In this document: piece after piece, positions 1 through 63,754 of the stretch
Layout of the letters: each line of letters begins with the position of its first letter
How positions within the stretch are numbered: position 1 is the stretch's first letter
NCBI GenBank assembly: GCA_024256285.1
Contig: JACGUG010000003.1
Location: 1 to 63,754, forward strand
Direction: 5' to 3'
Origin: an archaeon
GTDB taxonomy: Archaea > Thermoproteota > Nitrososphaeria > Nitrososphaerales > JACAEJ01
Length of the DNA stretch: 63,754 bases
Notes under the pieces: model-generated
Seen by the model: only the letters and a program-made list of their open reading frames with translations
The model's database searches: none
Told to the model about the DNA's origin: nothing
Made by a program: the position numbers and the translations under genes

Positions 1-402
1 TACAAGAAGTTCAACAATGAGATCGTTTCTATGATAGGGAGGAAGGTCGTTGTGGAAACGTCAGAAGGAAGAATTTACGAAGGTGATCTTGTTGGCGTTG
101 ATGGAAACCTTAACGTTATATTGGATAATGTTTCAGGTGTGGGTGAAAACGTCTACAAGGTCGTATTGAACAGAGACTTTCTCAAGGAGATAAGGCTGGT
201 GGAGAAGCCCTTCGATCTGAAAGCCCTTGCTGAAAGACTGAATAGGGTCTTCCCAGGACTGGTCAAGATCAGGGAGGATATAAGGTCCATCATAGTTATG
301 GATAAGATAAAGGTGACAGAACAAGGGGTCGAAGGAAGTGGCTTAGCAGCCGAGAGGGTCAAATCTGTATACGATGAATTCGTAAGGGAAAGTAAGAAGT
401 AA
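1..402 (+). CDS. Sm-like (Lsm) protein with C-terminal extension, SmAP3 type; probably 5'-truncated by the window edge
   Basis: Sm1 motif (GRKVVVETSEGRIYEGDLVGVDGNLNVILDNV) plus a C-terminal domain. The frame is open from base 1 (YKKFNNEIVS precedes the ATG at 31), so the true start is likely upstream. Adjacent to tgtA as in crenarchaea. Confidence 0.85.
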   Translation, partial: YKKFNNEIVSMIGRKVVVETSEGRIYEGDLVGVDGNLNVILDNVSGVGENVYKVVLNRDFLKEIRLVEKPFDLKALAERLNRVFPGLVKIREDIRSIIVMDKIKVTEQGVEGSGLAAERVKSVYDEFVRESKK

Positions 403-415
403 GTGTCATATACGA

Positions 416-2011
416 ATGTTCGAGATAAGGACGACCGACCTAGCAGGCAGGATAGGAAAGATAAGGACCAAGAGCGGTCTGCTGGAGACGCCTTGCATCT
501 TGCCTGTAATTCACCCCGTAAGGCAGAGCTTAGCACCTAAAGAAATGGCAAGAATCGGTTTCAAAGCAGTGATGACGAACGCTTACATAACTTTGAAAAC
601 GTTTGGGAAAGTAGCAGAAGAAAAGGGGATACACAAGATCATCGATTACGACGGAATAATCATGACTGACTCAGGGGGTTATCAGATGCTGAAGTATGGA
701 GATGTAGAGGTCACACCTTTGGAGATGGCTAGCTTTCAAGAAAAGATCGGTTCTGACATGGCTATTGTGCTGGATACACCTACTGGGACTGATGTAGATA
801 GAAGGCGAGCTAGTGAAACTGTTGAGATTACATTAAGGGCTGCAGAAGAGACATTAAAAGCAGTCAAGGCTGAAGGGACGCTCTGGACCGGTCCTATTCA
901 AGGTGGTAGCCATCTGGACCTTTTGAAGATGTCTGCAGAGAGAACTGGGAAGATGGCATTCGATATCTTCGCTCTTGGAAGCCCGACAGAAGTCATGGAA
1001 TCTTACAACTTCAATTTATTGGTTCAGATGATAATTACAGTCAAGCAGGTTCTTCCAATAGATAAGCCCCTACATCTATTTGGCGCTGGACACCCATTGA
1101 CGATCCCTCTTGTTATAGCACTCGGTTGTGATCTTTTCGATTCGGCATCCTATATGTTATACGCTAGAGAAGGTCGCTACATGACAGAATACGGCACTGC
1201 AAGGTTGGATGAACTTACATATCTACCATGTAACTGTTCGATCTGTTCAACACACACATTAAAAGAAATCAAGGAGGCGGGGGTTGAAGAGAGAACTCAG
1301 AAGATAGCCATCCACAATTTGAACGTTCTCTTAAAGGAAGTGAGGGCAACAAAACAAGCTATAGAGGATGGGAGAATCTGGGAGTATCTGGGCACGAAGG
1401 CAAGAGCTCACCCAAAACTCTGGGAAGCTTTTAAGTCGTTGAGTAATCATTACGAATTTCTAGAGGACGGGACTCCATTGTTTAAACCAAGGGCAATCTT
1501 CTTTTATGAGCCTCACGATTTGATGAGACCTGAAGTCTTAAGATACCATAAAAGACTCATAGAAGATGTATCTGTAAAGAAAAAGACGCTCTTGCTCCTT
1601 CCAGAATCTGATGTCAAGCCTTTCTATAAATCACCATCTTATATTAAATTGATCGAAGCTCTTGGCGATGGATTGGAGAAAGTTCAAGTATGCTTTTTAT
1701 CGCCTCCCTTTGGAGTAGTGCCCGTGGAACTCTCCGATGTCTACCCCCTATCACAATACTTGAGCTCCATCGAACCAGATTACGATGTTATGAAAGAAGT
1801 GCTAAAACGTTCAAAAGAATTTATAAGAAAAAACTCCTTTAGGAAGATCCTCCTTCTAAATCACTTGGATGCTTACAGCCCTCTATTCAAAATGATGGCC
1901 AGCTCGCTAGAGAACTGCTACATAATCGATGCCCTTGGCGATACCAACCGTAGCTTGGATAGAGCCTTCAATAAAATCTCCCATATCATAGACATAGAAG
2001 CTCGGTGTTAG
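416..2011 (+). CDS. tgtA: Archaeosine tRNA-guanine(15) transglycosylase
   Basis: TDSGGYQ, GPIQGG, HLFGAGHP and DLFDSASY motifs, CxCxxC...H zinc site; no recognisable PUA domain. Confidence 0.95.
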   Translation: MFEIRTTDLAGRIGKIRTKSGLLETPCILPVIHPVRQSLAPKEMARIGFKAVMTNAYITLKTFGKVAEEKGIHKIIDYDGIIMTDSGGYQMLKYGDVEVTPLEMASFQEKIGSDMAIVLDTPTGTDVDRRRASETVEITLRAAEETLKAVKAEGTLWTGPIQGGSHLDLLKMSAERTGKMAFDIFALGSPTEVMESYNFNLLVQMIITVKQVLPIDKPLHLFGAGHPLTIPLVIALGCDLFDSASYMLYAREGRYMTEYGTARLDELTYLPCNCSICSTHTLKEIKEAGVEERTQKIAIHNLNVLLKEVRATKQAIEDGRIWEYLGTKARAHPKLWEAFKSLSNHYEFLEDGTPLFKPRAIFFYEPHDLMRPEVLRYHKRLIEDVSVKKKTLLLLPESDVKPFYKSPSYIKLIEALGDGLEKVQVCFLSPPFGVVPVELSDVYPLSQYLSSIEPDYDVMKEVLKRSKEFIRKNSFRKILLLNHLDAYSPLFKMMASSLENCYIIDALGDTNRSLDRAFNKISHIIDIEARC

Positions 2012-2706
2012 GTGTAGATCGATTCGCCACCCCTCTTATTTACTGCCTCCTGCCTAGCAACCTCTAATTCAAGGGCTTCTGCCCCCTTGATCAAAGGTGT
2101 TGTATCAACTTCAAATTTGTAATATCTTGAAAGCACAGATATTGCTTCAGCAGTAGCCCTAGGATCGACCCTTTTTGTAGAAGCATATGCCAAGGTCGCA
2201 AAGGCAGGGAAACCTGTAACTTCAAAGTAGTTCAGCATGATAGCAAGGGGGCCGACTATTAGATGGTCATCCTCCAAGATGATTCCCTTGGCCAACTCGT
2301 CCCTAGGTATGAAGGAATGTGTATGAACGATTCTGAATGTAGTCTCATCTGTTCTTAGGGAGGAGTCCAAGCCGCCAATGAGGGCCACCTCCTTAAAGCC
2401 TGCTTCAGTGACCCATTTTGCGAAGCTTCTGAAGAACCCTGTCTCTTTATTTCTGTAGGGTGGAACTTCGACCTTAAAGAAGGCAAGATCTCCTTCCCTG
2501 AATATCTCGTAAGGAGTGACCAGTCTGCCTGAAGCAGTTGTAGTTGCTGGGGGGATTATTTCAGAATCTACAAATGCAACTCTCTTAGCGTTCAGCTTCT
2601 GGATCAAGTATTTTACAGTCCAGTACCCTGTACCCCCTATCCCATGGAAACCTGTTATCAAAGAGCAACCATCAAAACGTATGTCACGTGGGATTACTGT
2701 TATCAT
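2008..2706 (-). CDS. PAC2-family proteasome assembly chaperone
   Basis: ITGFHGIGGTG N-terminus, IGGL, GPLAIML, DPRATA; 232 aa. Confidence 0.88.
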   Translation of the reverse strand: MITVIPRDIRFDGCSLITGFHGIGGTGYWTVKYLIQKLNAKRVAFVDSEIIPPATTTASGRLVTPYEIFREGDLAFFKVEVPPYRNKETGFFRSFAKWVTEAGFKEVALIGGLDSSLRTDETTFRIVHTHSFIPRDELAKGIILEDDHLIVGPLAIMLNYFEVTGFPAFATLAYASTKRVDPRATAEAISVLSRYYKFEVDTTPLIKGAEALELEVARQEAVNKRGGESIYT

Positions 2707-2748
2707 GGTATAAATTTAAGTAGCACTTATTCAAAAATTTGTCTCTCC

Positions 2749-4008
2749 ATGAAAATAACGATCTTAGGCGGTGCAAGAGAAGTAGGAAGATCCGCTTTTT
2801 TAGTCGAGAATAGCGAAGGAAGAGCCCTGTTGGATTTTGGGGTGCAACTCACGAAACCACCAGCATTCCCAATGCATATCCAACCAAGGGAGGTAGATTC
2901 TATCCTTCTTTCACATGCTCATCTCGATCATAGTGGTGGAATCCCTCTCTTCTTCATATCTGGGGGTACGAAGCTATATACTATAGGGCTGACTTTAGAG
3001 TTAGCTCAACTCCTTATAGAGGACTTTTTGAGGATTTCTGGTTTCTACCTTCCTTTTGAGTACATAGACCTACTATCTATGGTTAATGGGACTCGTAGAG
3101 TAGATCTAAATGAACCAGTCGAAATAAAAGGATTCACGGCTACTTTCTTGAATTCTGGGCATCTCCCTGGTGGAGCATCCATCCTATTGACGAGTAAAAG
3201 TAAAAGGCTCCTCTATACGGGAGATATCAGTGCACATGGTTCGGCACTGCTTAGAGGTGCGGATACGAACTTTGGGGAATTGGATGCAGTAATAACTGAG
3301 AGTACCTATGCAACGACCGACCATCTACCACGTGAGGATGTAGAGAGGGAGTTTATAGAGTTTGCAAAAGAGGTCGTAGAACGGGGGGGTACTCTTTTTG
3401 TCCCAGCCTTCTCTGTGGGTAGGTCTCAGGAGATAGCATGTGTGTTCAAAAAGTATAACTTCCCATATTCAGTGGCTATGGACGGCATGGCTTTAAAGAC
3501 CAATGAGATCCTGTTCAGATACCCAGAATATCTGAGGGATCCAAAACTGTTCCGTGAAAGCATTGGAAACATCGAGCTGATAAGGGGCTGGAGGCAGAGG
3601 AGACGTATCGTTAAGACGCCGTCGGTCATAATATCTCCTGCAGGCATGCTGGTGGGAGGCGCCGCTGTCTTTTATAATGCCGAAGTTTCAAAAAGATCGA
3701 AAAATGCTATAGCCCTCGTCTCGTATCAGATGCCTGAGACGCCAGGAAGGATTTTGCTGGAAAAGAAGATAACGATCATAAATGGCAAGCCTAAAAAGGT
3801 CAAGGCTGAAGTGCGCCATTTCGACTTCTCATCTCACAGCGGTAGAAAGGAGCTCTTTGATATGTTCAGAAGGATTGAGGGAAACCCAAAGGTTTACACG
3901 GTGCATGGCGAGGAGAAGAACTGCATTCAGTTTGCTGAGGAGTTGAAAACCGAGTTGGGGTTAGATGCTGTAGTACCTAAAACTGGCGACGCCTACTCAT
4001 TAAAATAA
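2749..4008 (+). CDS. MBL-fold beta-CASP ribonuclease (aCPSF2-like)
   Basis: LGGAREVGRS, HAHLDH, GHLPG, ESTY, FSSHS and VHGE motifs. Start moved to the ATG at 2749 because the longer track ORF overlaps the PAC2 gene. Confidence 0.92.
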   Translation: MKITILGGAREVGRSAFLVENSEGRALLDFGVQLTKPPAFPMHIQPREVDSILLSHAHLDHSGGIPLFFISGGTKLYTIGLTLELAQLLIEDFLRISGFYLPFEYIDLLSMVNGTRRVDLNEPVEIKGFTATFLNSGHLPGGASILLTSKSKRLLYTGDISAHGSALLRGADTNFGELDAVITESTYATTDHLPREDVEREFIEFAKEVVERGGTLFVPAFSVGRSQEIACVFKKYNFPYSVAMDGMALKTNEILFRYPEYLRDPKLFRESIGNIELIRGWRQRRRIVKTPSVIISPAGMLVGGAAVFYNAEVSKRSKNAIALVSYQMPETPGRILLEKKITIINGKPKKVKAEVRHFDFSSHSGRKELFDMFRRIEGNPKVYTVHGEEKNCIQFAEELKTELGLDAVVPKTGDAYSLK

Positions 4009-4104
4009 GATTTCTATGAATTAATCAGTTGAAGATAGACTGAGTAAATCTCCTTCAGCCGAAAGAGCTAAAATGTTGTATAAAAAACTAGATGAAAGGG
4101 TAAT

Positions 4105-4641
4105 TTGAAGCCAAAGAGTATAGTACTGGTCAAACCTATAGGAGACTTTGACTACATGTGTTTTTCGAAGCAGTTGGAAGAAGCTGTAAGACTTTACGGA
4201 TGTAATCTCGAGTTATCTTCGAAGAGATTGCCCCTTCATAATGAGGACTACATTGCTTCAAGAAAACAGTACGATGCTACCAAAATGATTACGAGGCTTT
4301 TAGAGTTTAGGCAAGATGGTAGGAAGGTCATGGGCATAGCCTCTGTCGATATATTCGTGCCAGGGTTGAACTTCATATTCGGTCTGGCCGATATCGTCGA
4401 AGGCGTTGCTCTCATTTCAACAGCAAGATTGACAACCTTTGAAGCGGAGTTAAAAACAAAGTCAAGTCTGATCGATGAGAGGGTATTCAAGGAGGTTGCC
4501 CATGAATTAGGACACCTCTTCGGCTTGGCTCACTGCCATAAACCTAGTTGTATTATGAGCTTTGCCAATAGTTTATCCGATGTAGACAGAAAATTGCCAA
4601 TTCTATGCTCAGATTGTATGAATAGAATAAGGTTAAAATGA
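4105..4641 (+). CDS. amzA: Archaemetzincin zinc metalloprotease
   Basis: HELGHLFGLAHC zinc motif followed by CIMS Met-turn and CxxC. Confidence 0.9.
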   Translation: MKPKSIVLVKPIGDFDYMCFSKQLEEAVRLYGCNLELSSKRLPLHNEDYIASRKQYDATKMITRLLEFRQDGRKVMGIASVDIFVPGLNFIFGLADIVEGVALISTARLTTFEAELKTKSSLIDERVFKEVAHELGHLFGLAHCHKPSCIMSFANSLSDVDRKLPILCSDCMNRIRLK

Positions 4642-4737
4642 AAGAAAGAGTGCAACGAAAGATTTTTGTCAGTACTTGCCTTCATCTTATTGAAGGAGGG
4701 GCCATCTAAAATTAATAATCCAAGTGAAGTGTAAGCC

Positions 4738-4935
4738 TTATCCTATCTCCTTTACTTCAACCTTCACGTCCTTTAGAAGTGTATCTGCCTCCTTCTTCGA
4801 GGTAACAAGAACATAGATCATCTTAGGCGTTCTAAGCTTTAATTTGACCTTATCCCCCCTCCTTACAATACGGCATTCTGTTGCCTTTTCTAAAATCTTT
4901 TTGAACTCTTCAGCACTGAAAATCTGCTTTGGCAT
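4738..4935 (-). CDS. rpl38e: 50S ribosomal protein eL38 (L38e)
   Basis: MPKQI..., KVKLKLRTPKMIYVLV matches the eL38 pattern. Start placed at the ATG at 4935. Confidence 0.8.
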   Translation of the reverse strand: MPKQIFSAEEFKKILEKATECRIVRRGDKVKLKLRTPKMIYVLVTSKKEADTLLKDVKVEVKEIG

Positions 4936-5016
4936 CGCCACCGCAGATACGTTCCAAGAGGATGACTTTAAACATAACCCCATACCATAAATGATAAATA
5001 CAATGATTTTTATAAT

Positions 5017-5032
5017 GAAAAAGGATTTTAAA
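5017..5032 (+). promoter_or_regulatory. Putative BRE/TATA promoter of the proteasome-exosome operon
   Basis: A-rich purine run then TTTTAAA (5026-5032) about 30 nt upstream of the psmA ATG. Confidence 0.5.
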
Positions 5033-5063
5033 CCCTTTGTATAAGACTGTTACAGTAAAGTGA

Positions 5064-5813
5064 ATGGCTATGTTTGCACCTAGTGCGGGATACGACAGAG
5101 CGATTACGATATTTTCGCCAGATGGGAGGCTATATCAGGTTGAATATGCAATAGAGACGGTTAGAAGAGGTACTTTAGCCTTAGGCCTGAGGGTGGAGGA
5201 AGGCGTAGTCTTGGCTGTCGAAGAGCGGACTAGAAAGCTACAGAATCCAAATATAAGCCAGAAGATCTCTCAGGTAGATGAGCACATCGGAATTGCGGCT
5301 GCCGGTTACGTACCAGACGCTCGTGTTCAAGTAGACTATGCACGTATCTTTGCCCAGTCGAGTAAGTTAACGTATGATGAGCCTGTTGAGGTAGAGGCGA
5401 TTGCCAAGCGTATAGGCGATCTAAACCAGCAGTACACTCAATATGCAGGTGTCAGGCCTTTCGGCGTCTCCTTGGTCATAGCTGGCATAGGTAAGAATGG
5501 AGCAGAACTCTTCTCGACAGACCCTAGTGGGACGTATCTGGGTTATGATGGGGTTGCTATAGGGGCAGGATACGAGCAAGTAACTGAATATCTGGAGAAA
5601 AAATACAACCCTGACATGAGTTTAGAAGATGCTTGCGTCTTGGCCGCAGAGTGCATATATCTTGTGAGCGAGGATAGGGTAGGCACCAAGCACATAAGGA
5701 TGGCTCTGATAGATACAAAGACCAAGAAGATGGAATATCCCACCGAAGAAGAGATAGCCAAGTATGCAGAAAAAGCAAGGGAGAATCTGTCTACTGCAGG
5801 TAAGCCCCAGTGA
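5064..5813 (+). CDS. psmA: Proteasome alpha subunit
   Basis: YDRAITIFSPDGRLYQVEYA signature, RPFGVSL, TDPSG. Confidence 0.97.
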   Translation: MAMFAPSAGYDRAITIFSPDGRLYQVEYAIETVRRGTLALGLRVEEGVVLAVEERTRKLQNPNISQKISQVDEHIGIAAAGYVPDARVQVDYARIFAQSSKLTYDEPVEVEAIAKRIGDLNQQYTQYAGVRPFGVSLVIAGIGKNGAELFSTDPSGTYLGYDGVAIGAGYEQVTEYLEKKYNPDMSLEDACVLAAECIYLVSEDRVGTKHIRMALIDTKTKKMEYPTEEEIAKYAEKARENLSTAGKPQ

Positions 5814-6526
5814 AGTTAAAGCAGGTGTTCTTTACTTTGAGTAGTAAGTTCACTACAGTTAGGCTAGTTATTGGTGGCGAACGATTTGAGATACTAGTCC
5901 ACCCAAAAACTGCTTTAGATTACAAGCTAGGTCGTCCAGTCGATCTTTCAAAGATCTTCGCTGTCGATGGGATCTTTTCTGAAGCTTCAAAGGGGCTACG
6001 CGTTTCGGAGGATAAGCTGGAGAAATTCTTCAATACCACATCTGTCACAGAAGTGGCTGAAATTATCCTGAAGAAAGGCGAGCTTCAGCTGATAACTGAG
6101 CAGAGGCGTTCATTGATCGAGGATAAAAAGAAGCAGATAATTTCTATCATCTGCAAGAACTTTATCGATCCCAGAACGGGTTTACCTCATCCTCGAGTTA
6201 GGGTTGAGCAGGCGATGTCTGAGGTACAGATTTCTATAGATCCCTTTAAAGATGCCAAAGAGCAAGCAAAGACCGTTATAGAGAAATTAAGAGTGGTTCT
6301 ACCATTAAAGTCTGAAAAGATAAAGCTTATGGTAAAGATCGAACCTCAGTTTGCTCCTAAAACTCTTGGAGTTTTAAAGAGTTATGGAGAAATTCAAAAA
6401 GAAGACTGGTTGGCGGATGGCTCACTAAATACCATTGTCGAGATTCCGGCTGGAGTTCATGCTTCATTGATCGATAAACTAGGTTCGATCACTAAAGGAA
6501 CTTCACAAGTAAAGATCATAAAGTGA
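5810..6526 (+). CDS. SBDS/Sdo1 ribosome maturation factor
   Basis: RFEILV, GELQLITEQRR, IDPRTGLPHP; position in the exosome superoperon. True start may be about 9 codons downstream. Confidence 0.95.
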   Translation: MKLKQVFFTLSSKFTTVRLVIGGERFEILVHPKTALDYKLGRPVDLSKIFAVDGIFSEASKGLRVSEDKLEKFFNTTSVTEVAEIILKKGELQLITEQRRSLIEDKKKQIISIICKNFIDPRTGLPHPRVRVEQAMSEVQISIDPFKDAKEQAKTVIEKLRVVLPLKSEKIKLMVKIEPQFAPKTLGVLKSYGEIQKEDWLADGSLNTIVEIPAGVHASLIDKLGSITKGTSQVKIIK

Positions 6527-6533
6527 GAGAAGG

Positions 6534-7211
6534 ATGACTATTTCAAGGAAGTACGTGACTCCTGGTGAGTTGATCGTTGAAGGGGATTATAAACCCATCA
6601 ACAATGTAATTAGAGTAGATGATAAATTCTATGCAACAAAGATCGGTCTGGCAGAGATCGGCCGTGGAGGCATCCGTGTAATTCCTTTATCAGGGCCTTA
6701 CATTCCCAGAGTTGATGACCTCGTCATAGGTAAGATAGTCGACTATTCGGCATTCTCATGGGAGGTCGACATCAACTCATGCTTCTTCGCCTATCTCCCT
6801 GCCCAGAGCGTATTCGGTAGAGATTTCTCACCTGATCGAGAATCCCTCTTAAAGAAATTTTCCATCGGAGATCTGATCTATGCAAAAGTTGTTGCTTATG
6901 ATCGAACTAGGGATCCTCTTTTAAGTATCTCAGGACCGAATCTAGGACGCATTCCAAAAGGAGAGATCGTCAAGATAAATTCTGCCAAGATTCCTAGGTT
7001 GATAGGTAAAAAGGGATCCATGATAAAGACCATCGAATCTGCTACCCATTGTAAACTTATTATAGGTCAGAATGGAATAATTTTAATAATAGGACCACAT
7101 GATGGTATCTTGCTGGCAACTCAAGCCATCAGGATGGTTGAGTCCGAAGCCCATTTAGCAAGTCTTACAAAGAAAGTTCAGAATCTTTTGTCTGAATCGA
7201 AGGAGGTTTGA
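6534..7211 (+). CDS. rrp4: Exosome RNA-binding subunit Rrp4
   Basis: [18 protein letters not shown] (S1), [13 protein letters not shown] and GQNG (KH). Confidence 0.95.
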
Positions 7212-7939
7212 GGATGATAGAACTAATAGATGAAAAAGGTTTGAGGAGGGATGGGAGAAGGGTAGATGAGATAAGACCCTTAAAGATAGAAGTAGGCGTA
7301 CTTAAGAATGCCGACGGTTCTTCATACATAGAGTTTGGGAAGAATAAGATCGTCGTTGCAGTTTACGGTCCAAAAGAGGTCCATCCTAAACACCTCGCTC
7401 TACCCGATAGGTCCATCTTAAGATGTCGTTACCACATGGCTCCATTCTCAACGGATACTCGTAAACATCCTCAACCTTCAAGGCGTGAAATAGAAATATC
7501 TAAAGTGATAAGTGAAGCTTTAGAACCAGCCCTTATACTGGAAGATTATCCAAGGACAGTCATAAACGTCTATCTGGAAGTCCTACAGGCGGATGGTGGC
7601 TCTAGATGCGCTGGGATCACAGCTTCTACAGTTGCGCTGGCCGATGCTGGCATACCTATGCGTGACATGGTCGTTGCTTGTGCAGTTGGAAAGATCTCCG
7701 GACAGGTCGTTTTAGATCTGAATGATACAGAAGATAAAGAGGGAGAGGCCGACATGCCTGTTGCTATCATGCCCAACCTGAATCAAACAACTCTTCTTCA
7801 ACTGGATGGTATCCTGACGCCTGAGGAATTCGAGAAGGGTTTTGAGATGGCTGTTAATGCTTGCAGGCATATCTATGAAGTTCAGCGTAAAGCGTTGATC
7901 GATAAATACTTTGGCAAGAATGAAGTGGGTGAGGAATGA
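7208..7939 (+). CDS. rrp41: Exosome catalytic subunit Rrp41
   Basis: [42 protein letters not shown]. Confidence 0.97.
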
Positions 7940-8769
7940 TGTCAGCTGTGAAAAAATCAGTAGTAGTTGAGCGATTAAGAAAGGCGCAAATAGTCGAGTT
8001 TTTATCAAAGGAGAAAAGGTTGGATGGTAGAGGCTTACTTGATTTTCGTCCTATTAAGATCGAAACTGGCATTATAGAAAAGGCGAATGGCTCGGCTCGA
8101 GTTCGGATCGGCAATACACAAGTAATAGCGGGCGTAAAGATAGAGATAGGTGAACCATTTCCCGACACACCAGAAATGGGACTTTTAGTTGTAAATGTAG
8201 AAGTTTTACCTCTCTCTTCGGCTTATGCAGAGCCAGGCCCCCCTGATGAAGAGGCTATAGAGTTGGCTAGAGTTGTAGATCGAGGAATCAGAGAGTCCAA
8301 GATGGTCGACCTTTCAAAGCTTGTATTGATCCCTGGGAAGAAGGTACATGCCATCTTCGTCGATGTGGATATTCTGGATACTGATGGTAATTTATTCGAT
8401 GCTGCATCATATGCTACTGTTGCCTCAATTGCTACATCTACTATGCCAAAGTTTTCTGTCGGTCAAAATGGACAGATAAAACAAGAAGATGAGGCGGTAC
8501 CTTTACAAATAAACTGTATCCCAGTTTCTATAACTCTTGCTAAAATAGATGGCGAATTTATAGTAGACCCAACATCTGAAGAGGAGGGGGTCATGGACGC
8601 TAGAATAACCCTTACATTCGATGATGATGGGAACATCCGTGCAGGGCAGAAAGGTCAGCCCGGAACCCTCGACTTCAATCAAGTCAAACTGGCAGTCAAC
8701 ATCGCTAAAGATAGGGCAAAGGAAATTAGAGAAATCATAAAGGAGAGCATTAAAGATGCCAAAGGGTAA
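7936..8769 (+). CDS. rrp42: Exosome subunit Rrp42
   Basis: [44 protein letters not shown]. Confidence 0.97.
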
Positions 8770-8983
8770 AAGACGGGGCCTAAAAGGGCTTGGCGCCAAG
8801 TATGGCTCAACTTTGAGAAAGAGGTATGGGAGGGTATTCGTCACTCTAAAGCTGAAGAGGAAGTGCCCCAGCTGTGGTAGATGGAAGTTAAAGAGAAAAA
8901 GCGCGAGTATCTGGGAGTGCAGGTTGTGTGGCTTCACCATGGCTGGAAGGGCTTATGACGTTACACCGATCAAAACCTCCTAA
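8756..8983 (+). CDS. rpl37ae: 50S ribosomal protein eL43 (L37ae)
   Basis: GAKYGSTLRKR, CPSC...IWECRLCG, AGRAY. Confidence 0.95.
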   Translation: MPKGKRRGLKGLGAKYGSTLRKRYGRVFVTLKLKRKCPSCGRWKLKRKSASIWECRLCGFTMAGRAYDVTPIKTS

Positions 8984-9005
8984 GAGAGAGTACCTAATCA
9001 AAGGA

Positions 9006-9272
9006 TTGGAGGCCAGGATAGAGGCTAGCTTAGAAAAAGATTTGGCGCAGATCGCCTGCCTAGCTTTAAAGCCAGACTTAATATCAACATCACGCCTTAG
9101 GGTCGAGATCACTCATGATGAAGATAGATTGACTCTAAATTTAAAAGGAGGAGATATTTCTCAGTTGAGGGCTGGGATGAATTCTTATCTGAGACTGATA
9201 GGCATGATAGTAAGATTGTATAAAGGAGTAATCAAAAATCATAGATCGATTGATCTGGGAAGTAAGATTTGA
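9006..9272 (+). CDS. pcc1: KEOPS complex subunit Pcc1
   Basis: LKPD...LNLKGGDISQLRAGMNSYLRLI resembles the Pcc1 C-terminal pattern; usual position after rpl37ae. Start placed at the TTG at 9006 (track ORF starts 8928). Confidence 0.75.
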   Translation: MEARIEASLEKDLAQIACLALKPDLISTSRLRVEITHDEDRLTLNLKGGDISQLRAGMNSYLRLIGMIVRLYKGVIKNHRSIDLGSKI

Positions 9273-9622
9273 ATTCGAGTCTTTCTCCTAATAAGAAAGT
9301 AGTAGCGAACGGAAGAGAGTTCCATATTCAAGTGCTGAGGGCAAAGAATGGTTGCTTCTTGATCATTTCTGAGGGAGAAGAGATAAAGTTAGGCTCTATG
9401 GCTTTGTCTGTAAAGGTAGGAGATAGGGCGAATTCTACTTCTATCATCCCGAGCAAGTTTGGCGATATCTATTCAAGAGTATTTGCTGAGTTTACATCTA
9501 TGATCGTCAAGGGGATTGTAGTAGCATCTTTATACATTCTAACCCCCATAGACTCACAGATAGTGAAGAAGTTATTAAATGAAGTCAAGGAAGTCTTAGA
9601 AAGCGAAGGACCTATCAAGTAA
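9269..9622 (+). CDS. Small alpha/beta protein, possibly PAC4-like proteasome assembly chaperone
   Basis: 117 aa with KLGSMALSV and SRVFAE...GIVVASL; coupled to pcc1 by a 4-nt overlap. Family call is recollection only. Confidence 0.5.
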   Translation: MNSSLSPNKKVVANGREFHIQVLRAKNGCFLIISEGEEIKLGSMALSVKVGDRANSTSIIPSKFGDIYSRVFAEFTSMIVKGIVVASLYILTPIDSQIVKKLLNEVKEVLESEGPIK

Positions 9623-10976
9623 GATAATCCTTAACATCTATCGAGTCCTCGCCGGGTATCTTCGCTATCTCGAACTTCTCCTTCCGTTTAAAAAGGCTCA
9701 TCGTTGCGTCTATACCGACTTTGGTTGTAAGAAGGTTATCCTGATCACTTGAAGGGTCTAAGCTCGAACCCTTGACGTTCTGTACGACTATAAGACCTCT
9801 ATCGCCTTGGAAGCGTGTAGCCAGGGCGAACTCTACGCTTTGAATATCTTCTGGGTCTATATCATCATCTACAACTATAGCCAATTTCAATGATGGATGG
9901 CTGGCAAAGGCCGATAGTATCGCATTCTTCGGCTCTCCTTCATGGGTCTTTTTGATCTGAATGACTGCATGTAGCCAATTACACCCACCATCTGTTAAAT
10001 GCACAGCTTTAGTTGCTGGCACAGTATTCTTGACTCCTTCAAAGAGTTTTATCCCTACTGGCAGAGACATGAGTAAGCGGTGCTCGCTCCCAGCTGGAAG
10101 TAACCCTTGATAGATGGGGTCTTTTCTATGAAGAATATTCGTTACCTCGATCACTGGTTGCATCCTAGGGTGGTCATATGTGTTCAGCACATCTGTCATG
10201 AACTCCTCCTCTTCCCTATCCATCATGAATCTACCTTCCAATACTATCTCAGAGTTGGCTGGAACGCTTAAATCCACATCTTCACACTTTGAAACTTTTA
10301 GAGCACCTTTTAAGATGGAGTTTGCCATGCCCATCTCATCCATACCGTAAGGTACTTGGCAAGCAGCAGCCAAAGAAACTGCTGGATGGATGCCGATGGC
10401 TATCGCCACTTCAAGGGGCTTTCCTATCTGCTTTAAAAGTTGTAGGCATCTGTGAAGATGTCTCCCTTCCACTACACGTATCGCTAAATGGTTATCGTCA
10501 AGGAGGAGCAATCGATGTATAGATGCATTCTGGGTCTTCGTCTCTATGTTCTTTGCAAAGACTACGCCAGCCGTTATATACCTTCCAGCATCCTTCTCAT
10601 AATGCTTCATTATGGGAAACCTACTCAACCTTGGCTTTTCAGAAGATTCCTTAAACGATGCATTCTTTACAATTTCAGGACTTATAGGATTTGTAATGGA
10701 TGAAGAAATCTTCTCATGAAGATCGTCTAAAGTTGTATCGATGGCTAAGCAGATCCTCTCCTTCGTGCTACAAACACCACTTACAAGAGGAAAATCTGAA
10801 GAACTTATCTTTTCAAAGAAAAGTGCAGGACCTCTGTCAAACTTCTTCATTATCGCCGCTGCTTCATATAAAGGGGAGACCTCCTTCTTTATTCTTACCA
10901 TCTGCCCTTTTTTCTCCAATATACTCAGAAAACTTCTTAAGCCCAATGAATCGCTTTTATCCAAGGTTACCACCAA
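9615..10976 (-). CDS. UbiD-family prFMN decarboxylase, likely trans-anhydromevalonate 5-phosphate decarboxylase
   Basis: DAGRYITAG, NASIHR, EIVLEG, GGCNWLH, VVDDDID, SSLDPS; divergent from the aconitase X pair. Confidence 0.85.
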   Translation of the reverse strand: MVVTLDKSDSLGLRSFLSILEKKGQMVRIKKEVSPLYEAAAIMKKFDRGPALFFEKISSSDFPLVSGVCSTKERICLAIDTTLDDLHEKISSSITNPISPEIVKNASFKESSEKPRLSRFPIMKHYEKDAGRYITAGVVFAKNIETKTQNASIHRLLLLDDNHLAIRVVEGRHLHRCLQLLKQIGKPLEVAIAIGIHPAVSLAAACQVPYGMDEMGMANSILKGALKVSKCEDVDLSVPANSEIVLEGRFMMDREEEEFMTDVLNTYDHPRMQPVIEVTNILHRKDPIYQGLLPAGSEHRLLMSLPVGIKLFEGVKNTVPATKAVHLTDGGCNWLHAVIQIKKTHEGEPKNAILSAFASHPSLKLAIVVDDDIDPEDIQSVEFALATRFQGDRGLIVVQNVKGSSLDPSSDQDNLLTTKVGIDATMSLFKRKEKFEIAKIPGEDSIDVKDYLT

Positions 10977-11031
10977 CTATATATCATCGGTCTTGATCTA
11001 TGAACCTTAAACAGCAGATATCTATTAATCT

Positions 11032-12204
11032 TTGGTGATACATCTGTACCTTACAAATTATGAAGAAAGAGCCCTCAATGGGGAGTATGGCGAAGCCCTT
11101 GAGATGGCTTACAGGATACTTTTGTCTGTTGGTCGCCTTACAGATGCAAGCCGTCTTATAGAAATCTCATCTGCCCATCTCTCTGGAGTTTCATACTCGA
11201 CCATTGGAGAGCATGGGAGAGAGTTCCTTGAGAGTTTCAGCCTAAACGCTAAAGTTTCCATCCCTACGACTGTGAACCCTGCCGGAATAGACCCCAAAAA
11301 TCCATCCGATTTTGGCATCCATGATGATTATATTTCAGAGCAGATGAAGATAGTAAGATCATATAAGAAGTTGGGTGTAACTGAATCGTTTACGTGCACG
11401 CCCTATGAGGTGGCCCATCCGCCACCAAAAGGTAACCATGTGAGTTGGGCTGAGAGCTCTGCATCCATCTACGCAAATTCCATCTTAGATTTAAGGACGA
11501 ACCGTGAGAGTGCGTTGAGTGCCCTCGCCAGTGCAGTAACGGGTAAGACGCCTTATTCAGAGTTACATATCGATGAATTCAGGAAACCGTCCCTCTCCAT
11601 TCATGTCGATATAGATGAACTTTCTGGCTCTATGAAATTTGGGCTTCTAGGGTATTTTGCTGGGAAGATGGCGAGGGGTCCAATGGCGCTTCAAGGCATA
11701 AAAAGCCCCACCTCATCAGAGTCCAAGGCCCTTTGCGCTGCTATAGGAACCTCTGGTGCTTCTGGAATGTTTTTGATAAAAGATAAGGTCGATGCTGAAA
11801 GGGTAAAGTTTGATAGGGGTGATCTTGAAAGAACTTACGATGAACTTAACGATGCAGAAGAAGGGGATGCGATAGTTCTGGGCTGTCCCCATCTGGGCTT
11901 GAATGAGATATATGATATCTCTGATTCTGTCGAAGGTAAGAAATTCAATAAAAGATGCCTCCTATTCTGCTCAAGAAGGGTTTACGAAGAAGCAAAGCTA
12001 AGAGGCTATACCGATAAGATCGAAGGGGCAGGGGCAGATTTCATCTGCAGTACTTGTGCCGTATTTACGCCTATAATCTCTCATCTTGAAGTGGATGTGA
12101 TCGCTACGAACTCGTGTAAAGCAGCCCACTACCTCAAAAGGGCACAAAATGTAAGGGTCTCCCTTAAAGAAACTCATGAAATATTAAAGGAGGTTTGTGG
12201 ATGA
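11032..12204 (+). CDS. Aconitase X catalytic subunit (phosphomevalonate dehydratase large subunit)
   Basis: SAHLSGVSY, TCTPY, WAESSA, RTNRES, GCPH, TNSCKAAHY. Confidence 0.88.
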   Translation: MVIHLYLTNYEERALNGEYGEALEMAYRILLSVGRLTDASRLIEISSAHLSGVSYSTIGEHGREFLESFSLNAKVSIPTTVNPAGIDPKNPSDFGIHDDYISEQMKIVRSYKKLGVTESFTCTPYEVAHPPPKGNHVSWAESSASIYANSILDLRTNRESALSALASAVTGKTPYSELHIDEFRKPSLSIHVDIDELSGSMKFGLLGYFAGKMARGPMALQGIKSPTSSESKALCAAIGTSGASGMFLIKDKVDAERVKFDRGDLERTYDELNDAEEGDAIVLGCPHLGLNEIYDISDSVEGKKFNKRCLLFCSRRVYEEAKLRGYTDKIEGAGADFICSTCAVFTPIISHLEVDVIATNSCKAAHYLKRAQNVRVSLKETHEILKEVCG

Positions 12205-12604
12205 TTTGAGGGGGGTATTCAGGGCTAGAGGGCTTGTCAACGGTCTAGGGTGGGGCGAGGCATTGATCTCACCCTCTCCAATATCCTTTTTAGGAGGCGT
12301 AGACCCAGAAGATGGGAGGATCGTCGATAGATCTCACGAACTGTTCGGTTCTAGTATTCATAAAAAAGTCTTCATATTCCCCCATAGCATTGGAAGTAGT
12401 GTTGGGGCGTACGTGATATACAAATTGAAGAAGAACGATAAAGCCCCCTCTGCGATTATCAATCTAAGGTCCGACATGATTACAGTCTCTGGTTGCGCCA
12501 TATCTAACATACCCCTTGTAGATATGGTCGATGGGTTGTCTCTTATCAAAGAAGGAGACGATCTGATAGTGAATGGTAGAGATGGTTTCGTCATTCTTTA
12601 CTAA
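12197..12604 (+). CDS. Aconitase X swivel subunit (DUF126; phosphomevalonate dehydratase small subunit)
   Basis: ISFLGGVDPEDG, FPHSIGSSVGAYV, APSAII. Confidence 0.88.
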   Translation: MDDLRGVFRARGLVNGLGWGEALISPSPISFLGGVDPEDGRIVDRSHELFGSSIHKKVFIFPHSIGSSVGAYVIYKLKKNDKAPSAIINLRSDMITVSGCAISNIPLVDMVDGLSLIKEGDDLIVNGRDGFVILY

Positions 12605-12652
12605 CTCAACTAAAGTCCAAACTTTACTATCAAGTTCTCCGTTAAAGTTCCT

Positions 12653-13321
12653 ATGGAACTGAAGATAGAGCAAGAATTGATAGACCGTTTTACTGGATTG
12701 CAAGCCTTGATCGTCCATATAAGAGGCGTAAAGGTTGAGAGAAGAAAACCTGATTTGGAAGATTTTAAAGAGCAGATAATCAAAGAAGTCAAGGAGAAGT
12801 ACGATATCGAAAGCCTGAAAGATGTCCCCATTTTTAGAGCCTATAGAGACTTCTTCTGGAAGGCTGGCATAGACCCAACCAAGATAAGACCAGCGGCTGA
12901 GGCATTGATAAGGAGGGTTCTCGGAGGCAAGACTATACCTAAAATAAACAGCGTCGTAGATGCTTACAACCTTGCATCCATCAAAAGTGGGATCGCTTTA
13001 GCAGCCTTTGATGAAGACAGACTTCAAGGCGATCTGAGAATGAGGCTTTCAAGAGAGGGAGAGGGATTCTTAGGGATAGGCATGAATGAGCCAAAGGAAT
13101 TACAAGGTGGCGAGATAGTAGTTTCTGATGATGTAAAGCTAGTGGCGATTTATCCCTACAGAGATGCTGATGAGACCAAGGTAACCGAAGCAACGGAGAA
13201 TGTTTTACTGATGGTATGTGGTGTTCCTGGGATAAGCAAGAAGGATCTGATCGATGCTTCAGATATAGCCACAGAATACATAACGAGGTTTTGTGTTGGG
13301 ATGAAAAGTTCGACCGATTGA
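12653..13321 (+). CDS. Stand-alone B3/B4 tRNA-editing domain protein
   Basis: AYRDFFWKAGIDPTKIRPAAEALIRR, INSVVDAYN, YPYRDA. Confidence 0.88.
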   Translation: MELKIEQELIDRFTGLQALIVHIRGVKVERRKPDLEDFKEQIIKEVKEKYDIESLKDVPIFRAYRDFFWKAGIDPTKIRPAAEALIRRVLGGKTIPKINSVVDAYNLASIKSGIALAAFDEDRLQGDLRMRLSREGEGFLGIGMNEPKELQGGEIVVSDDVKLVAIYPYRDADETKVTEATENVLLMVCGVPGISKKDLIDASDIATEYITRFCVGMKSSTD

Positions 13322-13414
13322 ATGTAGGATCGTTTCTATCTGTTCTACCACCTTATGCCCTATCAGTATTTCTTGGTCTTTTAGATCAGTAGATTACATC
13401 TCGATTTTATTATC

Positions 13415-14704
13415 TCACATAGATACCTTGGTCGAATAGCCCTCTCTGCCGAAGAAAGCCTCTACAGCCTTCTCCACTTTCGATCTATACTCGGCTTGCG
13501 TGTATATTCGGATTATGTCCATATATCCCATAATCGCCCCCACCAAAGCTAGATCCTTTATAGGAACGGTCTCATAGGATATCCCTTCACTAGTTTTACG
13601 TACCAAAGTTATAGAAGAGAGAGATCGACGTGAAGAAGTGTAAGGCACGGAAGGCGTTGTGGGGACATCGAAGAAGATCAGGTCTGGATCCACCCCAGCC
13701 TCGTCTGCTATTTCTATGGATATCTTATCTCTTATGCTCTTCTGGTTCAGGATCCTTTCTATGAACCTATCCTTTCTATGGACTATCTTCTCGAACACAC
13801 ACTTTATCAGCCTCCTATCCCTATAACCTATCGCTAGTTGCTTCGCTTGATCCAACTCTCTACTCTTGGGCTCCAAATCTATAAGTTTTGCAAGGGTCGA
13901 TTCATCTGTGAGTTGAAGGTAATTTTTCAAATCGTCAACATCTGTAAAGTTCAATTCATCATCAGCAAGGATTATGGAGCGAATCAGCATAGCCTGAGCA
14001 GCTCTTACTGTTTTGTGAAAGTATACCGCTTTGAACATTTCATAGCGAGCTATTGTAAAGGCTTCAAATGCGTAGAGAGCAGCTTGATCTATGGCTAATC
14101 TCTCATCAACGATTTCAAAGGAGTTTATAAGCCTATGCACATCCACTCTACCATACTCTACTCCAGTGAAGTACGAGTCTCTAAGAAGATAGTCCATTAT
14201 ATCGACGCTCAAGCCTCCTGCTATTATCTCATTCATGAACTTGGGTCTCTTTGGGGATAGTCCCAGAGCCAACTCGGATATATCTTTAGAATCAAAGCCG
14301 TGCTTTTCTATTACATCTTTGATCTCAGTTTCTCTGATGATCCTCTGTGAGATATCTTCATGAGTTGTATCCCTCTTCTCTGTTAGAGCCTCTTCGAAGA
14401 GATGAGAGAAAGGACCATGGCCAACATCATGAAGCAAAGCCGATAATCTTAGCTCTTGAATGTCATCTTCTGTGATATGAGTCTTTGAGGAAAGAGAAGA
14501 ACCAGCCAATCCAGCAAGATACATCGTACCCAAAGAATGCTCAAAGCGAGTATGCTGAGCACCAGGATATGTTAGATTTGCCCCTGCAAGTTGGCGAATC
14601 CTTCTTAGCCTTTGAAAGATACTCGTATCGATGATTTCTCTCTCTACATCCGTTATATGAATGTATCCATGAACTGGGTCTCTTATTTCGGTTATAAATT
14701 TCAA
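13415..14704 (-). CDS. HD-domain phosphohydrolase (dNTP triphosphohydrolase, SAMHD1-like)
   Basis: IRDPVHGYI, FQRLRRIRQL, RFEHSLG, LHDVGHGPFSH, DYLLRD, YFHK. The protein reads from the reverse complement (TTG at 14704, TGA at 13415-13417). Confidence 0.92.
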   Translation of the reverse strand: MKFITEIRDPVHGYIHITDVEREIIDTSIFQRLRRIRQLAGANLTYPGAQHTRFEHSLGTMYLAGLAGSSLSSKTHITEDDIQELRLSALLHDVGHGPFSHLFEEALTEKRDTTHEDISQRIIRETEIKDVIEKHGFDSKDISELALGLSPKRPKFMNEIIAGGLSVDIMDYLLRDSYFTGVEYGRVDVHRLINSFEIVDERLAIDQAALYAFEAFTIARYEMFKAVYFHKTVRAAQAMLIRSIILADDELNFTDVDDLKNYLQLTDESTLAKLIDLEPKSRELDQAKQLAIGYRDRRLIKCVFEKIVHRKDRFIERILNQKSIRDKISIEIADEAGVDPDLIFFDVPTTPSVPYTSSRRSLSSITLVRKTSEGISYETVPIKDLALVGAIMGYMDIIRIYTQAEYRSKVEKAVEAFFGREGYSTKVSM

Positions 14705-14807
14705 AGTCTACTTGTAAATTCTTCTAGAGTTTTTTAAGTATGTTGTCCTTCACAAAATGCTCTGACTACAGTGACATTTATAAGATCTGTAAGTTGATAT
14801 TGATAAT

Positions 14808-15011
14808 ATGGGTGAAGTCTTCAGACCTAAGGACCTTCTTAAAGGGAGAAGGAAGCTCATAGAAGAGGCTCTTCGAGACCTGAGCCCTGGTGTAAGGAAC
14901 TCCGTGATAGATATCCTTGATTCATGGAGAGGAGAAGAATCCAAAGATAGTTTGATAAAGATATTGGACAAGAGAAGGGTTGAAGACATTCTTAAGTCGT
15001 TAGAGGCTTAG
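14808..15011 (+). CDS. Small hypothetical protein (67 aa)
   Basis: Fills the gap between the HD gene and tmk; helical, charged composition. Confidence 0.6.
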   Translation: MGEVFRPKDLLKGRRKLIEEALRDLSPGVRNSVIDILDSWRGEESKDSLIKILDKRRVEDILKSLEA

Positions 15012-15015
15012 CTCA

Positions 15016-15666
15016 TCATGGGCCCTCTTCTTGTTCTTCGATAAGAGGTTGCAGAAATTCTCGAATCTTCTCTGAAACAACATGTAAAGGTTGTTCGCCA
15101 TCGATTATCTTAACGTAAGGTCTTTCTGAGAACCTCTGCTTGAAGATCTCCCTCACTTTAATCAAGTACTGCTCCTTCTCAAAAAGGCTCAGTCTGGAAG
15201 CTCTATCTTTAATTCGTAAAAGGGCAGTCTCTGGAGGCAGATCCAAGATAACAACAAGGTCGGGCGTAGGGGCAAACATGTTCTCTTTCTCTATAAAGTC
15301 AGGATCGAGGCCTCTGGCTCCTTGATAAGCGACATTAGAAAGATAGTATCTATCCATGATAACTATATCCTTCCTCTCCAGAGCAGGCTTTATGTTATTC
15401 TCGACATCCTCCCTTCTATCCTTACAGAACAACTCAAACTCGGTCTCTGGGCGGATACTATCAAGGCCTTTCATGGCAAGTTCGGCGATCTTCTTCCCCC
15501 ATTCCCCTTCTGTAGGTTCATGAAGTAGTGTCACAGAGTATCCGTCTTTCTGCAAGGCGTCTCTTAAAAGTTCTGCATGTGTCGTCTTACCTGCTCCATC
15601 GATGCCCTCGATAGCTACGAGTAGACCTTTTTTGAGGGCCTTTTTAACCTTATCTTCCTGAATCAA
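15016..15666 (-). CDS. tmk: Thymidylate kinase
   Basis: IEGIDGAGKTT, HEP, DRY, PDLVVILD. Confidence 0.95.
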   Translation of the reverse strand: MIQEDKVKKALKKGLLVAIEGIDGAGKTTHAELLRDALQKDGYSVTLLHEPTEGEWGKKIAELAMKGLDSIRPETEFELFCKDRREDVENNIKPALERKDIVIMDRYYLSNVAYQGARGLDPDFIEKENMFAPTPDLVVILDLPPETALLRIKDRASRLSLFEKEQYLIKVREIFKQRFSERPYVKIIDGEQPLHVVSEKIREFLQPLIEEQEEGP

Positions 15667-15693
15667 GACCGACCCACAAGGAGATTGTATCTG

Positions 15694-15867
15694 TTACTGT
15701 CTCTCGAAGGTTGCTACGAACTTCATATCATCGGGTTCTAAACTGCAAAGATCGTATCTTAATCCTATGATTTCATCTAGATTTGAGGCCTTATAGAAAG
15801 GGACTGCTTGAACCAATGTTGGAGCGCTTTTGCCTACACCTGCTACATATACCTTGACCTTTTTCAT
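15694..15867 (-). CDS. Unannotated 57-aa protein (MKKVKVYVAGVGKSAPTLVQAVPF...VATFERQ)
   Basis: Hand translation; ATG preceded by AAGGAG; stop 28 nt before tmk on the same strand; below the ORF-track cutoff. Confidence 0.55.
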   Translation of the reverse strand: MKKVKVYVAGVGKSAPTLVQAVPFYKASNLDEIIGLRYDLCSLEPDDMKFVATFERQ

Positions 15868-15996
15868 CTCCTTTTATGTTCAGAATCAGATCATAATAAC
15901 CTTTACTTTATAGCCATAGTATCTGAGAAGAATTTTTAACTGGATCATCGACTCCCTTCTATCGCATAAAGATGTCGAAATCCTTATTTAATCGAT

Positions 15997-16425
15997 TTGT
16001 ATAAAATCCAAAAGAAAGTTAATTTGGAAACATATGAAACCAAAAGAAGTGGTTTTGCCATTGCAAGTGGCATCTTAACTATCATCGCATCGTGCTTGAG
16101 TCTTTTCATTGGATATTGGTTATTCCCATCAATACTTTGGCAGTATGGAGATTATGGATACATCATATTCTGGTTAGGGCTCCTTGCATTCGGATTCGGG
16201 TTGACTGCAGGCGTTCTCGCACTAAAAAGGAGAACTCTTGTCTTAGTAATGATAGGTATGGTTTTGGTACTGGTAATCGATATTTCATTGTTTATTATTG
16301 AATACTTGTTAATTGAGGCAACTTATTATTATACTTCGATTGGGTTGACTTACGGAGTTCCAGCCATCTTGTTCATCGTCTTAGGCATAATCTTTTCAGG
16401 AATATCAAGAAAAGAGTTCACGTAG
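15997..16425 (+). CDS. Hypothetical membrane protein (about 4 TM helices)
   Basis: Four long hydrophobic segments; AT-rich. Confidence 0.6.
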   Translation: MYKIQKKVNLETYETKRSGFAIASGILTIIASCLSLFIGYWLFPSILWQYGDYGYIIFWLGLLAFGFGLTAGVLALKRRTLVLVMIGMVLVLVIDISLFIIEYLLIEATYYYTSIGLTYGVPAILFIVLGIIFSGISRKEFT

Positions 16426-16501
16426 TCGAAAATGAGTTTCAGAACCACGAGGGTGTCCATAAGAGGTAAAGAAAGGAAGCGCTAGCCTCTCCCCTCTCTT
16501 T

Positions 16502-18448
16502 TTACTCTTCTTTCTTTGAAGAGAATTTATCTGGCGAGATGTAGTCCCCATACTTTCTCCTTGCCTTTTCTAGCCTCCGCCTCTGCTCTTCCAATACTTC
16601 AAATAATATTTTCGGAGCATCAGGGACACTGGTCTTATAAATCTTCGTTACCCTGTCTATCTTGGCTAAACTTTTTGGAACCCTTAATGTAAATTGTTTG
16701 ATGTAGTCTTCTTTGGAGTAGTCTTTACCAAGCACTTCCTTAAACAACCTCTTAAGGTCTCGATATTTCGGTATCAGACCAGTGGGGGTTTCTATTGCCT
16801 CAACTTCCTTATGTGAACGTAGTTCCATCCATTTGAGCCAGACCCTCTTATCAGTTTTATCGTTCATGAAATTTCCATCAGGGGCGCTAAGAAAGTAATT
16901 CACAGAGAAGATAGGGGGAGGATTCTTTAAGGTGATGCCAAAATTCAGGTTATCTTCTATATATCTGCCTATGAATATGGATAGAAAGTCCAGATTCGAC
17001 ATGGGATTGAATTCTCTAACACCTTCCTTTCCTAGGGTAGCGGCTGTAGTTTCCGACTCCAGCGATGCACCTTTGGTTATGATGCCATGTACCCAGTCGA
17101 AGGATTCCTCCACCGGTACCCACGTATCCGAATCCCGCCCCCCATAGATTATCCCACCAACCAAAACACCATGGGGATCGTCGATCCTTGGGTCCTTATT
17201 CTCCAAGAGCTCCAAGTCGAGTGTGAAGCGGGCGTTTCTGTGTGAGGGTGTTATCTCGTTGCCTTTAGCATCCTTCTTTTCAGGGGTCCATTCTCCTGAA
17301 TGATTAAAACCCTTTTTTGGGACTTCTCCATCCTTACCGATCCAGTAGACACCTTTATCTTCAGTAACCAGCACATTTGAAAAGATGATCTCACCTGGGC
17401 TGTGAAGTGTCTTCCATAGTATAGGGTCGTCTACAGAGTTTACGCCTTGTATTATCCCAAACACTCCCTTTTCTACATTGACTGCATGTATCTTTTCACC
17501 TTTCTTCCTGAGATAGGCTATATCGTCCCCAACTATCGTCTCACCTTCTATCATGGCTGTAGAAGTCTTTCCACAAAGAGAAGGAAAGGCTCCTGTGAGA
17601 TAGGTTACCCTGCCTTTTGGGCCATGCACTCCCATGATAAACATGTGTTCTGTCAGCCAGCCTTCTTTTGATGCTCTATTTATAGCCAGACGCATCGCCA
17701 ATTTCTTAAGTCCAATGGTGTTGCCGCCATACTGGGTGTTTACGCTATACACTATCTCCTCTTGAGTATCCATGTATATCCTACGTTTGTCGATATTCTT
17801 ACTTACCCCTCCTTCAAGCTCTCCTTGAGAATGTACAAACTTGAAGAACTGATCAGAGCTGCCCAATCTTCTGAATTCCTCGTATCCTGGCCTATAAAGC
17901 AGGTTTTCGTTATGGGCAACATAACTGGAATCGGTAAGCTGAACAGCAAGGATGGAGAATTCAGAATTTATCGGCCCTAAACAGAAGAATCCTACATACA
18001 ACTCATGCCCCTGCATGATGTTTTTTAGAATGGCATGAATTTCTTTGAGCCCCTCCTCCCTATCTATTCTGTTTATATGAGAGCCTAAATCGACGCCCTT
18101 GGGTAGAAGAAATTTGGTATTTTCTTTATCTCTAGCCTGATCGTAATAGCCGTCAAAATGAATGGTGTGGCCGGCTATGGCAAGTTCCTTCTCTTCTCCG
18201 TTTCTTATTGCCACTTGCCTGATATACTGGACATCCTCTGGTGAATCGGTACAGACAAAAACTTTGTCAGGATTACAAAGTTCGATATACTTAGAAATGA
18301 ATCGGTGTAGCTTGGGATTATTTATCCTGATGAGTTTTTGGTAATCTTTTTCTCCTAATCTGGTTTTGAGAACGCTCATAGTCTCTTTATCTATTTTTTT
18401 ACCAGATTCTTTTAATCTTGTCTTGACACTTTCTTTTAGGTTTACCAA
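16502..18448 (-). CDS. pckG: GTP-dependent phosphoenolpyruvate carboxykinase
   Basis: YGGNTIGLKK, WLTEHM, AFPSLCGKT, VGDDIAY, NVEKGVFG, NARF, FSVNYF. Confidence 0.95.
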   Translation of the reverse strand: MVNLKESVKTRLKESGKKIDKETMSVLKTRLGEKDYQKLIRINNPKLHRFISKYIELCNPDKVFVCTDSPEDVQYIRQVAIRNGEEKELAIAGHTIHFDGYYDQARDKENTKFLLPKGVDLGSHINRIDREEGLKEIHAILKNIMQGHELYVGFFCLGPINSEFSILAVQLTDSSYVAHNENLLYRPGYEEFRRLGSSDQFFKFVHSQGELEGGVSKNIDKRRIYMDTQEEIVYSVNTQYGGNTIGLKKLAMRLAINRASKEGWLTEHMFIMGVHGPKGRVTYLTGAFPSLCGKTSTAMIEGETIVGDDIAYLRKKGEKIHAVNVEKGVFGIIQGVNSVDDPILWKTLHSPGEIIFSNVLVTEDKGVYWIGKDGEVPKKGFNHSGEWTPEKKDAKGNEITPSHRNARFTLDLELLENKDPRIDDPHGVLVGGIIYGGRDSDTWVPVEESFDWVHGIITKGASLESETTAATLGKEGVREFNPMSNLDFLSIFIGRYIEDNLNFGITLKNPPPIFSVNYFLSAPDGNFMNDKTDKRVWLKWMELRSHKEVEAIETPTGLIPKYRDLKRLFKEVLGKDYSKEDYIKQFTLRVPKSLAKIDRVTKIYKTSVPDAPKILFEVLEEQRRRLEKARRKYGDYISPDKFSSKKEE

Positions 18449-18659
18449 TACTACACCATCGAACCAATCCTATTGTACATTGAAACAAAATTACAACTTC
18501 CAAACCCTTTAACCTTTAAAAACTTATTGTTCGATCGTTTTCTGATAGATCTACTTTTCGTTCTTTCAGAGAAACCATAAACTATTTATTGGGCTAAAGG
18601 GCATCAGTATAACAGCACAACAAAAGTATGGTTTCTATGTTCTATCAAGAGGTGAGTGA

Positions 18660-19631
18660 ATGAGTCTCCTAAAGTTTCGTCTATCTATGATAGGTACTTT
18701 AGCCTTTCTGATCAGTCTTTCTACTCTCTTCTTCGCGATCATCCTGAGCTTTATGGGACCATTGAACATATTTGTGTTGATCGTAATTGTAGTGGCTTTC
18801 AATCTCGTTCAATGGCTTTTAGCACCTTACATGATCGATGCAATGTACAAAGTCAAACCAGTCACAAAAGATGGGAATCCAAAGCTTTATGGCATTGTCG
18901 AGAAGCTCAGTCAAAGAACCGGCATAAAGATGCCAAAGGTAATGATTGCTCGCATCCCAATCCCAAATGCCTTTGCGTACGGTTCGCCTATCACAGGAAA
19001 AAAGGTAGCGGTTACTGAGACTCTGTTGAAGACACTCGAAGAGGAAGAAGTAGAGGCTGTCATAGGACACGAGCTGGGTCACCTCAAGCATAGAGATGTT
19101 CAGATAATGATGTTCGCCTCGGTCTTGCCAGCGATCTTTTACTTCATAGGATACTCCTTCATGCTCTCCGCTTGGTTTGGTGGTGGCAGAAGGGAAGGTG
19201 AGGGGGGCGCTACCATATTGATAGGAATCGCTTGTATGGCGATTTACTGGTTGCTATCCCTTTTCGTCTTAGGATTGAGCAGATTAAGAGAATACTACGC
19301 TGATAGGCATAGTGTCTCGGTGGTGGATGATGGGGCTCGTAATTTATCAGAGGCATTGGCAAAGATAGTGAGCTACAGCGCAAATATGAAGAGGCAACCA
19401 CGTAACCAGGTGGGCGCATCCAGTAGCTTTCGATCCCTGTTCATAGCCGATCCAGAAAGGGCTGAGAAAGACTATCAAGAGATAACGAAGATTTCAGGAT
19501 ATTTGGCAGATAAGAAACTCGTTGAGGAAATACTCTCAAGAAAGATTAGCACGACAGATAGGATCTTGGAGCTATTTTCAACTCACCCCAATATAGTGAA
19601 GCGCCTTAGAGCTTTACAGAAATCGGGCTGA
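18660..19631 (+). CDS. htpX: Membrane zinc metalloprotease HtpX (M48)
   Basis: PNAFAYG, HELGH, SRLREYYAD, FSTHP. Confidence 0.95.
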   Translation: MSLLKFRLSMIGTLAFLISLSTLFFAIILSFMGPLNIFVLIVIVVAFNLVQWLLAPYMIDAMYKVKPVTKDGNPKLYGIVEKLSQRTGIKMPKVMIARIPIPNAFAYGSPITGKKVAVTETLLKTLEEEEVEAVIGHELGHLKHRDVQIMMFASVLPAIFYFIGYSFMLSAWFGGGRREGEGGATILIGIACMAIYWLLSLFVLGLSRLREYYADRHSVSVVDDGARNLSEALAKIVSYSANMKRQPRNQVGASSSFRSLFIADPERAEKDYQEITKISGYLADKKLVEEILSRKISTTDRILELFSTHPNIVKRLRALQKSG

Positions 19632-19777
19632 GTACTACGCCAAAATTCACTAAAAGGATAAAAGCAACTTAAACGGAGTTTGGATCTACATTTGGTAACT
19701 AAATAAAGAATGAGAAGATAGATTCAACCTCGAATTTAGCTTCAACAAAGAGTAAGTATGATTGTAGTATCCCCGTT

Positions 19778-20104
19778 TTATTTTACCCTGCCACCTAATA
19801 AATCCTCATAAACCTTTCTCATATGATAAGCCACTTCGGCTGATTCCTCGCTTAAGCTACACCTACAAGCTTTGCATTTTGTGCAGACGATCCATCCACA
19901 TCTAGGACATACTTCAGCCTCATTTACACTAAACTTCTCTCCGCACTTAAAACAGTAAACTTCAGGCTTTGCCAAGAACTTAAGATAATTTTCTATCAAT
20001 CTAGAAACAGGAATCCTTCTTTCACTTGCAGCCTTCTTACCTGCCTTTAATACATCCTTATCTATAGATACAGTCAACTTTGTCTTTGGATTGGAAGTAT
20101 TCAT
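19778..20104 (-). CDS. Ribbon-helix-helix protein with a C-terminal 8-Cys zinc domain
   Basis: KTKLTVSIDKDVLKAGKKAASERRIPVSRLIENYL (RHH) followed by CFKC-x13-CPRC-x4-CTKCKACRC. Confidence 0.75.
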   Translation of the reverse strand: MNTSNPKTKLTVSIDKDVLKAGKKAASERRIPVSRLIENYLKFLAKPEVYCFKCGEKFSVNEAEVCPRCGWIVCTKCKACRCSLSEESAEVAYHMRKVYEDLLGGRVK

Positions 20105-20138
20105 ACATCTAAGTAAGTAAGAACCAGATATTTAACAT

Positions 20139-20486
20139 CTACTTCTCTATAGTACACCATTTCCCCTTTCCTTCATAGAAGGTAACTTTATACACCAGTA
20201 ATCTCTTTGAAAGTTCATCAAATATCCATTTTGTAATATTCTCTGAAGTAGGAAATTCAAATAACTCGTTAAGATTCCTATGATCGAGTTTCTCTAAAAT
20301 TTCTTTGCAGATTACTCTCATATCATCAAAATCCATTATCATGTTCTCTTGATACGTGTTACCACCCTTTAGTTCACCCTCGATTTCTATCAATATCTTT
20401 GCGGTGTGACCATGCATCGGTTCACACTTCAAATGGTTCTTTAATGAATGAGCATAATCTATCCAGAATTCCATACCCAATCTCAT
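20139..20486 (-). CDS. queD: 6-carboxy-5,6,7,8-tetrahydropterin synthase
   Basis: AHSL...CEPMHGHT, LDHRNLN, PTSENI, VTFYEG. Start placed at MRLGMEF. Confidence 0.92.
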   Translation of the reverse strand: MRLGMEFWIDYAHSLKNHLKCEPMHGHTAKILIEIEGELKGGNTYQENMIMDFDDMRVICKEILEKLDHRNLNELFEFPTSENITKWIFDELSKRLLVYKVTFYEGKGKWCTIEK

Positions 20487-20695
20487 TCTACTCACGCTCC
20501 ATCGACTCCCTCTTAATAACATATTACATTGTACTATGTATCGATTCATAAGATATTGCCTTGATCTTGACTCTACTTTTTATACAAAGCTTCTTAATTC
20601 CTACGAGCCATTCTCTTGCTAAATCTTCTACGAGCCTTGTCGATACTCTCCTTGACTTTTGGCTCCCTATCTTGAGCATCGGTCAATCGCCTCCT

Positions 20696-21379
20696 TCAAA
20701 AACCTCTTCTATTTCCCCAAAGACTGATCTGAATCCTAGGTGTAAAGCGATAACCATTCTCTTCACAGAATTTAACCAACCATTTACTTCTCTTCGCCAA
20801 CTCTTCCTTTTCAAAGCCCTCAGGCATCAATAGAATCTTGTTTATCGGAATATAGTATTTCTTGATCAATCTCTGGACCTCATCCAGATCGTCTTCGTCC
20901 TGCACAACATACTTAAAGAAAGAATTGGGCAAATTCCTAAAATATTCATAACATTCTTGCTTCTCTCTTAGATCGATCGGATTCTTAGAGCTCGTCAGTT
21001 TTGGCGAGATATCCCACTGAGCTACTAACTGTTCTATTTCTGGCTTTGGTATTATGGTTCCATTACTTTCTACTTCAACATAGAAGCCTCTCTCTTTGAG
21101 AAAACGTAATAATAAAATTAGTTCATCTTGTTGAAGCATTGGTTCTCCACCAGTAAGAACGAGATGCTTACAACCATATTTCAGGATCTCCTTCTTAACT
21201 TCATCCAATTCCATATCTTTGACTTCCTTTTCTTGATCATAATTTTCCCAATCCCACGTATACTTCGTATCGCACCAATTGCATTCTAAGTTGCAAAACG
21301 TCATCCTAAGAAATACTGCGGGTTTACCTAGGTTCGGTCCTTCGCCCTGAATCGAATAGAATATCTCGCTCACTTTCAT
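20696..21379 (-). CDS. queE: 7-carboxy-7-deazaguanine synthase (radical SAM)
   Basis: EIFYSIQGEG, CNLECNWCDT, LTGGEPMLQ, ISPK. Confidence 0.95.
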   Translation of the reverse strand: MKVSEIFYSIQGEGPNLGKPAVFLRMTFCNLECNWCDTKYTWDWENYDQEKEVKDMELDEVKKEILKYGCKHLVLTGGEPMLQQDELILLLRFLKERGFYVEVESNGTIIPKPEIEQLVAQWDISPKLTSSKNPIDLREKQECYEYFRNLPNSFFKYVVQDEDDLDEVQRLIKKYYIPINKILLMPEGFEKEELAKRSKWLVKFCEENGYRFTPRIQISLWGNRRGF

Positions 21380-22044
21380 CTTTCATACACCGTTGGATCC
21401 ATTATCCCTGCATCTTGAAAGGCTCTCTTTCTCTCTCTACAACTACTGCAGACTCCACAATGCTTCTCTCCACCCTTATAACAAGACCAAGTCAATTCAT
21501 AGGGAACTCCAAGTTTTTTCCCTAGACTTACGATCTCACTCTTATTCATCTTGACAAATGGAGCCTCTACGACTAGATCGGGATTATCTGTCGCAAGTCT
21601 AGATGCATGAGCAAAGGCTTCTACAAACTCTTCCCTACAATCTGGATATACTCCTCTATCAGAAAAGTGGGCAGCATAAAAAACATTATTCACTCCTATG
21701 CTGATCGCATATCCTACCGCAATGGACAAAAAGATTGAATTTCTGTTTGGAACAACCGTGAACTTTAAAGTATCATAATGTTTTAGTTCTGCAGAGACTT
21801 CAGGGATATTCACTTCAGGACTTGTCAGAGCTGATCTTAAAATTTCCTGTAGAGATGAAATATCTATCACTTTATGGTCAACATTCAGTTTTGATGTAAT
21901 TACCCTTGCAGCTTCTACTTCTTTAGAATGTTTTTGGCCGTAGATAAAGGTCAGAGCATAGGCTCCGTATCCATCATTAACCAGCTTGTACAATAAAGTT
22001 GAGCTGTCTATTCCACCAGAAATTATTGCTAATGCTTTCTTCAT
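21376..22044 (-). CDS. queC: 7-cyano-7-deazaguanine (preQ0) synthase
   Basis: SGGIDS, YGQKH, VPNRN, YPDCR, TWSCY...HCGVCSSC; no glutamine amidotransferase fusion. Confidence 0.95.
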   Translation of the reverse strand: MKKALAIISGGIDSSTLLYKLVNDGYGAYALTFIYGQKHSKEVEAARVITSKLNVDHKVIDISSLQEILRSALTSPEVNIPEVSAELKHYDTLKFTVVPNRNSIFLSIAVGYAISIGVNNVFYAAHFSDRGVYPDCREEFVEAFAHASRLATDNPDLVVEAPFVKMNKSEIVSLGKKLGVPYELTWSCYKGGEKHCGVCSSCRERKRAFQDAGIMDPTVYER

Positions 22045-22370
22045 TCTCCCCTTCAATACTTATACGTCCAAACATGTAATAATAAATATTTAAAAGTATG
22101 TTTAAGGCTTCTGTAAAGTTATTGTTGAATGGCTTGCGTTCTGGGTTTTCCTTCTTAAATGCACCAAATACGATAAATCCCAAACCGAGGGCCGTAAGGA
22201 TACCGCCTGATATCTCCATCAACTGATCTACATTATACTGGCGCCCATCATAAGACACATGAATAATCGGTATTAGGCCTATCCTTTGATAGGCTGTTAT
22301 AAAGTAAAAAAATACCAATGAACATAAGAAGAACCCCAATCGCAACAATTATTCCAGCTCTCACTTTCAT
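21977..22370 (-). pseudogene. Probable frameshifted small two-TM membrane protein
   Basis: An ATG at 22370 gives MKVRAGIIVAIGVLLMFIGIFLL (TM) then a stop after 40 codons. A second TM (ISGGILTALGLGFIVFGAF) lies in another frame, with a 7-nt homopolymer (22306-22312) between them. Confidence 0.4.
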
Positions 22371-22582
22371 AATTAATATCTCATCTAATTTTATTCATAG
22401 ACCTTTAAAATCTTAATTAAGTCGGTAGCATCAAGAACAATCTCCTCCAAGCTACCGAATCTTTCAATAATTATGCTATGGATTTTCAAATAATACCATC
22501 AATTATCGATCGTTTTTCGTTAAATAGGTTGGGAGAACATTTATTTAGTTTTATATTCACAGATACTTAAACGGAGTTTTAG

Positions 22583-23101
22583 TTGATGTTACCGTCAAGC
22601 GATATCAAGAAGGATGTCTTTGAACGCTACAATAGGAAGCCAAAAGGATGGCATGTCCTTGTAAGGAGAGATCAAAGAGGGTACCACGACACTATATTCT
22701 TGCACGGGAAGGAAGTGTGGTTCATAAAAGAGGAGCGGGTCAAACCATATGAATTGGTTGGGTTCGGTATTGCAGATAAAGTTGATGATGAAGATGTGCT
22801 CAGTAGTATTAAGCCATACCAGTTCGGTTTCAGACCAGTCCCTAAAGAGCTTATAGCTGAGACGATAAAAGCCTTTAGTGATAGAAGGAAGATAGAGAGC
22901 GTGATAAGCAAGATCATGAGTATAAAACCGGTACCCTTCGATGAAATAACGAGTAGATTGGCAGTCCAAGGACCGATACTCTACCCCAACAACCCCATAA
23001 ATCTCCTATCTAATCAAGATGAGATCGATCTGAAGCTCAGGAGTGAACTAGAAAAGCTCCTATACAGAAAGTATCCTTACTTGCTTACCGCCTACCTTTA
23101 A
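22583..23101 (+). CDS. Conserved-looking archaeal hypothetical protein
   Basis: 172-aa ORF with typical codon use; PKGWHVL and FGFRP motifs; no family recognised. Confidence 0.7.
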   Translation: MMLPSSDIKKDVFERYNRKPKGWHVLVRRDQRGYHDTIFLHGKEVWFIKEERVKPYELVGFGIADKVDDEDVLSSIKPYQFGFRPVPKELIAETIKAFSDRRKIESVISKIMSIKPVPFDEITSRLAVQGPILYPNNPINLLSNQDEIDLKLRSELEKLLYRKYPYLLTAYL

Positions 23102-23532
23102 CCATTTACTAAAATTTTGGACATGACCAACGCATCTCCACCATCCGGGTAATAGTTAAAAATTAGACCTGCCTCCCTAAATCCAGATTTCTTATAGAAA
23201 TCGATCGCTTCTTGATCGTCTTTCCTCACTTGGAGTTCTACCTCTCTAACCTTTTTGGAAAGAAAATTCAAGCTCTCTCTCAGTAGATTGCTACCGATAC
23301 CCCTTCTCCTGAGTTCTGGCATTACAGCTATCGATATCATAGTGCCTTTACTGCCTACCACAGAAGATATTGCGTACCCTATAATGCGCCCCTTCTCTTC
23401 GGCAACGTAAAACCCCTCAGGCTCTCTCATCAAGAAGTAAAGAAAGGTAGAGCGATCATATGGATATTTGAAGGAAATCCTCTCGATATCTAATACTTGA
23501 GTTAAGTCCTGCTTTCGACACCTTCTTATCAA
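23098..23532 (-). CDS. rimI: RimI/Ard1-like N-acetyltransferase (GNAT)
   Basis: ISIAVMPELRRRGIG acetyl-CoA motif, LQVR, AIDFYKKSGF, YYPDGGDA. Confidence 0.88.
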   Translation of the reverse strand: MIRRCRKQDLTQVLDIERISFKYPYDRSTFLYFLMREPEGFYVAEEKGRIIGYAISSVVGSKGTMISIAVMPELRRRGIGSNLLRESLNFLSKKVREVELQVRKDDQEAIDFYKKSGFREAGLIFNYYPDGGDALVMSKILVNG

Positions 23533-23621
23533 ATCGGCATTTATAGACTTATAAGAATTTTATATTGGTTCTTCTTGGGGCTCTAAAAATTTAATAAGCA
23601 AACATAGCTTCTTGGAACTGT

Positions 23622-23710
23622 GCCGAGGTAGCTCAGCCTGATTTAAAAAGGCGAAGGAGAGCATCCGGCTGAAGACCGGAGTGTCGTGGGTTCAAATCCC
23701 ACCCTCGGCA
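23622..23710 (+). tRNA. tRNA-Phe(GAA) with a 15-nt D-loop intron (23641-23655, position 18/19)
   Basis: GCCGAGG/CCTCGGC acceptor stem, CTGAAGA anticodon loop, GGTTCAAATCC T-arm. Removing ATTTAAAAAGGCGAA restores D-loop AGCCTGGGA; relaxed BHB present. Confidence 0.92.
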
Positions 23711-23777
23711 TAACACTTTGAGATCATTTCTGTAGATTGTCAAACCTTTTTGCTCAATCTGGTTTATTTTTTAATTT

Positions 23778-25025
23778 TTAAATTAAGAATCCTAAATTGT
23801 GTTCAACCGTCAGAACCAAGATAGAGACAAGAATAGTCAATGCCGTAACAAGAACTCCTGCCTTTAAGAACTCCTTAAAGCTTACTCTTACTCCTTTCTT
23901 ATCCGCTTCTTCTGCAACTATTATGTTTGCAACTGCACCTATCAATGTAGCATTTCCACCCAAGGTCGAGCCTGCAGCCAAGCTTATCCACAAAACGTTA
24001 CCTTCTATATTCCTGATCAAAGGGATGACAAGCATTGTGAGGGGGACGTTACTGACTATCTGAGAGATCGATGCACTGAATATATTTAGAGATAAAATTC
24101 CTTCGACATTCGGACTGAGGTTTATCTCATTCAGCAATGTATCGAAGATTCCTGCTTTTGTAGCACCGCCTATAACAACAAAGAGTCCAACAAAGAACAA
24201 TAGCAACACCCAATTGACCTTACTTATGATATTCGAGGGTTTTATTCTGGCGAAGATCAGCATCAGGGCAGAGCCTACAAGGGCAATCATCGATATATTC
24301 AGCCCGATATAGGAGCTAAGGAAGAAGAGGGACATCGTAAATAATAAGATTGGGAGAGAAGGTCTAAACTTGAAATCAAAATCGTCTACATTGACAGAGT
24401 TGCCAATCTTGAGTGCTTCATTATCAAGATCCTTTTTATAGACAAAACGCATAGTCAGAATCAAAACTATAGTAGAGATAACTGCAACTGGAAATAGGTA
24501 AAGAAAGAAATCTATGTAAGAAATTCCCGAGGCGATTCCTATAAGCATGTTTTGGGGGTTGCCCGTTATAGTCATGACGCCCCCTATGTTTGATGCCATA
24601 GCCTCCGCTATAAGATAAGGTACTGGATTTTTTATGTTCATGAGCCTACAGGTCTCTATTATCACTGGGGTGAACAATAGGACTACAGCATCATTCACCA
24701 AAAAGGCGCTCAAGAACCCAGTTGCAAAGATTACAACCATCAGAAGCCTCCTCGGGTTCTTTGCTATGTGCATAGATCTGACAGCCAAAAAGGTAAGAAA
24801 GCCGTCCTCTTCCAAAGTGGCTATGATTATCATCATTCCTAGCAACAAGGCTATCGTATTGAAATCGATGGCGGCTACAGCTTCTTGAACTGTTAACACA
24901 CCGGCCAATACCATCAAAATTGCTCCAATAAAGGCGGCAGCAGGTCTGTCTATGTTTACCTTCGGTAACCTTGTGAATGATATGCCTACATAGGTTATTA
25001 TGAGTATGATTAAGGCTGTTATCAA
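23778..25025 (-). CDS. ArsB/NhaD/CitMHS-superfamily anion transporter
   Basis: About 11 TM segments; FLSAFLVND, SNIGG...TGNPQN, SNVP and STLGGNATLIG motifs. Confidence 0.85.
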   Translation of the reverse strand: MITALIILIITYVGISFTRLPKVNIDRPAAAFIGAILMVLAGVLTVQEAVAAIDFNTIALLLGMMIIIATLEEDGFLTFLAVRSMHIAKNPRRLLMVVIFATGFLSAFLVNDAVVLLFTPVIIETCRLMNIKNPVPYLIAEAMASNIGGVMTITGNPQNMLIGIASGISYIDFFLYLFPVAVISTIVLILTMRFVYKKDLDNEALKIGNSVNVDDFDFKFRPSLPILLFTMSLFFLSSYIGLNISMIALVGSALMLIFARIKPSNIISKVNWVLLLFFVGLFVVIGGATKAGIFDTLLNEINLSPNVEGILSLNIFSASISQIVSNVPLTMLVIPLIRNIEGNVLWISLAAGSTLGGNATLIGAVANIIVAEEADKKGVRVSFKEFLKAGVLVTALTILVSILVLTVEHNLGFLI

Positions 25026-25327
25026 TCCTTTAACATACCGAGCGCTTAAGTTGATTATCTAGATATATTATAATTTATGCAAAACTGTCTATTCATCTTC
25101 CAAGAATGTTGAATTGCCCTCATGTGGTAGGGCTACGGAAAGTAGGGGCCTTATTTATCCTCCACCTTCAAACACATCCTGAAGAACTTAAGACATTACA
25201 AAGCGCCTTCAAAAGATAAAGGTATATCCAGTTGCTTTCTCATTCACAAAAATTCTATTTGTTTCCACCCAAATAATTAGGCTGTAGTCCCACCCTTGGC
25301 ATTACTTTTATAGATGCAACGATTTCC

Positions 25328-25684
25328 CTATCTCTCTTCCATTATCTGTTTGAGCAAGGTGCGGCTACCACAGCCAGTGTAAGCTGGCATACCGGCGAGT
25401 ATCATAACCACTCGAAAGACCTCCCTTAGTTCCTCTTTGGTGATACCCATCTTGAGCGCGCCCTCCATCTGCCTTGTTAGCGCCCTCTCGTCTCTTAGTG
25501 CTGCTGTAATTCCAATAGCGATCAGCTTCTTGGTCTTTGGATCGAGTTTGCCCTCACTCCAAACAAGTTTATCTAACTCGACGATGATACCATATATCTC
25601 TGGATCGTCCTCTTTTATATCGAAGAACACGCTTGGTATGTGACCGATCATCTTTCTTATCTTTTGTATATCTTCTTCTGACAA
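25328..25684 (-). CDS. Carboxymuconolactone decarboxylase (CMD/AhpD-like) family protein
   Basis: GKLDPKTKKLIAIGITAA, ALKMGITKEEL, AGMPA; no CxxC. Confidence 0.8.
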   Translation of the reverse strand: MSEEDIQKIRKMIGHIPSVFFDIKEDDPEIYGIIVELDKLVWSEGKLDPKTKKLIAIGITAALRDERALTRQMEGALKMGITKEELREVFRVVMILAGMPAYTGCGSRTLLKQIMEER

Positions 25685-25928
25685 TTTCTCACACTTCTGA
25701 TAGATTAGATATTCATATATAATAAATTTATTATTTTAGCGAACTGATTACTCGGCTAAGCATGATCGTGTAGATACTATTCATTACAAGTGAATCATTC
25801 AAGCCCGATACACTCATAACGTTCAAATTGCCTTCAGATCGATCGACCACCCTCATTTATAAAAATTTGAAAATCGATCCCAAAAAGCTAAAATATTAGC
25901 AGATCGAGTCGGAATTCGAGGCAGGTGA

Positions 25929-26072
25929 ATGATGAGTAAAAAAGGAGAAAGTTCCCCTGATGCCGCTTTTGAGTACGAGTGTAATTGTGGCAAGCACTTT
26001 GTCAGTGTTGGCAAGGCTGTAGCACATATCAACAAGTTCAAGGACCATCAGCTGAGAAGAGTGACGGTGTAA
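25929..26072 (+). CDS. Unannotated 47-aa C2H2-like zinc-finger microprotein
   Basis: MMSKKGESSPDAAFEYECNCGKHFVSVGKAVAHINKFKDHQLRRVTV; AGGTGA Shine-Dalgarno directly upstream. Confidence 0.6.
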   Translation: MMSKKGESSPDAAFEYECNCGKHFVSVGKAVAHINKFKDHQLRRVTV

Positions 26073-26287
26073 GAAATTAAAAATTCTAAAAGGGAAATTC
26101 CATTGATAGCAATCATCAATCGTTGCCTACACGATACTTTTTTCAGATTATGTCATATTACATCTTTTTCAGAGGTACTTTACCCCTAACAATATGTTGT
26201 TATGTTAGATCGTCGACTACCTCAGATCATTTAACTATCTAGAATCAGAGAGCAATCTCTTACTTAACTACACCCATAAATATTGAA

Positions 26288-26389
26288 GGCCGCCGCCGGG
26301 ATTTTCGTATTCATTCATATCGAACCCGGGCTAAGGGCTTTCTACATGGATCCACAGGCCCCTGTGACTACCACTACACTACGACGGCC
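26288..26389 (-). tRNA. tRNA-His(GTG) with two introns (12 nt at 37/38: 26340-26351; 17 nt at 59/60: 26302-26318) and encoded G-1
   Basis: Reverse complement folds as a cloverleaf after removing ATCCATGTAGAA and ATGAATGAATACGAAAA; C73 discriminator; both introns form BHB-like motifs. Confidence 0.92.
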
Positions 26390-26464
26390 ATGAAAAAACT
26401 ACTAAAAGTGCTCTATTTATAATTTTAGACTGTCGGAAAAATTCGTCACTTACTATCCAATGAG

Positions 26465-26653
26465 CTATCCTACTGCTTGAACAGTTAGCTTGTAGAACTT
26501 CTCACACTTTTGGCAGAAGACGTATTCTGTAGGAGTTAGTGCTAATCTCTTTTCGCTTGAGCTACCTTCTAACCACATATGGACTGTTATCAACTCTCCA
26601 CCACACTTAGGGCAGTTTATATTGGGACTAATTAGGCTCTCAAACATATTCAC
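26465..26653 (-). CDS. Small C4 zinc-ribbon protein
   Basis: CPKCGG...CQKC; 62 aa. Confidence 0.6.
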   Translation of the reverse strand: MNMFESLISPNINCPKCGGELITVHMWLEGSSSEKRLALTPTEYVFCQKCEKFYKLTVQAVG

Positions 26654-26775
26654 TCACTTAATACTGTGCCAGTATACACATTACTATGTTTACCATATAC
26701 ATATTCCTTCAGCGTTAATTCTTTTCGAGCTTGCCTTGAGCACTACGCATCTAAAGCCGATGTGATAACGATTTC

Positions 26776-27327
26776 TCATTGCAACATATCGTCTACCAGA
26801 GCCTTAATCTTGCCTTCTAGCTCGCTGATGTTCTTAGCGAGAGGGCTTAGGGCTCTTTCCAAGGCATCACTCACATTTAAGTTAGGATCACACTGCTTGC
26901 TTGCGAAGAAACCTACACGATTTTCGTCGATATCGATTTCACCTACATCAAAACCCAGATTTTTGGCGAACTTATGAATAACCTTGATCCACTTCTCAAC
27001 TGGCATATAGCCACGGTAGTACTTTGGATGCTCACTGATTTCAATAGTAAAACCATTACGGTAGAGGGAATCTAATTGACCAATGGGAATATCAACAAGA
27101 TAAACGACATTACCCTTAACACTCTTAACGGGTCGTATTTCAACGTTGTCAGGAATTTCACCAATCGGTATATCTTTTATCAGACGCCAAGGAATTTTAT
27201 CAAATATGTGCATTTTATCAAAATCGTCAGAGCACTTGAAGACCTTGCCTCCTATAATTAGTTCATGAGCATCTTCACGAAGGTCGATCTTTTTGACTCG
27301 TTTTGGGCGACTCATATCTATCAGCAC
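26776..27327 (-). CDS. Hypothetical protein with a C-terminal coiled coil
   Basis: 183-aa ORF downstream of the methyltransferase on the same strand; no family recognised. Confidence 0.65.
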   Translation of the reverse strand: MLIDMSRPKRVKKIDLREDAHELIIGGKVFKCSDDFDKMHIFDKIPWRLIKDIPIGEIPDNVEIRPVKSVKGNVVYLVDIPIGQLDSLYRNGFTIEISEHPKYYRGYMPVEKWIKVIHKFAKNLGFDVGEIDIDENRVGFFASKQCDPNLNVSDALERALSPLAKNISELEGKIKALVDDMLQ

Positions 27328-27375
27328 CCTCTCTAAGCTACCATCATAATATATTCTATGTTTTATTTGGTTCTG

Positions 27376-28695
27376 TCAAGTTGTAGGGACATCAGTTGAG
27401 CTGTCAAGTGTCGGGACATAAGCTTTTCCTCCAAGCGAATTTAAACCTCTTTGTTGATTGCCCTTTAACAATTCTTTTATTGTAATTGCTCTGATATCTA
27501 AATTACCATGTAATTTCGCCCTTGCTATTTCTTCATAAGCTCCCTTGCTAAAACTGAAGGCTACTATCACACCAATATTCTTCTTAGCACGTCTCATCGC
27601 AGTTTCAAAGTTGTCAACAACGTTTCTTCCAACATTATCCGATTGCTTGACTTGAATCGGATGCCCTTCAAAGGTATAGCCGTCTATGCCCATGTCTGAA
27701 GATTTACGCTTAGAGATTCTTCCAAACAATCTTTTGCAAACCCAATTCTGAAATTCAAAAGGTTGGATTTTCCTAAGATCATCCTCTGTCATGGGCATTC
27801 CCACAAGAACTGGTTTTGCTCCAATCTTTCTCATCCTTGTCTCCATGAGATCGCAAGCTGTCGGCGATACATCAATGCCAATCCATCTCCTGCCTAATTT
27901 ATGGGCAACAACAATCGCAGTTCCACAACCACAGAACGGATCTAAAATAATATCCATAGGATTTGAACCGATAGTTATTATCCTATCTAAAAGTGCAGTC
28001 GGTTTCTGGGTGGGGTAACCTCATTCTTCTTGTTTTCTTTTCACTAAATGCATACCGTATAGTTGTTTAATATCTGACCAAACGGTAGAAAGTGGGACCC
28101 CCTTACTTTCATCAAGGTATTGACGTTCAATTTTTCCAGACTTCCTTTTTCTTGTCCTATATTTTCTTCCCTGTTCATCTATAAAGACAAAACGTTCAGT
28201 CACGTATTTCTTGCTATAAGGTAAATATATTATATTGTAGGTGTGCTGTCCGTATTTTTTGGTATATGATAGAATCGTATCATGAGCTTTAACTGGTTTT
28301 TTCCCCGCCGTTCTACCGCCAGAGGGCGTTCCATAACTCCAGATTACTTCACCTAAGAAATTCTTTTCGCCGAAAACTTCGTCAAACATCACTTTCAGAT
28401 AATGTGAAGCATGCCAATCACAATGAAGGTAGAAAGAGCCTGTATTTTTCAAAACCTTATGGCATTGCTCGACTCTTTCCCTCATCCAAAGAATGTAATT
28501 ATTGATTCCACCCTTCCATCTATCCTCGAAGACTCTCAATTCATACCCATCATGCCAAATAATTTCATAAGTCTTGTTTGAGAAGAATGGGGGGTCAGCG
28601 TAAATCAAATCCACACATTCGTCTGGAAACTTCGCTAAAACTTCTTTGCAATCCCCACAGTAGATCGTGTTTGGTCTGAAATAAGGGAGAGTCAT
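27376..28695 (-). pseudogene. Beta-class N6/N4 DNA methyltransferase fused to an Mrr-like endonuclease domain, interrupted by one in-frame TGA (28021-28023)
   Basis: The two track ORFs share one frame: DPPF...KQEE*GYPTQKP...LDPFCGCGT...WIGID, then FEFQNWV...DMGIDG...IQVKQ (PD-(D/E)xK-like). Confidence 0.85.
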
Positions 28696-29222
28696 AAGTC
28701 TTCGCCTTTCTTGGTTACTATAATTTAGTGTAACAAGTGGATAAGTTTTTCCATGAGCCGAAAGTTTACAGCAAGATGGATGAGCCTACAACCTGACAGA
28801 ACCTTTTATTTAATGGTATTCCTATATGATGGATTATTTCACAGACCAAATAATCTACTTCTTAATAACCCCTCACCAATTTATTAGCTATTTCTTCTAT
28901 GCCGTAGTATATTCCCCTTCACACGATCTATCTAGGGACTACGGCTTGGGCGGGATTAGATATGAAGAGCTTTTAAAATGTTATGGGTGGAAGAGTGAAT
29001 GTAAGGGCGTAAGGGTTAAGCTTGTAAAGACGAACGCTCTCCTTTTCATCGACGTTCAGCATCTTATCACTTTCTATGTCCCTCTTGCCATGAGTCTTAC
29101 TGATATTCGATATAAGGACCATTGATAAGAATAAATGCTCCCCCTGCTTGGCTTGCCAATTAGTATGTGGAGTTCCATCTCTTTTAAGAGGTACTATAAT
29201 AAGACTCCACTGTGTAATCGTC

Positions 29223-30077
29223 TCAACCAAACTTGCCTGTTATGTACCTCTCTGTAAGTTCATTCTTCGGATTTATGAATATGTCCTTTGTCCTTCCGTA
29301 CTCAATGAGTCTTCCTAGATATAAGAAGGCTACAAAATCGGAAACCCTTGCTGCTTGTTGCAAGTTATGAGTCACTATTACTACTGTATAATTTTCCTTG
29401 AGCCTTTGTATCAAGTCTTCTATTTTCGCTGTCGCAGCAGGGTCGAGTGCAGAACAGGGTTCATCGAAAAGTATGACTTCTGGTTTCACTGCCAATGCCC
29501 TTGCTATACACAATCTCTGTTGCTGTCCACCCGAAAGGCTTAGAGCTGATTCTTTCAATCTGTCCTTGACTTCATCCCAAAGTGCTGCTTCTCTCAACGC
29601 TTGTTCTACATCCTTCTCAAGCTTCTTTCCGTTAGCCATGTTATGAATTCTCAATCCATATGCAGCATTATCGAAGATCGATTTAGGGAAGGGGTTGGGT
29701 TTTTGGTGGACCATGCCTACCCTTTTTCTGAGCTCAAAAACGTTTATCTTTTCACTGTATATGTTGACTCCATCGAGAAACACTTCTCCAGTCGTGCGAC
29801 TCCCTTCTATAATTTTGTTCATCCTATTCAAAGCCCTTATGAAGGTTGTCTTACCACATCCAGATGGACCCATTATGGCTGTGACACTGTTACTTTTTAT
29901 GGAAAGACTCAAATCTTGAAGGATGTGTCTATCGGCGAACCAAAGATTCAGATTTCTAACCTCTATCTTATCTTTTACCATCCTAACACCATCTTTCACC
30001 GTTTTACTCTCTGATAGTTGAACTGTCCTATACCGATTTGAGAGAATTCTTCCTTCGCTTCTACTGAGATCGGTCAT
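29223..30077 (-). CDS. pstB: Phosphate ABC transporter ATPase
   Basis: [50 protein letters not shown]. Confidence 0.97.
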
Positions 30078-30079
30078 TT

Positions 30080-30919
30080 TTATCTCTGCCTCTTAATAAG
30101 GTAATTCCTTAAAAGAAGAGCTCCTAAGTTTATTATTAAAAACATAGTGACCAGAACGAGTGAAGCACCAAATGTCCTATCAAAAGCAGCAGAGGTATGA
30201 CCTTGTGTTGCCAGCATGAAAATATAAACTGGTAAAGAGCCAACGGCATCGAATATCGAGATTGGCAAAAACGCCTCAAGGCCGGACCCAGCCGTGAGTA
30301 GGACGATGGCAGTCTCCCCTATCGCCTTCCCAAGACCGAGCAGTATCCCCGTTATTATGCTGGGTGTTGCACTTCTTAATACAACGTTCCATATCGTCTG
30401 CCATTTTGTTGCACCAAGAGTAAGAGATGCTTCTCTGTAAGAATTTGGTACAGCCCTTATCGCTTCTTCAGACACTCTAACCGTCCATGGAAGGATCATG
30501 AATCCCAATGCAAGACCACCAGAAAGCACAGAAAATCCAAATAAGTAGTGGACTAAAAAAGCCAGTCCAAACAACCCTATTACGATAGAGGGAATCCCTG
30601 CAAGGGTTTCTACGAAGAACCTTATCGTCTTAGTTAGAATGTTGTCAGATGCATACTCAGCAAGATATATCCCTGAACCTACACCGATCGGAGTAGCGAA
30701 GAGCAGACAGATTGTAACTAGAAGCAAAGAGCCGACTATCTGTGGGAATATTCCTCCATACTCAAAACGGTATGGGTAACTCGTTAAGAACTCAAGGCTT
30801 ATAATACCTATACCATTCACACATATATAGAAGATTATCGACAATAAGACGAAAACAGATGTCAGACCAGTTACCCATAGAAAGGCTTTTACTATTCCTT
30901 CTTTTCTTTGTTCGTTCAT
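30080..30919 (-). CDS. pstA: Phosphate ABC transporter permease
   Basis: [24 protein letters not shown] loop, GETA. Start placed at MNEQRKE, overlapping the pstC stop. Confidence 0.95.
30396..30463. repeat. 68-bp perfect direct repeat, copy 1 (in pstA); copy 2 at 31232-31299 (in pstC)
   Basis: GTCTGCCATTTTGTTGCACCAAGAGTAAGAGATGCTTCTCTGTAAGAATTTGGTACAGCCCTTATCGC is identical in both genes, then one mismatch and 8 further identical bases. Confidence 0.95.
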
Positions 30920-31773
30920 CTTCCAATCATCCCTCTTTTTATTGCATATCTTGCCATAAGGTTGATGATGGCAACCAAAATGAACAAAACGACCCCTATC
31001 GCAAATAATGCATGCTGATGTGGAGAGCCCCACTCCATATAACCATACTCCATGACTATCGTTGATGTCAATACCCTAACGCTATCCAAAATAGATGTTG
31101 GAATCCATGGTATGTTTGGGTTTCCGATCACCATATAGACAGCCATAGTCTCTCCTACAGCATTTCCCATGCCTAAAATCAGAGAAGCCAGTATCCCAGA
31201 CTTAGCATTTGGCAAAGTTATGTTTCTGACAGTCTGCCATTTTGTTGCACCAAGAGTAAGAGATGCTTCTCTGTAAGAATTTGGTACAGCCCTTATCGCA
31301 TCTTCAGATATGCTTATTACATGAGGCAAAGTCATTATTGAAAGAATTATCCATCCAGCAAGTATGCATTCTCCTCTTCCTCCTAAATTATCCCTTATGA
31401 ATGGGACTATCAACATCAACCCAAAGAATCCAAGCACTATCGAAGGAATCCCGACGAGCATCTCGACACTTGGCTTGATTATATTTCTAACCCAGTTTGG
31501 AGCAAATTCTGCAAGGAAGATAGCACAAGGGATACCTATAACTAATGCAATCAACACGGCACCGACTCCGACAATGATCGTGCTGACAATTATGGGCAAA
31601 ATTCCAAATTCGTTAGTTTTTGGGTGCCATATTAGACCGAATATGAAATCTAAGTTTATTGCAGACCATCCCTCGGCGAACATGAATGCGATTATAAAGA
31701 ACACTATAAGGATCGAAGAAGTTGCGGAAAAGAGCAAAATCTTCTCAATTATCTTTTCTTTGATTCTTCTCAT
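30916..31773 (-). CDS. pstC: Phosphate ABC transporter permease
   Basis: IFLAEFAP, GIPSIVLGFFG, EAA loop, GETMAV. Confidence 0.95.
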   Translation of the reverse strand: MRRIKEKIIEKILLFSATSSILIVFFIIAFMFAEGWSAINLDFIFGLIWHPKTNEFGILPIIVSTIIVGVGAVLIALVIGIPCAIFLAEFAPNWVRNIIKPSVEMLVGIPSIVLGFFGLMLIVPFIRDNLGGRGECILAGWIILSIMTLPHVISISEDAIRAVPNSYREASLTLGATKWQTVRNITLPNAKSGILASLILGMGNAVGETMAVYMVIGNPNIPWIPTSILDSVRVLTSTIVMEYGYMEWGSPHQHALFAIGVVLFILVAIINLMARYAIKRGMIGR

Positions 31774-31843
31774 TTTTTCACCTAGAATTTTTATTCATCT
31801 AGAACACACCTAATTTCTTAATAAAAGGTAGGGTAAAACAATC

Positions 31844-32683
31844 TTATTCTACCTTGACCTTGATATAACCAAGGTCTTCTACTACTTGTTGCCCTTCATC
31901 ACTCAAGACGAAATCGATGAAACTTTGAGCTAATGTATTTGGCGTGCCTTTTGTTATTAGCCAGAGAGTTCTGACTATTGGATAATCCTCAGAAAGGACG
32001 TTCTCGACGTTCGCCTCGACACCACCTATACTAATTGCTTTCACCGTTTCATCTACGTATCCTAATGATAAGTATGCCATTGAATTCTCGTCTGTGGCAA
32101 TTGTTGCTCTCACTTCGCCGTTAGATGTTTTAACCAAAGCTTCTCCAGCTATCTCTTTTCCAAAGGGCTCCATCACCTTTTCTTCAAATATACCCCTTGT
32201 ACCAGACCCTTCTTCTCTCGTGATCAAATTGATCGGAGCGTCATCACCTCCAAAATCGATCCAATTGGTTATATCTCCAGCGAAGATTTGTGAAATTTGC
32301 TCTAACGTCAGATCGTCTATGGGATTGCTTGGATGCACTATAATTGCAACACTGTCTTTTCCGATAGCAACTGGTTGCAAGTCTGGCCATTGACCCAACT
32401 CAGATGACCTCAAGTCTCTGGACGCTGCACCTATGTCTATGAGACCTTCTCCAACCTGCTGTATTCCCGTGCCCGACCCTCCTCCGCTTACTGAAATTCT
32501 TGTACAAGGACAGACTTCTTCCATATAAAGGCGGGCGCATTCTTGAGTTATCGGCAGTACTGTTGTCGATCCTGCGATAGTTAATTCTCCACCCACTGGA
32601 CGTGCGAGTTGCCATGCAATGAGGCCTATGGCCACGATCGCAATTGCTACTATTACTATGGCCATTATCGTATTACGTTGCAA
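31844..32683 (-). CDS. pstS: Phosphate ABC transporter substrate-binding protein
   Basis: N-terminal TM anchor, AGSTTV, GGGSGTG, ASR, REEGSGTR. Confidence 0.95.
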   Translation of the reverse strand: MQRNTIMAIVIVAIAIVAIGLIAWQLARPVGGELTIAGSTTVLPITQECARLYMEEVCPCTRISVSGGGSGTGIQQVGEGLIDIGAASRDLRSSELGQWPDLQPVAIGKDSVAIIVHPSNPIDDLTLEQISQIFAGDITNWIDFGGDDAPINLITREEGSGTRGIFEEKVMEPFGKEIAGEALVKTSNGEVRATIATDENSMAYLSLGYVDETVKAISIGGVEANVENVLSEDYPIVRTLWLITKGTPNTLAQSFIDFVLSDEGQQVVEDLGYIKVKVE

Positions 32684-32840
32684 ACCATCACCTCTGAGCT
32701 CTCCTTCGATGAGCAGAATATATATTTTATCGCTATTATCTATATTTTGCTATATAGTCTATTTAGGAATCCTTTATCCCATGATGCACACAATCGTAAG
32801 TATTGTTAAAGGCTTCCATTCTTGTTGAAGTAGAATTATT

Positions 32841-33452
32841 TTAAAAACCAAGTTTCTCCTTAACCAAAATCAGAGTTATCCTACCAAGGTTTCTCTCTCT
32901 TTCTATTATAACCCACTTCCCTATCGTACTATGCACACCGTACGCTTTTAGGGCTCTCTTATCTTCTAATGGGTAGACGTACTCTCTTACCCTTTTCATC
33001 GCATCCTCTAATGTCGGAGCTATCTTTTGAGCTCCAGCAACTAAGATGAGGTTCTTTGCTGCATAAGGGTAAGCTGTCACCCTTGAGCCAGACGCATCAC
33101 AGGCAACCAATTCTCCTGTCTGCGCAATCGCGTTGACACTTCCCAAAAAGTATTCTGCCGTGACAGATTTCCTCCTTAGATCTGCTCTTTTTTCTTTATC
33201 ATCTTCTTTTATGATCTCCTCATGAAGATTTCTCCATCCATGTCTTCCAGATTCCAAGTAATCCATAAATCCTATTTCATGCAACGTTGTCGAGGAGCCG
33301 TTCGATATTTCTGTATCTTTTGGTACGATCTCCAATATTTTTTCGAAGGCTTCTCTCCTTGAATCGACAACGATCACTTTTACGCCTCTATCTCGAATCG
33401 AGTTTGCTGTTTTCTCTATGATCTCACTTGAGGGTAATTCGTCTCAATTCAT
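32841..33452 (-). pseudogene. LUD-domain (lactate utilisation, LutC-like) protein with TGA at codon 3
   Basis: GGGTGA SD then ATG-AAT-TGA-GAC, in frame with the 178-aa track ORF (GSSTTL, FLGSVNAI, DASGSRV, GAQKI). Confidence 0.65.
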
Positions 33453-33730
33453 TTTATCACCCTATATGAGTTGATCATCATATCCAAGTCTTTACTTCTC
33501 TAATTTACCAATAAGTGTTTTATTATTTAGTCTTTAGAACGATTTGTCCAAATTCTGAGTTTTTTAAAAAGATCGTTTTTCGATTCACTTATGAATTTCA
33601 CAGAGCAATCGGATGGTACTCGATCATCGATTAACTGAGGGCATTTAATGCAACGAACCTTATAAAAAATTATGCCAATCTCAAGAGTAACTTGTCCGCA
33701 ATGTTAAGTATATAGCCACTTACATACACG

Positions 33731-33829
33731 TTATTTCTTCTTTGGATGTGCCTTCCTTACATGATCATCTAGGTCTTTTTTGTTATTGAAAGTTTTGCCA
33801 CATGCGGGACACTTGAGGATTTGGGACAC
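33731..33829 (-). CDS. Unannotated 32-aa classical C2H2 zinc-finger microprotein
   Basis: MSQILKCPACGKTFNNKKDLDDHVRKAHPKKK = C-x2-C-x3-F-x5-L-x2-H-x4-H; GGAGGTGA SD 6 nt before the GTG. Confidence 0.8.
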   Translation of the reverse strand: MSQILKCPACGKTFNNKKDLDDHVRKAHPKKK

Positions 33830-33961
33830 TATCAATCACCTCCCCCTCAAGTACTGAGTAAGACATCCTAATATATCTTTCTTCAATATTTTAGATATTC
33901 TTTTATTAATATATAATTTACAAAGAAAATCTTATCTAGGAGTTCTTTAATAATCTATGGT

Positions 33962-34435
33962 ATGGATGAGCTGGATTTGAAGATACTCTGTGCTCTTAGG
34001 CTTGATGGCAGAAAACCCTTCCTAGAGTTGGCTAAGGAGCTCGAGGTTTCAGATGCTACCATCCACACTAGGGTTAAAAAGATGATGGAGGAAGGTGTCA
34101 TCAAAGGCTTTGAGACGATAGTAGATGATGGGAAGCTTGGCTATGGGATAACGGCTTTCGTCGAGGTTAGGATCAAACCTGGGACGGCCGATGAAGCGGT
34201 TGCAAAGCTGAGCAGGATAGATGAAGTATTGGAGGTGCATGAGATACATGGGCATTGTGATGTACTCCTGAAGGTTAGGGTGAGGGAACTAACTGAATTG
34301 AGAGATAAGCTGGTTAGAGGAATAAAGACGGTCAAAGAAGTAGTCTCTTGTGAAGCCTATGCTACCTTAAAGGTTGTGAAAGAGGACCATGGCCTATTAC
34401 TTACTCCTCAATTAATTGGTAAAAAATATGATTAA
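33962..34435 (+). CDS. Lrp/AsnC family transcriptional regulator
   Basis: MDELDLKIL...DGRKPFLELAKELEVSDATIHTRVKKM HTH; HEIHGHCDVLLKV RAM domain. Confidence 0.95.
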   Translation: MDELDLKILCALRLDGRKPFLELAKELEVSDATIHTRVKKMMEEGVIKGFETIVDDGKLGYGITAFVEVRIKPGTADEAVAKLSRIDEVLEVHEIHGHCDVLLKVRVRELTELRDKLVRGIKTVKEVVSCEAYATLKVVKEDHGLLLTPQLIGKKYD

Positions 34436-34584
34436 AAATGATTCTGCATGAAATAGCAAAGGATTCTACTATCGTAGTTCGTATATCGATGAAAGTATGG
34501 AATATCTATGTTTGTAAACTTTTTTATATAACCTCTTATGGTATTGTGTGCTAATACGTTGGCAGGCAAAATTTTGCCATTAGG

Positions 34585-36570
34585 ATGATGATGATGGAAA
34601 AATCATCCAAAGAAAAACCTCCGCAAAGAAGAAGATCCAAGGAGACAAAATGCTTTGGTCCTATCCCCCACCTCGAGGAACTCGTTCCTCCGGACTGGTG
34701 GGGGCGCATCTTTAATTCACTTTACCTGAAAACAGATGCAGATCTCGTGGACGATCAGAGCACAACCAGTCGAGAAGTTGATATGTTCTCAAGAATCCTA
34801 AAACTCTCTCCTGAAGATAAGATTCTGGACCTATGTTGTGGTCAGGGGCGCCATTCTCTGGAATTGGCAAGGAGAGGTTTCAAATATGTTGAAGGATTGG
34901 ACCGCTCTCATTATCTGATACAGAGGGCCAAATCATCTGCTAAGAAAGATGGTCTGAATGTTAGATTTAGAGAAGGCGATGCCCGAAAACTGCCATACCC
35001 ACCCGATACCTTTGATGTAGTTTTGATACTGGGGAACAGTTTTGGCTATTTCGATACCATCCAAGACGACCTGAGAGTTTTAGAGGAGATTTTCAGAGTT
35101 TTAAAACCCTGGGGCAAAGTGCTCATCGATGTCGCTGACGGAGAATATCTGAGAAAAAATTTTCAAACTCGCTCTTGGGAATGGATAGATAAAAATTATT
35201 TTGTATGCAGGGAGCGTTCTCTTTCCTTTGATGGAGAGCGTCTGATATCAAGGGAAGTGATTACCCATGTAGAAAAGGGCGTGGTTGCCGACCAGTTCTA
35301 TGCAGAAAGGCTTTACACCAAGGAAAGTCTGACCCAGCTTTTGAAAACAGCAGCCTTCAGTAGTATCTCTCTTGAAGGTGAAATTTCTTCTGATTCCCAG
35401 CGAAATCAGGACCTGGGCATGATGGAGCGCCGTTTAATCTTTACCGCTGTAGTTAAGAGAGAATGGGCGCCCACCAAAAGGAAGCCAAAAGAAGTGGTAA
35501 AGAGGGTGATAGTAATTTTGGGCGACCCTAGTAAACCAGACACTTTAAAGCCCTGCTCCATCTTCGATGACGACGATCTGTATACTATCGATCAGTTGAA
35601 GTCATCTTTGAGAGAACTTAAAGGCTACCAGTTTTCGTATCTGGGCAATCATGATAATTTGATCCAAGAATTGATGAGAATGAAAGGGAAGATCGATTTC
35701 GTTCTTAACCTTTGTGATGAAGGTTATAACAACGATGCCAGAAAAGAGCTCCATATACCTGCCTTGCTGGAGATGCTCGGTATGCCTTATACTGGTTCTG
35801 GACCTCAGTGTCTTGCTTACTGTTATGACAAATCACTTGTGCGTGGAATTGCCAAGGAGATGAAGATTCCTGTGCCTAAAGCCTTCTTTATCAAGCCAGA
35901 AGATAGGACTTTTGAACTTTCCTTTGGCTTTCCTGTTATCGTAAAACCAAACTTTGGTGATTCCAGTTTCGGAATAACGCAGAGGAGTGTGGCAAATAGT
36001 GTAGAGGAGCTTATGGATGCCATTTCTGAAATAAGGGAGAAATTTGGCTATGATAAACCCATTCTTGTTGAGGAATTCCTTACAGGGAAAGACCTCAGTG
36101 TAGGAGTGATAGGAAGTCCTCCCGAATCTTACACAGTCCTACCTATTACTGAGGAAGATTACTCGGAACTTCCACCAGAACTTCCCAGAATCTGCGGTTA
36201 TGAGGCTAAGTGGCTTCCAGAGTCACTTTATTGGAACGTCGAATCCATTCCCGCCCAGCTACCAGGGGAGACAGAGAAGTTCATCGTGGAATGTTGTTTG
36301 AATTTGTTTGAAAGGCTGGAGTGTAGGGATTACTGTCGGTTTGACTGGAGGCTGGATGCTGAGGGGAACCCAAAGCTCCTTGAGGTGAATCCCAATCCAG
36401 GATGGTGCTGGGATGGGCACCTTGCAAAGATGGCAAAAATTGCAGGTATGTCGTACACAGAGATGCTGGCCGCTATTTTAAGAGCAGCCGAACAACGGCT
36501 GGGAATTCAAATAATAGATGGGAAGAGAGAAGAGAGATACGTTATAAAAACTTCGCCTAAAGCAGTGTAA
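34585..36570 (+). CDS. Fusion of a class I SAM methyltransferase and a D-Ala-D-Ala-ligase-like ATP-grasp domain
   Basis: ILDLCCGQGRH, GLD, GDAR and GNSFGY in the N-half; YTGS, YDKS, VKPNFGDSSFG, VEEFL and RFDWR...LLEVNPNPG in the C-half. Confidence 0.88.
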   Translation: MMMMEKSSKEKPPQRRRSKETKCFGPIPHLEELVPPDWWGRIFNSLYLKTDADLVDDQSTTSREVDMFSRILKLSPEDKILDLCCGQGRHSLELARRGFKYVEGLDRSHYLIQRAKSSAKKDGLNVRFREGDARKLPYPPDTFDVVLILGNSFGYFDTIQDDLRVLEEIFRVLKPWGKVLIDVADGEYLRKNFQTRSWEWIDKNYFVCRERSLSFDGERLISREVITHVEKGVVADQFYAERLYTKESLTQLLKTAAFSSISLEGEISSDSQRNQDLGMMERRLIFTAVVKREWAPTKRKPKEVVKRVIVILGDPSKPDTLKPCSIFDDDDLYTIDQLKSSLRELKGYQFSYLGNHDNLIQELMRMKGKIDFVLNLCDEGYNNDARKELHIPALLEMLGMPYTGSGPQCLAYCYDKSLVRGIAKEMKIPVPKAFFIKPEDRTFELSFGFPVIVKPNFGDSSFGITQRSVANSVEELMDAISEIREKFGYDKPILVEEFLTGKDLSVGVIGSPPESYTVLPITEEDYSELPPELPRICGYEAKWLPESLYWNVESIPAQLPGETEKFIVECCLNLFERLECRDYCRFDWRLDAEGNPKLLEVNPNPGWCWDGHLAKMAKIAGMSYTEMLAAILRAAEQRLGIQIIDGKREERYVIKTSPKAV

Positions 36571-36590
36571 TGTAATATAATGTAATGTAA
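36566..36590 (+). repeat. Pentamer tandem repeat T(G/A)TAA x5
   Basis: TGTAA TGTAA TATAA TGTAA TGTAA, starting at the stop codon of the fusion gene. Confidence 0.8.
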
Positions 36591-36848
36591 AAGACCAACG
36601 CTCCGTCCAAATTCTGTTACATAAAACTTCTAAAACGACAACTGGAGATAATAAGATGGGTTCGTAAAAAGTTTCTGAAAAAAATTAATAGGGGCCTAAG
36701 TTATATCTTATTTGGTCTTAATGGCGTTCAGCGTTGTTCGACGGGCGAACTGACCTATCTTGGGATGACGATCTAAGCGCTGTTCGCCAAGAAAGCCACT
36801 ACAAATCTGACAAGACTTAAATCGTTAAATATTTCTCAAAAGAAATTT

Positions 36849-36923
36849 GGGCCGGTAGTCCAGTTTGGTAGTGACGCCGTCTTCGCAAGGCGGAGATCGC
36901 GGGTTCGAATCCCGCCCGGTCCA
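36849..36923 (+). tRNA. tRNA-Ala(CGC), intronless
   Basis: GGGCCGG/CCGGTCC acceptor with G3:U70, loop TTCGCAA, GGTTCGAATCC T-arm, A73. Confidence 0.95.
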
Positions 36924-37114
36924 CTCTTAATTGAGTGCTGAAGAGAGGCTGTGATTATCGATGATACTTCTGTGCAATTTCATACTTCTTTGTGTACTTT
37001 TTGGGATTTCTTTCAAATTCAGCTTTACAAAGCTCCGAGCAAAAGTAGTAAGTATGGATAGGCTCATCAGGACTATTACAAACCATTTATGAGTATAAAT
37101 TTGAAATTATCACC

Positions 37115-37142
37115 ATTGATGGCATTAATTGATGGCATTAAT
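37115..37142 (+). repeat. 13-bp tandem duplication ATTGATGGCATTA x2
   Basis: Two exact adjacent copies about 30 nt upstream of the Rieske gene. Confidence 0.85.
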
Positions 37143-37171
37143 ATATGTGATAATAAAAGGTTATTGGGTGG

Positions 37172-37507
37172 ATGGAAGATTTGAAATTTGTAAAAGTTGC
37201 TGAGACTTCAGAAATTCCAATGGGAAAGATGAAGAAGGTGAAGCTTGAAGAAAAAGAGATTTTGATTGCAAATGTAGATGGGAACTATTATGCTATCGAA
37301 AACAGATGCACACATGCAGGCGGAGACCTTTCTAAAGGGGCTTTAGACGGTAGAATAGTAACTTGCCCTAGACACGGCTCAAGATTTGACGTAACTACAG
37401 GAAAAGCTGTTTCCGGTCCAAAGATTCTCTTTCTGCGTTTTAAGACTAAGGATGCGCCCTCCTTTGAAGTCAAAGTTGAAGGAAAGGATTTAATGCTCAA
37501 AAGATGA
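37172..37507 (+). CDS. Rieske [2Fe-2S] ferredoxin
   Basis: CTH...CPRHGSRFDVTTG. Confidence 0.92.
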   Translation: MEDLKFVKVAETSEIPMGKMKKVKLEEKEILIANVDGNYYAIENRCTHAGGDLSKGALDGRIVTCPRHGSRFDVTTGKAVSGPKILFLRFKTKDAPSFEVKVEGKDLMLKR

Positions 37508-37541
37508 ATATAGCCTCATATCAGATCTGGCGAAAATTTAA

Positions 37542-37712
37542 AGCCAGATCATCAACCCCGATATGGAGATCCTTGCAAGAAGCCGAAAGACAAACGAAGA
37601 AGTTCGTGTCGTCGAGATAGACCCGAAGAAGGCGGATTCCAAGAGGATTACTGACCATAACGACCTATGGGTCGATCGTAGAATAGATCTCTACAAACCC
37701 TTGCTGAAGTAG
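37542..37712 (+). pseudogene. C-terminal remnant of a carbon-nitrogen hydrolase (nitrilase family)
   Basis: SQIINPDMEILARSRKTNEEVRVVEIDPKKADSKRITDHNDLWVDRRIDLY resembles the family C-terminus; an in-frame stop lies just upstream and the catalytic part is absent. Confidence 0.65.
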
Positions 37713-37835
37713 ACAGATGTTGTTAGCCTATACCTATTCATTCGATCACGCAAGAGTCGCTAGATATTATCTTTCCACTCCTATTATCACATTACAATAG
37801 AAATAAAGGTAATCAAATCTGAATAAGGCGACGGG

Positions 37836-38522
37836 ATGTCTCTATTAAAGAGAACAATTGACAGTTATATGAAGAAGGTTTCTGGAATAGAAGAGCATTG
37901 TGATAGATGTCTTAGAACAGAGAGGTGGGGAGGGAATGTTGTTTTAATGGTCGTGGATGCAGCCTTTACATCCATCGGCTTAAATTACTTCACAGCGGTT
38001 GTGCCAAAGGTCGAAGAATTCGATAAGAAGTTTGTGGAAGATGGGAAGATAAAAAACCTCAAGGACCTTGCAGAAGCAGACATCAACGAATTAAGAAAAG
38101 TGTGGAGAAATAAGAGATCATGGATGGTTGCAAAGGATGTAGCCTCCTATCTATCGATGATGGGTGATGATAAGTCGGCTCTAAGAACTTGGGCGAGAAA
38201 TTCTAGCCTTGAGAAATGGAGAGAAGATCCAATTGGAAAAATTAGAGGGGTTGGCATGATCACCTTTCAATATCTGAGGATGATGGGCGGTGTCGATACC
38301 GTAATGCCAGATAAGATAGTCAAGAGGGTTATAAACGAGATCTTGGAGAGGGTGGGTTCTAAGCCAGTAAGCAACGATATAGAATTTGTGAAGAAAGCCG
38401 AAAAGATTGCTCTAACATGTGGATATAGGCCCATAGAGCTTTGCTGGATGACATGGCTTGTGCAGCCTGAGGGGAAGATAATGAGAATGGAAAGATATTC
38501 AAACATCCTTTCAAAGATTTGA
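37836..38522 (+). CDS. Hypothetical protein with a helix-hairpin-helix (HhH-GPD-like) motif
   Basis: IGKIRGVGMITFQYLRMMGGVDTVMPDKIVKR resembles HhH plus the catalytic Asp region; no Fe-S cysteine cluster. Confidence 0.6.
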   Translation: MSLLKRTIDSYMKKVSGIEEHCDRCLRTERWGGNVVLMVVDAAFTSIGLNYFTAVVPKVEEFDKKFVEDGKIKNLKDLAEADINELRKVWRNKRSWMVAKDVASYLSMMGDDKSALRTWARNSSLEKWREDPIGKIRGVGMITFQYLRMMGGVDTVMPDKIVKRVINEILERVGSKPVSNDIEFVKKAEKIALTCGYRPIELCWMTWLVQPEGKIMRMERYSNILSKI

Positions 38523-38735
38523 TGTAACTGATGTATTGGCCAAAGTTCACCATGAAACAATGGGTTATGTTAGCAACACCTATAGCGCTCTTTTTTACGA
38601 TGTTGGCTGCCTTCCAAGGTTTGAAGATTTGACTTAAGGCCCTCTTTTTCCCTTACAAGACTATCGATCATACTCCTTTGACTTGATAGCTCGTTTCTTA
38701 AGCTCCTTTCAACTTCTTAATATATATCTTATCTT

Positions 38736-38780
38736 ATAGTCCACTATCCAACGATATAGTTCACTATACTTCCAACGATA
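38736..38780. promoter_or_regulatory. Two tandem palindromes ATAGT-NN-ACTAT, each followed by CCAACGATA
   Basis: ATAGTCCACTAT (38736) and ATAGTTCACTAT (38756), exactly 20 bp apart, upstream of a TTTATA box (about 38795). Confidence 0.55.
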
Positions 38781-38849
38781 AGTTAACAGACTAGCTAACA
38801 AAACTTTATAGTAAGCAACTACCCGAAATCCTTGGAGGCAACCACGGAG

Positions 38850-39458
38850 ATGAGCGTGATACTGACCATTCCAAAGGACGATCTTCTCCTCAAGGAATAC
38901 TTTCCCAATCTGGCAGAGGAAGAGATGGACTATTTCAAGTACATCTCGGACCTGATGGTCGAGAAAGTGATCCATCCCATCATGAAGGCTGAAGATAAAG
39001 AGTCTGCCATCGAAAAGGAAGCCATTCACTACCTCCTCTACTCGCTGAATCTCTATCCTATCATGCCGAAGATCATAGAAAGATATGATAATTACTTCGA
39101 GTTTCTCCGCAAAGAGGTAAAGGAAAAAATTAGAGATGGAGATATCCTCCGCTCGGTGCTTCATGCCCTTGACGTCCTCAAGGAGCACATAAGCTACTTC
39201 TCAGAACTCTTTTCCAGAGATCCCTACAAGTTGAGTCTCTTTAGGGTGAATGAAATCGAAGCCTATCTCTACACCCTAACCAAGACAAGTCTTGCCTTTA
39301 ACGTGATCTTTGTAGCCATGTATGAAAAGGTCGAAGATCTTAAGAGTCTGAGCCAGATCGCTAAGAAGTACGCCCATGAGTTCGAGCCCTTTGTGGCCCA
39401 TCTCCAGGTCCTAGCCAAAGAAGAATCGGCGCCCAACGATCTTTCCAACACAACATGA
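38850..39458 (+). CDS. All-helical hypothetical protein
   Basis: ATG at 38850 after GGAG; many C-ending codons, unlike its neighbours; no family recognised. Confidence 0.7.
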   Translation: MSVILTIPKDDLLLKEYFPNLAEEEMDYFKYISDLMVEKVIHPIMKAEDKESAIEKEAIHYLLYSLNLYPIMPKIIERYDNYFEFLRKEVKEKIRDGDILRSVLHALDVLKEHISYFSELFSRDPYKLSLFRVNEIEAYLYTLTKTSLAFNVIFVAMYEKVEDLKSLSQIAKKYAHEFEPFVAHLQVLAKEESAPNDLSNTT

Positions 39459-39459
39459 C

Positions 39460-40359
39460 TTAGAGAGTAGAAAGGTGAGATGCCAGAAGGGGCGCTACAT
39501 CGATCTTGCTTATGGGGCTCGGTATCGTGTTCGTCCCCACAAGCTCCTCAACACCAGCCTTCTTTATCCTATCCAAGGCATCCCCAGTCAGCAAGGGATG
39601 GACGCAGGTTGCAAATACTCTACCAGCACCGCTATCCTTCAACTTGAGGGCAGCCAGCTCCATGGTCTTGCCACTGCTTATGATATCGTCGACAAGGATC
39701 ACATCCCTGCCTTGAACGTTCTTCTTCATCTCCTTTAATACGACCTCACCCGTAACTCTGTCCCTCACCTTAGAAAGGGCGAAGTAATCAACTCCTAGCA
39801 CTCTTGCAAAGGCCTCCACTCTGACAGACCCACCAAGGTCTGGAGATACCGCCACGGCCTCCTTCAAGCTGTAATTTTTATCGAAGTACTCAGCCATCTT
39901 AGGAATCGCCGAAACACTGTAGGCAGGGATGGAGAAGAGCCCCAACCCTTCTACGTTGTGTATACCGACGGTGACCATCCTCCTAACCCCTACAGACCTG
40001 AGCAGACGGGCAAAGACCCCCAAGCTCACTATCTCCCCCTGAAGGAAGGCCCTATGCTGTCTAGCGTAAGCAAGGTAGGGGATTATCACATGAACCTCTG
40101 CCCCATCCTCGTTCAGCTTGTGGGCCAAGAAAAGCAACTGTAGTATGTGCCTGTCGATGGGGGGGTAGGTGGACTGAACTATCACAACACGCCTATCCAT
40201 AACATCACTCATTATCCTGAAGTAGCTCTCACCGTCTGGGAAGAGCTTGGCATCTATCTCTACAAGGTCTGAGCCCAACCTCTCAGCCACACCCACTGCC
40301 AAGTCCTTTGAAGCCGGTCCTGGGGCTATCAGCCATCCCTTTTTTTTATCTGTAGACAT
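39460..40359 (-). CDS. prs: Ribose-phosphate pyrophosphokinase
   Basis: FPDGESY, PYLAYARQHR, SPDLGG, VDDIISSGKT, CVH. Confidence 0.95.
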   Translation of the reverse strand: MSTDKKKGWLIAPGPASKDLAVGVAERLGSDLVEIDAKLFPDGESYFRIMSDVMDRRVVIVQSTYPPIDRHILQLLFLAHKLNEDGAEVHVIIPYLAYARQHRAFLQGEIVSLGVFARLLRSVGVRRMVTVGIHNVEGLGLFSIPAYSVSAIPKMAEYFDKNYSLKEAVAVSPDLGGSVRVEAFARVLGVDYFALSKVRDRVTGEVVLKEMKKNVQGRDVILVDDIISSGKTMELAALKLKDSGAGRVFATCVHPLLTGDALDRIKKAGVEELVGTNTIPSPISKIDVAPLLASHLSTL

Positions 40360-40459
40360 AGGATGTGGATAGAGGTGGGTATTTTTTTCTTTATCGCAAC
40401 CCTTTCAAAGTTAGATCGAATAAGGTTATTAAGACGATCTTACCAATGAATAGAAGATT

Positions 40460-41500
40460 ATGGAAAAGGAGGCCATGGCCTACACGAGGCTTACTGGCAC
40501 AGATGTGAAGTGTAAACTCTGCCCAAGAGGTTGCACCATAAAGAACTCGAAGAGGGGTGTATGCAGAGTTAGGGAGAACAGAGACGGGGCCCTCTTCACT
40601 CTGATCTACGGCACAACCACAGCAGAGGCTATCGACCCTATAGAGAAGAAGCCCTTATTCCATTTCTGGCCTGGTAGCGATACATATTCGATATCGACTC
40701 TATCATGCACTCTATTCTGTCCATGGTGCCAGAACTGGGAGATAAGCCAAGCATCTCCTAAAGAGGTTCATTCCCATGAGAACACCCCTGAGGGAGTAGT
40801 CAAGAGGGCTCTTGAATCGGGCTCCAGGTCTATCTCCTACACATACAACGAGCCCCTCCTCTGGTATGAATTCGTCTATGAAACATCCAAGGTCGCAAGG
40901 GAGGATAAAGTTCACAATATACTGGTCACAAACGGTTACATAACAGAGGAAGCCCTCCTACCTTTGGTCAAGTACATAGATGCTGCGAACGTCGATATAA
41001 AGGGCTTTACCGAAGATTTCTACCGTACTTATTGTAGGGGCGGTTTGGAGCCTGTCCTCTTGGCAACGAAATTGATGAAGAGGGAAAGCACACATGTAGA
41101 AGTGACGAACCTGATAATCCCCGGCATCAACGACTCCTTGGAAGAAATAAGACAGCTTGTAACATGGGTAAGGGACAGCCTGGGTTCAGAGACACCTCTA
41201 CACTTCTCGCGCTTCTTCCCCCACTATAAGATGACAGATACACATGCAACCCCCTTTGAAACTCTGTTAAAGGCGAAGGAGATCGCTGAGGAAGAGGGGT
41301 TGCAATTTGTCTACATAGGGAACGTGGCGAGCGAAGGCGAAAATACCTACTGCCCGAACTGTAGACATCTTCTGATAAGAAGGATGGGTTTCGATGTCCT
41401 CAAGGTCGATCTATCAGAGGATAAGAGGTGCCCCAACTGTGGATTCAAGATCAATATAGTGGGCGAGGTCAATACTAGGAGTTTCATCAGATGGTGGTAA
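40460..41500 (+). CDS. AmmeMemoRadiSam-type radical SAM enzyme
   Basis: CKLCPRGC...CRVR, IDPIEKKPLFHFWPG, CTLFCPWCQNWEISQ, YTYNEP, TYCPNC. Confidence 0.9.
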   Translation: MEKEAMAYTRLTGTDVKCKLCPRGCTIKNSKRGVCRVRENRDGALFTLIYGTTTAEAIDPIEKKPLFHFWPGSDTYSISTLSCTLFCPWCQNWEISQASPKEVHSHENTPEGVVKRALESGSRSISYTYNEPLLWYEFVYETSKVAREDKVHNILVTNGYITEEALLPLVKYIDAANVDIKGFTEDFYRTYCRGGLEPVLLATKLMKRESTHVEVTNLIIPGINDSLEEIRQLVTWVRDSLGSETPLHFSRFFPHYKMTDTHATPFETLLKAKEIAEEEGLQFVYIGNVASEGENTYCPNCRHLLIRRMGFDVLKVDLSEDKRCPNCGFKINIVGEVNTRSFIRWW

Positions 41501-41547
41501 TTGCAGATTTTGTAAGTTTGTAATAATTATAGGGATGGTTAGTTAGA

Positions 41548-42624
41548 ATGTGGAGAGCTTTCCGCCCAGATTCTATAACTGTGCTCTACGATAAGAAGTG
41601 CAGAGCCTCCTTATCACGATACTTCGATATAATCTTCGATAAGAAGATGGCAAAGTTCAAGCTCTTGAAGACCTTTCCCTCAGACTTTCAAGGCAAGAGC
41701 ACGGCTGAGATGTGGAAGTTACATAATAAGATGGCCGAAGATTTCAAGGACTATGTAAAAGAGGTCGATTCTGGCAGAGAGGCTGATCTTGCCGAGAGGA
41801 GTCTGCTGGACCTAAAGATTTTCTTGGCAAAGAAGACGCTCGAGAGGTGTACATTCTGCATGCATGCCTGTGCGGTCAACAGATTAAGAGGCGAAACGAA
41901 GTACTGTGGTTGCAGTATGGACTTCCCAGTCTCGACCATGTTCGACCATTATGGAGAAGAGCCTGAACTCGTACCATCCTTCACCGTCTTCACTGTGGGT
42001 TGCAGTATGAGGTGTCTTCACTGCCAGAACTGGACCATCAGCCAATGGAAAGAGAGAGGTACTCTCTACGAGTTTGAAGAAGTAGCGAGGCAGGCAGATA
42101 AAGCCAGATTAAGAGGTTGCAGAAACTTGAACATGGTAGGGGGAGAGCCCACGCCTTACCTCTATCACTGGTTGGAGGTATCGAGGTCGATCAAGGAGAA
42201 CATACCCATCGTCTGGAACTCCAATAGCTACTATAGCCATCCTTCTTCAAGACTTCTGGCTGAGTGGGTCGATGTCTACCTCCTGGACTTCAAGTATGGA
42301 AACAACGACTGTGCTGTAAGGATATCTGATGCACCTAACTATTGGGAGGCCTGTACAAGAAACCATCTCATGGCAAAAGAGCACGGAGAGTTGATAATCC
42401 GAGTATTGGTTCTACCGGACCATGTAGACTGCTGCTTCAGACCCATAGTGGAGTGGATAGCCAAGAACTTGGGAAGAGATACTAGGGTCAATGTCATGTG
42501 GCAGTATACTCCTCATTGGAGGGCTCATGAGATACCAGAGCTAAGGAGAAGGCTCAAAAGAGACGAGATGGAGCAGACGATACATATCGCAAAAGAGGTT
42601 GGACTGGAGAATTTCATCACATGA
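41548..42624 (+). CDS. PflX-like radical SAM protein
   Basis: CTFCMHACAVNR, HYGEEPEL, CSMRCLHCQNWTISQ, VGGEPTP, YLLDFKYGN, RVLVLP. Confidence 0.88.
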   Translation: MWRAFRPDSITVLYDKKCRASLSRYFDIIFDKKMAKFKLLKTFPSDFQGKSTAEMWKLHNKMAEDFKDYVKEVDSGREADLAERSLLDLKIFLAKKTLERCTFCMHACAVNRLRGETKYCGCSMDFPVSTMFDHYGEEPELVPSFTVFTVGCSMRCLHCQNWTISQWKERGTLYEFEEVARQADKARLRGCRNLNMVGGEPTPYLYHWLEVSRSIKENIPIVWNSNSYYSHPSSRLLAEWVDVYLLDFKYGNNDCAVRISDAPNYWEACTRNHLMAKEHGELIIRVLVLPDHVDCCFRPIVEWIAKNLGRDTRVNVMWQYTPHWRAHEIPELRRRLKRDEMEQTIHIAKEVGLENFIT

Positions 42625-42685
42625 AATTTTAAAGTAGTTCATTTGTTAAACTTTTAAGCAAGCTATTAGGATCAGATCATGGTGG

Positions 42686-42892
42686 ATGATGCAACAATAT
42701 TGTCCCGAATGTGGTGGCGTTATGTTTTATGATTCTGCTTCAAGGCATTATATCTGTAAAAATTGTGGTTTGTACATTACGAAGGATCAGCTTCTAGACT
42801 TAAAGGAGAGGCTGAGGGAAGAGGGAGAAGAGCGTAGGAAGAAGAGGCGAAGGCACGAGGAGTATCTGGAGTGGTGGCTTAGTAAGAAGTAA
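42686..42892 (+). CDS. Small zinc-ribbon protein
   Basis: CPECGG...CKNCG followed by a charged helix and YLEWWL. Confidence 0.8.
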   Translation: MMQQYCPECGGVMFYDSASRHYICKNCGLYITKDQLLDLKERLREEGEERRKKRRRHEEYLEWWLSKK

Positions 42893-42904
42893 CTTTTTAA
42901 TTAA

Positions 42905-43666
42905 TTAATGGTCAACCTCTTCCCCGCCACGAAGGATGTTGGCCAAGGTAGCAGAGAGCTCTACCAAACCCTCACGAGTAATGGACGAGACGGGTATAAG
43001 TTCATGCTCAAAACCGAGGGTCATCAATTCATGCAGAATCCCGCTACTCAAAAGGTACTGGGACCCCTCCTCTTCTTTGTGTATGGCCTCTTCAAGAGTA
43101 GCAGAGTTCGATGCCCACTCCGTTATCCTATCCATTCCCTTGTTGCCTACCATATCTCTTTTTGTCAGCACAGGTATCTGGGGTAGTTTGAGCCTCAGTT
43201 GAACAGATGTTGAAAGAAGGGCCATAGAGACGAAGTTTATAGGGGTCGAGACGAGTATGGCATCGAAAAGGAAGAGTGATGCCTTATTCTCACACCTTAA
43301 GTTCTGGACTATGAAAGGACCGCTCGATCTGTAGGCGAAGAGTTCCATCTGACCTGGTGTATCTACTATGGCGTAGTCTGGGTTGAACCCATCTATATCA
43401 TCTTGGAGTTCATCGATCTTGGTGGCTGTAAGGTCTGATGCGAGTATCAGGGCTCCGTTCGGTCCCAACTGGTAAGACTCCATTATATTCTGAAGGTCTA
43501 TGTAGTCTCTCACATCGACATCTGGCGTGTAGGGAAGCTCTAAAGGTCCTGGATCGAGGTTGACGGATATTGCATAAGAGCCTTTCTCAGTGTACCAAGA
43601 GACAAGGGTCGATGTAAGGAGGGACTTCCCTGATCCAGCAGTCCCAACGATGAATATTAAAAACAT
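42905..43666 (-). CDS. GPN-loop GTPase
   Basis: GTAGSGKS, NLDPG, LGPNG, DTPGQ, TKRD. Start placed at MFLIF. Confidence 0.93.
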   Translation of the reverse strand: MFLIFIVGTAGSGKSLLTSTLVSWYTEKGSYAISVNLDPGPLELPYTPDVDVRDYIDLQNIMESYQLGPNGALILASDLTATKIDELQDDIDGFNPDYAIVDTPGQMELFAYRSSGPFIVQNLRCENKASLFLFDAILVSTPINFVSMALLSTSVQLRLKLPQIPVLTKRDMVGNKGMDRITEWASNSATLEEAIHKEEEGSQYLLSSGILHELMTLGFEHELIPVSSITREGLVELSATLANILRGGEEVDH

Positions 43667-43874
43667 AATGGATGTTAAATTGGGGGTTCGTTTAATGTTT
43701 TGCATAGTCGTGACTTATTGAAGATGAATGATGCGCAACCTCTTATTCTTGCAATCAGATATCACTTTCTCATACATCGGTTCAAAGACCGAAAGATTCA
43801 ACAGAACCCTTTATTCTAAGTATCGTTAATAACAAAAAAGATAGGGATCATATATAGATTGGAGGGGCTTTGAA

Positions 43875-44693
43875 TTGGATGTCTTTGAGATAATCTCTGT
43901 TGGAAACGAACTTCTTAATGGAAAGACTCTGAACACCAATGCCCATTGGCTTGCGAAGGCTATAACCGAGTTAGGAGGTTTCGTCAGGCGTTGCACAGTG
44001 ATCAGAGACGATGTAGAAGAGATATCCTCTGCAGTCAGAGAATCCATGGAGAGGGGGGTAGATTGGTTGATCGTATCGGGCGGTCTGGGACCCACTTACG
44101 ACGACAAGACCCTTCAAGGTCTGGCAAAAGCCCTACATCGAGAATTGATCTTGGATGAAGATGCCTTGAAGATGGTAAAAAAGAAGTATGAAGAGATCGT
44201 CGGCCATGGTCTGCTGAAAAGGGTTGAGCTTACACCAGCAAGGATGAAGATGGCTACTCTGCCAAAGGGCTCAAAACCTCTTCCAAATCCCTTAGGTACA
44301 GCTCCCGGAGTTCTATTGAAAGAAGGTAGAATGAATATCCTCTGCCTTCCCGGAGTTCCAGCAGAGATGAAGAGCATATTCAAAGAGAGCATCTCACCCA
44401 TCATAGAAGAAAGGAGAAAAGGTTTCTACCATGAGAAGAGTGTTCACATAACTGGGATAGTTGAATCGGAGTTGGCACCCCTCATAGAAGAAGTCTTGAA
44501 GAGCCATCCATCAGTGTACGTAAAATCACACCCAAAGGGTCGAAAAGAGGGGGTCTCTAAGATCGAGATTCAAGTAACCACGACAGCAGATGATCCTTCT
44601 ACCGCTCTGAGAAGGGTCGAGGTTGCACTGGAGCAGCTGACTTCCATTATAATCGATCAGGGCGGGATGGTCGACGAGGAGAGGATGACATGA
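43875..44693 (+). CDS. CinA N-terminal (MocF-like) protein, nucleotide pyrophosphatase family
   Basis: VGNELLNG...NTNAHWLA, GGLGPTYDDKT, LPGVPAEM; no PncC domain. Confidence 0.85.
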   Translation: MDVFEIISVGNELLNGKTLNTNAHWLAKAITELGGFVRRCTVIRDDVEEISSAVRESMERGVDWLIVSGGLGPTYDDKTLQGLAKALHRELILDEDALKMVKKKYEEIVGHGLLKRVELTPARMKMATLPKGSKPLPNPLGTAPGVLLKEGRMNILCLPGVPAEMKSIFKESISPIIEERRKGFYHEKSVHITGIVESELAPLIEEVLKSHPSVYVKSHPKGRKEGVSKIEIQVTTTADDPSTALRRVEVALEQLTSIIIDQGGMVDEERMT

Positions 44694-44717
44694 AATCCAA
44701 GGAGATGAGGTGATTCG

Positions 44718-45155
44718 ATGTCAAGGGAGTATCCAGAGTATCCTATGGTAGGTGTAGGAGCACTGATCAAGAAAGATGGTTCGGTCCTTTTGGTTAAAAG
44801 AGAGCACGAGCCGGGCAAAGGCAGATGGTCTCTGCCGGGGGGTCTTGTAAACCTAGGCGAAACTATGATGGAGGCAGTAAAGCGAGAGGTCGAGGAAGAG
44901 GTAGGGCTCAAGGTGAAGGTAGTCGGTCTTATAGATGTATTTGACAGTATTGTGTACGATGATGAAGGCAGGGTGCGCTTCCACTATGTGATCATAGGCT
45001 TCGAGGTGAGTCTCATAGGAGGAGAGGTCAGAGGGAGCGAAGAGGCTTCCCAAGTCGATTGGTTCAAGGCTGAAGAGTTGAGGGGCTTGAAGATGACCAG
45101 TACTACGAAAAAGCTACTGAAAGATTACCTTCTGATGGATCGAGACGATCAGTAG
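44718..45155 (+). CDS. NUDIX hydrolase (ADP-ribose pyrophosphatase-like)
   Basis: YPEYPMVGVG, GGLVNLGETMMEAVKREVEEEVG Nudix box, RFHYVI. Confidence 0.9.
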   Translation: MSREYPEYPMVGVGALIKKDGSVLLVKREHEPGKGRWSLPGGLVNLGETMMEAVKREVEEEVGLKVKVVGLIDVFDSIVYDDEGRVRFHYVIIGFEVSLIGGEVRGSEEASQVDWFKAEELRGLKMTSTTKKLLKDYLLMDRDDQ

Positions 45156-45230
45156 TTTATGTAAATATTAGAAAATTGTATTTACACATCTTTGGGTAGT
45201 TTTAAATTTAAGGGATGGGTTCATCGGTTC

Positions 45231-45776
45231 ATGGCAGATTCAAGACTTGGAAAGGGGCTTGTTCACATAATAACTGGAAAGGGTAGGGGCAAGACTACAT
45301 CGGCTCTTGGGTTGGCCCTTAGGGCTACTGGTCATGGCCTAAAGGTCTGTATGATCCAGTTCATGAAGAGCAGATGGGAAGGGGAGAGGTATGGTGAGAT
45401 CAACGCTGTTAGGAAGATTCAAAATTTCAAGATAGTTCAGTTCGGCAGTGAAAAGCTCGTATCACACTATACACCTACTGAGATGGACTTCAAGCGCGCC
45501 AAGAAGGGGCTGGAGTACGCAAAAAAGACCATCAAGGGCAATGAGTGTGATCTGGTGATCTTAGATGAGATATGGGTAGCTGTTCATCATAAACTGATCA
45601 ATCTATCAGAAGTCATAAGCCTTATCAAGAACAAGGCCGAGCATGTGGAACTGGTACTGACAGGAAGGTATGCCCCAAAAGAAGCTTATGAATACGCAGA
45701 TTACGTCTCAGAGATCAAGAAGGTCAAGCACCCTTACTCAAAGGGTCAGAAGGCAAGATTGGGCATAGAGTTCTGA
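45231..45776 (+). CDS. cobO: Cob(I)alamin adenosyltransferase
   Basis: GKGRGKTTSALG, IQFMK, ILDEI, LVLTGR, KHPY..G...R.GIEF. Start placed at MADSRL. Confidence 0.93.
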   Translation: MADSRLGKGLVHIITGKGRGKTTSALGLALRATGHGLKVCMIQFMKSRWEGERYGEINAVRKIQNFKIVQFGSEKLVSHYTPTEMDFKRAKKGLEYAKKTIKGNECDLVILDEIWVAVHHKLINLSEVISLIKNKAEHVELVLTGRYAPKEAYEYADYVSEIKKVKHPYSKGQKARLGIEF

Positions 45777-45788
45777 TGTATAGGTGAA

Positions 45789-46721
45789 TTAAAGAACCTT
45801 GCCGATGATCGTTATAGGCTTTCTAACAGTCCATGCCAGTCTTTCGATCTTTGCTTCATCCATGGTGACCAAGACTGCCGTGGCTGGACCTGCAGGCTTC
45901 TCCAAGTCCATTTTAACATCATCATAAAACTTAACCTGCCGCCCAACCATCTGTGTTATCATCCTTGCTTCGTAGGCTATGCCTTGAGTATCGACTGGAA
46001 TTACATCGTGGACAAATTCTAGTTGGAGCAACCTAAGGACTTCTTGAAGGTCTGCTATCTTTCCCTCCCTCTCGGCTTGAAGGACTTCCTCCCCAACCTT
46101 TGGAGTGCCTATTATGACAAGGGCATCGTTGGGCTGAGTCCTCCCTATTCTCAGCTCATCTTCATGAACGAGCCCCAAAGCCATCGCCCCCAGCCCTGTC
46201 TGATCAGTGCTTACGTTCTCCTCTGTATTCACGCTTATGGACTCTTCTGGATCGAGTCCTATCTTCTTTGCCTCACTCTTTACGCCTTTCAGTATCTCTA
46301 TGCCTGTAGGGGCCATCTCAACGCTCAATGTAACTACGATCAGCCTTGGCCATGAATTTATCGCTATAGTATCCATGAGGACTACCCTGGTCATGAAGCG
46401 GCCCAGTGTAAAACCATCAACCTTGACCTTGTCCATAGGTTTCGGGCCTATGCCACCAGAGGATGTATAGCTCAAGGTCAAGATCAAGCCTGTCGGTAGC
46501 TTCATTAGGGTTACATCTCCCCTCTTCATCAAGACTACCTGTGAAGGTGTTACCCTGAAGATTGTTGGACGTACTATGCTACCTATGTTCTTCAGCATAG
46601 TCAAGTAGAAGGTCAAAGCTTGTCGGATGACTTCCGATCTACTTAGATCATACTCTTTGGCAAACTCATCGAGGTCTCTTACTATCTTCTCTGGAAGTCG
46701 GACATTTATAGGGCCACTCAA
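45789..46721 (-). CDS. CopG-type RHH domain fused to a CblS (alpha-ribazole kinase)-like PurM-fold domain
   Basis: INVRLPEKIVRDLDEFAKEYDLSRSEVIRQAL, then GGIGPK..DKVKV, GRFMTRV, VEMAPTG, TEEN..TDQTG, GTPKVGEEV, KPAGPAT. Confidence 0.75.
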   Translation of the reverse strand: MSGPINVRLPEKIVRDLDEFAKEYDLSRSEVIRQALTFYLTMLKNIGSIVRPTIFRVTPSQVVLMKRGDVTLMKLPTGLILTLSYTSSGGIGPKPMDKVKVDGFTLGRFMTRVVLMDTIAINSWPRLIVVTLSVEMAPTGIEILKGVKSEAKKIGLDPEESISVNTEENVSTDQTGLGAMALGLVHEDELRIGRTQPNDALVIIGTPKVGEEVLQAEREGKIADLQEVLRLLQLEFVHDVIPVDTQGIAYEARMITQMVGRQVKFYDDVKMDLEKPAGPATAVLVTMDEAKIERLAWTVRKPITIIGKVL

Positions 46722-46786
46722 TTTTGTACAACCTATTATAAGTTAACTCCTTATAACCCTCTTGGTCTATAAGTGAGAGAGGGAGA

Positions 46787-47809
46787 ATGGCTTTAGACTA
46801 TGAATCGATGCTCTTAAGGTCTGTTGGATGCTTGGCAGGCGTAGCCATCGGGGATTCTATGGGGATGCCTACCTCTGGGTTCTCGCCAGAACAGATACGT
46901 GAAAAGTTTGGCAAGGTAGTAAGTTTTTTGGATGCACCTAAAGGGCATCTAGTCCATGATGGATTGAAGGCTGGGCAGGTTACCGATGATACCCAGATAA
47001 CACTTGTCTTGGCAGATGCGATAATAAAGGATGGGTTTGTATCATCGGAAGGTTTTGCAAGGCGATTATGGGAGTGGAGTGTTAAATCGGGTGCTTCTAT
47101 AAAGAGATTTTTAGGACCCAGCACGAGGGGAGCCTTGGAGAAGGTGGCGAAAGGAAATAAGATTCAGGATGTCTCTGGATTGGGGGCCACAGATGGTGCG
47201 GCCATGAGAGTTTCTCCAGTAGGAATAGTCGATGCAGGCCTCGATCTAAAAGAAGTTGTAGAAGATGTGGCGAAGTCTTGTGCCTTTACTCACAACACCG
47301 ATGTGGCCATCTCTGCAGCCTCAGCTGTAGCATGTTCGATCTCTAAGGCAGTTGTGGGAGATTGTAGTGTTGATGATATCATCGAGGCTGGAATGAAGGG
47401 TGCGAGGCTTGGTGCCCAGTTTGGAAGTCTGTATCCGGCTGCTCCAGTAGATAAGAGAATAGAGCTGGCTATGAATCTGGTCTCTCATGCCAAGAGCCTT
47501 GAAGAGGTCATAGACTCCCTCTACAACTATGTCGGTGCTGGGATTGGGTCTAACGAAGCCGTGCCAACCGCCTTCGGGGTCTTTGCTGCTACTGATGGAG
47601 AGCCTATGGATGCCATAATAATGGCGACAAACATAGGAGGGGATGCAGACACCATAGCATCCATAGCAGGCGGGATTGCAGGGGCATTTAAAGGGATCGA
47701 GGCTTTCCCAAAGGAGATGGTAGAGAAGGTTGTGAAGGTCAATGAGCTGAACTTCTATGAAGTTGTGAGGAGGCTCTTGGAAGTGAGGCAGAAGAGGTTG
47801 ATGAAGTGA
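46787..47809 (+). CDS. ADP-ribosylglycohydrolase family protein
   Basis: GDSMG, VTDDTQ, DGAAMRVSP, GGDADTIASIAG. Confidence 0.93.
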   Translation: MALDYESMLLRSVGCLAGVAIGDSMGMPTSGFSPEQIREKFGKVVSFLDAPKGHLVHDGLKAGQVTDDTQITLVLADAIIKDGFVSSEGFARRLWEWSVKSGASIKRFLGPSTRGALEKVAKGNKIQDVSGLGATDGAAMRVSPVGIVDAGLDLKEVVEDVAKSCAFTHNTDVAISAASAVACSISKAVVGDCSVDDIIEAGMKGARLGAQFGSLYPAAPVDKRIELAMNLVSHAKSLEEVIDSLYNYVGAGIGSNEAVPTAFGVFAATDGEPMDAIIMATNIGGDADTIASIAGGIAGAFKGIEAFPKEMVEKVVKVNELNFYEVVRRLLEVRQKRLMK

Positions 47810-48783
47810 TCGATGTAATAGCCTTTGGAGATATAGTCTTAGACCTGATCGTACCGATAGAGGGTCTTCCGATAAAGGATGAAGATGTTCAGATAGCGAA
47901 GTACATCAGAAGAGAGGCTGGTGGCGTATGTAACTTCCTCATAACTGCCTCAAGGCTGGGTCTCAAAGTTGGCATCGTAGGCTGTGTTGGAGACGACGAA
48001 GATGGTAGATTCGTTAGAGAGTTATTGAGGAGGGAGGGGGTGGACGTGACGGGCATAGATGAAATAGAGGGGGAAGGGACAGCAAAGGTTCTTGTCTTAG
48101 TGGATAGAGAGGGAAGGCATGCCTTCATAGGTGTGCATGGGATCGGTGTGGAGGTCTGCCAAGATCGTATCGATGTCGAAAGGATAGAGTCTTCTAGAGC
48201 CATCTACACATCGGGGCACACCCTGATCCGATCGCCGAGCCTTGATATTACCCTTGAAGTGATGAGGAAGGCTAAAGGCTCGGGCATCCCGGTCTTCTTC
48301 GATCCAGGTCCTTTGGTGAATGAAGTTCAGCCTAAAGTCTTAGATTCTGCCTTAGAAAGTACAGAGGTTCTCATGCCAAATATAATTGAAGCAGAGGCCT
48401 TGACAGGGACCCACGACTTAAAGATGGCCTCAGAGACCCTTTTAAAGAAGGGACCAGAGACGGTCGTGATAAAATTGGGTCAAGGGGGTTGCTTCATAGC
48501 TCGAGAAGGTTCATCGATTCATGTACCGAGCTTCAAAGTGCCTGTAATAGATACCACAGGGGCTGGAGATTCTTTCAATGCAGCCTACGTCTATGGATAC
48601 TTAAGGCAACTTCCTATAAATTATATCGGGATATTAGCCAACGCTGTTGGAGGGATGATGGTTACCAAGTTGGGGGGAGGCACTCAAGCCCCATCAAAGA
48701 AAGAACTGGTAGACTTTCTAAAGGGGAAAGCCAATACCGATATCGAAGAATTGCTCTCATATTTAGAGGTGAGAGAGATTTAA
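47806..48783 (+). CDS. PfkB/ribokinase-family sugar kinase
   Basis: AGG..CN, VGDDEDG, FFDPGP, PNIIE, DTTGAGDSF. Confidence 0.93.
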   Translation: MIDVIAFGDIVLDLIVPIEGLPIKDEDVQIAKYIRREAGGVCNFLITASRLGLKVGIVGCVGDDEDGRFVRELLRREGVDVTGIDEIEGEGTAKVLVLVDREGRHAFIGVHGIGVEVCQDRIDVERIESSRAIYTSGHTLIRSPSLDITLEVMRKAKGSGIPVFFDPGPLVNEVQPKVLDSALESTEVLMPNIIEAEALTGTHDLKMASETLLKKGPETVVIKLGQGGCFIAREGSSIHVPSFKVPVIDTTGAGDSFNAAYVYGYLRQLPINYIGILANAVGGMMVTKLGGGTQAPSKKELVDFLKGKANTDIEELLSYLEVREI

Positions 48784-48794
48784 TTTAATTTAAT

Positions 48795-50171
48795 TTAGGT
48801 GACTATCTTTTCGAGTTTTCTTAACCTCAGAGCCCTTTTTATCTCCAAAGCGATCCTATCCCCCATGCTCATCCTCCTGTTGTACTTCGCATTTGCGTAC
48901 TGAGAGCCTACTCCCATGTGCACATTCGTGCCCCCACCATGCCTTGTTGCAACATCTTGAGTTACAGGGATATGAGCATAGACATCTTCACCACTGGGAA
49001 CATCGTAAAGTCCATACTCTACAGCCTTGCCCGGAACCTTGCCCCAAGTTATCAAAGTCTGAAGGCACCAGGCTCCGATTATCCCTGGGGGTTCGTATCT
49101 TTTGGTTGCCAAGAGGAAGGCATTGGCACACCTATGAATATCCTTCAGTAAAGACTCTCTCAGGCTCATGGCAAGATGGCATGTAACCTCAAAGGACGGG
49201 ACCTGCTTGATCTTCTGTTGCACATCTATCGGTAGCCTCTTCAACCCGTCGAAGATCGTCTCCCTCCTCTCATCTATGGAGAGAAACTCGTTGGCCAGGC
49301 AGACTCTTGCTTCACCCAGATTCATATCATGAAGTTCAGCGTAGAGATCGTCCACATCCCCCCATTCCTCCTCTGCATTCAGGGGTGAAAGGAAGAAGTT
49401 GAAGTTGGCATGAGGGCCCAAGACTATCTGCTCTATCCTAGCCCTCCTTAAGCCATCTTCATTCAAGTTGCCATGCTCCACCTCTACTACAACTTTATCT
49501 TCAAGGTCGTTCGAGTCGGTAGCGAAGATGAACTCCCTCTCAAGCTCCCTCTTTGCATGTTCAGATTTTAAGAGTAGAGGCTCATCTACATACTCCTTGA
49601 GCCTTATTCCCTTCGGATAGACTTCAAACTCGTAGGATTTCGGGTGGGGTATGCCCGCTTTATCACAGAACCAGTAGTAGTCCCTCTCTACTTCTCCCCT
49701 GTTCTCTATCTTCAAAAGTCTTCTTGAGCCTAAGATCGGTATCGAGAACTCCTTCTCTATTCTGCTACAGTGATCGTCGCCGCCCAGATAGACAGAGAAG
49801 GCTCTATTCGGTATCTGGAGACATTCTAGATCCCTCAACTCATCCATGTACTTGAATATCTCTGGGTATTCGTCCAAGATTATCAGGGCTGTCTCCCAAC
49901 CACCCTTCTTTTTCAAGTCCTTTGGATCGAAGACGCAGACCATATCCTCTCTGGTTTGTTTGGGCAGGTCTTCTATCTCCTCCTCAACCTTGCCCACTAT
50001 AGGATTCTGTAGATAGATTATCGCCCTTTTTTTCGTCGTGTAGATTATCCTCTTCAGCCCATAGTCCCTAGCGCCCGATGCAGCATCGAGGGCAGAGTGA
50101 GAACCCAGTATAAGGGCTATAGGCTCCTTGTACTCTTTGACTACTTCTTGCATCTCTTCTCTTTCGATCAT
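48795..50171 (-). CDS. purP: PurP-like formate-dependent ATP-grasp ligase (DUF1246/DUF1297)
   Basis: GSHSALD, PNRAF, GSRRLLKIE, ESLL, GIIGAWCLQ, RHGGGTN, SMGDRIALEI. Confidence 0.8.
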   Translation of the reverse strand: MIEREEMQEVVKEYKEPIALILGSHSALDAASGARDYGLKRIIYTTKKRAIIYLQNPIVGKVEEEIEDLPKQTREDMVCVFDPKDLKKKGGWETALIILDEYPEIFKYMDELRDLECLQIPNRAFSVYLGGDDHCSRIEKEFSIPILGSRRLLKIENRGEVERDYYWFCDKAGIPHPKSYEFEVYPKGIRLKEYVDEPLLLKSEHAKRELEREFIFATDSNDLEDKVVVEVEHGNLNEDGLRRARIEQIVLGPHANFNFFLSPLNAEEEWGDVDDLYAELHDMNLGEARVCLANEFLSIDERRETIFDGLKRLPIDVQQKIKQVPSFEVTCHLAMSLRESLLKDIHRCANAFLLATKRYEPPGIIGAWCLQTLITWGKVPGKAVEYGLYDVPSGEDVYAHIPVTQDVATRHGGGTNVHMGVGSQYANAKYNRRMSMGDRIALEIKRALRLRKLEKIVT

Positions 50172-51211
50172 ACACGAACGCCCCTCACTATTATTCCAGG
50201 CTCTCCAACAACCTTGCCTATAGTCTTTGCGCCCATGCCATGCTCTTTAAATATCTTTACGATCTCATCCACCTCGTCTTTTGGTGCACACAGACAGAAC
50301 CCTATCCCCATATTAAAGGTTCGATACATCTCCCTTTTAGCCACAGAGCCTTCCCTTTGGATAAATTGGAATATAGGCAAAGGCTCGGGCATATAATCGA
50401 GCAAGAAACCCGTCTTCGGCTTTAAGAGCAATCTTGCAAGCTTCGAAAAGGCCCCGCCAGTTATGTGGGCCATGCCATGCACTTCACATCTCTTAAGCAC
50501 TTCAAGGACTGGTCTGACGTAGATTCCTGTGGGCATCAATAATTCCTCTCCAAGGCTCTTCCCAAGCTCGGGTATGAACTGATGGACTTCATACTTCGGC
50601 AGTAAAGCTTTCCTTGCAAGAGACAGGCCATTAGAGTGGATCCCCGTGCTTTCGACGCCAACTACGATATCTCCGATCTCCAAGTCCCTCCCAGTGATCA
50701 CCTTATCCTTATCTACAACGCCGATGGCCAAGCCTACGAGGTCGAAGCCCTTCCCATCGATCCCTTTTATCACATCTGGCATTATGGCCGTCTCCCCGCC
50801 AACGATCGATACACAAGCCTCCTCTGCACCCCTTGCAAGACCTTTCATGATCTCCTTCACCATCTTTTTATTGGGCTTCTCAAGAGCCAGATAATCGACA
50901 AGGGCCATAGGCTCAGAGCCCACGCAGATCAGGTCGTTGACGTTCATGGCCACACAGTCTATGCCTACCGTATCGTACTTCTCCATCATCTGGGCTACAA
51001 GCACCTTTGTTCCTACACCGTCAGAATGAACTGTTAGAGCCCTATCACCCATGTCTATGATGCCTGCGTAATGGCCTATCTCGATGAGGGGACTACCGAG
51101 CTTCCCTTGCCTATATCTGAAAGTACCGCTGAGTTGCTTTAAGACCTCTTTTCGAATCTTGCTTACTTCGTCTAAGTCTACGCCAGCTTTGGCGTACGTG
51201 AGCTTTTTCAT
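50168..51211 (-). CDS. purM: Phosphoribosylformylglycinamidine cyclo-ligase
   Basis: YAKAGVD, DGVGTK, GGETA, STGIHSNG, HITGG, TFNMGIG. Confidence 0.96.
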   Translation of the reverse strand: MKKLTYAKAGVDLDEVSKIRKEVLKQLSGTFRYRQGKLGSPLIEIGHYAGIIDMGDRALTVHSDGVGTKVLVAQMMEKYDTVGIDCVAMNVNDLICVGSEPMALVDYLALEKPNKKMVKEIMKGLARGAEEACVSIVGGETAIMPDVIKGIDGKGFDLVGLAIGVVDKDKVITGRDLEIGDIVVGVESTGIHSNGLSLARKALLPKYEVHQFIPELGKSLGEELLMPTGIYVRPVLEVLKRCEVHGMAHITGGAFSKLARLLLKPKTGFLLDYMPEPLPIFQFIQREGSVAKREMYRTFNMGIGFCLCAPKDEVDEIVKIFKEHGMGAKTIGKVVGEPGIIVRGVRV

Positions 51212-51220
51212 GATCCACCT

Positions 51221-52057
51221 CTAACGGAAGTTCAGACCTGTTATCCTTTCAAAGGCCGAGACATACCTTCTCGTCGTCTCTTCTATGAGCTCATCGGGTA
51301 GAGTTGGAGGTTCAGGCAATGGACGCCCCTTTTTGATGGCTTCGTCCAACTCTCTCTTGAATCCCACGCTTATCAACCAGTCTCTCACGAGCTGTTTATC
51401 GTAACTTTCTTGAGGCTTCCCTAAAGCATACTTTTCCTTGGGCCAGAGCCTGAACTCATCAGGACCTATAGAATCTGCCAAGATTATCTCATCTCCATCC
51501 TTCCCAAACTCGAACTTCACATCGGCCATTATGAACCCTGCCTCTTCACATCTCTTGGCCATCTTTTTGTAGAGCTCTACGCTCTTCTTCTCTATGAATG
51601 AAAGCTCCTCTTCCTTCAGCAAGCCCTTCGATAGAATCTCGCTCTTGGAGATGGGCAGGTCCTTCTCCATAGATTTCGTTGTAGGATCGAAGATAGGTTC
51701 TGAAATCTTTGCAGCCAGCTCTGACTTTATATCTAAGGGCCCTTTCCCCCTCAAGAGCCTTTCATAAAAACTTCCATAAACGTATCCCCTCACAACGCAC
51801 TCTATAGGGATCATCTTGAGCTTCTTCACGACCATCTTGTTCTTCTCCCTGACCTCGATCATGTGGTTGGGCATGCTCAACCTGTTGAACCAGAATTCTG
51901 AGAACCTGCAAAGTATCTCGCCTTTATGGGGTATGAGGGAAGGGAGGATGACATCGAAGGCCGATACCCTATCACTGAAGACGAAGAGCAAACTATCACC
52001 GATTTCGTATATGTCCTTGACCTTGCCCCTCCTCAAAAGCCTGCCTTTAATGCTCAA
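51221..52057 (-). CDS. purC: SAICAR synthetase
   Basis: GKVKDIY, SDRVSAFD, ECVVRGY, DVKFEFG, DEFRLW, DKQLVRDW. Confidence 0.96.
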   Translation of the reverse strand: MSIKGRLLRRGKVKDIYEIGDSLLFVFSDRVSAFDVILPSLIPHKGEILCRFSEFWFNRLSMPNHMIEVREKNKMVVKKLKMIPIECVVRGYVYGSFYERLLRGKGPLDIKSELAAKISEPIFDPTTKSMEKDLPISKSEILSKGLLKEEELSFIEKKSVELYKKMAKRCEEAGFIMADVKFEFGKDGDEIILADSIGPDEFRLWPKEKYALGKPQESYDKQLVRDWLISVGFKRELDEAIKKGRPLPEPPTLPDELIEETTRRYVSAFERITGLNFR

Positions 52058-52484
52058 GTTTATCAGCCCTATACTTGGAGAGTTTCTCCTTTAATTCATG
52101 GCGTTTTATGCTCAGTATCTCTATAGAGAGGAGGGCAGCGTTCTTACCGTTGTCTATCCCAACACATGCGACTGGAACATTTGAAGTCATCTGGACCATG
52201 GACAATAAGGCATCGAGGCCTCCAAGCTTTACTGAGACTGGGACCCCTATAACGGGTTTTGTAGTCAAAGATGCAATGAACCCTGGTAGGTGAGCAGAGA
52301 GCCCAGCAACTGCTATGAAAACATCGGCGTCTGAATTCATTATGTAAACTTCCAGCTCTTTACGATCCCTATGGGCTGAGAGAATCTTCTTCTCATACTC
52401 TATCTGGAAATCTTCAAGCACCCCACATACCTCTTCTAAGATCCTCTGATCTGACCTGCTACCAGCTATGACAGCAACCTCCAT
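52047..52484 (-). CDS. purE: AIR carboxylase / N5-CAIR mutase
   Basis: GSRSD, SAHR, AGLSAHLPG, PVIGVP, GIDNGKNAA. Confidence 0.95.
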   Translation of the reverse strand: MEVAVIAGSRSDQRILEEVCGVLEDFQIEYEKKILSAHRDRKELEVYIMNSDADVFIAVAGLSAHLPGFIASLTTKPVIGVPVSVKLGGLDALLSMVQMTSNVPVACVGIDNGKNAALLSIEILSIKRHELKEKLSKYRADKLEH

Positions 52485-52489
52485 CTATC

Positions 52490-54016
52490 TCACTCCCCCC
52501 TTTTAGAGAGCTCATCCCTGAGCAGAGCTACAGGGTCCATCTTCCCGACTTTTGGGAGCCAGTCGACCCTCTTCCCAAGCATGTCCTTATCCCTCCTATA
52601 TTGGTAGAGCATCCTCACACGGTCTGCAACATCCATTCTTTTGCTCAGTAGCTCAGGGGAGCCTATATCGCTCCTGTAAAATAAACCCCAACTGTCCAAG
52701 AGTTTTACATGAGGTATACATCTATCAACCATCTTGCTCGCTTTCTCTATCTCATCGGATATGGCAAGTATTTCTACAAGCCTTGATCCTGCCGATTTAA
52801 TCTCCCCACCTTCCCTTATATCTGCACTCCCCCAATAAAACTTGCAACCCTCCCTCTTTATGGCTTGCCTATCCACGAAGACAGGGTGGTCCTTGGCCAT
52901 CTCTCTATTATCGGGATAGCCCTTTGGCGCTATCGCCTTTACGACAGTGGCTTTCTCATCGAACTCTATATTCAACTTTGATAAGTTTCCATCCAAGATT
53001 GCCAAGCATATATCGACGAAGTCTGTCTTTAGTGTATTCAAGACGTTCAAGGCTTCAGGGTCCCCAAGCCTAGAGTACATCTCGATTATCGTAGGTCCCT
53101 CTATCTCCGTCAACATCATCTGGCCTGCAACCATCCCATGATAGCTCTTACCAACCTTGTCCTGTATGGCTCGGACCAAGAAGTCTACGATCTTCAAAGA
53201 CTCTTCATACTCTTCCTTTGTTATGAAGGGTAGAGTGAATCCTGGACCAGATATAGAGCCCATACCACCTGTCTCTGTCCCTATATCGAACTCATGGGCG
53301 TGCTTGTTGTCTTGAACTAAAGGCATGCCCTTTATGCAGCGTCCATCTGTGAAGCACTGTAGAGTGTATTCAGGACCCCAAACCTTCTCCTCTACCAGTA
53401 TCTTATCGTCTATATCTGAGTAGCTCTTCATGTACCCCTCTAGCCAGTCGGCATGCTTAGACTTGAACCTCTGCTTCTCATCGTGTAGGTATAATTGTTG
53501 ATCCTCTACAACCTTGACTCCTTTCCCACCTGCCTGCCTTGCTGGCTTTAAGGCTACATTCTGCAACCAAGTAAGGGTATCAGAGTATCTCTCCAAGACA
53601 GAATAGGCCTCTTGAGCAGATCTGAACGTCTTGAAGAGAAGCTTTCCCCTTATCCCATACTCCCACTGCAACCTCCTCATCTCAGCCTTCGACATCTCTA
53701 TCATGGCTACATCCCTGCTTGCACCGACGCAGGGTATCCCTCTTCTCTCAAGCTCGTCTGGAACTGCATGGAAGTTCGGCTCTTCAGGCCCGATTATCAC
53801 AAAGTCTACATGCCATCTCTTTGCATACTCTGAAACCTTCTCTGAGTCTGTAGTCTTAGATAGAGCGAAGTCGCCCCCAGTTCTCTTACATATCTCGAAT
53901 ATTCCAGGGTTTCCTATATCACCCAGCCAGAAGATTCTTGGATGGTGTTCGCTCCTCTCTAAGGCCTCTGCGATGGCATGCTCTCTTGATGCGTTGCCTA
54001 AACCCATTATCTTCAT
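52490..54016 (-). CDS. purD: Phosphoribosylamine-glycine ligase
   Basis: REHA, GPEEP, AGGKGV, DNKH, TGGMGS, RLGDPE, KGYP. Confidence 0.95.
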   Translation of the reverse strand: MKIMGLGNASREHAIAEALERSEHHPRIFWLGDIGNPGIFEICKRTGGDFALSKTTDSEKVSEYAKRWHVDFVIIGPEEPNFHAVPDELERRGIPCVGASRDVAMIEMSKAEMRRLQWEYGIRGKLLFKTFRSAQEAYSVLERYSDTLTWLQNVALKPARQAGGKGVKVVEDQQLYLHDEKQRFKSKHADWLEGYMKSYSDIDDKILVEEKVWGPEYTLQCFTDGRCIKGMPLVQDNKHAHEFDIGTETGGMGSISGPGFTLPFITKEEYEESLKIVDFLVRAIQDKVGKSYHGMVAGQMMLTEIEGPTIIEMYSRLGDPEALNVLNTLKTDFVDICLAILDGNLSKLNIEFDEKATVVKAIAPKGYPDNREMAKDHPVFVDRQAIKREGCKFYWGSADIREGGEIKSAGSRLVEILAISDEIEKASKMVDRCIPHVKLLDSWGLFYRSDIGSPELLSKRMDVADRVRMLYQYRRDKDMLGKRVDWLPKVGKMDPVALLRDELSKRGE

Positions 54017-54148
54017 GAGTTTCCTACCAAAGATTCATCTTATTAGTTATTTGGATTTCCCCATAAATGTCCTTTTAAATCCTTCTAAAATACCTAACTT
54101 TACACCTAAAATAATATTCTATGGTACCCTTCTTCAACATTACCAAGT

Positions 54149-55459
54149 TCAATTATTATGGAGACTGGGATATTTTCCTGTAAAGCAACCCAAGCAGAGG
54201 GAGGATCTAGGCAAGCCTATAGATTTACATAGTCCATCGATGGAAAGGTAGGCGAAACTGTCAGCGCCTATGATCTCAGCGATCTCATCGTTCGATAAAG
54301 CTCTGCCTATCAATTCATCCTCTGGAGGGACTTCTGTTCCGAAGGGGCACCTTGATATCAAAGGAGGGCTACCTATCCTTACATGAACCTTTTTTGCACC
54401 CTTCCTCTTCAGGTTATAGACAGTGTTTCTCAGAGTGTTCCCCCTTACAACGCTGTCATCTATCAGAATTATTTCTTTGCCATCGACAGAAGTTCTTATA
54501 GGGTTCAACTTCAACTGAACTCCAACTATCCTATCGAATTGGCTCGGCTTTATCGCACTCCTTACATGCCTTCCTGTCCTGGTGAAGCCAAGCCTCACTG
54601 GAATCTCACTGTTCTCCGAATATGACATGGAGAAGGGTATGGCTGTATTGGGAACGCCTATCACAACATCTGCTTTTACAGGGTTCTCTTCTGCCAGCCT
54701 TCTACCTATCATCTCTCTGACCTTGCTTACAGAGATGGAGTTAAGGTATGAGTCGAGCCTTGCCAGATAAACATACTCAAAACTGCAGTAAGCCGTCTCA
54801 TGGTTGATACGTCCTCTCTCTATGCTCAAAGGATCGAAGTTGACCGCTTCTCCTGGTTTTATGTAACCTGAGTGTTCTGCCCCTATTACATCAAGGGCTG
54901 AGCTTTCAGATGCTACTGCACCTATATCGAAACCTATAGCCCCAACCTCCAATGGTTTTATTCCGTGAACATCCCTCCCGCAGATCATCCTCTCATCTTT
55001 TGTTAGGGCTATGAAAGAGTAGCCACCCTTCACCTCTCCTATAAGCTTCTTGGCTGCCTCAAGAGGGTCTTTCAGCTCATACATCTTCTTAGAGAGCATC
55101 TCAGCGAAAATCTGGAAGGATCTCTGCCTGTTCTCATGTAATTCTGGTTTCCCGTCTCCTACCAATGCAAGTTGTATAGGCTCCTCCACCCTTATGGCAT
55201 AGTCTCCCTTCTCAGCAGATACCTGCCCTATCCCCAGAAAACCCTTCACATCTTCTTGCTTCATCTTCCCAAATACTTCATCTACCAGACCATCCCCAGA
55301 AGCCCATTTTAGCGAATGAGTATCATAAGAGTAGATAGCTAGGCTTGTGGACTCTTGGCCCCTTCCCTGAAGGGCACTCAACCCATAGTAGATGAACTTG
55401 GACGAATCCCAGTTCATCCTCTCTTCACCAAAGGCGTAAAAGCCGAATATCCCAGCCAA
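54149..55459 (-). CDS. purF: Amidophosphoribosyltransferase paralogue lacking the catalytic N-terminal Cys
   Basis: Starts MAGIFG; RGQES, FEYVYLAR, KLNP and DDSVVRG are present; HVRY and HNG are absent. Confidence 0.85.
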   Translation of the reverse strand: MAGIFGFYAFGEERMNWDSSKFIYYGLSALQGRGQESTSLAIYSYDTHSLKWASGDGLVDEVFGKMKQEDVKGFLGIGQVSAEKGDYAIRVEEPIQLALVGDGKPELHENRQRSFQIFAEMLSKKMYELKDPLEAAKKLIGEVKGGYSFIALTKDERMICGRDVHGIKPLEVGAIGFDIGAVASESSALDVIGAEHSGYIKPGEAVNFDPLSIERGRINHETAYCSFEYVYLARLDSYLNSISVSKVREMIGRRLAEENPVKADVVIGVPNTAIPFSMSYSENSEIPVRLGFTRTGRHVRSAIKPSQFDRIVGVQLKLNPIRTSVDGKEIILIDDSVVRGNTLRNTVYNLKRKGAKKVHVRIGSPPLISRCPFGTEVPPEDELIGRALSNDEIAEIIGADSFAYLSIDGLCKSIGLPRSSLCLGCFTGKYPSLHNN

Positions 55460-55460
55460 T

Positions 55461-56888
55461 CTATCCCTTCATCTCCTTTCTAGTTCGAAACTTGGGAGGG
55501 GACTTGAGGCATGAATAGTCTCCTGTTACACATGAAAGGCAGAGCCCATCGATGGGCAACCCTATCCCTCTACTTAGACCTTCTATGTCATTATAGCCTA
55601 CGAAGTCCACTGAAAGGGCAGATGCAACCCTTCTGTTTATGAGGTCCAAGTCCTTCCCATCTTTACATACTTTATAAGCTATCAACTCTTCTTGAGTGGG
55701 AAAGTCTATCCCAGCATAGCAAGGGTATCTTATGGGGGGGAAGGTAGAGACGAAGCTTATCTTCCTTGCTCCCGCCTTCTTCAAGATTTTGACTATTATG
55801 GATGAGCTCGTGCCTCTGACGATGCTGTCATCCACAACTATTACATCCTTTCCTTCCACAGTAGCTTTTATGGCGGTCACCTTTTTGACGATCTCCTCTC
55901 TCCTCTTTTGAACAGGCTCTATGAAGCTCCTTAAGCTACCCCTCTTCCTGTACCTGCCCTTCATCAACCCCTCTTCGAAAGGGATCTTCGATTCGACTGA
56001 GAACCCTTGAGCAGCAGGTCTGGCCGAGTCTGGGACAGGTATGACCACATCGCCATCTAATTTGTACTTTTTGGCTAGTTCAGCCCCGATCCTCTTCCTT
56101 GCCGTATAGATGTTTATGCCTTCCAGATAAGAGCTGGGATAGGAGAAGTATGTATACTCAAAGGGGCAGTGGGCATGCTTCACCCCATTGGAGAACATAT
56201 AGGTCGAAAAACCATTCTTGTCTATCTTGACGAGCTCACCGGGCTTTACGTCCCTTATCAAACTCGCCTCGAGGAAGTCAAGGGCACAGCTCTCCGATGA
56301 TATGAAATAGGTTTCTGTATCTTCTTGATAGCCTATGCAAAGAGGTCTGAAGCCCCTCTCATCCCTTGCTGCCAGAAGCTCCCCCTTCTCAGTCAGGATG
56401 ACCATAGAGTAAGAGCCGTTGATCTCTTCATTTAATATCTTAAAGGCGGCCTGCCAATCCTTATGCTTTTCGAAGATCTGAGTGAGCCTGATGCCAACAA
56501 GCTCTGTATCTGTTACTGAGGCAGAGATGCAGACTTCCTCCGATGCTTTACCTGCCAATTCCTCTGCATTCACTATGGTCCCATTATGGGCTATGGAAAG
56601 TGATCTGCCTATCTCTATTGGGTGGCTATTCTCTAGGGTTGTGCTGCCCTTCGTGGAGTAGCGGACATGGCCTATGCCCACATTCCCTTGCATCCTCTTA
56701 ACATTATAGGCATCTTCAGGGTCGCTCATGACAAGACCAAGTTTCTTGTAAACTCCATGCCCAATTACAGCGATTCCCCAAGACTCCTGACCCCTATGCT
56801 GAAGGCTCTCAAGCCCCCTAACCAAGAACTGTGGGACGTTATGACCACTAAAGGAGTAAGCCCCAATTACGCCACATTTCTCCCTCAT
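55461..56888 (-). CDS. purF: Amidophosphoribosyltransferase
   Basis: MREKCG propeptide plus Cys, QHRGQES, GHVRYST, HNG, VPDS, DDSIVRGT, GIDF. Confidence 0.95.
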   Translation of the reverse strand: MREKCGVIGAYSFSGHNVPQFLVRGLESLQHRGQESWGIAVIGHGVYKKLGLVMSDPEDAYNVKRMQGNVGIGHVRYSTKGSTTLENSHPIEIGRSLSIAHNGTIVNAEELAGKASEEVCISASVTDTELVGIRLTQIFEKHKDWQAAFKILNEEINGSYSMVILTEKGELLAARDERGFRPLCIGYQEDTETYFISSESCALDFLEASLIRDVKPGELVKIDKNGFSTYMFSNGVKHAHCPFEYTYFSYPSSYLEGINIYTARKRIGAELAKKYKLDGDVVIPVPDSARPAAQGFSVESKIPFEEGLMKGRYRKRGSLRSFIEPVQKRREEIVKKVTAIKATVEGKDVIVVDDSIVRGTSSSIIVKILKKAGARKISFVSTFPPIRYPCYAGIDFPTQEELIAYKVCKDGKDLDLINRRVASALSVDFVGYNDIEGLSRGIGLPIDGLCLSCVTGDYSCLKSPPKFRTRKEMKG

Positions 56889-59113
56889 TACAACTCACCC
56901 ATACATCTTGGGATGGATAGTGACCAACGATCCCTTAAATCGGATACCATAATAGACATCAATTTATCACCTTTATAAGAGATTTCTAGTTCATCCCCTC
57001 CAACCCTACCTATTACACTAAATACAACATCGGAGTCTCTCATCATTCTTGAGAGTTCGTCTATATGGGTGCCGTCTGCCTCCATTATGAACCTGGAATG
57101 AGTCTCTGAGAAGAGGAGTTCGTCGATCCTTAGATCATGAGAAGGGATTTTAGAGCAATCGATGGATGCACCGATGCCCCCAGAGATGCACATCTCAGCC
57201 AAAGCTACCATCACCCCACCTTTTGATATATCATGCACAGCCTTTACAAGGCCTTTTCTTATGGCATCTTTGACTACATTCAAAGTCTTCTCCTCTTTGA
57301 GAAAGTCGATCTGAGGCACGGTTCCTCCAACCAACCCGTGGATATACTCGTAATACTCTGATCCGCCCATCTCTGATCTGGTCTCACCCACAATCACCAC
57401 GTAATCACCTTCATCCTTGAAGTCCATGGTGGTTATCCATCTCTCCTCATCTATCCTCCCTATGGCTGCTATAACAGGGGATGGCTTGATGGCTGTGTTC
57501 TTTACCTTATCCTCATTGTAAAAGCTGACCTTTCCCCCAACACATGGTAGCCCCATAGCCCTAGAATAGTCTGCCAAGCCTCTTACCGCCTCGCTGAAAG
57601 TCCAGAAGACCTCAGGATTTCCCGGGTCTCCGAATTGAAGGTGGTCCACGAAAGCCAAGGGCTCAGCACCTACAGAGATCAAGTTTCTGCATGCCTCTGA
57701 TAAGCATCCCGCTGCACCGTTGTAGGGATCGATGTAGCAGTGCTTGCTATCTCCATCTGCTTTTATAGCCAAGAAAGAGCCCTTGGGCAACCTCATTACG
57801 GCAGCGTCCCCCTGACCAGGCTTCACCACAGTCCTTATGCCCACCTCATGGTCGTACTGCTCATAAACCCATCTTTTACTGGCTATATTGGGAGAACCCA
57901 TCAACTTCAGTAATATTGATGAGAGATCGGATGGTAATTCTGGCTTTCTGATCTCTCTCAGATTCTTTATGTAATCTGGCTCGATCGATCTTCTATGAAT
58001 TATAGGTGCCTTGGCCAAGATCTTTGCTGGGATGCTGGCCAGCTCCACCCCCTTCACCTTGACGGCCAAGTTCCCACCATCGGTAACCTTCCCTATTATG
58101 CTGTATGGCAGTTCATACTTCTCAAATACCCTACAGACTTCTCCCTCATGCCCTTGCTCTACTATGAAGACCATCCTCTCTTGAGACTCTGATATCATTA
58201 TCTCGATGGGGCTAAGATCTTCCTCACGTAAGTGGACCTTTGATAGTTCGATCTCGATCCCACACCCACCTTTTTCAGCCATCTCCGATAGACCGGTAGT
58301 GAGGCCTCCCCCACCCAAGTCCTTAAGACCTCTAACATGGCCTTTTTCAACAGCTTCCAGTGTTGCTTCGATTATGAGTTTCTTCATAAAGGGGTCTGGA
58401 ATCTGGACTGCCGATCTCTCCGTTTCCGACTTCCCAGTCAATACCCTGGATGCAAATGTTACGCCATGAATGCCGTCCCTTCCAGTGCTGCCACCGACAA
58501 GTATCACACTGTCTCCATGATGCTTTGCCTCTGCAAGAACAAGATTCTCTATTCTGCCCAATCCGAGGCAGACTACGTCTACAAGGCAGTTTCTCTCAAA
58601 GCATTCATCGAACTCGACTTCCCCTGAAACCGTTGGCACGCCCACACAGTTGCCATAGTCAGAAATCCCTCTTACAACGTGCTTGAAGAGCCACCTAGAA
58701 TGAGAACTGTCCTCTATATTCCCAAACCTGAGAGAGTCTAGAAGGGCGATGGGCCTGGTGCCCATACAAAGGATGTCCCTCAAGACACCTCCTATCCCAG
58801 TCGCTGCCCCCCCATAAGGATCAATGGCAGATGGATGGTTATGGCTCTCTATGTGCAAAGTGACTACATAACCGTCTCCTATATCGACGACACCAGCATC
58901 GTATCCAGGTCCTATTATGACTCTAGGCCCTTCTGTCGGAAGTTGCTTTAAGATAGGGATGGATGACTTATAACTGCAGTGCTCTGACCATTCAGCATCT
59001 ATCATGGCCAACTCCAGATCGTTGGGCTTCCTCCCTAGCATCTTCCTAGCCTTGTCGATTTCATCTTCTGTCAAGTCCACAAAAATGGAGTGAGAGACGA
59101 CCAATTTCTTCAC
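56888..59113 (-). CDS. purL: FGAM synthase subunit PurL
   Basis: WSEHCSYKSS, ESHNHPS, GAATGIGG, SESQERM, GGKVSFYN, HDIS. Confidence 0.97.
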   Translation of the reverse strand: MKKLVVSHSIFVDLTEDEIDKARKMLGRKPNDLELAMIDAEWSEHCSYKSSIPILKQLPTEGPRVIIGPGYDAGVVDIGDGYVVTLHIESHNHPSAIDPYGGAATGIGGVLRDILCMGTRPIALLDSLRFGNIEDSSHSRWLFKHVVRGISDYGNCVGVPTVSGEVEFDECFERNCLVDVVCLGLGRIENLVLAEAKHHGDSVILVGGSTGRDGIHGVTFASRVLTGKSETERSAVQIPDPFMKKLIIEATLEAVEKGHVRGLKDLGGGGLTTGLSEMAEKGGCGIEIELSKVHLREEDLSPIEIMISESQERMVFIVEQGHEGEVCRVFEKYELPYSIIGKVTDGGNLAVKVKGVELASIPAKILAKAPIIHRRSIEPDYIKNLREIRKPELPSDLSSILLKLMGSPNIASKRWVYEQYDHEVGIRTVVKPGQGDAAVMRLPKGSFLAIKADGDSKHCYIDPYNGAAGCLSEACRNLISVGAEPLAFVDHLQFGDPGNPEVFWTFSEAVRGLADYSRAMGLPCVGGKVSFYNEDKVKNTAIKPSPVIAAIGRIDEERWITTMDFKDEGDYVVIVGETRSEMGGSEYYEYIHGLVGGTVPQIDFLKEEKTLNVVKDAIRKGLVKAVHDISKGGVMVALAEMCISGGIGASIDCSKIPSHDLRIDELLFSETHSRFIMEADGTHIDELSRMMRDSDVVFSVIGRVGGDELEISYKGDKLMSIMVSDLRDRWSLSIPRCMGEL

Positions 59114-59826
59114 CTTCTTCTCATATACTCGATCATGGATGTAAAGATCGACCTCCCATCATCACTCCCAAAAGGGCTCAAGATTCTCTCAGAAGCCCTC
59201 TCAGGGTGGGGCATCAAGCCCAAGACGTTGCCTTCAGTATTACATATACCTGCTATGTTATCCATAGAGCCGTTAGGATTCGCCTCATCTGTAGCCCTGC
59301 CATCTCCATCAACGTATTTGAGGACGATCTGATCCATATCATAGAGCTCTTTGAGATCACCTTCTTCGATGAAGTATCTCCCTTCATTATGAGCTATGGG
59401 CATCTTTAAGAGAGAATATCTTTTGAGGTCGTTGGTGAAGATAGATCTAAGGCTTACAACAGAGAGATTTACCCATTTACAGACGAACTTCAAAGAAGAG
59501 TTTCTTAAAAGAGCGCCTGAAAGAAGCCCAGCCTCTACCAGTATCTGAAAACCGTTGCATATTCCAAGGACTGGGTATCCATCCTTTGCCATCCTCTTTA
59601 CCTCTCTCATGATAGGGCTATGGGCAGCTATTATCCCTCCCCTCAACCTGTCGCCGTAAGAGAAGCCCCCAGGGAGTACCACCCCATCATAACCACTGAG
59701 GTCTTCACATCTATGCCAGACGAGGTCGGCTCTGATCTTCATGATGTCGTTTAAAACATGGAGCGTATCTAGATCGCAGTTGCTCCCAGGAAACTGTATG
59801 ACTGCGACCTTCATGCTACTCCCCAT
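59110..59826 (-). CDS. purQ: FGAM synthase glutaminase subunit
   Basis: FPGSNCD, PGGFSYGD, GICNGFQ, IAHNEG, MPHPER. Confidence 0.97.
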   Translation of the reverse strand: MGSSMKVAVIQFPGSNCDLDTLHVLNDIMKIRADLVWHRCEDLSGYDGVVLPGGFSYGDRLRGGIIAAHSPIMREVKRMAKDGYPVLGICNGFQILVEAGLLSGALLRNSSLKFVCKWVNLSVVSLRSIFTNDLKRYSLLKMPIAHNEGRYFIEEGDLKELYDMDQIVLKYVDGDGRATDEANPNGSMDNIAGICNTEGNVLGLMPHPERASERILSPFGSDDGRSIFTSMIEYMRRR

Positions 59827-60076
59827 CTAAGCTTATAGAGCATGTATGGGCTACAGGGTTGTAGACCCTTAGTTCATCACAGAGCTTTGATGTAATCTCC
59901 TTTGCATCTTCACCCGTCTCAGCATCGACCCACATCTTCAACAACTTCGCTGTTCTTACAACTCTGATCTGATCGTAGCCACCCTTGATCAGAAGGTCTT
60001 TGAGGATAGTCTCCCCCTCAGGGTCTCTAGCACTCGCTTTGTTCTCTATAACCACTTTGACAAGGTAAGTCTTCAT
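59816..60076 (-). CDS. purS: FGAM synthase subunit PurS
   Basis: DPEG, LYNP-like VYNPV; directly upstream of purQ. Confidence 0.93.
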   Translation of the reverse strand: MKTYLVKVVIENKASARDPEGETILKDLLIKGGYDQIRVVRTAKLLKMWVDAETGEDAKEITSKLCDELRVYNPVAHTCSISLDGE

Positions 60077-60181
60077 AGGTTTCTTTTCACCAAATAAGTA
60101 GAGGCGCAGTTATGGAAGGTAAAAACATACCTACATGATAATACTCTATGATATCCATTATAAACATTCCTTTAGATCGTT

Positions 60182-60661
60182 TTAGAGTCGAGCTACGATT
60201 CTATCGATGATCATGGGCATAAGAGGCAGAAGAAGAACGAAGAAGAGTATTAAAGCTGAAACTAAGGCAATTCCAGCGAAGACAGGATGGATGGCCATGA
60301 GCAGAGGTATCATGACTATACTTAAGATCACGATCAGAACCATGTAGCCTCCGTTCCTCACAACGATGTAGCGTTGCTTCCTTTCATGATTAGGCTTCTT
60401 CTCCGATGCAAGAATAGCGAGGGAGTCGACCGCAGATTTTCCATCGTAGGCAGCTTTGACGATGAAAGTGAGTATAGCGACCAAGAATATGAAGCTGATC
60501 AAAGGTGTTAGACCGTCCCCACCCGATATTTCAATGCTCAAGGGAATGAAGATGCTTACTGCGAAGAGCCATAGAAGGTAAGCCATGAAGATGTTCAAGA
60601 TGAAGGACGGGAAGCTGAGACTGAATTCCTTCCTAGCATCTTTAGGTGAACTCTTCTTCAT
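60182..60661 (-). CDS. Hypothetical membrane protein (about 4 TM), paralogue of 60939-61508
   Basis: Hydrophobic helices; IFIPLS...LISFIFLVAI...AVDSLA and ..HPVFAGI parallel the 189-aa protein. Confidence 0.7.
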   Translation of the reverse strand: MKKSSPKDARKEFSLSFPSFILNIFMAYLLWLFAVSIFIPLSIEISGGDGLTPLISFIFLVAILTFIVKAAYDGKSAVDSLAILASEKKPNHERKQRYIVVRNGGYMVLIVILSIVMIPLLMAIHPVFAGIALVSALILFFVLLLPLMPMIIDRIVARL

Positions 60662-60936
60662 CGTATAAATTCACTCTCCCCTGAAACCTGTCTAAAAAGG
60701 CGTGAGAGGACGATGTACAAGTAGATGAGGCTGAGAATGATAGCATACAAGAAGGAAGATAAGATCAGGATGGACCAAAACTCTTCAAAGTTAGGAAGCC
60801 AAGGTAAAAAGTAGGGCGCGATATTCTGTTCCACAAAGAGCCTCACCGAATCGTATTCAAACCAGACAAAAGTTATGAAGATAGCGTCTATCAGGAATAG
60901 AGGTAAAAAAATGAGGGAGAGGGTACGTAACTTCAA
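60658..60936 (-). CDS. Hypothetical two-TM membrane protein
   Basis: 92 aa with two hydrophobic segments; 4-nt overlap with the next gene. Confidence 0.65.
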   Translation of the reverse strand: MKLRTLSLIFLPLFLIDAIFITFVWFEYDSVRLFVEQNIAPYFLPWLPNFEEFWSILILSSFLYAIILSLIYLYIVLSRLFRQVSGESEFIR

Positions 60937-60938
60937 GC

Positions 60939-61508
60939 CTATTCAAGCCTCTTCGCCCACTCGCTGGCATAGCGTTCCACTATTTTTGATAATGCACGCC
61001 CAGATCGATATAGAGTTATGATTGCCCATATTACGATTATCAACAGTACTATTGCCGCCAATGATGGGTGTATTATGTTCAACTGTTGGGCGAATAGCAA
61101 GAATAACGCAGCCACCACCAGAACGTAAAGAAAACCTCGAAAAGCTGTCCTATACTTCCCCAACTCTTCTGGTGTTGCCTGTCCTAGCTTCCCAAAATGG
61201 TAAGCTGTAAAACCAGCGGCTGCATCTGCTACATCCCTCAACTCGCTTAAGATACCTATGACCAAGATCGCTATGGCGATCAAGATGATCAGACTGATTA
61301 GTTGTGTAACTGCGAAAGTTTGGATGAATAGTCCCTGAGAGATCGGAATGAACACGTAGTTACCTATGAGCCAGATCAATATAGCGACGGTTATACTTAT
61401 CCCGATCTTCGGAACACTGTCACGAAGTTCTTTTAAGGCTTTGGCATAGACTTCTTTCCCGAATTCCTCTGGAGTTTTTGCTTCTTCACTTTTTGCTTCT
61501 TCACTCAA
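60939..61508 (-). CDS. Hypothetical membrane protein (about 4 TM)
   Basis: Hydrophobic helices; VFIPIS...LISLIILIAI...VADAAA and ..HPSLAAI. Confidence 0.75.
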   Translation of the reverse strand: MSEEAKSEEAKTPEEFGKEVYAKALKELRDSVPKIGISITVAILIWLIGNYVFIPISQGLFIQTFAVTQLISLIILIAIAILVIGILSELRDVADAAAGFTAYHFGKLGQATPEELGKYRTAFRGFLYVLVVAALFLLFAQQLNIIHPSLAAIVLLIIVIWAIITLYRSGRALSKIVERYASEWAKRLE

Positions 61509-61698
61509 GGTTTATCAAACTATTGTCTGTTGAGTATGTTATTTATTTTTTGGTATGAAATTTCTTAAGGCTTCAAAAACCATCCAGATGCAAGGGCAAA
61601 GTCTCCAGCATATGAAAGGTTCGATCTCCCCAAACCCTCTCAATATAGTAAAACGATCTAAATATAATCATGTCTTTTCTATGCTCTGTTGGATAGCG

Positions 61699-62529
61699 AT
61701 GGCGAAAAAGTGCAATATTACCCATGTTGCTGTGTTTATAAAAGAGAGGCATAAGAGGGCAGAGGCGGTAGCCTCTCAACTCGTAGAGGCCCTATCAAAA
61801 GTTGGTATCGATACAACTACAGTTCTACCATTTAGATATAAATCGATTCGCTCCGTGAGTTCCATAAGAGAATTAAGAGGCATGGATGTAGATATCTTGG
61901 CTACAGTAGGGGGGGACGGTACGATTCTTAGGGCTTTACGGATGATGGATAGCGAAGTTCCAGTGCTTGGGGTAAACGTTGGAGGCAGAGGGGTCTTATC
62001 GGAGATATTGCCAAAGGAGATAGTTTCAGCGATCGGTAAGTTGATGAGGGGCGAGTACTTTTTAGATAGACGTTTACGCATCAGGTCTTCCACTGATGTT
62101 AAAATCTTTCCTCCAGTCCTTAACGAGGTTTTCTTCGACCGTGTTTCACGTCTATCCCTACCCACGGTGACTGTAAGAAGAGAACAAGATGTATTTTTAG
62201 AGCAGAAGATGGATGGGTTGATGGTAGCAACTCCTACTGGTACTACTGCCCACTCTTTCAGTGGAGGGGGTCCTGTAATCTATGAAGGGATGAGGTCTTT
62301 TCTTCTTATGCCCATCTTTCCATTGCTCAGACTGCCCCCCATAGTCCTCCCTCCAGAAACCATAGAAATCTCCTTCTCAGATGATTTTTATCTGGTCACC
62401 GATGGTCAAGAAGCATATACCATAAACGCTGGGGAATGGGTCAAGATCGCCGAACATGAGCGGGATGCTGTCTTCGTAAGGTTCAATAAGAGGATATTAC
62501 GCCAACTACATAATCTTGGCTTCAGTTAA
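61699..62529 (+). CDS. nadK: NAD(+) kinase
   Basis: GGDGT, GVNVG, LNE, DGLMVATPTGTTAHSFSGGGP. Start placed at MAKKC. Confidence 0.93.
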   Translation: MAKKCNITHVAVFIKERHKRAEAVASQLVEALSKVGIDTTTVLPFRYKSIRSVSSIRELRGMDVDILATVGGDGTILRALRMMDSEVPVLGVNVGGRGVLSEILPKEIVSAIGKLMRGEYFLDRRLRIRSSTDVKIFPPVLNEVFFDRVSRLSLPTVTVRREQDVFLEQKMDGLMVATPTGTTAHSFSGGGPVIYEGMRSFLLMPIFPLLRLPPIVLPPETIEISFSDDFYLVTDGQEAYTINAGEWVKIAEHERDAVFVRFNKRILRQLHNLGFS

Positions 62530-63049
62530 AGCTAGATCAAAAAGGGGAGCTTTGGTTCTAGATTCTACAGCATTTTATGCCGGCATACCCTCCACAGGCA
62601 TCTCCACCTATCATACAACTCCTCATGTTATCCGTGAAGTCTCCCATAATAGAGTATTGAAGATGGCCATCTCGGCTCTTATAGAAAGTGGCAAACTTAT
62701 CGTAACCGAGCCCAGCCACCCTTTAGTCGATGAGGTCAGACTGATGGCAAGCAGGAGTGGGGATGTCATAAAGCTATCAGATACAGACGTTTCTGTCGTT
62801 GCTCTTGGCCTTCAATTAAAGCGAGATGGATATAACGTTACAATCATATCGGACGACTACTCGATTCAGAACTTGGTCAATTTTTTTGAATTGAAGTTCT
62901 CCCCTGTAATGACGAGGGGAATTTCAAAAACCATAAGGTGGTTCACCTACTGTAGTGGCTGTGGCAAAGTCTTTCATAAAAGCGATGTTACAGTATGTGA
63001 TGTCTGCGGTACAAAGTTGAAGAGGAAGATGAGGAAAAGGCATTCATAA
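62516..63049 (+). CDS. nob1: Nob1-like PIN endonuclease with zinc ribbon
   Basis: LDSTAF, LSDTD, SDDYSIQN, CSGC...CDVCG. Confidence 0.9.
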   Translation: MASVKARSKRGALVLDSTAFYAGIPSTGISTYHTTPHVIREVSHNRVLKMAISALIESGKLIVTEPSHPLVDEVRLMASRSGDVIKLSDTDVSVVALGLQLKRDGYNVTIISDDYSIQNLVNFFELKFSPVMTRGISKTIRWFTYCSGCGKVFHKSDVTVCDVCGTKLKRKMRKRHS

Positions 63050-63129
63050 ATAATAAACATTAACTTAGAATCGTCAGAACCAATAGTTATCTTTTTAGGC
63101 AATCCCCTTTATGTAGAATATGAGATTAC

Positions 63130-63754
63130 ATGCTGCTTGGTGCTCATGTTTCTATCTCAGGGTCGATAGATAAGGCTGTTGACAGAGCAGAGCAGATGGG
63201 GTGCACGACTTTTCAGATATTCACAAGGAATCCAAGAGGCTGGAAGTTCGCTCCCCTAAATCAGGAAGATGTCGATGCTTTCATCAAGAAGTTGGAGATT
63301 CATGGGTTCAGTGTATCTGTGGCTCACATGCCCTATCTGCCAAATATCTCATCGCCCTCGGATGATGTCTATAAAAAATCGGTGGATACTCTCAAAGCAG
63401 AGCTCTTGAGATGTGGTCGATTGAGGATAAATTATCTTGTTACTCATCTAGGAAGTCATCTTGGTAGGGGTCGGGATGTAGGTATGAAGAGGGTAGCAGA
63501 TGCCTGCAATCAAGCCCTTTCTAGTGTGGATAACGATGTGATGCTTCTGCTCGAAAATACTGCTGGGGCGAAGAACAGCGTCGGCTCGGACTTTGAACAT
63601 ATGATATCCATCCTCGATCAGATAGAGCAGAGGGATCGGGTTGGAGTGTGCTTCGATACCTGCCATGCCTTTGCAGCAGGCTACGACTTGAGAAATAAGA
63701 AGGCTGTAAATGAGACTTTGAAGCTCTTCGATAAAATGATCGATCTTTCTAAAC
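63130..63754 (+). CDS. nfo: Endonuclease IV (AP endonuclease), runs off the window end
   Basis: MLLGAHVSISG, QIFTRNPR, HMPYLPN, HLGSH, LENTAG, CFDTCHAFAAG; absent from the track because no stop lies in the window. Confidence 0.93.
   Translation, partial: MLLGAHVSISGSIDKAVDRAEQMGCTTFQIFTRNPRGWKFAPLNQEDVDAFIKKLEIHGFSVSVAHMPYLPNISSPSDDVYKKSVDTLKAELLRCGRLRINYLVTHLGSHLGRGRDVGMKRVADACNQALSSVDNDVMLLLENTAGAKNSVGSDFEHMISILDQIEQRDRVGVCFDTCHAFAAGYDLRNKKAVNETLKLFDKMIDLSK

Follow-up and report, generated by a model that had tools for sequence, protein, structure and literature searches.

The gene at positions 34585 to 36570 of the 63,754-nucleotide stretch of Nitrososphaerales DNA analysed here (the window) joins in one polypeptide a class I SAM methyltransferase (MT) and an ATP-grasp ligase of the D-alanine--D-alanine ligase (Ddl) fold, and our analysis makes it somewhat probable that the protein is an active bifunctional enzyme making an N-methylated aminoacyl-amide, i.e. 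dipeptide-like, metabolite. Its domains are intact, its two halves are coupled, the residues that select D-Ala in Ddl are changed and selection on it is very strong. A ligate-and-methylate route is the best reading because the halves are coupled, the ligase is not a D-Ala:D-Ala ligase and the closest characterised relatives of the MT half are amine N-methyltransferases acting on small molecules or peptides.

A preliminary description of this DNA had reported a 661-aa fusion ORF with both domains, 149 bp downstream of an Lrp/AsnC gene. Both points hold: the ORF, its Pfam matches (Methyltransf_25/31/11 at aa 76-185, E 6e-22; Dala_Dala_lig_C at aa 443-632, E 2e-28) and the NCBIfam alignments agree on the fusion, and the gap between the two genes occupies 34436-34584. 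The suspicion that the fusion might be an artefact of assembly can be discarded, since a single contig from run X1 covers 33900-36700 with zero differences, and a second, independent metagenome, from a mangrove (X2), supplies a contig (34237-35426) that runs from the 3' end of the Lrp gene into the MT half and another (35397-35792) that crosses the domain junction. The locus comprises the following features:

33962 to 34435, plus strand: gene for an Lrp/AsnC-family transcription regulator of 157 aa (Pfam HTH_24, HTH_AsnC-type and AsnC_trans_reg)
34507 to 34528, plus strand: likely promoter block TATGTTTGTAAACTTTTTTATA with a BRE/TATA-like element, conserved in the nearest orthologous locus (L092)
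34565 to 34578, no strand assigned: perfect 14-bp palindrome GGCAAAATTTTGCC, a candidate operator 6 nt upstream of the start codon
34585 to 36570, plus strand: fusion gene, class I SAM MT plus Ddl-fold ATP-grasp ligase, 661 aa
34585 to 34653, plus strand: basic disordered N-terminal tail, aa 1-23 (pLDDT and homologue composition)
34654 to 35454, plus strand: class I SAM MT half with beta-strand cap, NmbA/GNMT-like, aa 24-290 (Pfam, PDB, Foldseek)
35455 to 35499, plus strand: variable inter-domain linker, aa 291-305 (pLDDT, low identity, split point in locus L091)
35500 to 36510, plus strand: three-domain Ddl-fold ATP-grasp ligase half with altered substrate pocket, aa 306-642 (Foldseek, residues)
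36511 to 36570, plus strand: variable C-terminal tail, aa 643-661, plus stop codon (pLDDT, low identity)

The predicted structure has pLDDT below 50 at aa 1-20, 294-302 and 643-661, and the whole-protein model (pTM 0.53) gives no confident prediction of the inter-domain orientation. Among homologues the linker has a mean identity of 41% with one invariant column and the C-terminal tail an identity of 8%, and the N-terminal tail, with a median length of 24 aa in 75 homologues, contains 27% K+R as compared to 14% overall and carries a net charge of at least +4 in 58 of them.

The complete class I motifs ascribed earlier to the MT half were confirmed by Pfam, with six class I MT models above cut-off, and by a SAM motif I (ILDLCCGQGRH) and a motif IV (ILGNSFGYF) that are nearly invariant in the family; the fold and the acidic beta2/beta3 ends also agree with class I membership. 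Residues L81, D82, C85, G86, G88, D106, N151, S152, G154, Y155 and F156 are conserved, D132 is nearly invariant among homologues and 65 of the 250 columns are invariant across phyla. The top PDB sequence match was 9RI2 (CtNmbA; E 2e-23, aa 61-267), with 30% identity over 198 residues reaching through the cap domain, followed by MitM, GSMT and CypM, and Foldseek matched the predicted fold to 3D2L, which places it in the 3D2L/NmbA group. Common to the MT half and NmbA are the SFGYF motif and three cap arginines, R211, R219 and R242 of the fusion protein aligning with those of NmbA. This Chlorobaculum tepidum enzyme N-methylates the cysteine amine of bacillithiol, and the best characterised relatives of the MT half all methylate small-molecule amines or peptide N-termini (PMC12719100). 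In bacillithiol the group methylated by NmbA is the free alpha-amine of an amino acid joined through an amide bond, and a Ddl-type ligase yields products of exactly this kind. Unlike the fused MT half described here, NmbA is a separate protein of 266 aa that belongs to the BshA/B/C pathway, and archaea or eukaryotes with BshA-C were not found by the authors of the NmbA study (PMC12719100). At 30% identity, the MT half is best assigned to a family related to NmbA and not to NmbA itself.

Compared by Foldseek with full-length Ddl chains, the ligase half gave TM-scores of 0.80-0.84 relative to those chains (E 7e-21 to 1e-17) over about 345 aligned columns, consistent with a three-domain ATP-grasp fold of the Ddl type. 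Its phmmer alignment to 1IOV/2DLN showed that DdlB K97, K144, S150/S151, E180, K215, R255, D257, E270 and N272 are kept, the columns of the Ddl ATP/Mg and catalytic residues being invariant or nearly so in 62 homologues; of the 337 columns of the ligase half, 104 are invariant. The Ddl-type ATP-grasp motifs are thus as complete as had been proposed, every ATP/Mg and catalytic residue being aligned and identical, and because these residues are shared the chemistry is presumed to be that of Ddl, via an acyl-phosphate intermediate. The preliminary description had allowed for one domain being inactive; catalytic residues are intact in both, and both look catalytically competent. As for the substrate, the residues selecting D-Ala are replaced (DdlB Y216 of the E15/S150/Y216 triad by W543 and, for the second D-Ala, S281 by G611 and L282 by H612), with S150 kept, the Ddl E15 motif GGxSxEHEVS reads VILGDPxKPD...FDDDD, and the omega loop is longer than in Ddl and rich in aromatic residues and Cys. 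Sequence identity to Ddl/Van enzymes (DdlB, DdlA, VanA; EC 6.3.2.4; PF07478) is only 21-24%, and every NCBIfam Ddl and Van model falls below its cut-off on this half, the Ddl models aligning over aa 346-637 of the fusion protein and the best of them (NF002378) scoring 128.6 bits against a cut-off of 243. The 95%-complete genome to which the window belongs gave no match to PF01168 or PF01177, control genomes giving matches, and has neither an alanine nor an Asp/Glu racemase; mur genes, which together with D-alanine supply would mark a peptidoglycan context for a Ddl, are absent from the vicinity of the fusion gene. Judging from its residues and profile scores, the ligase half is not a D-Ala:D-Ala ligase.

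Our searches retrieved more than 5,500 full-length homologues of the fusion, in at least 595 species genomes from more than 20 phyla of Bacteria and Archaea, as well as choanoflagellate, chytrid and blastoclad proteins; carriers include methanogens, Asgard and Thermoproteota archaea and zoosporic fungi. With a family of thousands over three domains of life, the fusion cannot be regarded as a local oddity of a TACK archaeon. Its distribution is patchy (12 of 151 genomes of the window's own phylum), the lineage of the window probably acquired the gene horizontally, and no plasmid or phage record carrying it was found. Amino-acid identity between phyla and domains of life is 66-76% despite saturation of synonymous sites, which implies very strong constraint on both halves, and these are equally conserved (73% and 75%). 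A recent horizontal sweep was considered as the source of this identity and rejected, since fourfold-degenerate sites are saturated between phyla (0.20-0.42) and the tree recovers coherent clades at the level of phyla. A characterised homologue, which the preliminary description had named as grounds for dropping its proposal, was not found for the fusion, nor did a literature search return any publication on the MT-ligase architecture. Exact RNA contigs of the Methanoculleus orthologue occur in digester metatranscriptomes, at low depth and in data that could contain DNA.

Coupling of the two halves is illustrated by locus L091, in which the MT gene is followed by the ligase gene with a 4-nt overlap and the split falls at the position of the linker; the adjacency and overlap of the split genes show that the halves work together. 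Stand-alone versions of the ligase half (P0155, P0161) and of the MT half (P0207, P0238) also exist, most of them with too little flanking sequence to tell anything of their context. A single weak hint of a polyamine link, an AdoMet decarboxylase gene close to one of the stand-alone MTs, was not adopted. Ten longer relatives (654-1143 aa) have longer linkers and no domain beyond these two, and in a lokiarchaeal protein the ligase half is fused to an NTPase-LRR module that has no bearing on the substrate.

The neighbourhood of the gene was surveyed by clustering all ORFs from 80 homologous loci. The only recurring block was ffh-rpsP-trmD, in 10-12 of the 80 loci, apparently of Planctomycetota, where the fusion gene is often translationally coupled downstream of it; neighbour orientation was otherwise random, tightly coupled neighbours were heterogeneous, and the contexts in Thermotoga, Methanosarcinales and Methylarchaceae had nothing in common. 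No conserved partner gene or precursor peptide was detected among the 80 loci, and a riboswitch search with Rfam over 20 loci (135 kb) returned only a tRNA. The gene is a stand-alone unit, usually monocistronic, and the lack of a conserved partner, precursor peptide, riboswitch or added domain fits a self-contained pathway.

In such a pathway, the ligase domain would activate a carboxylate with ATP as an acyl-phosphate and join the acyl group to an amine, to yield a dipeptide-like aminoacyl-amide of small size. Its substrates are not D-alanine; L-amino acids are probable, or glycine or some different amino compound. The NmbA/GNMT-like MT would then use SAM to N-methylate a free amine of the product, or of a substrate. 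We infer the small-molecule nature of the substrate, the order of the steps and the amine as methyl acceptor. The one-protein route to a methylated amide put forward in the preliminary description therefore stands as the best reading as far as the enzyme is concerned, with two apparently competent and coupled domains and a ligase other than D-Ala:D-Ala, and loses the Lrp link that accompanied it.

As to that link, it is rather doubtful that the adjacent Lrp senses amino acids and controls the fusion gene, as its own dedicated regulator, through the palindrome. The Lrp gene is on the same strand immediately upstream, an adjacency confirmed in X2, and archaeal Lrp operators are palindromes of 13-17 bp with AT-rich centres. 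The palindrome GGCAAAATTTTGCC, likewise AT-rich in its centre, sits downstream of the TATA-like box and ahead of the start codon, recurs nowhere else in the window or the 1.48-Mb genome, and behaves as a phylogenetic footprint: L092, whose protein is 87% identical, keeps it without a change inside a conserved block of 18 nt, the spacer to the TATA block being only about 40% identical. However, this same orthologue has different neighbours without an adjacent Lrp, and the best Lrp homologue in its genome, an assembly that may be incomplete, is only 32% identical and no orthologue. Moreover, by tblastn an Lrp-like gene was found nearby in 1 of about 85 homologous loci, as one distant match (L027), no similar palindrome precedes the Lrp gene itself, and the fusion gene likely has its own promoter in the TATGTTTGTAAACTTTTTTATA block, which apart from one T is the same upstream of the L092 orthologue within diverged intergenic sequence. 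All NCBIfam AsnC/LysM/Lrp models are below cut-off on the Lrp product. A wider regulon sharing the palindrome was rejected, the exact site being unique and the six 2-mismatch sites in the genome lying mostly inside genes. The palindrome is nonetheless a candidate operator for a dimeric regulator and, being conserved, offers a testable handle on regulation, the local Lrp story adding little to what is one ordinary member of the family.

The small-molecule model has its own difficulties. An identity of 66-76% between domains of life is unusually high for such an enzyme and might point to a conserved macromolecule as substrate or partner, the conserved basic N-terminal tail is of a kind typical for proteins with affinity for nucleic acids, membranes or acidic proteins, a stand-alone relative of the ligase (P0157) resides in a murD-ftsW-murG cluster, and the model places the two domains relative to each other with low confidence. 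Such extreme conservation with saturated synonymous sites, and the conserved basic tail, would be accommodated if the enzyme modified a conserved macromolecule, for example by adding an amino acid to a protein or RNA nucleoside and methylating the same target. RimK and tubulin-tyrosine ligase are precedents for attaching amino acids to proteins, at a terminus or on a side chain, CypM among the relatives of the MT half methylates a peptide N-terminus, and the translational coupling downstream of ffh-rpsP-trmD in Planctomycetota points in the same direction. We nevertheless hold this explanation to be unlikely, since both halves have their closest relatives among enzymes of small molecules, the surroundings contain no conserved gene for a target or precursor, the patchy distribution argues against modification of a universal component and the trmD linkage is confined to one phylum.

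Still less probable is a role on a cell-envelope precursor, the ligase acting on a peptidoglycan-like stem or cross-bridge peptide or on an amino lipid that the MT would tailor. P0157, 51% identical and with the same signature motifs, is encoded in a cluster of murD, ftsW, murG, P0157 itself, a MurL-like gene and a double ATP-grasp gene with a Ddl domain, and the Ddl fold and a basic tail able to bind acidic membranes could be read likewise. However, this context was seen in one contig family only and the other 80 loci share no envelope genes, the fusion is present in many archaea and eukaryotes without peptidoglycan, and the window genome has no racemases. Finally, that the fusion only brings together two domains whose reactions have nothing to do with each other, as the uncertain inter-domain orientation and the stand-alone halves might suggest, is the most improbable explanation of all given a fusion kept in thousands of sequences from three domains with equal constraint on its halves, and split genes in L091 that keep their order and overlap.

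Returning to an N-methylated aminoacyl-amide as the product, that it is an undescribed compound made in one polypeptide and serving as a low-molecular-weight thiol or redox buffer, or else as a compatible solute, is a tentative idea that we rate as rather unlikely in this specific form, its redox part being drawn by analogy with NmbA and N-methyl-bacillithiol. If true, one metabolite would be common to sediment anaerobes from more than 20 bacterial phyla, to methanogens, to archaea of the Asgard group and Thermoproteota, and to choanoflagellates and zoosporic fungi, and the sequence would be near-invariant because the active sites are coupled or channel an intermediate.

Comparable solutions are known. 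Ngg combines a GNAT domain with an ATP-grasp domain in the synthesis of the osmolyte NAGGN, and GshF a gamma-GCS with a Ddl-like ATP-grasp domain in that of glutathione; GshF, although present in the PDB, was not among the PDB matches of the ligase half at E <= 0.001. Anserine is formed by carnosine synthase and carnosine N-methyltransferase (PMC3660329). These routes follow the same logic, the non-templated synthesis of a dipeptide-like solute, thiol or buffer by an ATP-grasp amide ligase with a tailoring or partner activity. They differ in their partner domains and have no detectable close sequence relationship with the fusion, so the resemblance is one of mechanism and not of membership. 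ATP-grasp enzymes of the AshB type make small redox-active thiohistidine dipeptides; a sulfoxide synthase is encoded in the same cluster as the ligase, together with a methyltransferase domain reported to be inactive or vestigial (PMC13674229). This system shares with ours an ATP-grasp dipeptide ligase accompanied by a methyltransferase domain, but the fusion locus has no sulfoxide synthase neighbour, and we judged the two unrelated.

Both building blocks are textbook enzymes, and their combination is one of the larger conserved families still without a known product, its bacterial and archaeal members being about 70% identical, a level that most universal proteins do not reach. Identification of the product would add a metabolite or modification to the biochemistry of subsurface anaerobes, Asgard archaea and early-branching opisthokonts, and would correct the database label 'D-alanine--D-alanine ligase' that proteins of organisms without peptidoglycan widely carry. 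As for the surroundings of the gene in the window, the decay of accessory genes mentioned in the preliminary description is borne out only in part: one N6_N4 DNA methylase is split (28021-28695 and 27376-27957), whereas the immediate neighbours, encoding a LUD-domain protein, Lrp, a Rieske protein, tRNA-Ala, PRPP synthetase and the pst operon, look intact.

The gene analysed here is intact and ordinary for its family, a very large and strongly constrained group of methyltransferase-ligase fusion enzymes that spans all three domains of life. It lies among the following features of the window:

33962-34435, + strand: 157-aa ORF with HTH_AsnC-type and AsnC_trans_reg domains (Pfam), the Lrp/AsnC-family regulator (Lrp), 149 bp 5' of the fusion ORF
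34507-34528: TATA-like block between Lrp and the fusion gene
34565-34578: perfect palindrome GGCAAAATTTTGCC, 6 nt before the fusion start codon
34585-36570, + strand: fusion ORF, 661 aa
36849-36924, + strand: tRNA-Ala (anticodon CGC), 279 bp 3' of the fusion gene, the only tRNA in the window

ORF coordinates and Pfam searches confirmed the 661-aa methyltransferase plus Ddl-type ligase ORF downstream of Lrp that the preliminary description had reported, class I methyltransferase models (Methyltransf_25, E 6e-22) covering aa 76-185 and Dala_Dala_lig_C (E 2e-28) aa 443-632; the NCBIfam Ddl models align with aa 346-637 at 128.6 bits, about half their trusted cut-off of 243 bits. An AlphaFold2 model built from an alignment of 62 homologues (mean pLDDT 80) consists of two well-folded halves, a disordered linker (aa 294-302) and disordered tails (aa 1-20 and 643-661), with a pTM of 0.53 that leaves the relative placement of the halves undefined. 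In Foldseek searches the ligase half superposes on full three-domain structures of Ddl (target-normalised TM-score 0.80-0.84) and the methyltransferase (MT) half matches the methyltransferase 3D2L. That the fusion might be an assembly artefact, a possibility named at the outset, is ruled out by contigs across both junctions: one from a single sequencing run spans 33900-36700 with zero differences, and those from an independent mangrove metagenome, covering 34237-35426 and 35397-35792, cross the Lrp-fusion and inter-domain junctions. The ORF opens with four ATG codons in a row (34585-34596); in the database entry for this protein (P0001), 659 aa long, the start was called at the third ATG, and the 87%-identical orthologue at locus L092 likewise opens with ATGATGATGATAATG.

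Mapping of the ligase half onto E. coli DdlB residues separated what is shared with Ddl from what is not:

K97, K144, S150/S151, E180, K215, R255, D257, E270 and N272 (ATP/Mg binding and catalysis): all kept
Y216 (D-alanine selection): W (CGYEAKW)
S281/L282 (D-alanine selection): G/H (NPNPGWCWDGH)
N-terminal GGxSxEHEVS loop carrying E15 (D-alanine selection): VILGDPxKPD...FDDDD instead

The three-domain fold and the ATP, Mg and catalytic residues are thus common to both proteins, whereas the D-alanine-selecting positions are altered, and the replacement motifs are invariant throughout the fusion family. Neither an alanine racemase nor an Asp/Glu racemase was found in the window's genome (95% complete), with control genomes matching. 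The ligase half is therefore predicted to be a competent ATP-grasp amide ligase, yet not a D-Ala:D-Ala ligase, because catalytic residues are kept, D-alanine-selecting ones are replaced and the genome is devoid of these racemases.

The top solved-structure match of the MT half is 9RI2 (E 2e-23, aa 61-267, 30% identity), which outranks the next solved structures by eight orders of magnitude and corresponds to NmbA of Chlorobaculum tepidum. Work published in 2025 (PMC12719100) established that this enzyme N-methylates bacillithiol at the alpha-amine of its cysteine, presented it as a new class of N-directed natural-product methyltransferases having a four-strand cap, and listed 3D2L as the top structural neighbour. 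The alignment with NmbA continues through the cap domain, where R211, R219 and R242 of the MT half align with NmbA arginines; further matches (MitM, glycine/sarcosine N-methyltransferase and CypM) act on amines too. NmbA's own substrate is an amino acid with an amide-linked carboxylate and a free amine, that is, the type of product released by a Ddl-like ligase; by this analogy, our main new argument, we infer that ligation would precede N-methylation. In metagenome contig L091 the halves are encoded separately: the gene for a 300-aa methyltransferase (53% identity to aa 8-302) overlaps by 4 nt with the next gene, for a 348-aa ligase carrying all family motifs. The split falls exactly at the variable linker of the fusion, and this arrangement supports a pathway common to both halves. 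On balance, the most likely mechanism, which we favour by a modest degree, is one in which the ligase half would form an aminoacyl-amide in an ATP-dependent step and the MT half would then N-methylate it at the expense of SAM. L091 and the kinship with NmbA thus speak for the ligate-and-methylate amide route originally proposed. We found no published study of this architecture in the literature searched.

More than 5,500 matches emerged from a word-indexed search; the best 120 are all full-length fusions (636-731 aa, 71-87% identity) with source labels from Thermotoga, Syntrophobacter and Actinomycetota to Methanosarcinales and Jordarchaeaceae, Candidatus Methylarchaceae archaeon HK02M2 (87%) being the closest among the matches listed. 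Scanning one genome per species, at least 595 species carry a relative, and the best 80 (66-75% identity) include Planctomycetota, Atribacterota, Thermodesulfobacteriota, Spirochaetota, Cloacimonadota, Sumerlaeota, Chloroflexota and Patescibacteria together with Asgard archaea, Methanoculleus, Halobacteria, Nitrososphaerota and further groups. After 50%-identity clustering the main family amounts to about one representative; outside it, an exhaustive HMMER search of representatives retrieved divergent fusions (37-57%) and stand-alone ligase and methyltransferase halves. Longer eukaryotic relatives, every one annotated as hypothetical, occur in Monosiga brevicollis, the chytrids Gonapodya and Polyrhizophydium and the blastoclads Paraphysoderma and Blastocladiella; no added domains were found in long relatives. 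The window lineage most likely acquired the gene horizontally, because full-length copies are patchy in its phylum (12 of 151 genomes), none occurs in the 19 same-order genomes listed in that scan, and the in-phylum copies (46-66% identical) are more distant than many bacterial ones. None of the plasmid and phage records searched carries the gene. Low-depth RNA contigs with an exact match, from anaerobic-digester metatranscriptomes, point to transcription of the Methanoculleus orthologue.

Maximum-likelihood analysis of 80 proteins gave a star-like tree with a very short backbone and archaea interleaved with bacteria, the phylum-level groups being coherent (Planctomycetota 15, Atribacterota 8, Methanoculleus 4, Spirochaetota 3). 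The divergences are old and the protein evolves very slowly, because 66-76% amino-acid identity between the window's protein and other-phylum representatives coexists with saturated fourfold-degenerate third positions (identity 0.20-0.42); synonymous signal is kept only against the 87% orthologue (0.69 at such positions). This saturation between phyla excludes a recent sweep behind the high identity. Both halves are under equal constraint (mean identity 73% in the MT and 75% in the ligase half; columns without variation, 65 of 250 and 104 of 337, respectively). Sequence varies freely in the linker and in both tails. Such exceptional conservation sits uneasily with a small-molecule substrate, as does the disordered basic N-terminal tail, conserved in character (75 homologues: median 24 aa, 27% K+R, net charge at least +4 in 58); both features leave some room for a macromolecular substrate or partner, a reading that we hold unlikely, and ligation followed by N-methylation is the reading we retain.

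The TATA-like block and the palindrome are both conserved in L092, the spacer between them being only about 40% identical, and together they represent a phylogenetic footprint. The palindrome occurs once in the 1.48-Mb genome, with near-matches mostly intragenic. The fusion gene is thus predicted to have its own promoter, with the palindrome as a probable operator. Binding of the adjacent Lrp to this palindrome is possible, if doubtful, and unsupported by comparison: no Lrp gene adjoins the L092 orthologue, the best Lrp homologue in that genome is only 32% identical, and an Lrp-like gene lies nearby in only 1 of about 85 homologous loci. The regulatory link to Lrp initially proposed is consequently not borne out by comparison; the position of Lrp here reflects chance in this lineage or, at most, a local regulatory role. 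No riboswitch or other Rfam family was found upstream of the fusion gene in 20 loci.

Half of the neighbours share the strand of the fusion gene and those closely coupled are heterogeneous, the sole recurring block among the homologous loci compared being an upstream ffh-rpsP-trmD (10-12 loci, apparently Planctomycetota). The fusion gene stands directly 3' of trmD in L014, L033, L037, L038, L047, L050, L052, L061 and other loci, mostly labelled Planctomycetota, frequently overlapping it by 4 nt or starting less than 20 nt after it, which implies that in this phylum alone the fusion is co-translated with genes of the translation apparatus. At two bacterial loci (L015 7971-8864 and L019 5091-5981) it is tightly coupled to a gene with, as judged by eye, a RimK-like or alpha-L-glutamate-ligase-like N-terminus.

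Three further leads did not generalise. In an unusual dcw-type cluster (L090 2025-12189; ENA ERZ25039527 contig_82464) P0157, a stand-alone ligase of this family (51% identical), follows murD, ftsW and murG and precedes genes for a 458-aa protein weakly similar to MurL epimerase, an 807-aa double ATP-grasp protein (CPSase-like plus a more canonical Ddl domain) and a 356-aa unknown, an arrangement that suggests non-canonical stem-peptide chemistry in that bacterium. In P0141 from Candidatus Lokiarchaeia (HMF33764.1, 1210 aa) a 55%-identical ligase half keeping all family motifs is attached to leucine-rich repeats and an NTPase-like region, an architecture resembling that of signalling or conflict-system proteins. 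The third lead is a stand-alone methyltransferase at L111 1631-3747 (Logan SRR25569783) with 44% identity to the MT half: a LysR regulator precedes it and an AdoMet decarboxylase gene (PF02675) follows 0.7 kb further downstream, a weak hint, from a single locus, of a polyamine connection.

Elsewhere in the window, of the accessory genes described as decayed only one near the fusion is clearly so, an N6_N4 DNA methylase that is split; two radical-SAM genes are also present:

27376-28695, - strand: disrupted or rearranged restriction-modification gene, comprising ORF 28021-28695 (N6_N4 profile positions 1-148) and ORF 27376-27957 (the final 37 profile positions, then an Mrr_cat restriction-endonuclease domain)
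40460-42624, + strand: two adjacent radical-SAM genes (346 and 358 aa) beside a PRPP synthetase gene

Follow-up and report, generated by a model that had tools for sequence, protein, structure and literature searches.

A ribbon-helix-helix protein with a CblS-derived domain, a predicted regulator of cobamide lower-ligand supply in Thermoproteota

The alpha-ribazole kinase CblS has been described in Listeria innocua and Geobacillus kaustophilus, together with the CblT transporter. An archaeal protein encoded in the 63,754-nt stretch of DNA analysed here (the window) has a C-terminal domain homologous to CblS, with 30–45% identity and the same PurM-type fold and length, and in other archaea both proteins share a partner gene, that of a CblT-type ECF S component. 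The fused protein differs from CblS by an additional N-terminal ribbon-helix-helix (RHH) domain, by the absence of the Asp of the CDS motif and the Ser of the GSTEEN motif and by its separate clade, and its predicted role is sensing, not catalysis.

Archaeal ThiR joins a DNA-binding domain to a catalytically inactive, ThiN-like thiamine phosphate synthase domain. RbkR combines an HTH domain with a riboflavin kinase (PMC8305020). As in these one-component archaeal regulators, a vitamin-pathway enzyme domain appears to have been re-used in the fused protein for ligand sensing, and the protein is predicted to control its own pathway through palindromic operators where the corresponding riboswitch is absent. 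ThiR and RbkR differ in having a wHTH domain in place of the RHH, and the fused protein differs from them in its PurM-like enzyme fold and its cobamide lower-ligand pathway. As far as sequence comparison can tell, the fused protein would meet the criteria for a regulator of the ThiR/RbkR type, namely fusion to an enzyme homologue and a palindrome that recurs, across several lineages, at genes of that enzyme's pathway, the response to a ligand being inferred. NikR also carries an N-terminal RHH, a C-terminal domain that binds a small molecule and oligomerizes, and a palindromic operator with two half-sites, but its C-terminal domain is ACT-like and nickel-binding rather than an enzyme-derived PurM fold, and its operator and regulon are unrelated. 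The cobalamin riboswitch (RF00174) serves cblT-cblS and cob genes in Bacillota (L126), the same type of gene that the archaeal protein appears to control; the riboswitch is an RNA that senses the finished corrinoid, whereas the ligand of the archaeal protein is probably the riboside of the lower ligand, or the phosphate of that riboside. To our knowledge, the control of cobamide synthesis and salvage in archaea is largely unknown, and we know of no B12 riboswitches in archaea. No published description of an RHH-CblS-like regulator family was found.

Domains and fold of the fused protein

The gene (45789–46721, minus strand, from the ORF list) starts with TTG, has its stop codon at 45789–45791 and encodes 310 amino acids. 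Residues 5–40 (46602–46709, minus strand) matched Pfam RHH_1 (PF01402) with 34.8 bits against a cut-off of 20.5 (E=1.4e-8), confirming the CopG-type RHH N-terminus proposed in a preliminary description of this DNA. The beta-strand motif reads I-N-V-R-L-P; among Nitrososphaerales-like and Bathyarchaeia members, R8 is invariant and N6 and V7 are nearly so. In an AlphaFold2 model the RHH helices spanned residues 11–23 and 28–44, while the strand I5–L9 was unformed, as expected for a model of the monomer only.

The second domain, residues ~62–310 (45792–46538, minus strand), was delimited with AlphaFold2, Foldseek and profile searches. With 15 close homologues only, AlphaFold gave an unusable model (pLDDT 44); an alignment of 133 sequences was used instead and raised the pLDDT to 95.2. 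Foldseek matched this model to HypE, ThiL, PurM, SelD and PurL (E 2e-13 to 1e-10, probability 1.0), so that the PurM fold assigned in the preliminary description is upheld by structure prediction. The family profile, compared with PDB sequences, recovered PurM (0.0086) and ThiL (0.046). Searches of Pfam, NCBIfam and PDB sequences with the C-terminal domain alone returned nothing significant, and the Pfam AIRS N-domain was sub-threshold in the window protein (13 bits, cut-off 24, E=0.14); PF00586 is carried by many of its homologues.

The C-terminal domain was 45% identical to the archaeal standalone CblS that adjoins cblT, and 30–42% identical to representatives of a standalone family of ~250 amino acids (E 1e-55 to 1e-25; 349 representatives at E<=1e-10), to which several database sources give the name alpha-ribazole kinase. 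Judged from these similarities and from the predicted structure, the domain is a member of the CblS family with a PurM fold, and its CblS-like character, claimed earlier, is borne out. The standalone family comprised 486 loci, and among the 80 listed nearly all were from named Bacillota. The Proteiniclasticum ruminis locus runs from a cobalamin riboswitch through cbiA, ECF-S, the standalone CblS gene, cobU and cobS to cobQ. A cobalamin riboswitch lay within 3 kb of the standalone gene in only one of 20 Bacillota loci; in the others, cblS probably lies deep within long operons. That this family corresponds to the characterized CblS of Listeria and Geobacillus is inferred from the names in databases, from motifs and from gene context, and not from a direct alignment; a scan with the published L. 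coryniformis cblS primer gave no match.

The CblS motifs given in the preliminary description proved to be the true consensus of the standalone family, which reads aCDSxGGIGxK, LME, tGSTEEN and VGSKGI. The window protein has YTSSGGIGPK, LMD, VNTEEN and DTQGI, in agreement with the earlier claim that the first Asp is lost and the GSTEEN and GSKGI motifs altered. T86 (codon 46464–46466) replaces the family Asp, N165 (codon 46227–46229) the family Ser, and D244-T245-Q246 the family G-S-K. Of 126 standalone members, 122 carry Asp at position 86, and none of 13 fused members does; for Ser at position 165 the counts are 130 of 134 and none of 12. The Lys of GSKGI is mostly substituted among fused members. 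Intact catalytic residues would have refuted the earlier view of a degenerate kinase; in the alignment the near-invariant Asp and Ser are both absent. D97, E167, Q174 and T175 are kept in every fused member covering these positions, and G247 in 10 of 11; K94, N169 and the AGPA motif are also kept in the window protein. In an hhalign comparison the CDS Asp of the family aligned with the Asp of the PurM SDGVGTK motif, and D117 of the window protein still provides an acidic residue at the second PurM-type metal position. Two conserved residues are thus lost while D117, K94, D97 and E167 remain, and residual or altered catalysis cannot be excluded.

Distribution and gene context

The observed architecture of RHH and CblS-like domain recurred, at ~310 amino acids, in 461 homologues, and the gene was present in nine of the 10 sampled genomes of the window's family. 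The fused proteins were monophyletic, forming one clade in the tree (10/10, support 0.88), whose sister is a standalone clade with a GSSEKN/STEKN motif that matches the archaeal CblS of locus L001. Local ORF maps of six Bathyarchaeia loci placed a CblT-CblS gene pair head-to-head with the gene for the fused protein. The Bathyarchaeia CblS and RHH-CblS-like paralogues are 46% identical, and five genomes of a 401-genome sample carry both copies, ~600 bp apart.

Synteny with cblT was observed widely. The regulator gene adjoins cblT in L003 and L004 and in L001, L039, L041-L043 and L050-L052, the latter loci from Bathyarchaeia and other Thermoproteota families, and the S components beside it have 33–40% identity to bacterial CblT. 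In other lineages it faces cblT-cblS or cblT-ecf-ARH-PfkB in head-to-head orientation. Of the 401-genome sample, at least eight Bathyarchaeia genomes have the fused protein as their sole CblS homologue. In G344 (L051) and G172 (L052) a PfkB gene lies beside cblT and the regulator gene; CobS was found in these two genomes, and neither CobT nor standalone CblS. The contigs for P0121 and P0124 are short and gave little gene context.

In the window, cobO/cobA, encoding ATP:cob(I)alamin adenosyltransferase (45192–45776, plus strand; PF02572 1e-60; TIGR00708 175.5 bits, cut-off 168), is tail-to-tail with the regulator gene across a 12-bp gap, an arrangement found also in all six related loci (L003, L004, L135-L138). 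On the other side, a 65-bp divergent control region (46722–46786) separates the regulator gene from an ADP-ribosylglycohydrolase-family (ARH) gene (46787–47809, plus strand; PF03747 7e-64), followed by a gene for a PfkB-family (ribokinase-like) kinase (47806–48783, plus strand; PF00294 2e-50) whose first 4 bp are shared with the end of the ARH gene. The convergent and divergent neighbours given in the preliminary description thus agree with the ORF map and the Pfam and NCBIfam matches; the window PfkB was below all NCBIfam equivalog cut-offs. Further neighbours in the window are NUDIX, CinA-like, PurP-like and PurM genes.

In L003 and L004 the ARH orthologue (71% identity) comes fourth in a compact operon; the first gene encodes a CblT-type ECF S component, and the palindrome described below lies upstream of the operon. 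The window ARH gene probably survives from an ancestral cblT-ecfAA'-ecfT-ARH-PfkB operon. No cblT was detected in the source genome by tblastn, and there is none in the window; standalone CblS and a cobalamin riboswitch (RF00174) were also absent from this genome. CobT is present (391 bits on TIGR00303, cut-off 240).

A conserved palindrome and the 65-bp gap

An 18-bp palindrome, GTAWTAC-N4-GTAWTAC, consisting of two self-symmetric 7-bp half-sites 11 bp apart, was found (<=3 mismatches, <=150 nt upstream of the regulator gene) at 12 of 16 loci, against a background of 1.8% for windows drawn at random from these loci. Its placement is conserved: in cblT operons it precedes the TATA box by 11–12 bp, and in Bathyarchaeia it also follows closely on the TATA box of the regulator gene itself. 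A module of the site, about 11 nt and CTTATATGG was observed upstream of (SSF-)cobT in G000, G402, G403, G404, G406, G407 and G408. These seven, which include the source genome (G000), are all the genomes of the window's family that were readable across the region; in G402 the palindrome is perfect and lies 71 nt from cobT. The two source-genome sites are on another contig, at C52:163965-163982 before ADH-trpD2 and at C52:166325-166342 before SSF-cobT, and both are of the GTATTACAATTGTAATAC type. Among 17 genomes searched, an ADH gene followed by a trpD paralogue occurred only in G000 and in Bathyarchaeon G190, in both with the palindrome upstream (0–1 mismatches). In five Bathyarchaeia genomes the palindrome precedes one orthologous gene for a 195-aa membrane protein, for which neither similarity to CblT nor a family match could be detected. 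Thirteen Bathyarchaeia genomes showed no palindrome within 1.5 kb of cobT, so the regulon appears to differ between clades. A reversed control pattern gave ~6 matches in 15 genomes at one mismatch. Matches at C87:8275, in G344:C15 (inside an ORF) and in G412, a genome without the regulator, were set aside as probable chance.

The 65-bp gap of the window is different. The inverted repeat described earlier is present, with TTATAAG (46736–46742) and CTTATAA (46750–46756) flanking a 7-nt spacer and AGTTAACT at 46741–46748. Both arms consist of a TATA-like hexamer, TTATAA, that is its own reverse complement, with one further base; CTATAAG (46767–46773), nearer the ARH start, makes a third TATA-like box, and the SD-like GAGAGGGAGA precedes that start. 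A perfect 7-bp inverted repeat with a spacer of <=12 occurred in ~5% of 65-bp shuffles and in 3.9% of the window's 65-nt tiles, so the repeat is only marginally non-random. In L135, a 94%-identical relative, the centre AGTTAAC reads ATAGGTC, and the segment ACCAAGAGGGTTATAAGG is conserved. The repeat exists as described, but the operator role given to it lacks support: its centre differs in L135, the closest relative, and it bears no match to the family site. The consensus of the family palindrome found no match in the gap even with 3 mismatches, and the best PWM score over 45700–46900 was -0.9 bits, as compared with 17.8–28.2 for real sites. Beside the regulator gene the palindrome was undetectable in the window and in three close relatives. 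The window locus itself shows no direct sign of regulation, and direct control of ARH-PfkB in the source genome is not supported.

A model of regulation and its alternatives

We think it likely that the fused protein is a one-component, ligand-sensing transcription factor for lower-ligand supply. DNA binding, the ligand, the loss of catalysis, the oligomeric state and the sign of regulation are inferred, and the evidence is all comparative and in no part experimental. The N-terminal RHH domain would bind DNA at GTAWTAC-N4-GTAWTAC; two RHH dimers, joined through the normally dimeric PurM-fold domain, would fit the two half-sites 11 bp apart. The C-terminal domain would be a duplicated alpha-ribazole kinase that most likely binds alpha-ribazole or its 5'-phosphate without turnover, as suggested by a pocket that is mostly kept and has lost the near-invariant Asp and Ser. 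The predicted targets supply alpha-ribazole phosphate: cblT-cblS, cblT-ecfAA'T-ARH-PfkB, (SSF-)cobT and the ADH-trpD-paralogue pair. In Bathyarchaeia the regulator would also be autoregulated, given the palindrome just downstream of its own TATA box. In the source genome, the locus would have shed cblT-ecf together with the operator beside them, so that only ARH-PfkB still stands by the regulator gene, and the remaining operators would be the two C52 sites. The regulatory role in lower-ligand supply put forward in the preliminary description is thus supported by cblT synteny, by the palindrome at cblT and cobT operons and by the lack of a cobalamin riboswitch in the genome; the 'repressor' of that description is not favoured over an activator, as a palindrome upstream of BRE/TATA can mean either activation or repression.

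It is unlikely, though conceivable, that the protein is bifunctional, remaining a kinase of alpha-ribazole or a related riboside while regulating as a DNA-binding protein, like BirA, NadR and archaeal RbkR. Such an enzyme would account for the retention of K94, D97, E167, N169, T175, G247 and the AGPA motif, with D117 at the second acidic position, and for the many genomes in which the fused protein is the sole CblS homologue; in G344 and G172, which possess CobS but neither CobT nor standalone CblS, it could be the kinase. However, no fused member, not even in G344 and G172, has either of the two most conserved enzyme residues (D86 and S165), and in these two genomes the PfkB beside cblT is an alternative kinase that could provide the activity. 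The source genome, moreover, has CobT, and an intact CblS, where present, adjoins the fused gene in the usual pattern of enzyme and sensor paralogue.

Repression of both the regulator gene and ARH-PfkB by the protein bound to TTATAAG-N7-CTTATAA/AGTTAACT, within the 65-bp gap, is a poor candidate: the inverted repeat is real and overlaps both likely promoters, and in relatives ARH-PfkB belongs to a palindrome-controlled cblT operon, but a repeat of this size arises in ~5% of shuffles, its arms are a self-complementary TATA-like hexamer, L135, at 94% identity, does not share its centre, and the element is unlike the family operator despite a conserved DNA-reading strand, NVR. We find it equally hard to credit a ligand and regulon that are not specific to cobamides, in which a riboside or nucleotide of NAD or purine salvage (ADP-ribose derivatives, aminoimidazole riboside and NaMN are candidates) would be sensed and the B12 links would be partly synteny. 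The ARH, PfkB, NUDIX, CinA-like, PurP-like and PurM neighbours would suit this, as would an ADH, a trpD paralogue, an SSF transporter and a 195-aa membrane protein of unknown role in the regulon. Against it, the sensor domain is derived from CblS, whose bacterial members occur in cob operons, the targets of assigned function are cblT, cblS and cobT, and cobO is an invariant tail-to-tail neighbour in the window's clade.

For the preferred reading, a sensor of lower-ligand supply, a wider claim can be put forward only tentatively, as possible rather than probable: that these proteins found an archaeal transcription factor family which senses alpha-ribazole or its phosphate and governs cobamide lower-ligand supply in Thermoproteota. 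If so, the protein would do for archaea what B12 riboswitches do for cblTS of Bacillota, and its regulon would point to lower-ligand enzymes and transporters not yet described: a PfkB-type alpha-ribazole kinase substituting for CblS, an ARH-family enzyme acting on alpha-N-ribosides, a Zn-ADH and TrpD-paralogue pair, an SSF-type transporter and the 195-aa membrane protein. It would also be a clear case in which a duplicated enzyme came to serve as sensor for the regulator of its own pathway, with the catalytic loss inferred. The unassigned genes for PfkB, ARH, the trpD paralogue with ADH and two transporters are thereby nominated as missing components in lower-ligand salvage or remodelling in uncultured Thermoproteota, lineages relevant to B12 exchange in sediments and hot springs. 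A testable handle is provided by a defined protein, an 18-bp predicted operator at fixed TATA spacing and a small regulon (cobT, cblT-cblS).

In nine Bathyarchaeia genomes the convergent neighbours of the regulator gene were PPAT, pantoate kinase and another ECF-S; these were judged to reflect the synteny of the lineage and not to belong to the system.

The RHH protein and its kinship to CblS

The gene of the proposed regulator (45789–46721, reverse strand) begins with TTG and specifies a protein of 310 aa. This start is sound because homologues begin at the same position, with M-x-x-I-N-V-R-L-P. Pfam RHH_1 matched residues 5–40 at 34.8 bits (cut-off 20.5), in agreement with the N-terminal ribbon-helix-helix (RHH) domain proposed in the preliminary description. 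Searched alone, the protein lacking its RHH had no significant match in Pfam, NCBIfam or PDB sequences. A family profile weakly found PurM and ThiL among PDB sequences, an AlphaFold2 model from a 133-sequence alignment had a mean pLDDT of 95.2, and Foldseek searching with this model returned HypE, ThiL, PurM, SelD and PurL at about 1e-13. At the level of a predicted structure, these results confirm the PurM fold suggested previously for the C-terminal domain.

An exhaustive HMMER search for the C-domain family yielded 475 cluster representatives, which, bar a handful of RHH-fused proteins of ∼305 aa, were standalone proteins of ∼240–260 aa. The standalone consensus (aCDSxGGIGxK ... LME ... tGSTEEN ... 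QTG ... VGSKGI ... SAGPAT) contains exactly the motifs given for CblS, the α-ribazole kinase, in the preliminary description. The family was represented at 486 loci of named genomes; among these, the 80 loci listed were nearly all from named Bacillota, in line with where CblS has been reported to occur (PMC6461909). Members are called ‘alpha-ribazole kinase’ by several sources. The gene order in Proteiniclasticum ruminis is cobalamin riboswitch–cbiA–ECF S component–CblS-family gene–cobU–cobS–cobQ, and Tissierella has the same S-component/kinase pair. Two natural fusions join an intact CblS to an N-terminal precorrin-2 dehydrogenase/SirC-like Rossmann domain (P0246, 475 aa) and to an ECF-type ABC ATPase (P0253, 488 aa). 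From this distribution, naming, cob-operon context and the natural fusions, we conclude that the standalone family is CblS; its tie to the characterized Listeria and Geobacillus proteins rests on names, context and motifs. By its homology to this family, the regulator C-domain is CblS-like.

The ∼310-aa architecture had 461 homologues, in Nitrososphaerales-like MAGs and Bathyarchaeia, the best being 94% identical and named Ca. Methylarchaceae. Of 10 genomes sampled from the window's family, nine had the gene, as compared with only 25 of 401 from the phylum.

Conserved residues lost from the fused proteins

Residues were counted across family representatives and numbered on the window protein. 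Asp at position 86, present in 122/126 standalone proteins, was found in none of 13 RHH-fused proteins (Thr 8, Ser 4, Ile 1), and Ser at position 165 fell from 130/134 to 0/12 (Asn 6, His 5, Asp 1). Position 117 was Glu in 128/130 standalone proteins and Asp (5), Lys (5) or Glu (1) in fused ones. The G-S-K of GSKGI, conserved in standalone proteins (G 132/133, S 129/133, K/R 99), was mostly altered after fusion. The loss of the first Asp, noted earlier in the window protein alone, is shared by all 13 fused representatives. D97, E167, Q174 and T175 were present in all fused members covering those positions, G247 in 10/11 and K94 in 12/13. In hhalign alignments, the CblS Asp was paired with the Asp of the PurM SDGVGTK motif, and the Glu/Asp117 position with PurM N-D; PurM-superfamily enzymes hold Mg-ATP by such acidic residues. 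A tree of catalytic domains placed the fused proteins in one clade (10/10, support 0.88), sister to a standalone clade with a GSSEKN/STEKN motif, as in the archaeal CblS of L001, one of the loci compared. The simplest history is one duplication and one fusion, after which two catalytic-site residues were lost and the pocket was kept; loss of catalysis is inferred.

A bifunctional kinase-regulator is not excluded by these data. The pocket is retained at most positions, and many genomes have no CblS homologue other than the fused protein. Two of these, G344 and G172, which belong to two other lineages, have CobS and neither CobT nor standalone CblS, so that some other maker of α-ribazole phosphate is needed. 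It could be the fused protein, which in both genomes also lacks the Asp and Ser, or the PfkB kinase beside cblT (cblT encodes the partner ECF S component). At both loci (L051, G344:C22; L052, G172:C115) the PfkB-family kinase adjoins cblT and the regulator, and it is a candidate non-orthologous α-ribazole kinase.

We favour a one-component regulator, whose working can only be proposed. PurM-fold domains normally dimerize, and dimers of RHH domains recognize short symmetric half-sites; because the two half-sites of the family palindrome (see below) are 11 bp apart, binding as a tetramer or dimer of dimers is suggested, as in NikR, Arc and MetJ. Since the sensor pocket derives from an α-ribazole kinase, the inferred ligand is most likely α-ribazole or α-ribazole-5′-phosphate. 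The latter is made by both CobT and CblS, and sensing it would permit feedback control of both routes. Use of an enzyme paralogue as sensor of a vitamin-pathway regulator is a known principle in archaea without riboswitches, as in ThiR and RbkR, and the RHH-plus-sensor layout is shared with NikR. No description of the RHH plus CblS-like architecture was found in full-text literature on CblS or α-ribazole with archaeal regulators, RHH or AIR-synthase. Homologues are named in databases ‘ribbon-helix-helix domain-containing protein’, ‘CopG family transcriptional regulator’ or ‘selenophosphate synthetase-related protein’. The regulator family appears to be new, as do its operator and regulon.

Gene context and the proposed operator beside the regulator gene

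In the window, cobO/cobA (45192–45776, forward strand; PF02572 1e-60, TIGR00708 above cut-off) ends 12 bp from the regulator stop, and this tail-to-tail arrangement was kept in all of L003/L004 and L135–L138, the loci of relatives. Immediately upstream of cobO are a CinA-like gene (MoCF_biosynth, 43875–44693) and a NUDIX hydrolase gene (44718–45155), which are found together close to cobO and the regulator in every relative (L003, L135–L138); a connection of the pair with NAD or ADP-ribose-type intermediates is possible. Across 65 bp, the regulator is divergent from an ADP-ribosylglycohydrolase-family (ARH) gene (46787–47809), which overlaps a PfkB kinase gene (47806–48783). Beside PfkB, at 48795–51211, are a PurP-like gene (DUF1246/DUF1297; 458 aa, exceeding the NCBIfam PurP model length and matched in four stretches), PurM and a SAICAR synthase gene, an order kept in L135 and L136.

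In L003/L004, a tightly packed cblT-ecfAA′-ecfT-ARH-PfkB operon is head-to-head with the regulator. The window PfkB is the orthologue of its last gene, and the ARH gene (L003:1824–2846) is embedded in it. ADP-ribosylglycohydrolase-family enzymes cleave α-linked ribosyl bonds, and action on α-ribazole or α-DMB adenine dinucleotide is conceivable, though untested. The arrangement of the window, with ARH-PfkB and no transporter, recurs in L135, whose protein is the 94% identical one; on the divergent side, L136 and L138 keep only ARH, and L137 carries unrelated genes. There, HNH- and RNase_H-like genes and small ORFs (L137:1733–3051) replace ARH, which suggests mobile-element insertion or replacement at this junction.

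Local ORF maps of six Bathyarchaeia loci placed the regulator head-to-head with an operon that encodes a CblT-type ECF S component together with a standalone, intact CblS, 46% identical to its fused paralogue. Both copies were about 600 bp apart in five genomes of the 401-genome sample. The S components were 33–40% identical to bacterial CblT. In Bathyarchaeia family f15 (L039–L054, nine genomes), genes for an archaeal-type PPAT-like cytidylyltransferase, a pantoate-kinase-like GHMP kinase and a 249-aa ECF S component converge on the regulator. This cluster looks like one for CoA-precursor salvage; it was considered as part of the regulon and judged lineage synteny instead.

The palindrome GTAWTAC-N4-GTAWTAC (consensus GTATTACAATTGTAATAC) was present with ≤3 mismatches directly upstream of the regulator in 12/16 loci, as compared with 1.8% of windows drawn at random from these loci. 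Proteins of palindrome-bearing loci were only 42–55% identical. The DNA-reading strand of the RHH (N6-V7-R8) was invariant or nearly so, which fits a conserved operator, inferred here from sequence alone. In Bathyarchaeia the palindrome lies downstream of the regulator's own TATA, suggestive of autorepression; just upstream of a BRE/TATA it could block or recruit TFB, and the sign at targets is undecided.

No palindrome was found upstream of the regulator in the remaining four loci, the window and three close relatives, all lacking cblT; within the window's clade it occurs only with cblT (L003/L004). The preliminary description had implied an operator in the 65-bp gap. The inverted repeat TTATAAG-N7-CTTATAA (46736–46756) and AGTTAACT (46741–46748) are indeed there, and it is the operator role that is not supported: both arms are the self-complementary TATA-like hexamer TTATAA, a repeat of such size arises in about 5% of shuffles, and the 94%-identical relative has ATAGGTC in place of the central AGTTAAC. 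The gap segment ACCAAGAGGGTTATAAGG, conserved across the clade, looks from its sequence like the BRE/TATA of the regulator gene. We read the repeat as two crossing divergent promoters. Most likely, cblT-ecf and the adjacent operator were deleted in the window's lineage, leaving ARH-PfkB beside the regulator; tblastn found no orthologue of CblT in the genome, which is 95% complete.

Palindromes elsewhere in the genomes

Palindrome matches in whole-genome scans fell into three sets. In this archaeon, an operon (L176, G000:C52:163965–168954) encodes a Zn-ADH-like protein (164069–165130), a TrpD paralogue (trpD2, 165142–166263; a second TrpD homologue is on C57), an SSF symporter (166394–167833) and archaeal CobT (167830–168954; TIGR00303 391 bits, cut-off 240), whose start overlaps the SSF stop. 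The palindrome before ADH-trpD2 fits the W-degenerate pattern exactly and departs from the strict consensus at one position. A perfect palindrome precedes a Zn-ADH-like gene, then a trpD paralogue, in Bathyarchaeon G190 (C54); this gene pair occurred in only 2/17 genomes, G190 and the present one, both with the palindrome. A second site on C52, ACGCTACAATTGTAGTAC at 166325, lies 51 nt before SSF; ADH and SSF are each preceded by a promoter module (palindrome–about 11 nt–CTTATATGGTTGGAT), the two being near-duplicates. The module ‘palindrome–about 11 nt–CTTATATGG’ upstream of SSF-cobT was conserved in four further genomes (G403, G404, G406, G407); in G402 (perfect palindrome, 71 nt) and G408 the module immediately preceded cobT. 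An 11–12-nt spacing from palindrome to TATA-like box was also seen for cblT in L003 and L039.

With a PWM from 26 sites, the two C52 sites ranked first in this genome, both being in the training set; the next-best matches were G000:C81:3248 (15.4 bits) and G000:C52:44793 (14.2 bits). The window had no match of ≥12 bits, the best in 45700–46900 being −0.9.

The palindrome was also upstream of one orthologous 195-aa membrane protein in five Bathyarchaeia genomes (L140–L144; G300, G318, G077, G336, G312). This multi-pass protein, with the palindrome 70–90 nt upstream and no match in Pfam or NCBIfam, may be a new regulon transporter. In the three g55 genomes the next gene encodes a conserved ∼185-aa protein whose middle is of low complexity and rich in Pro/Ala.
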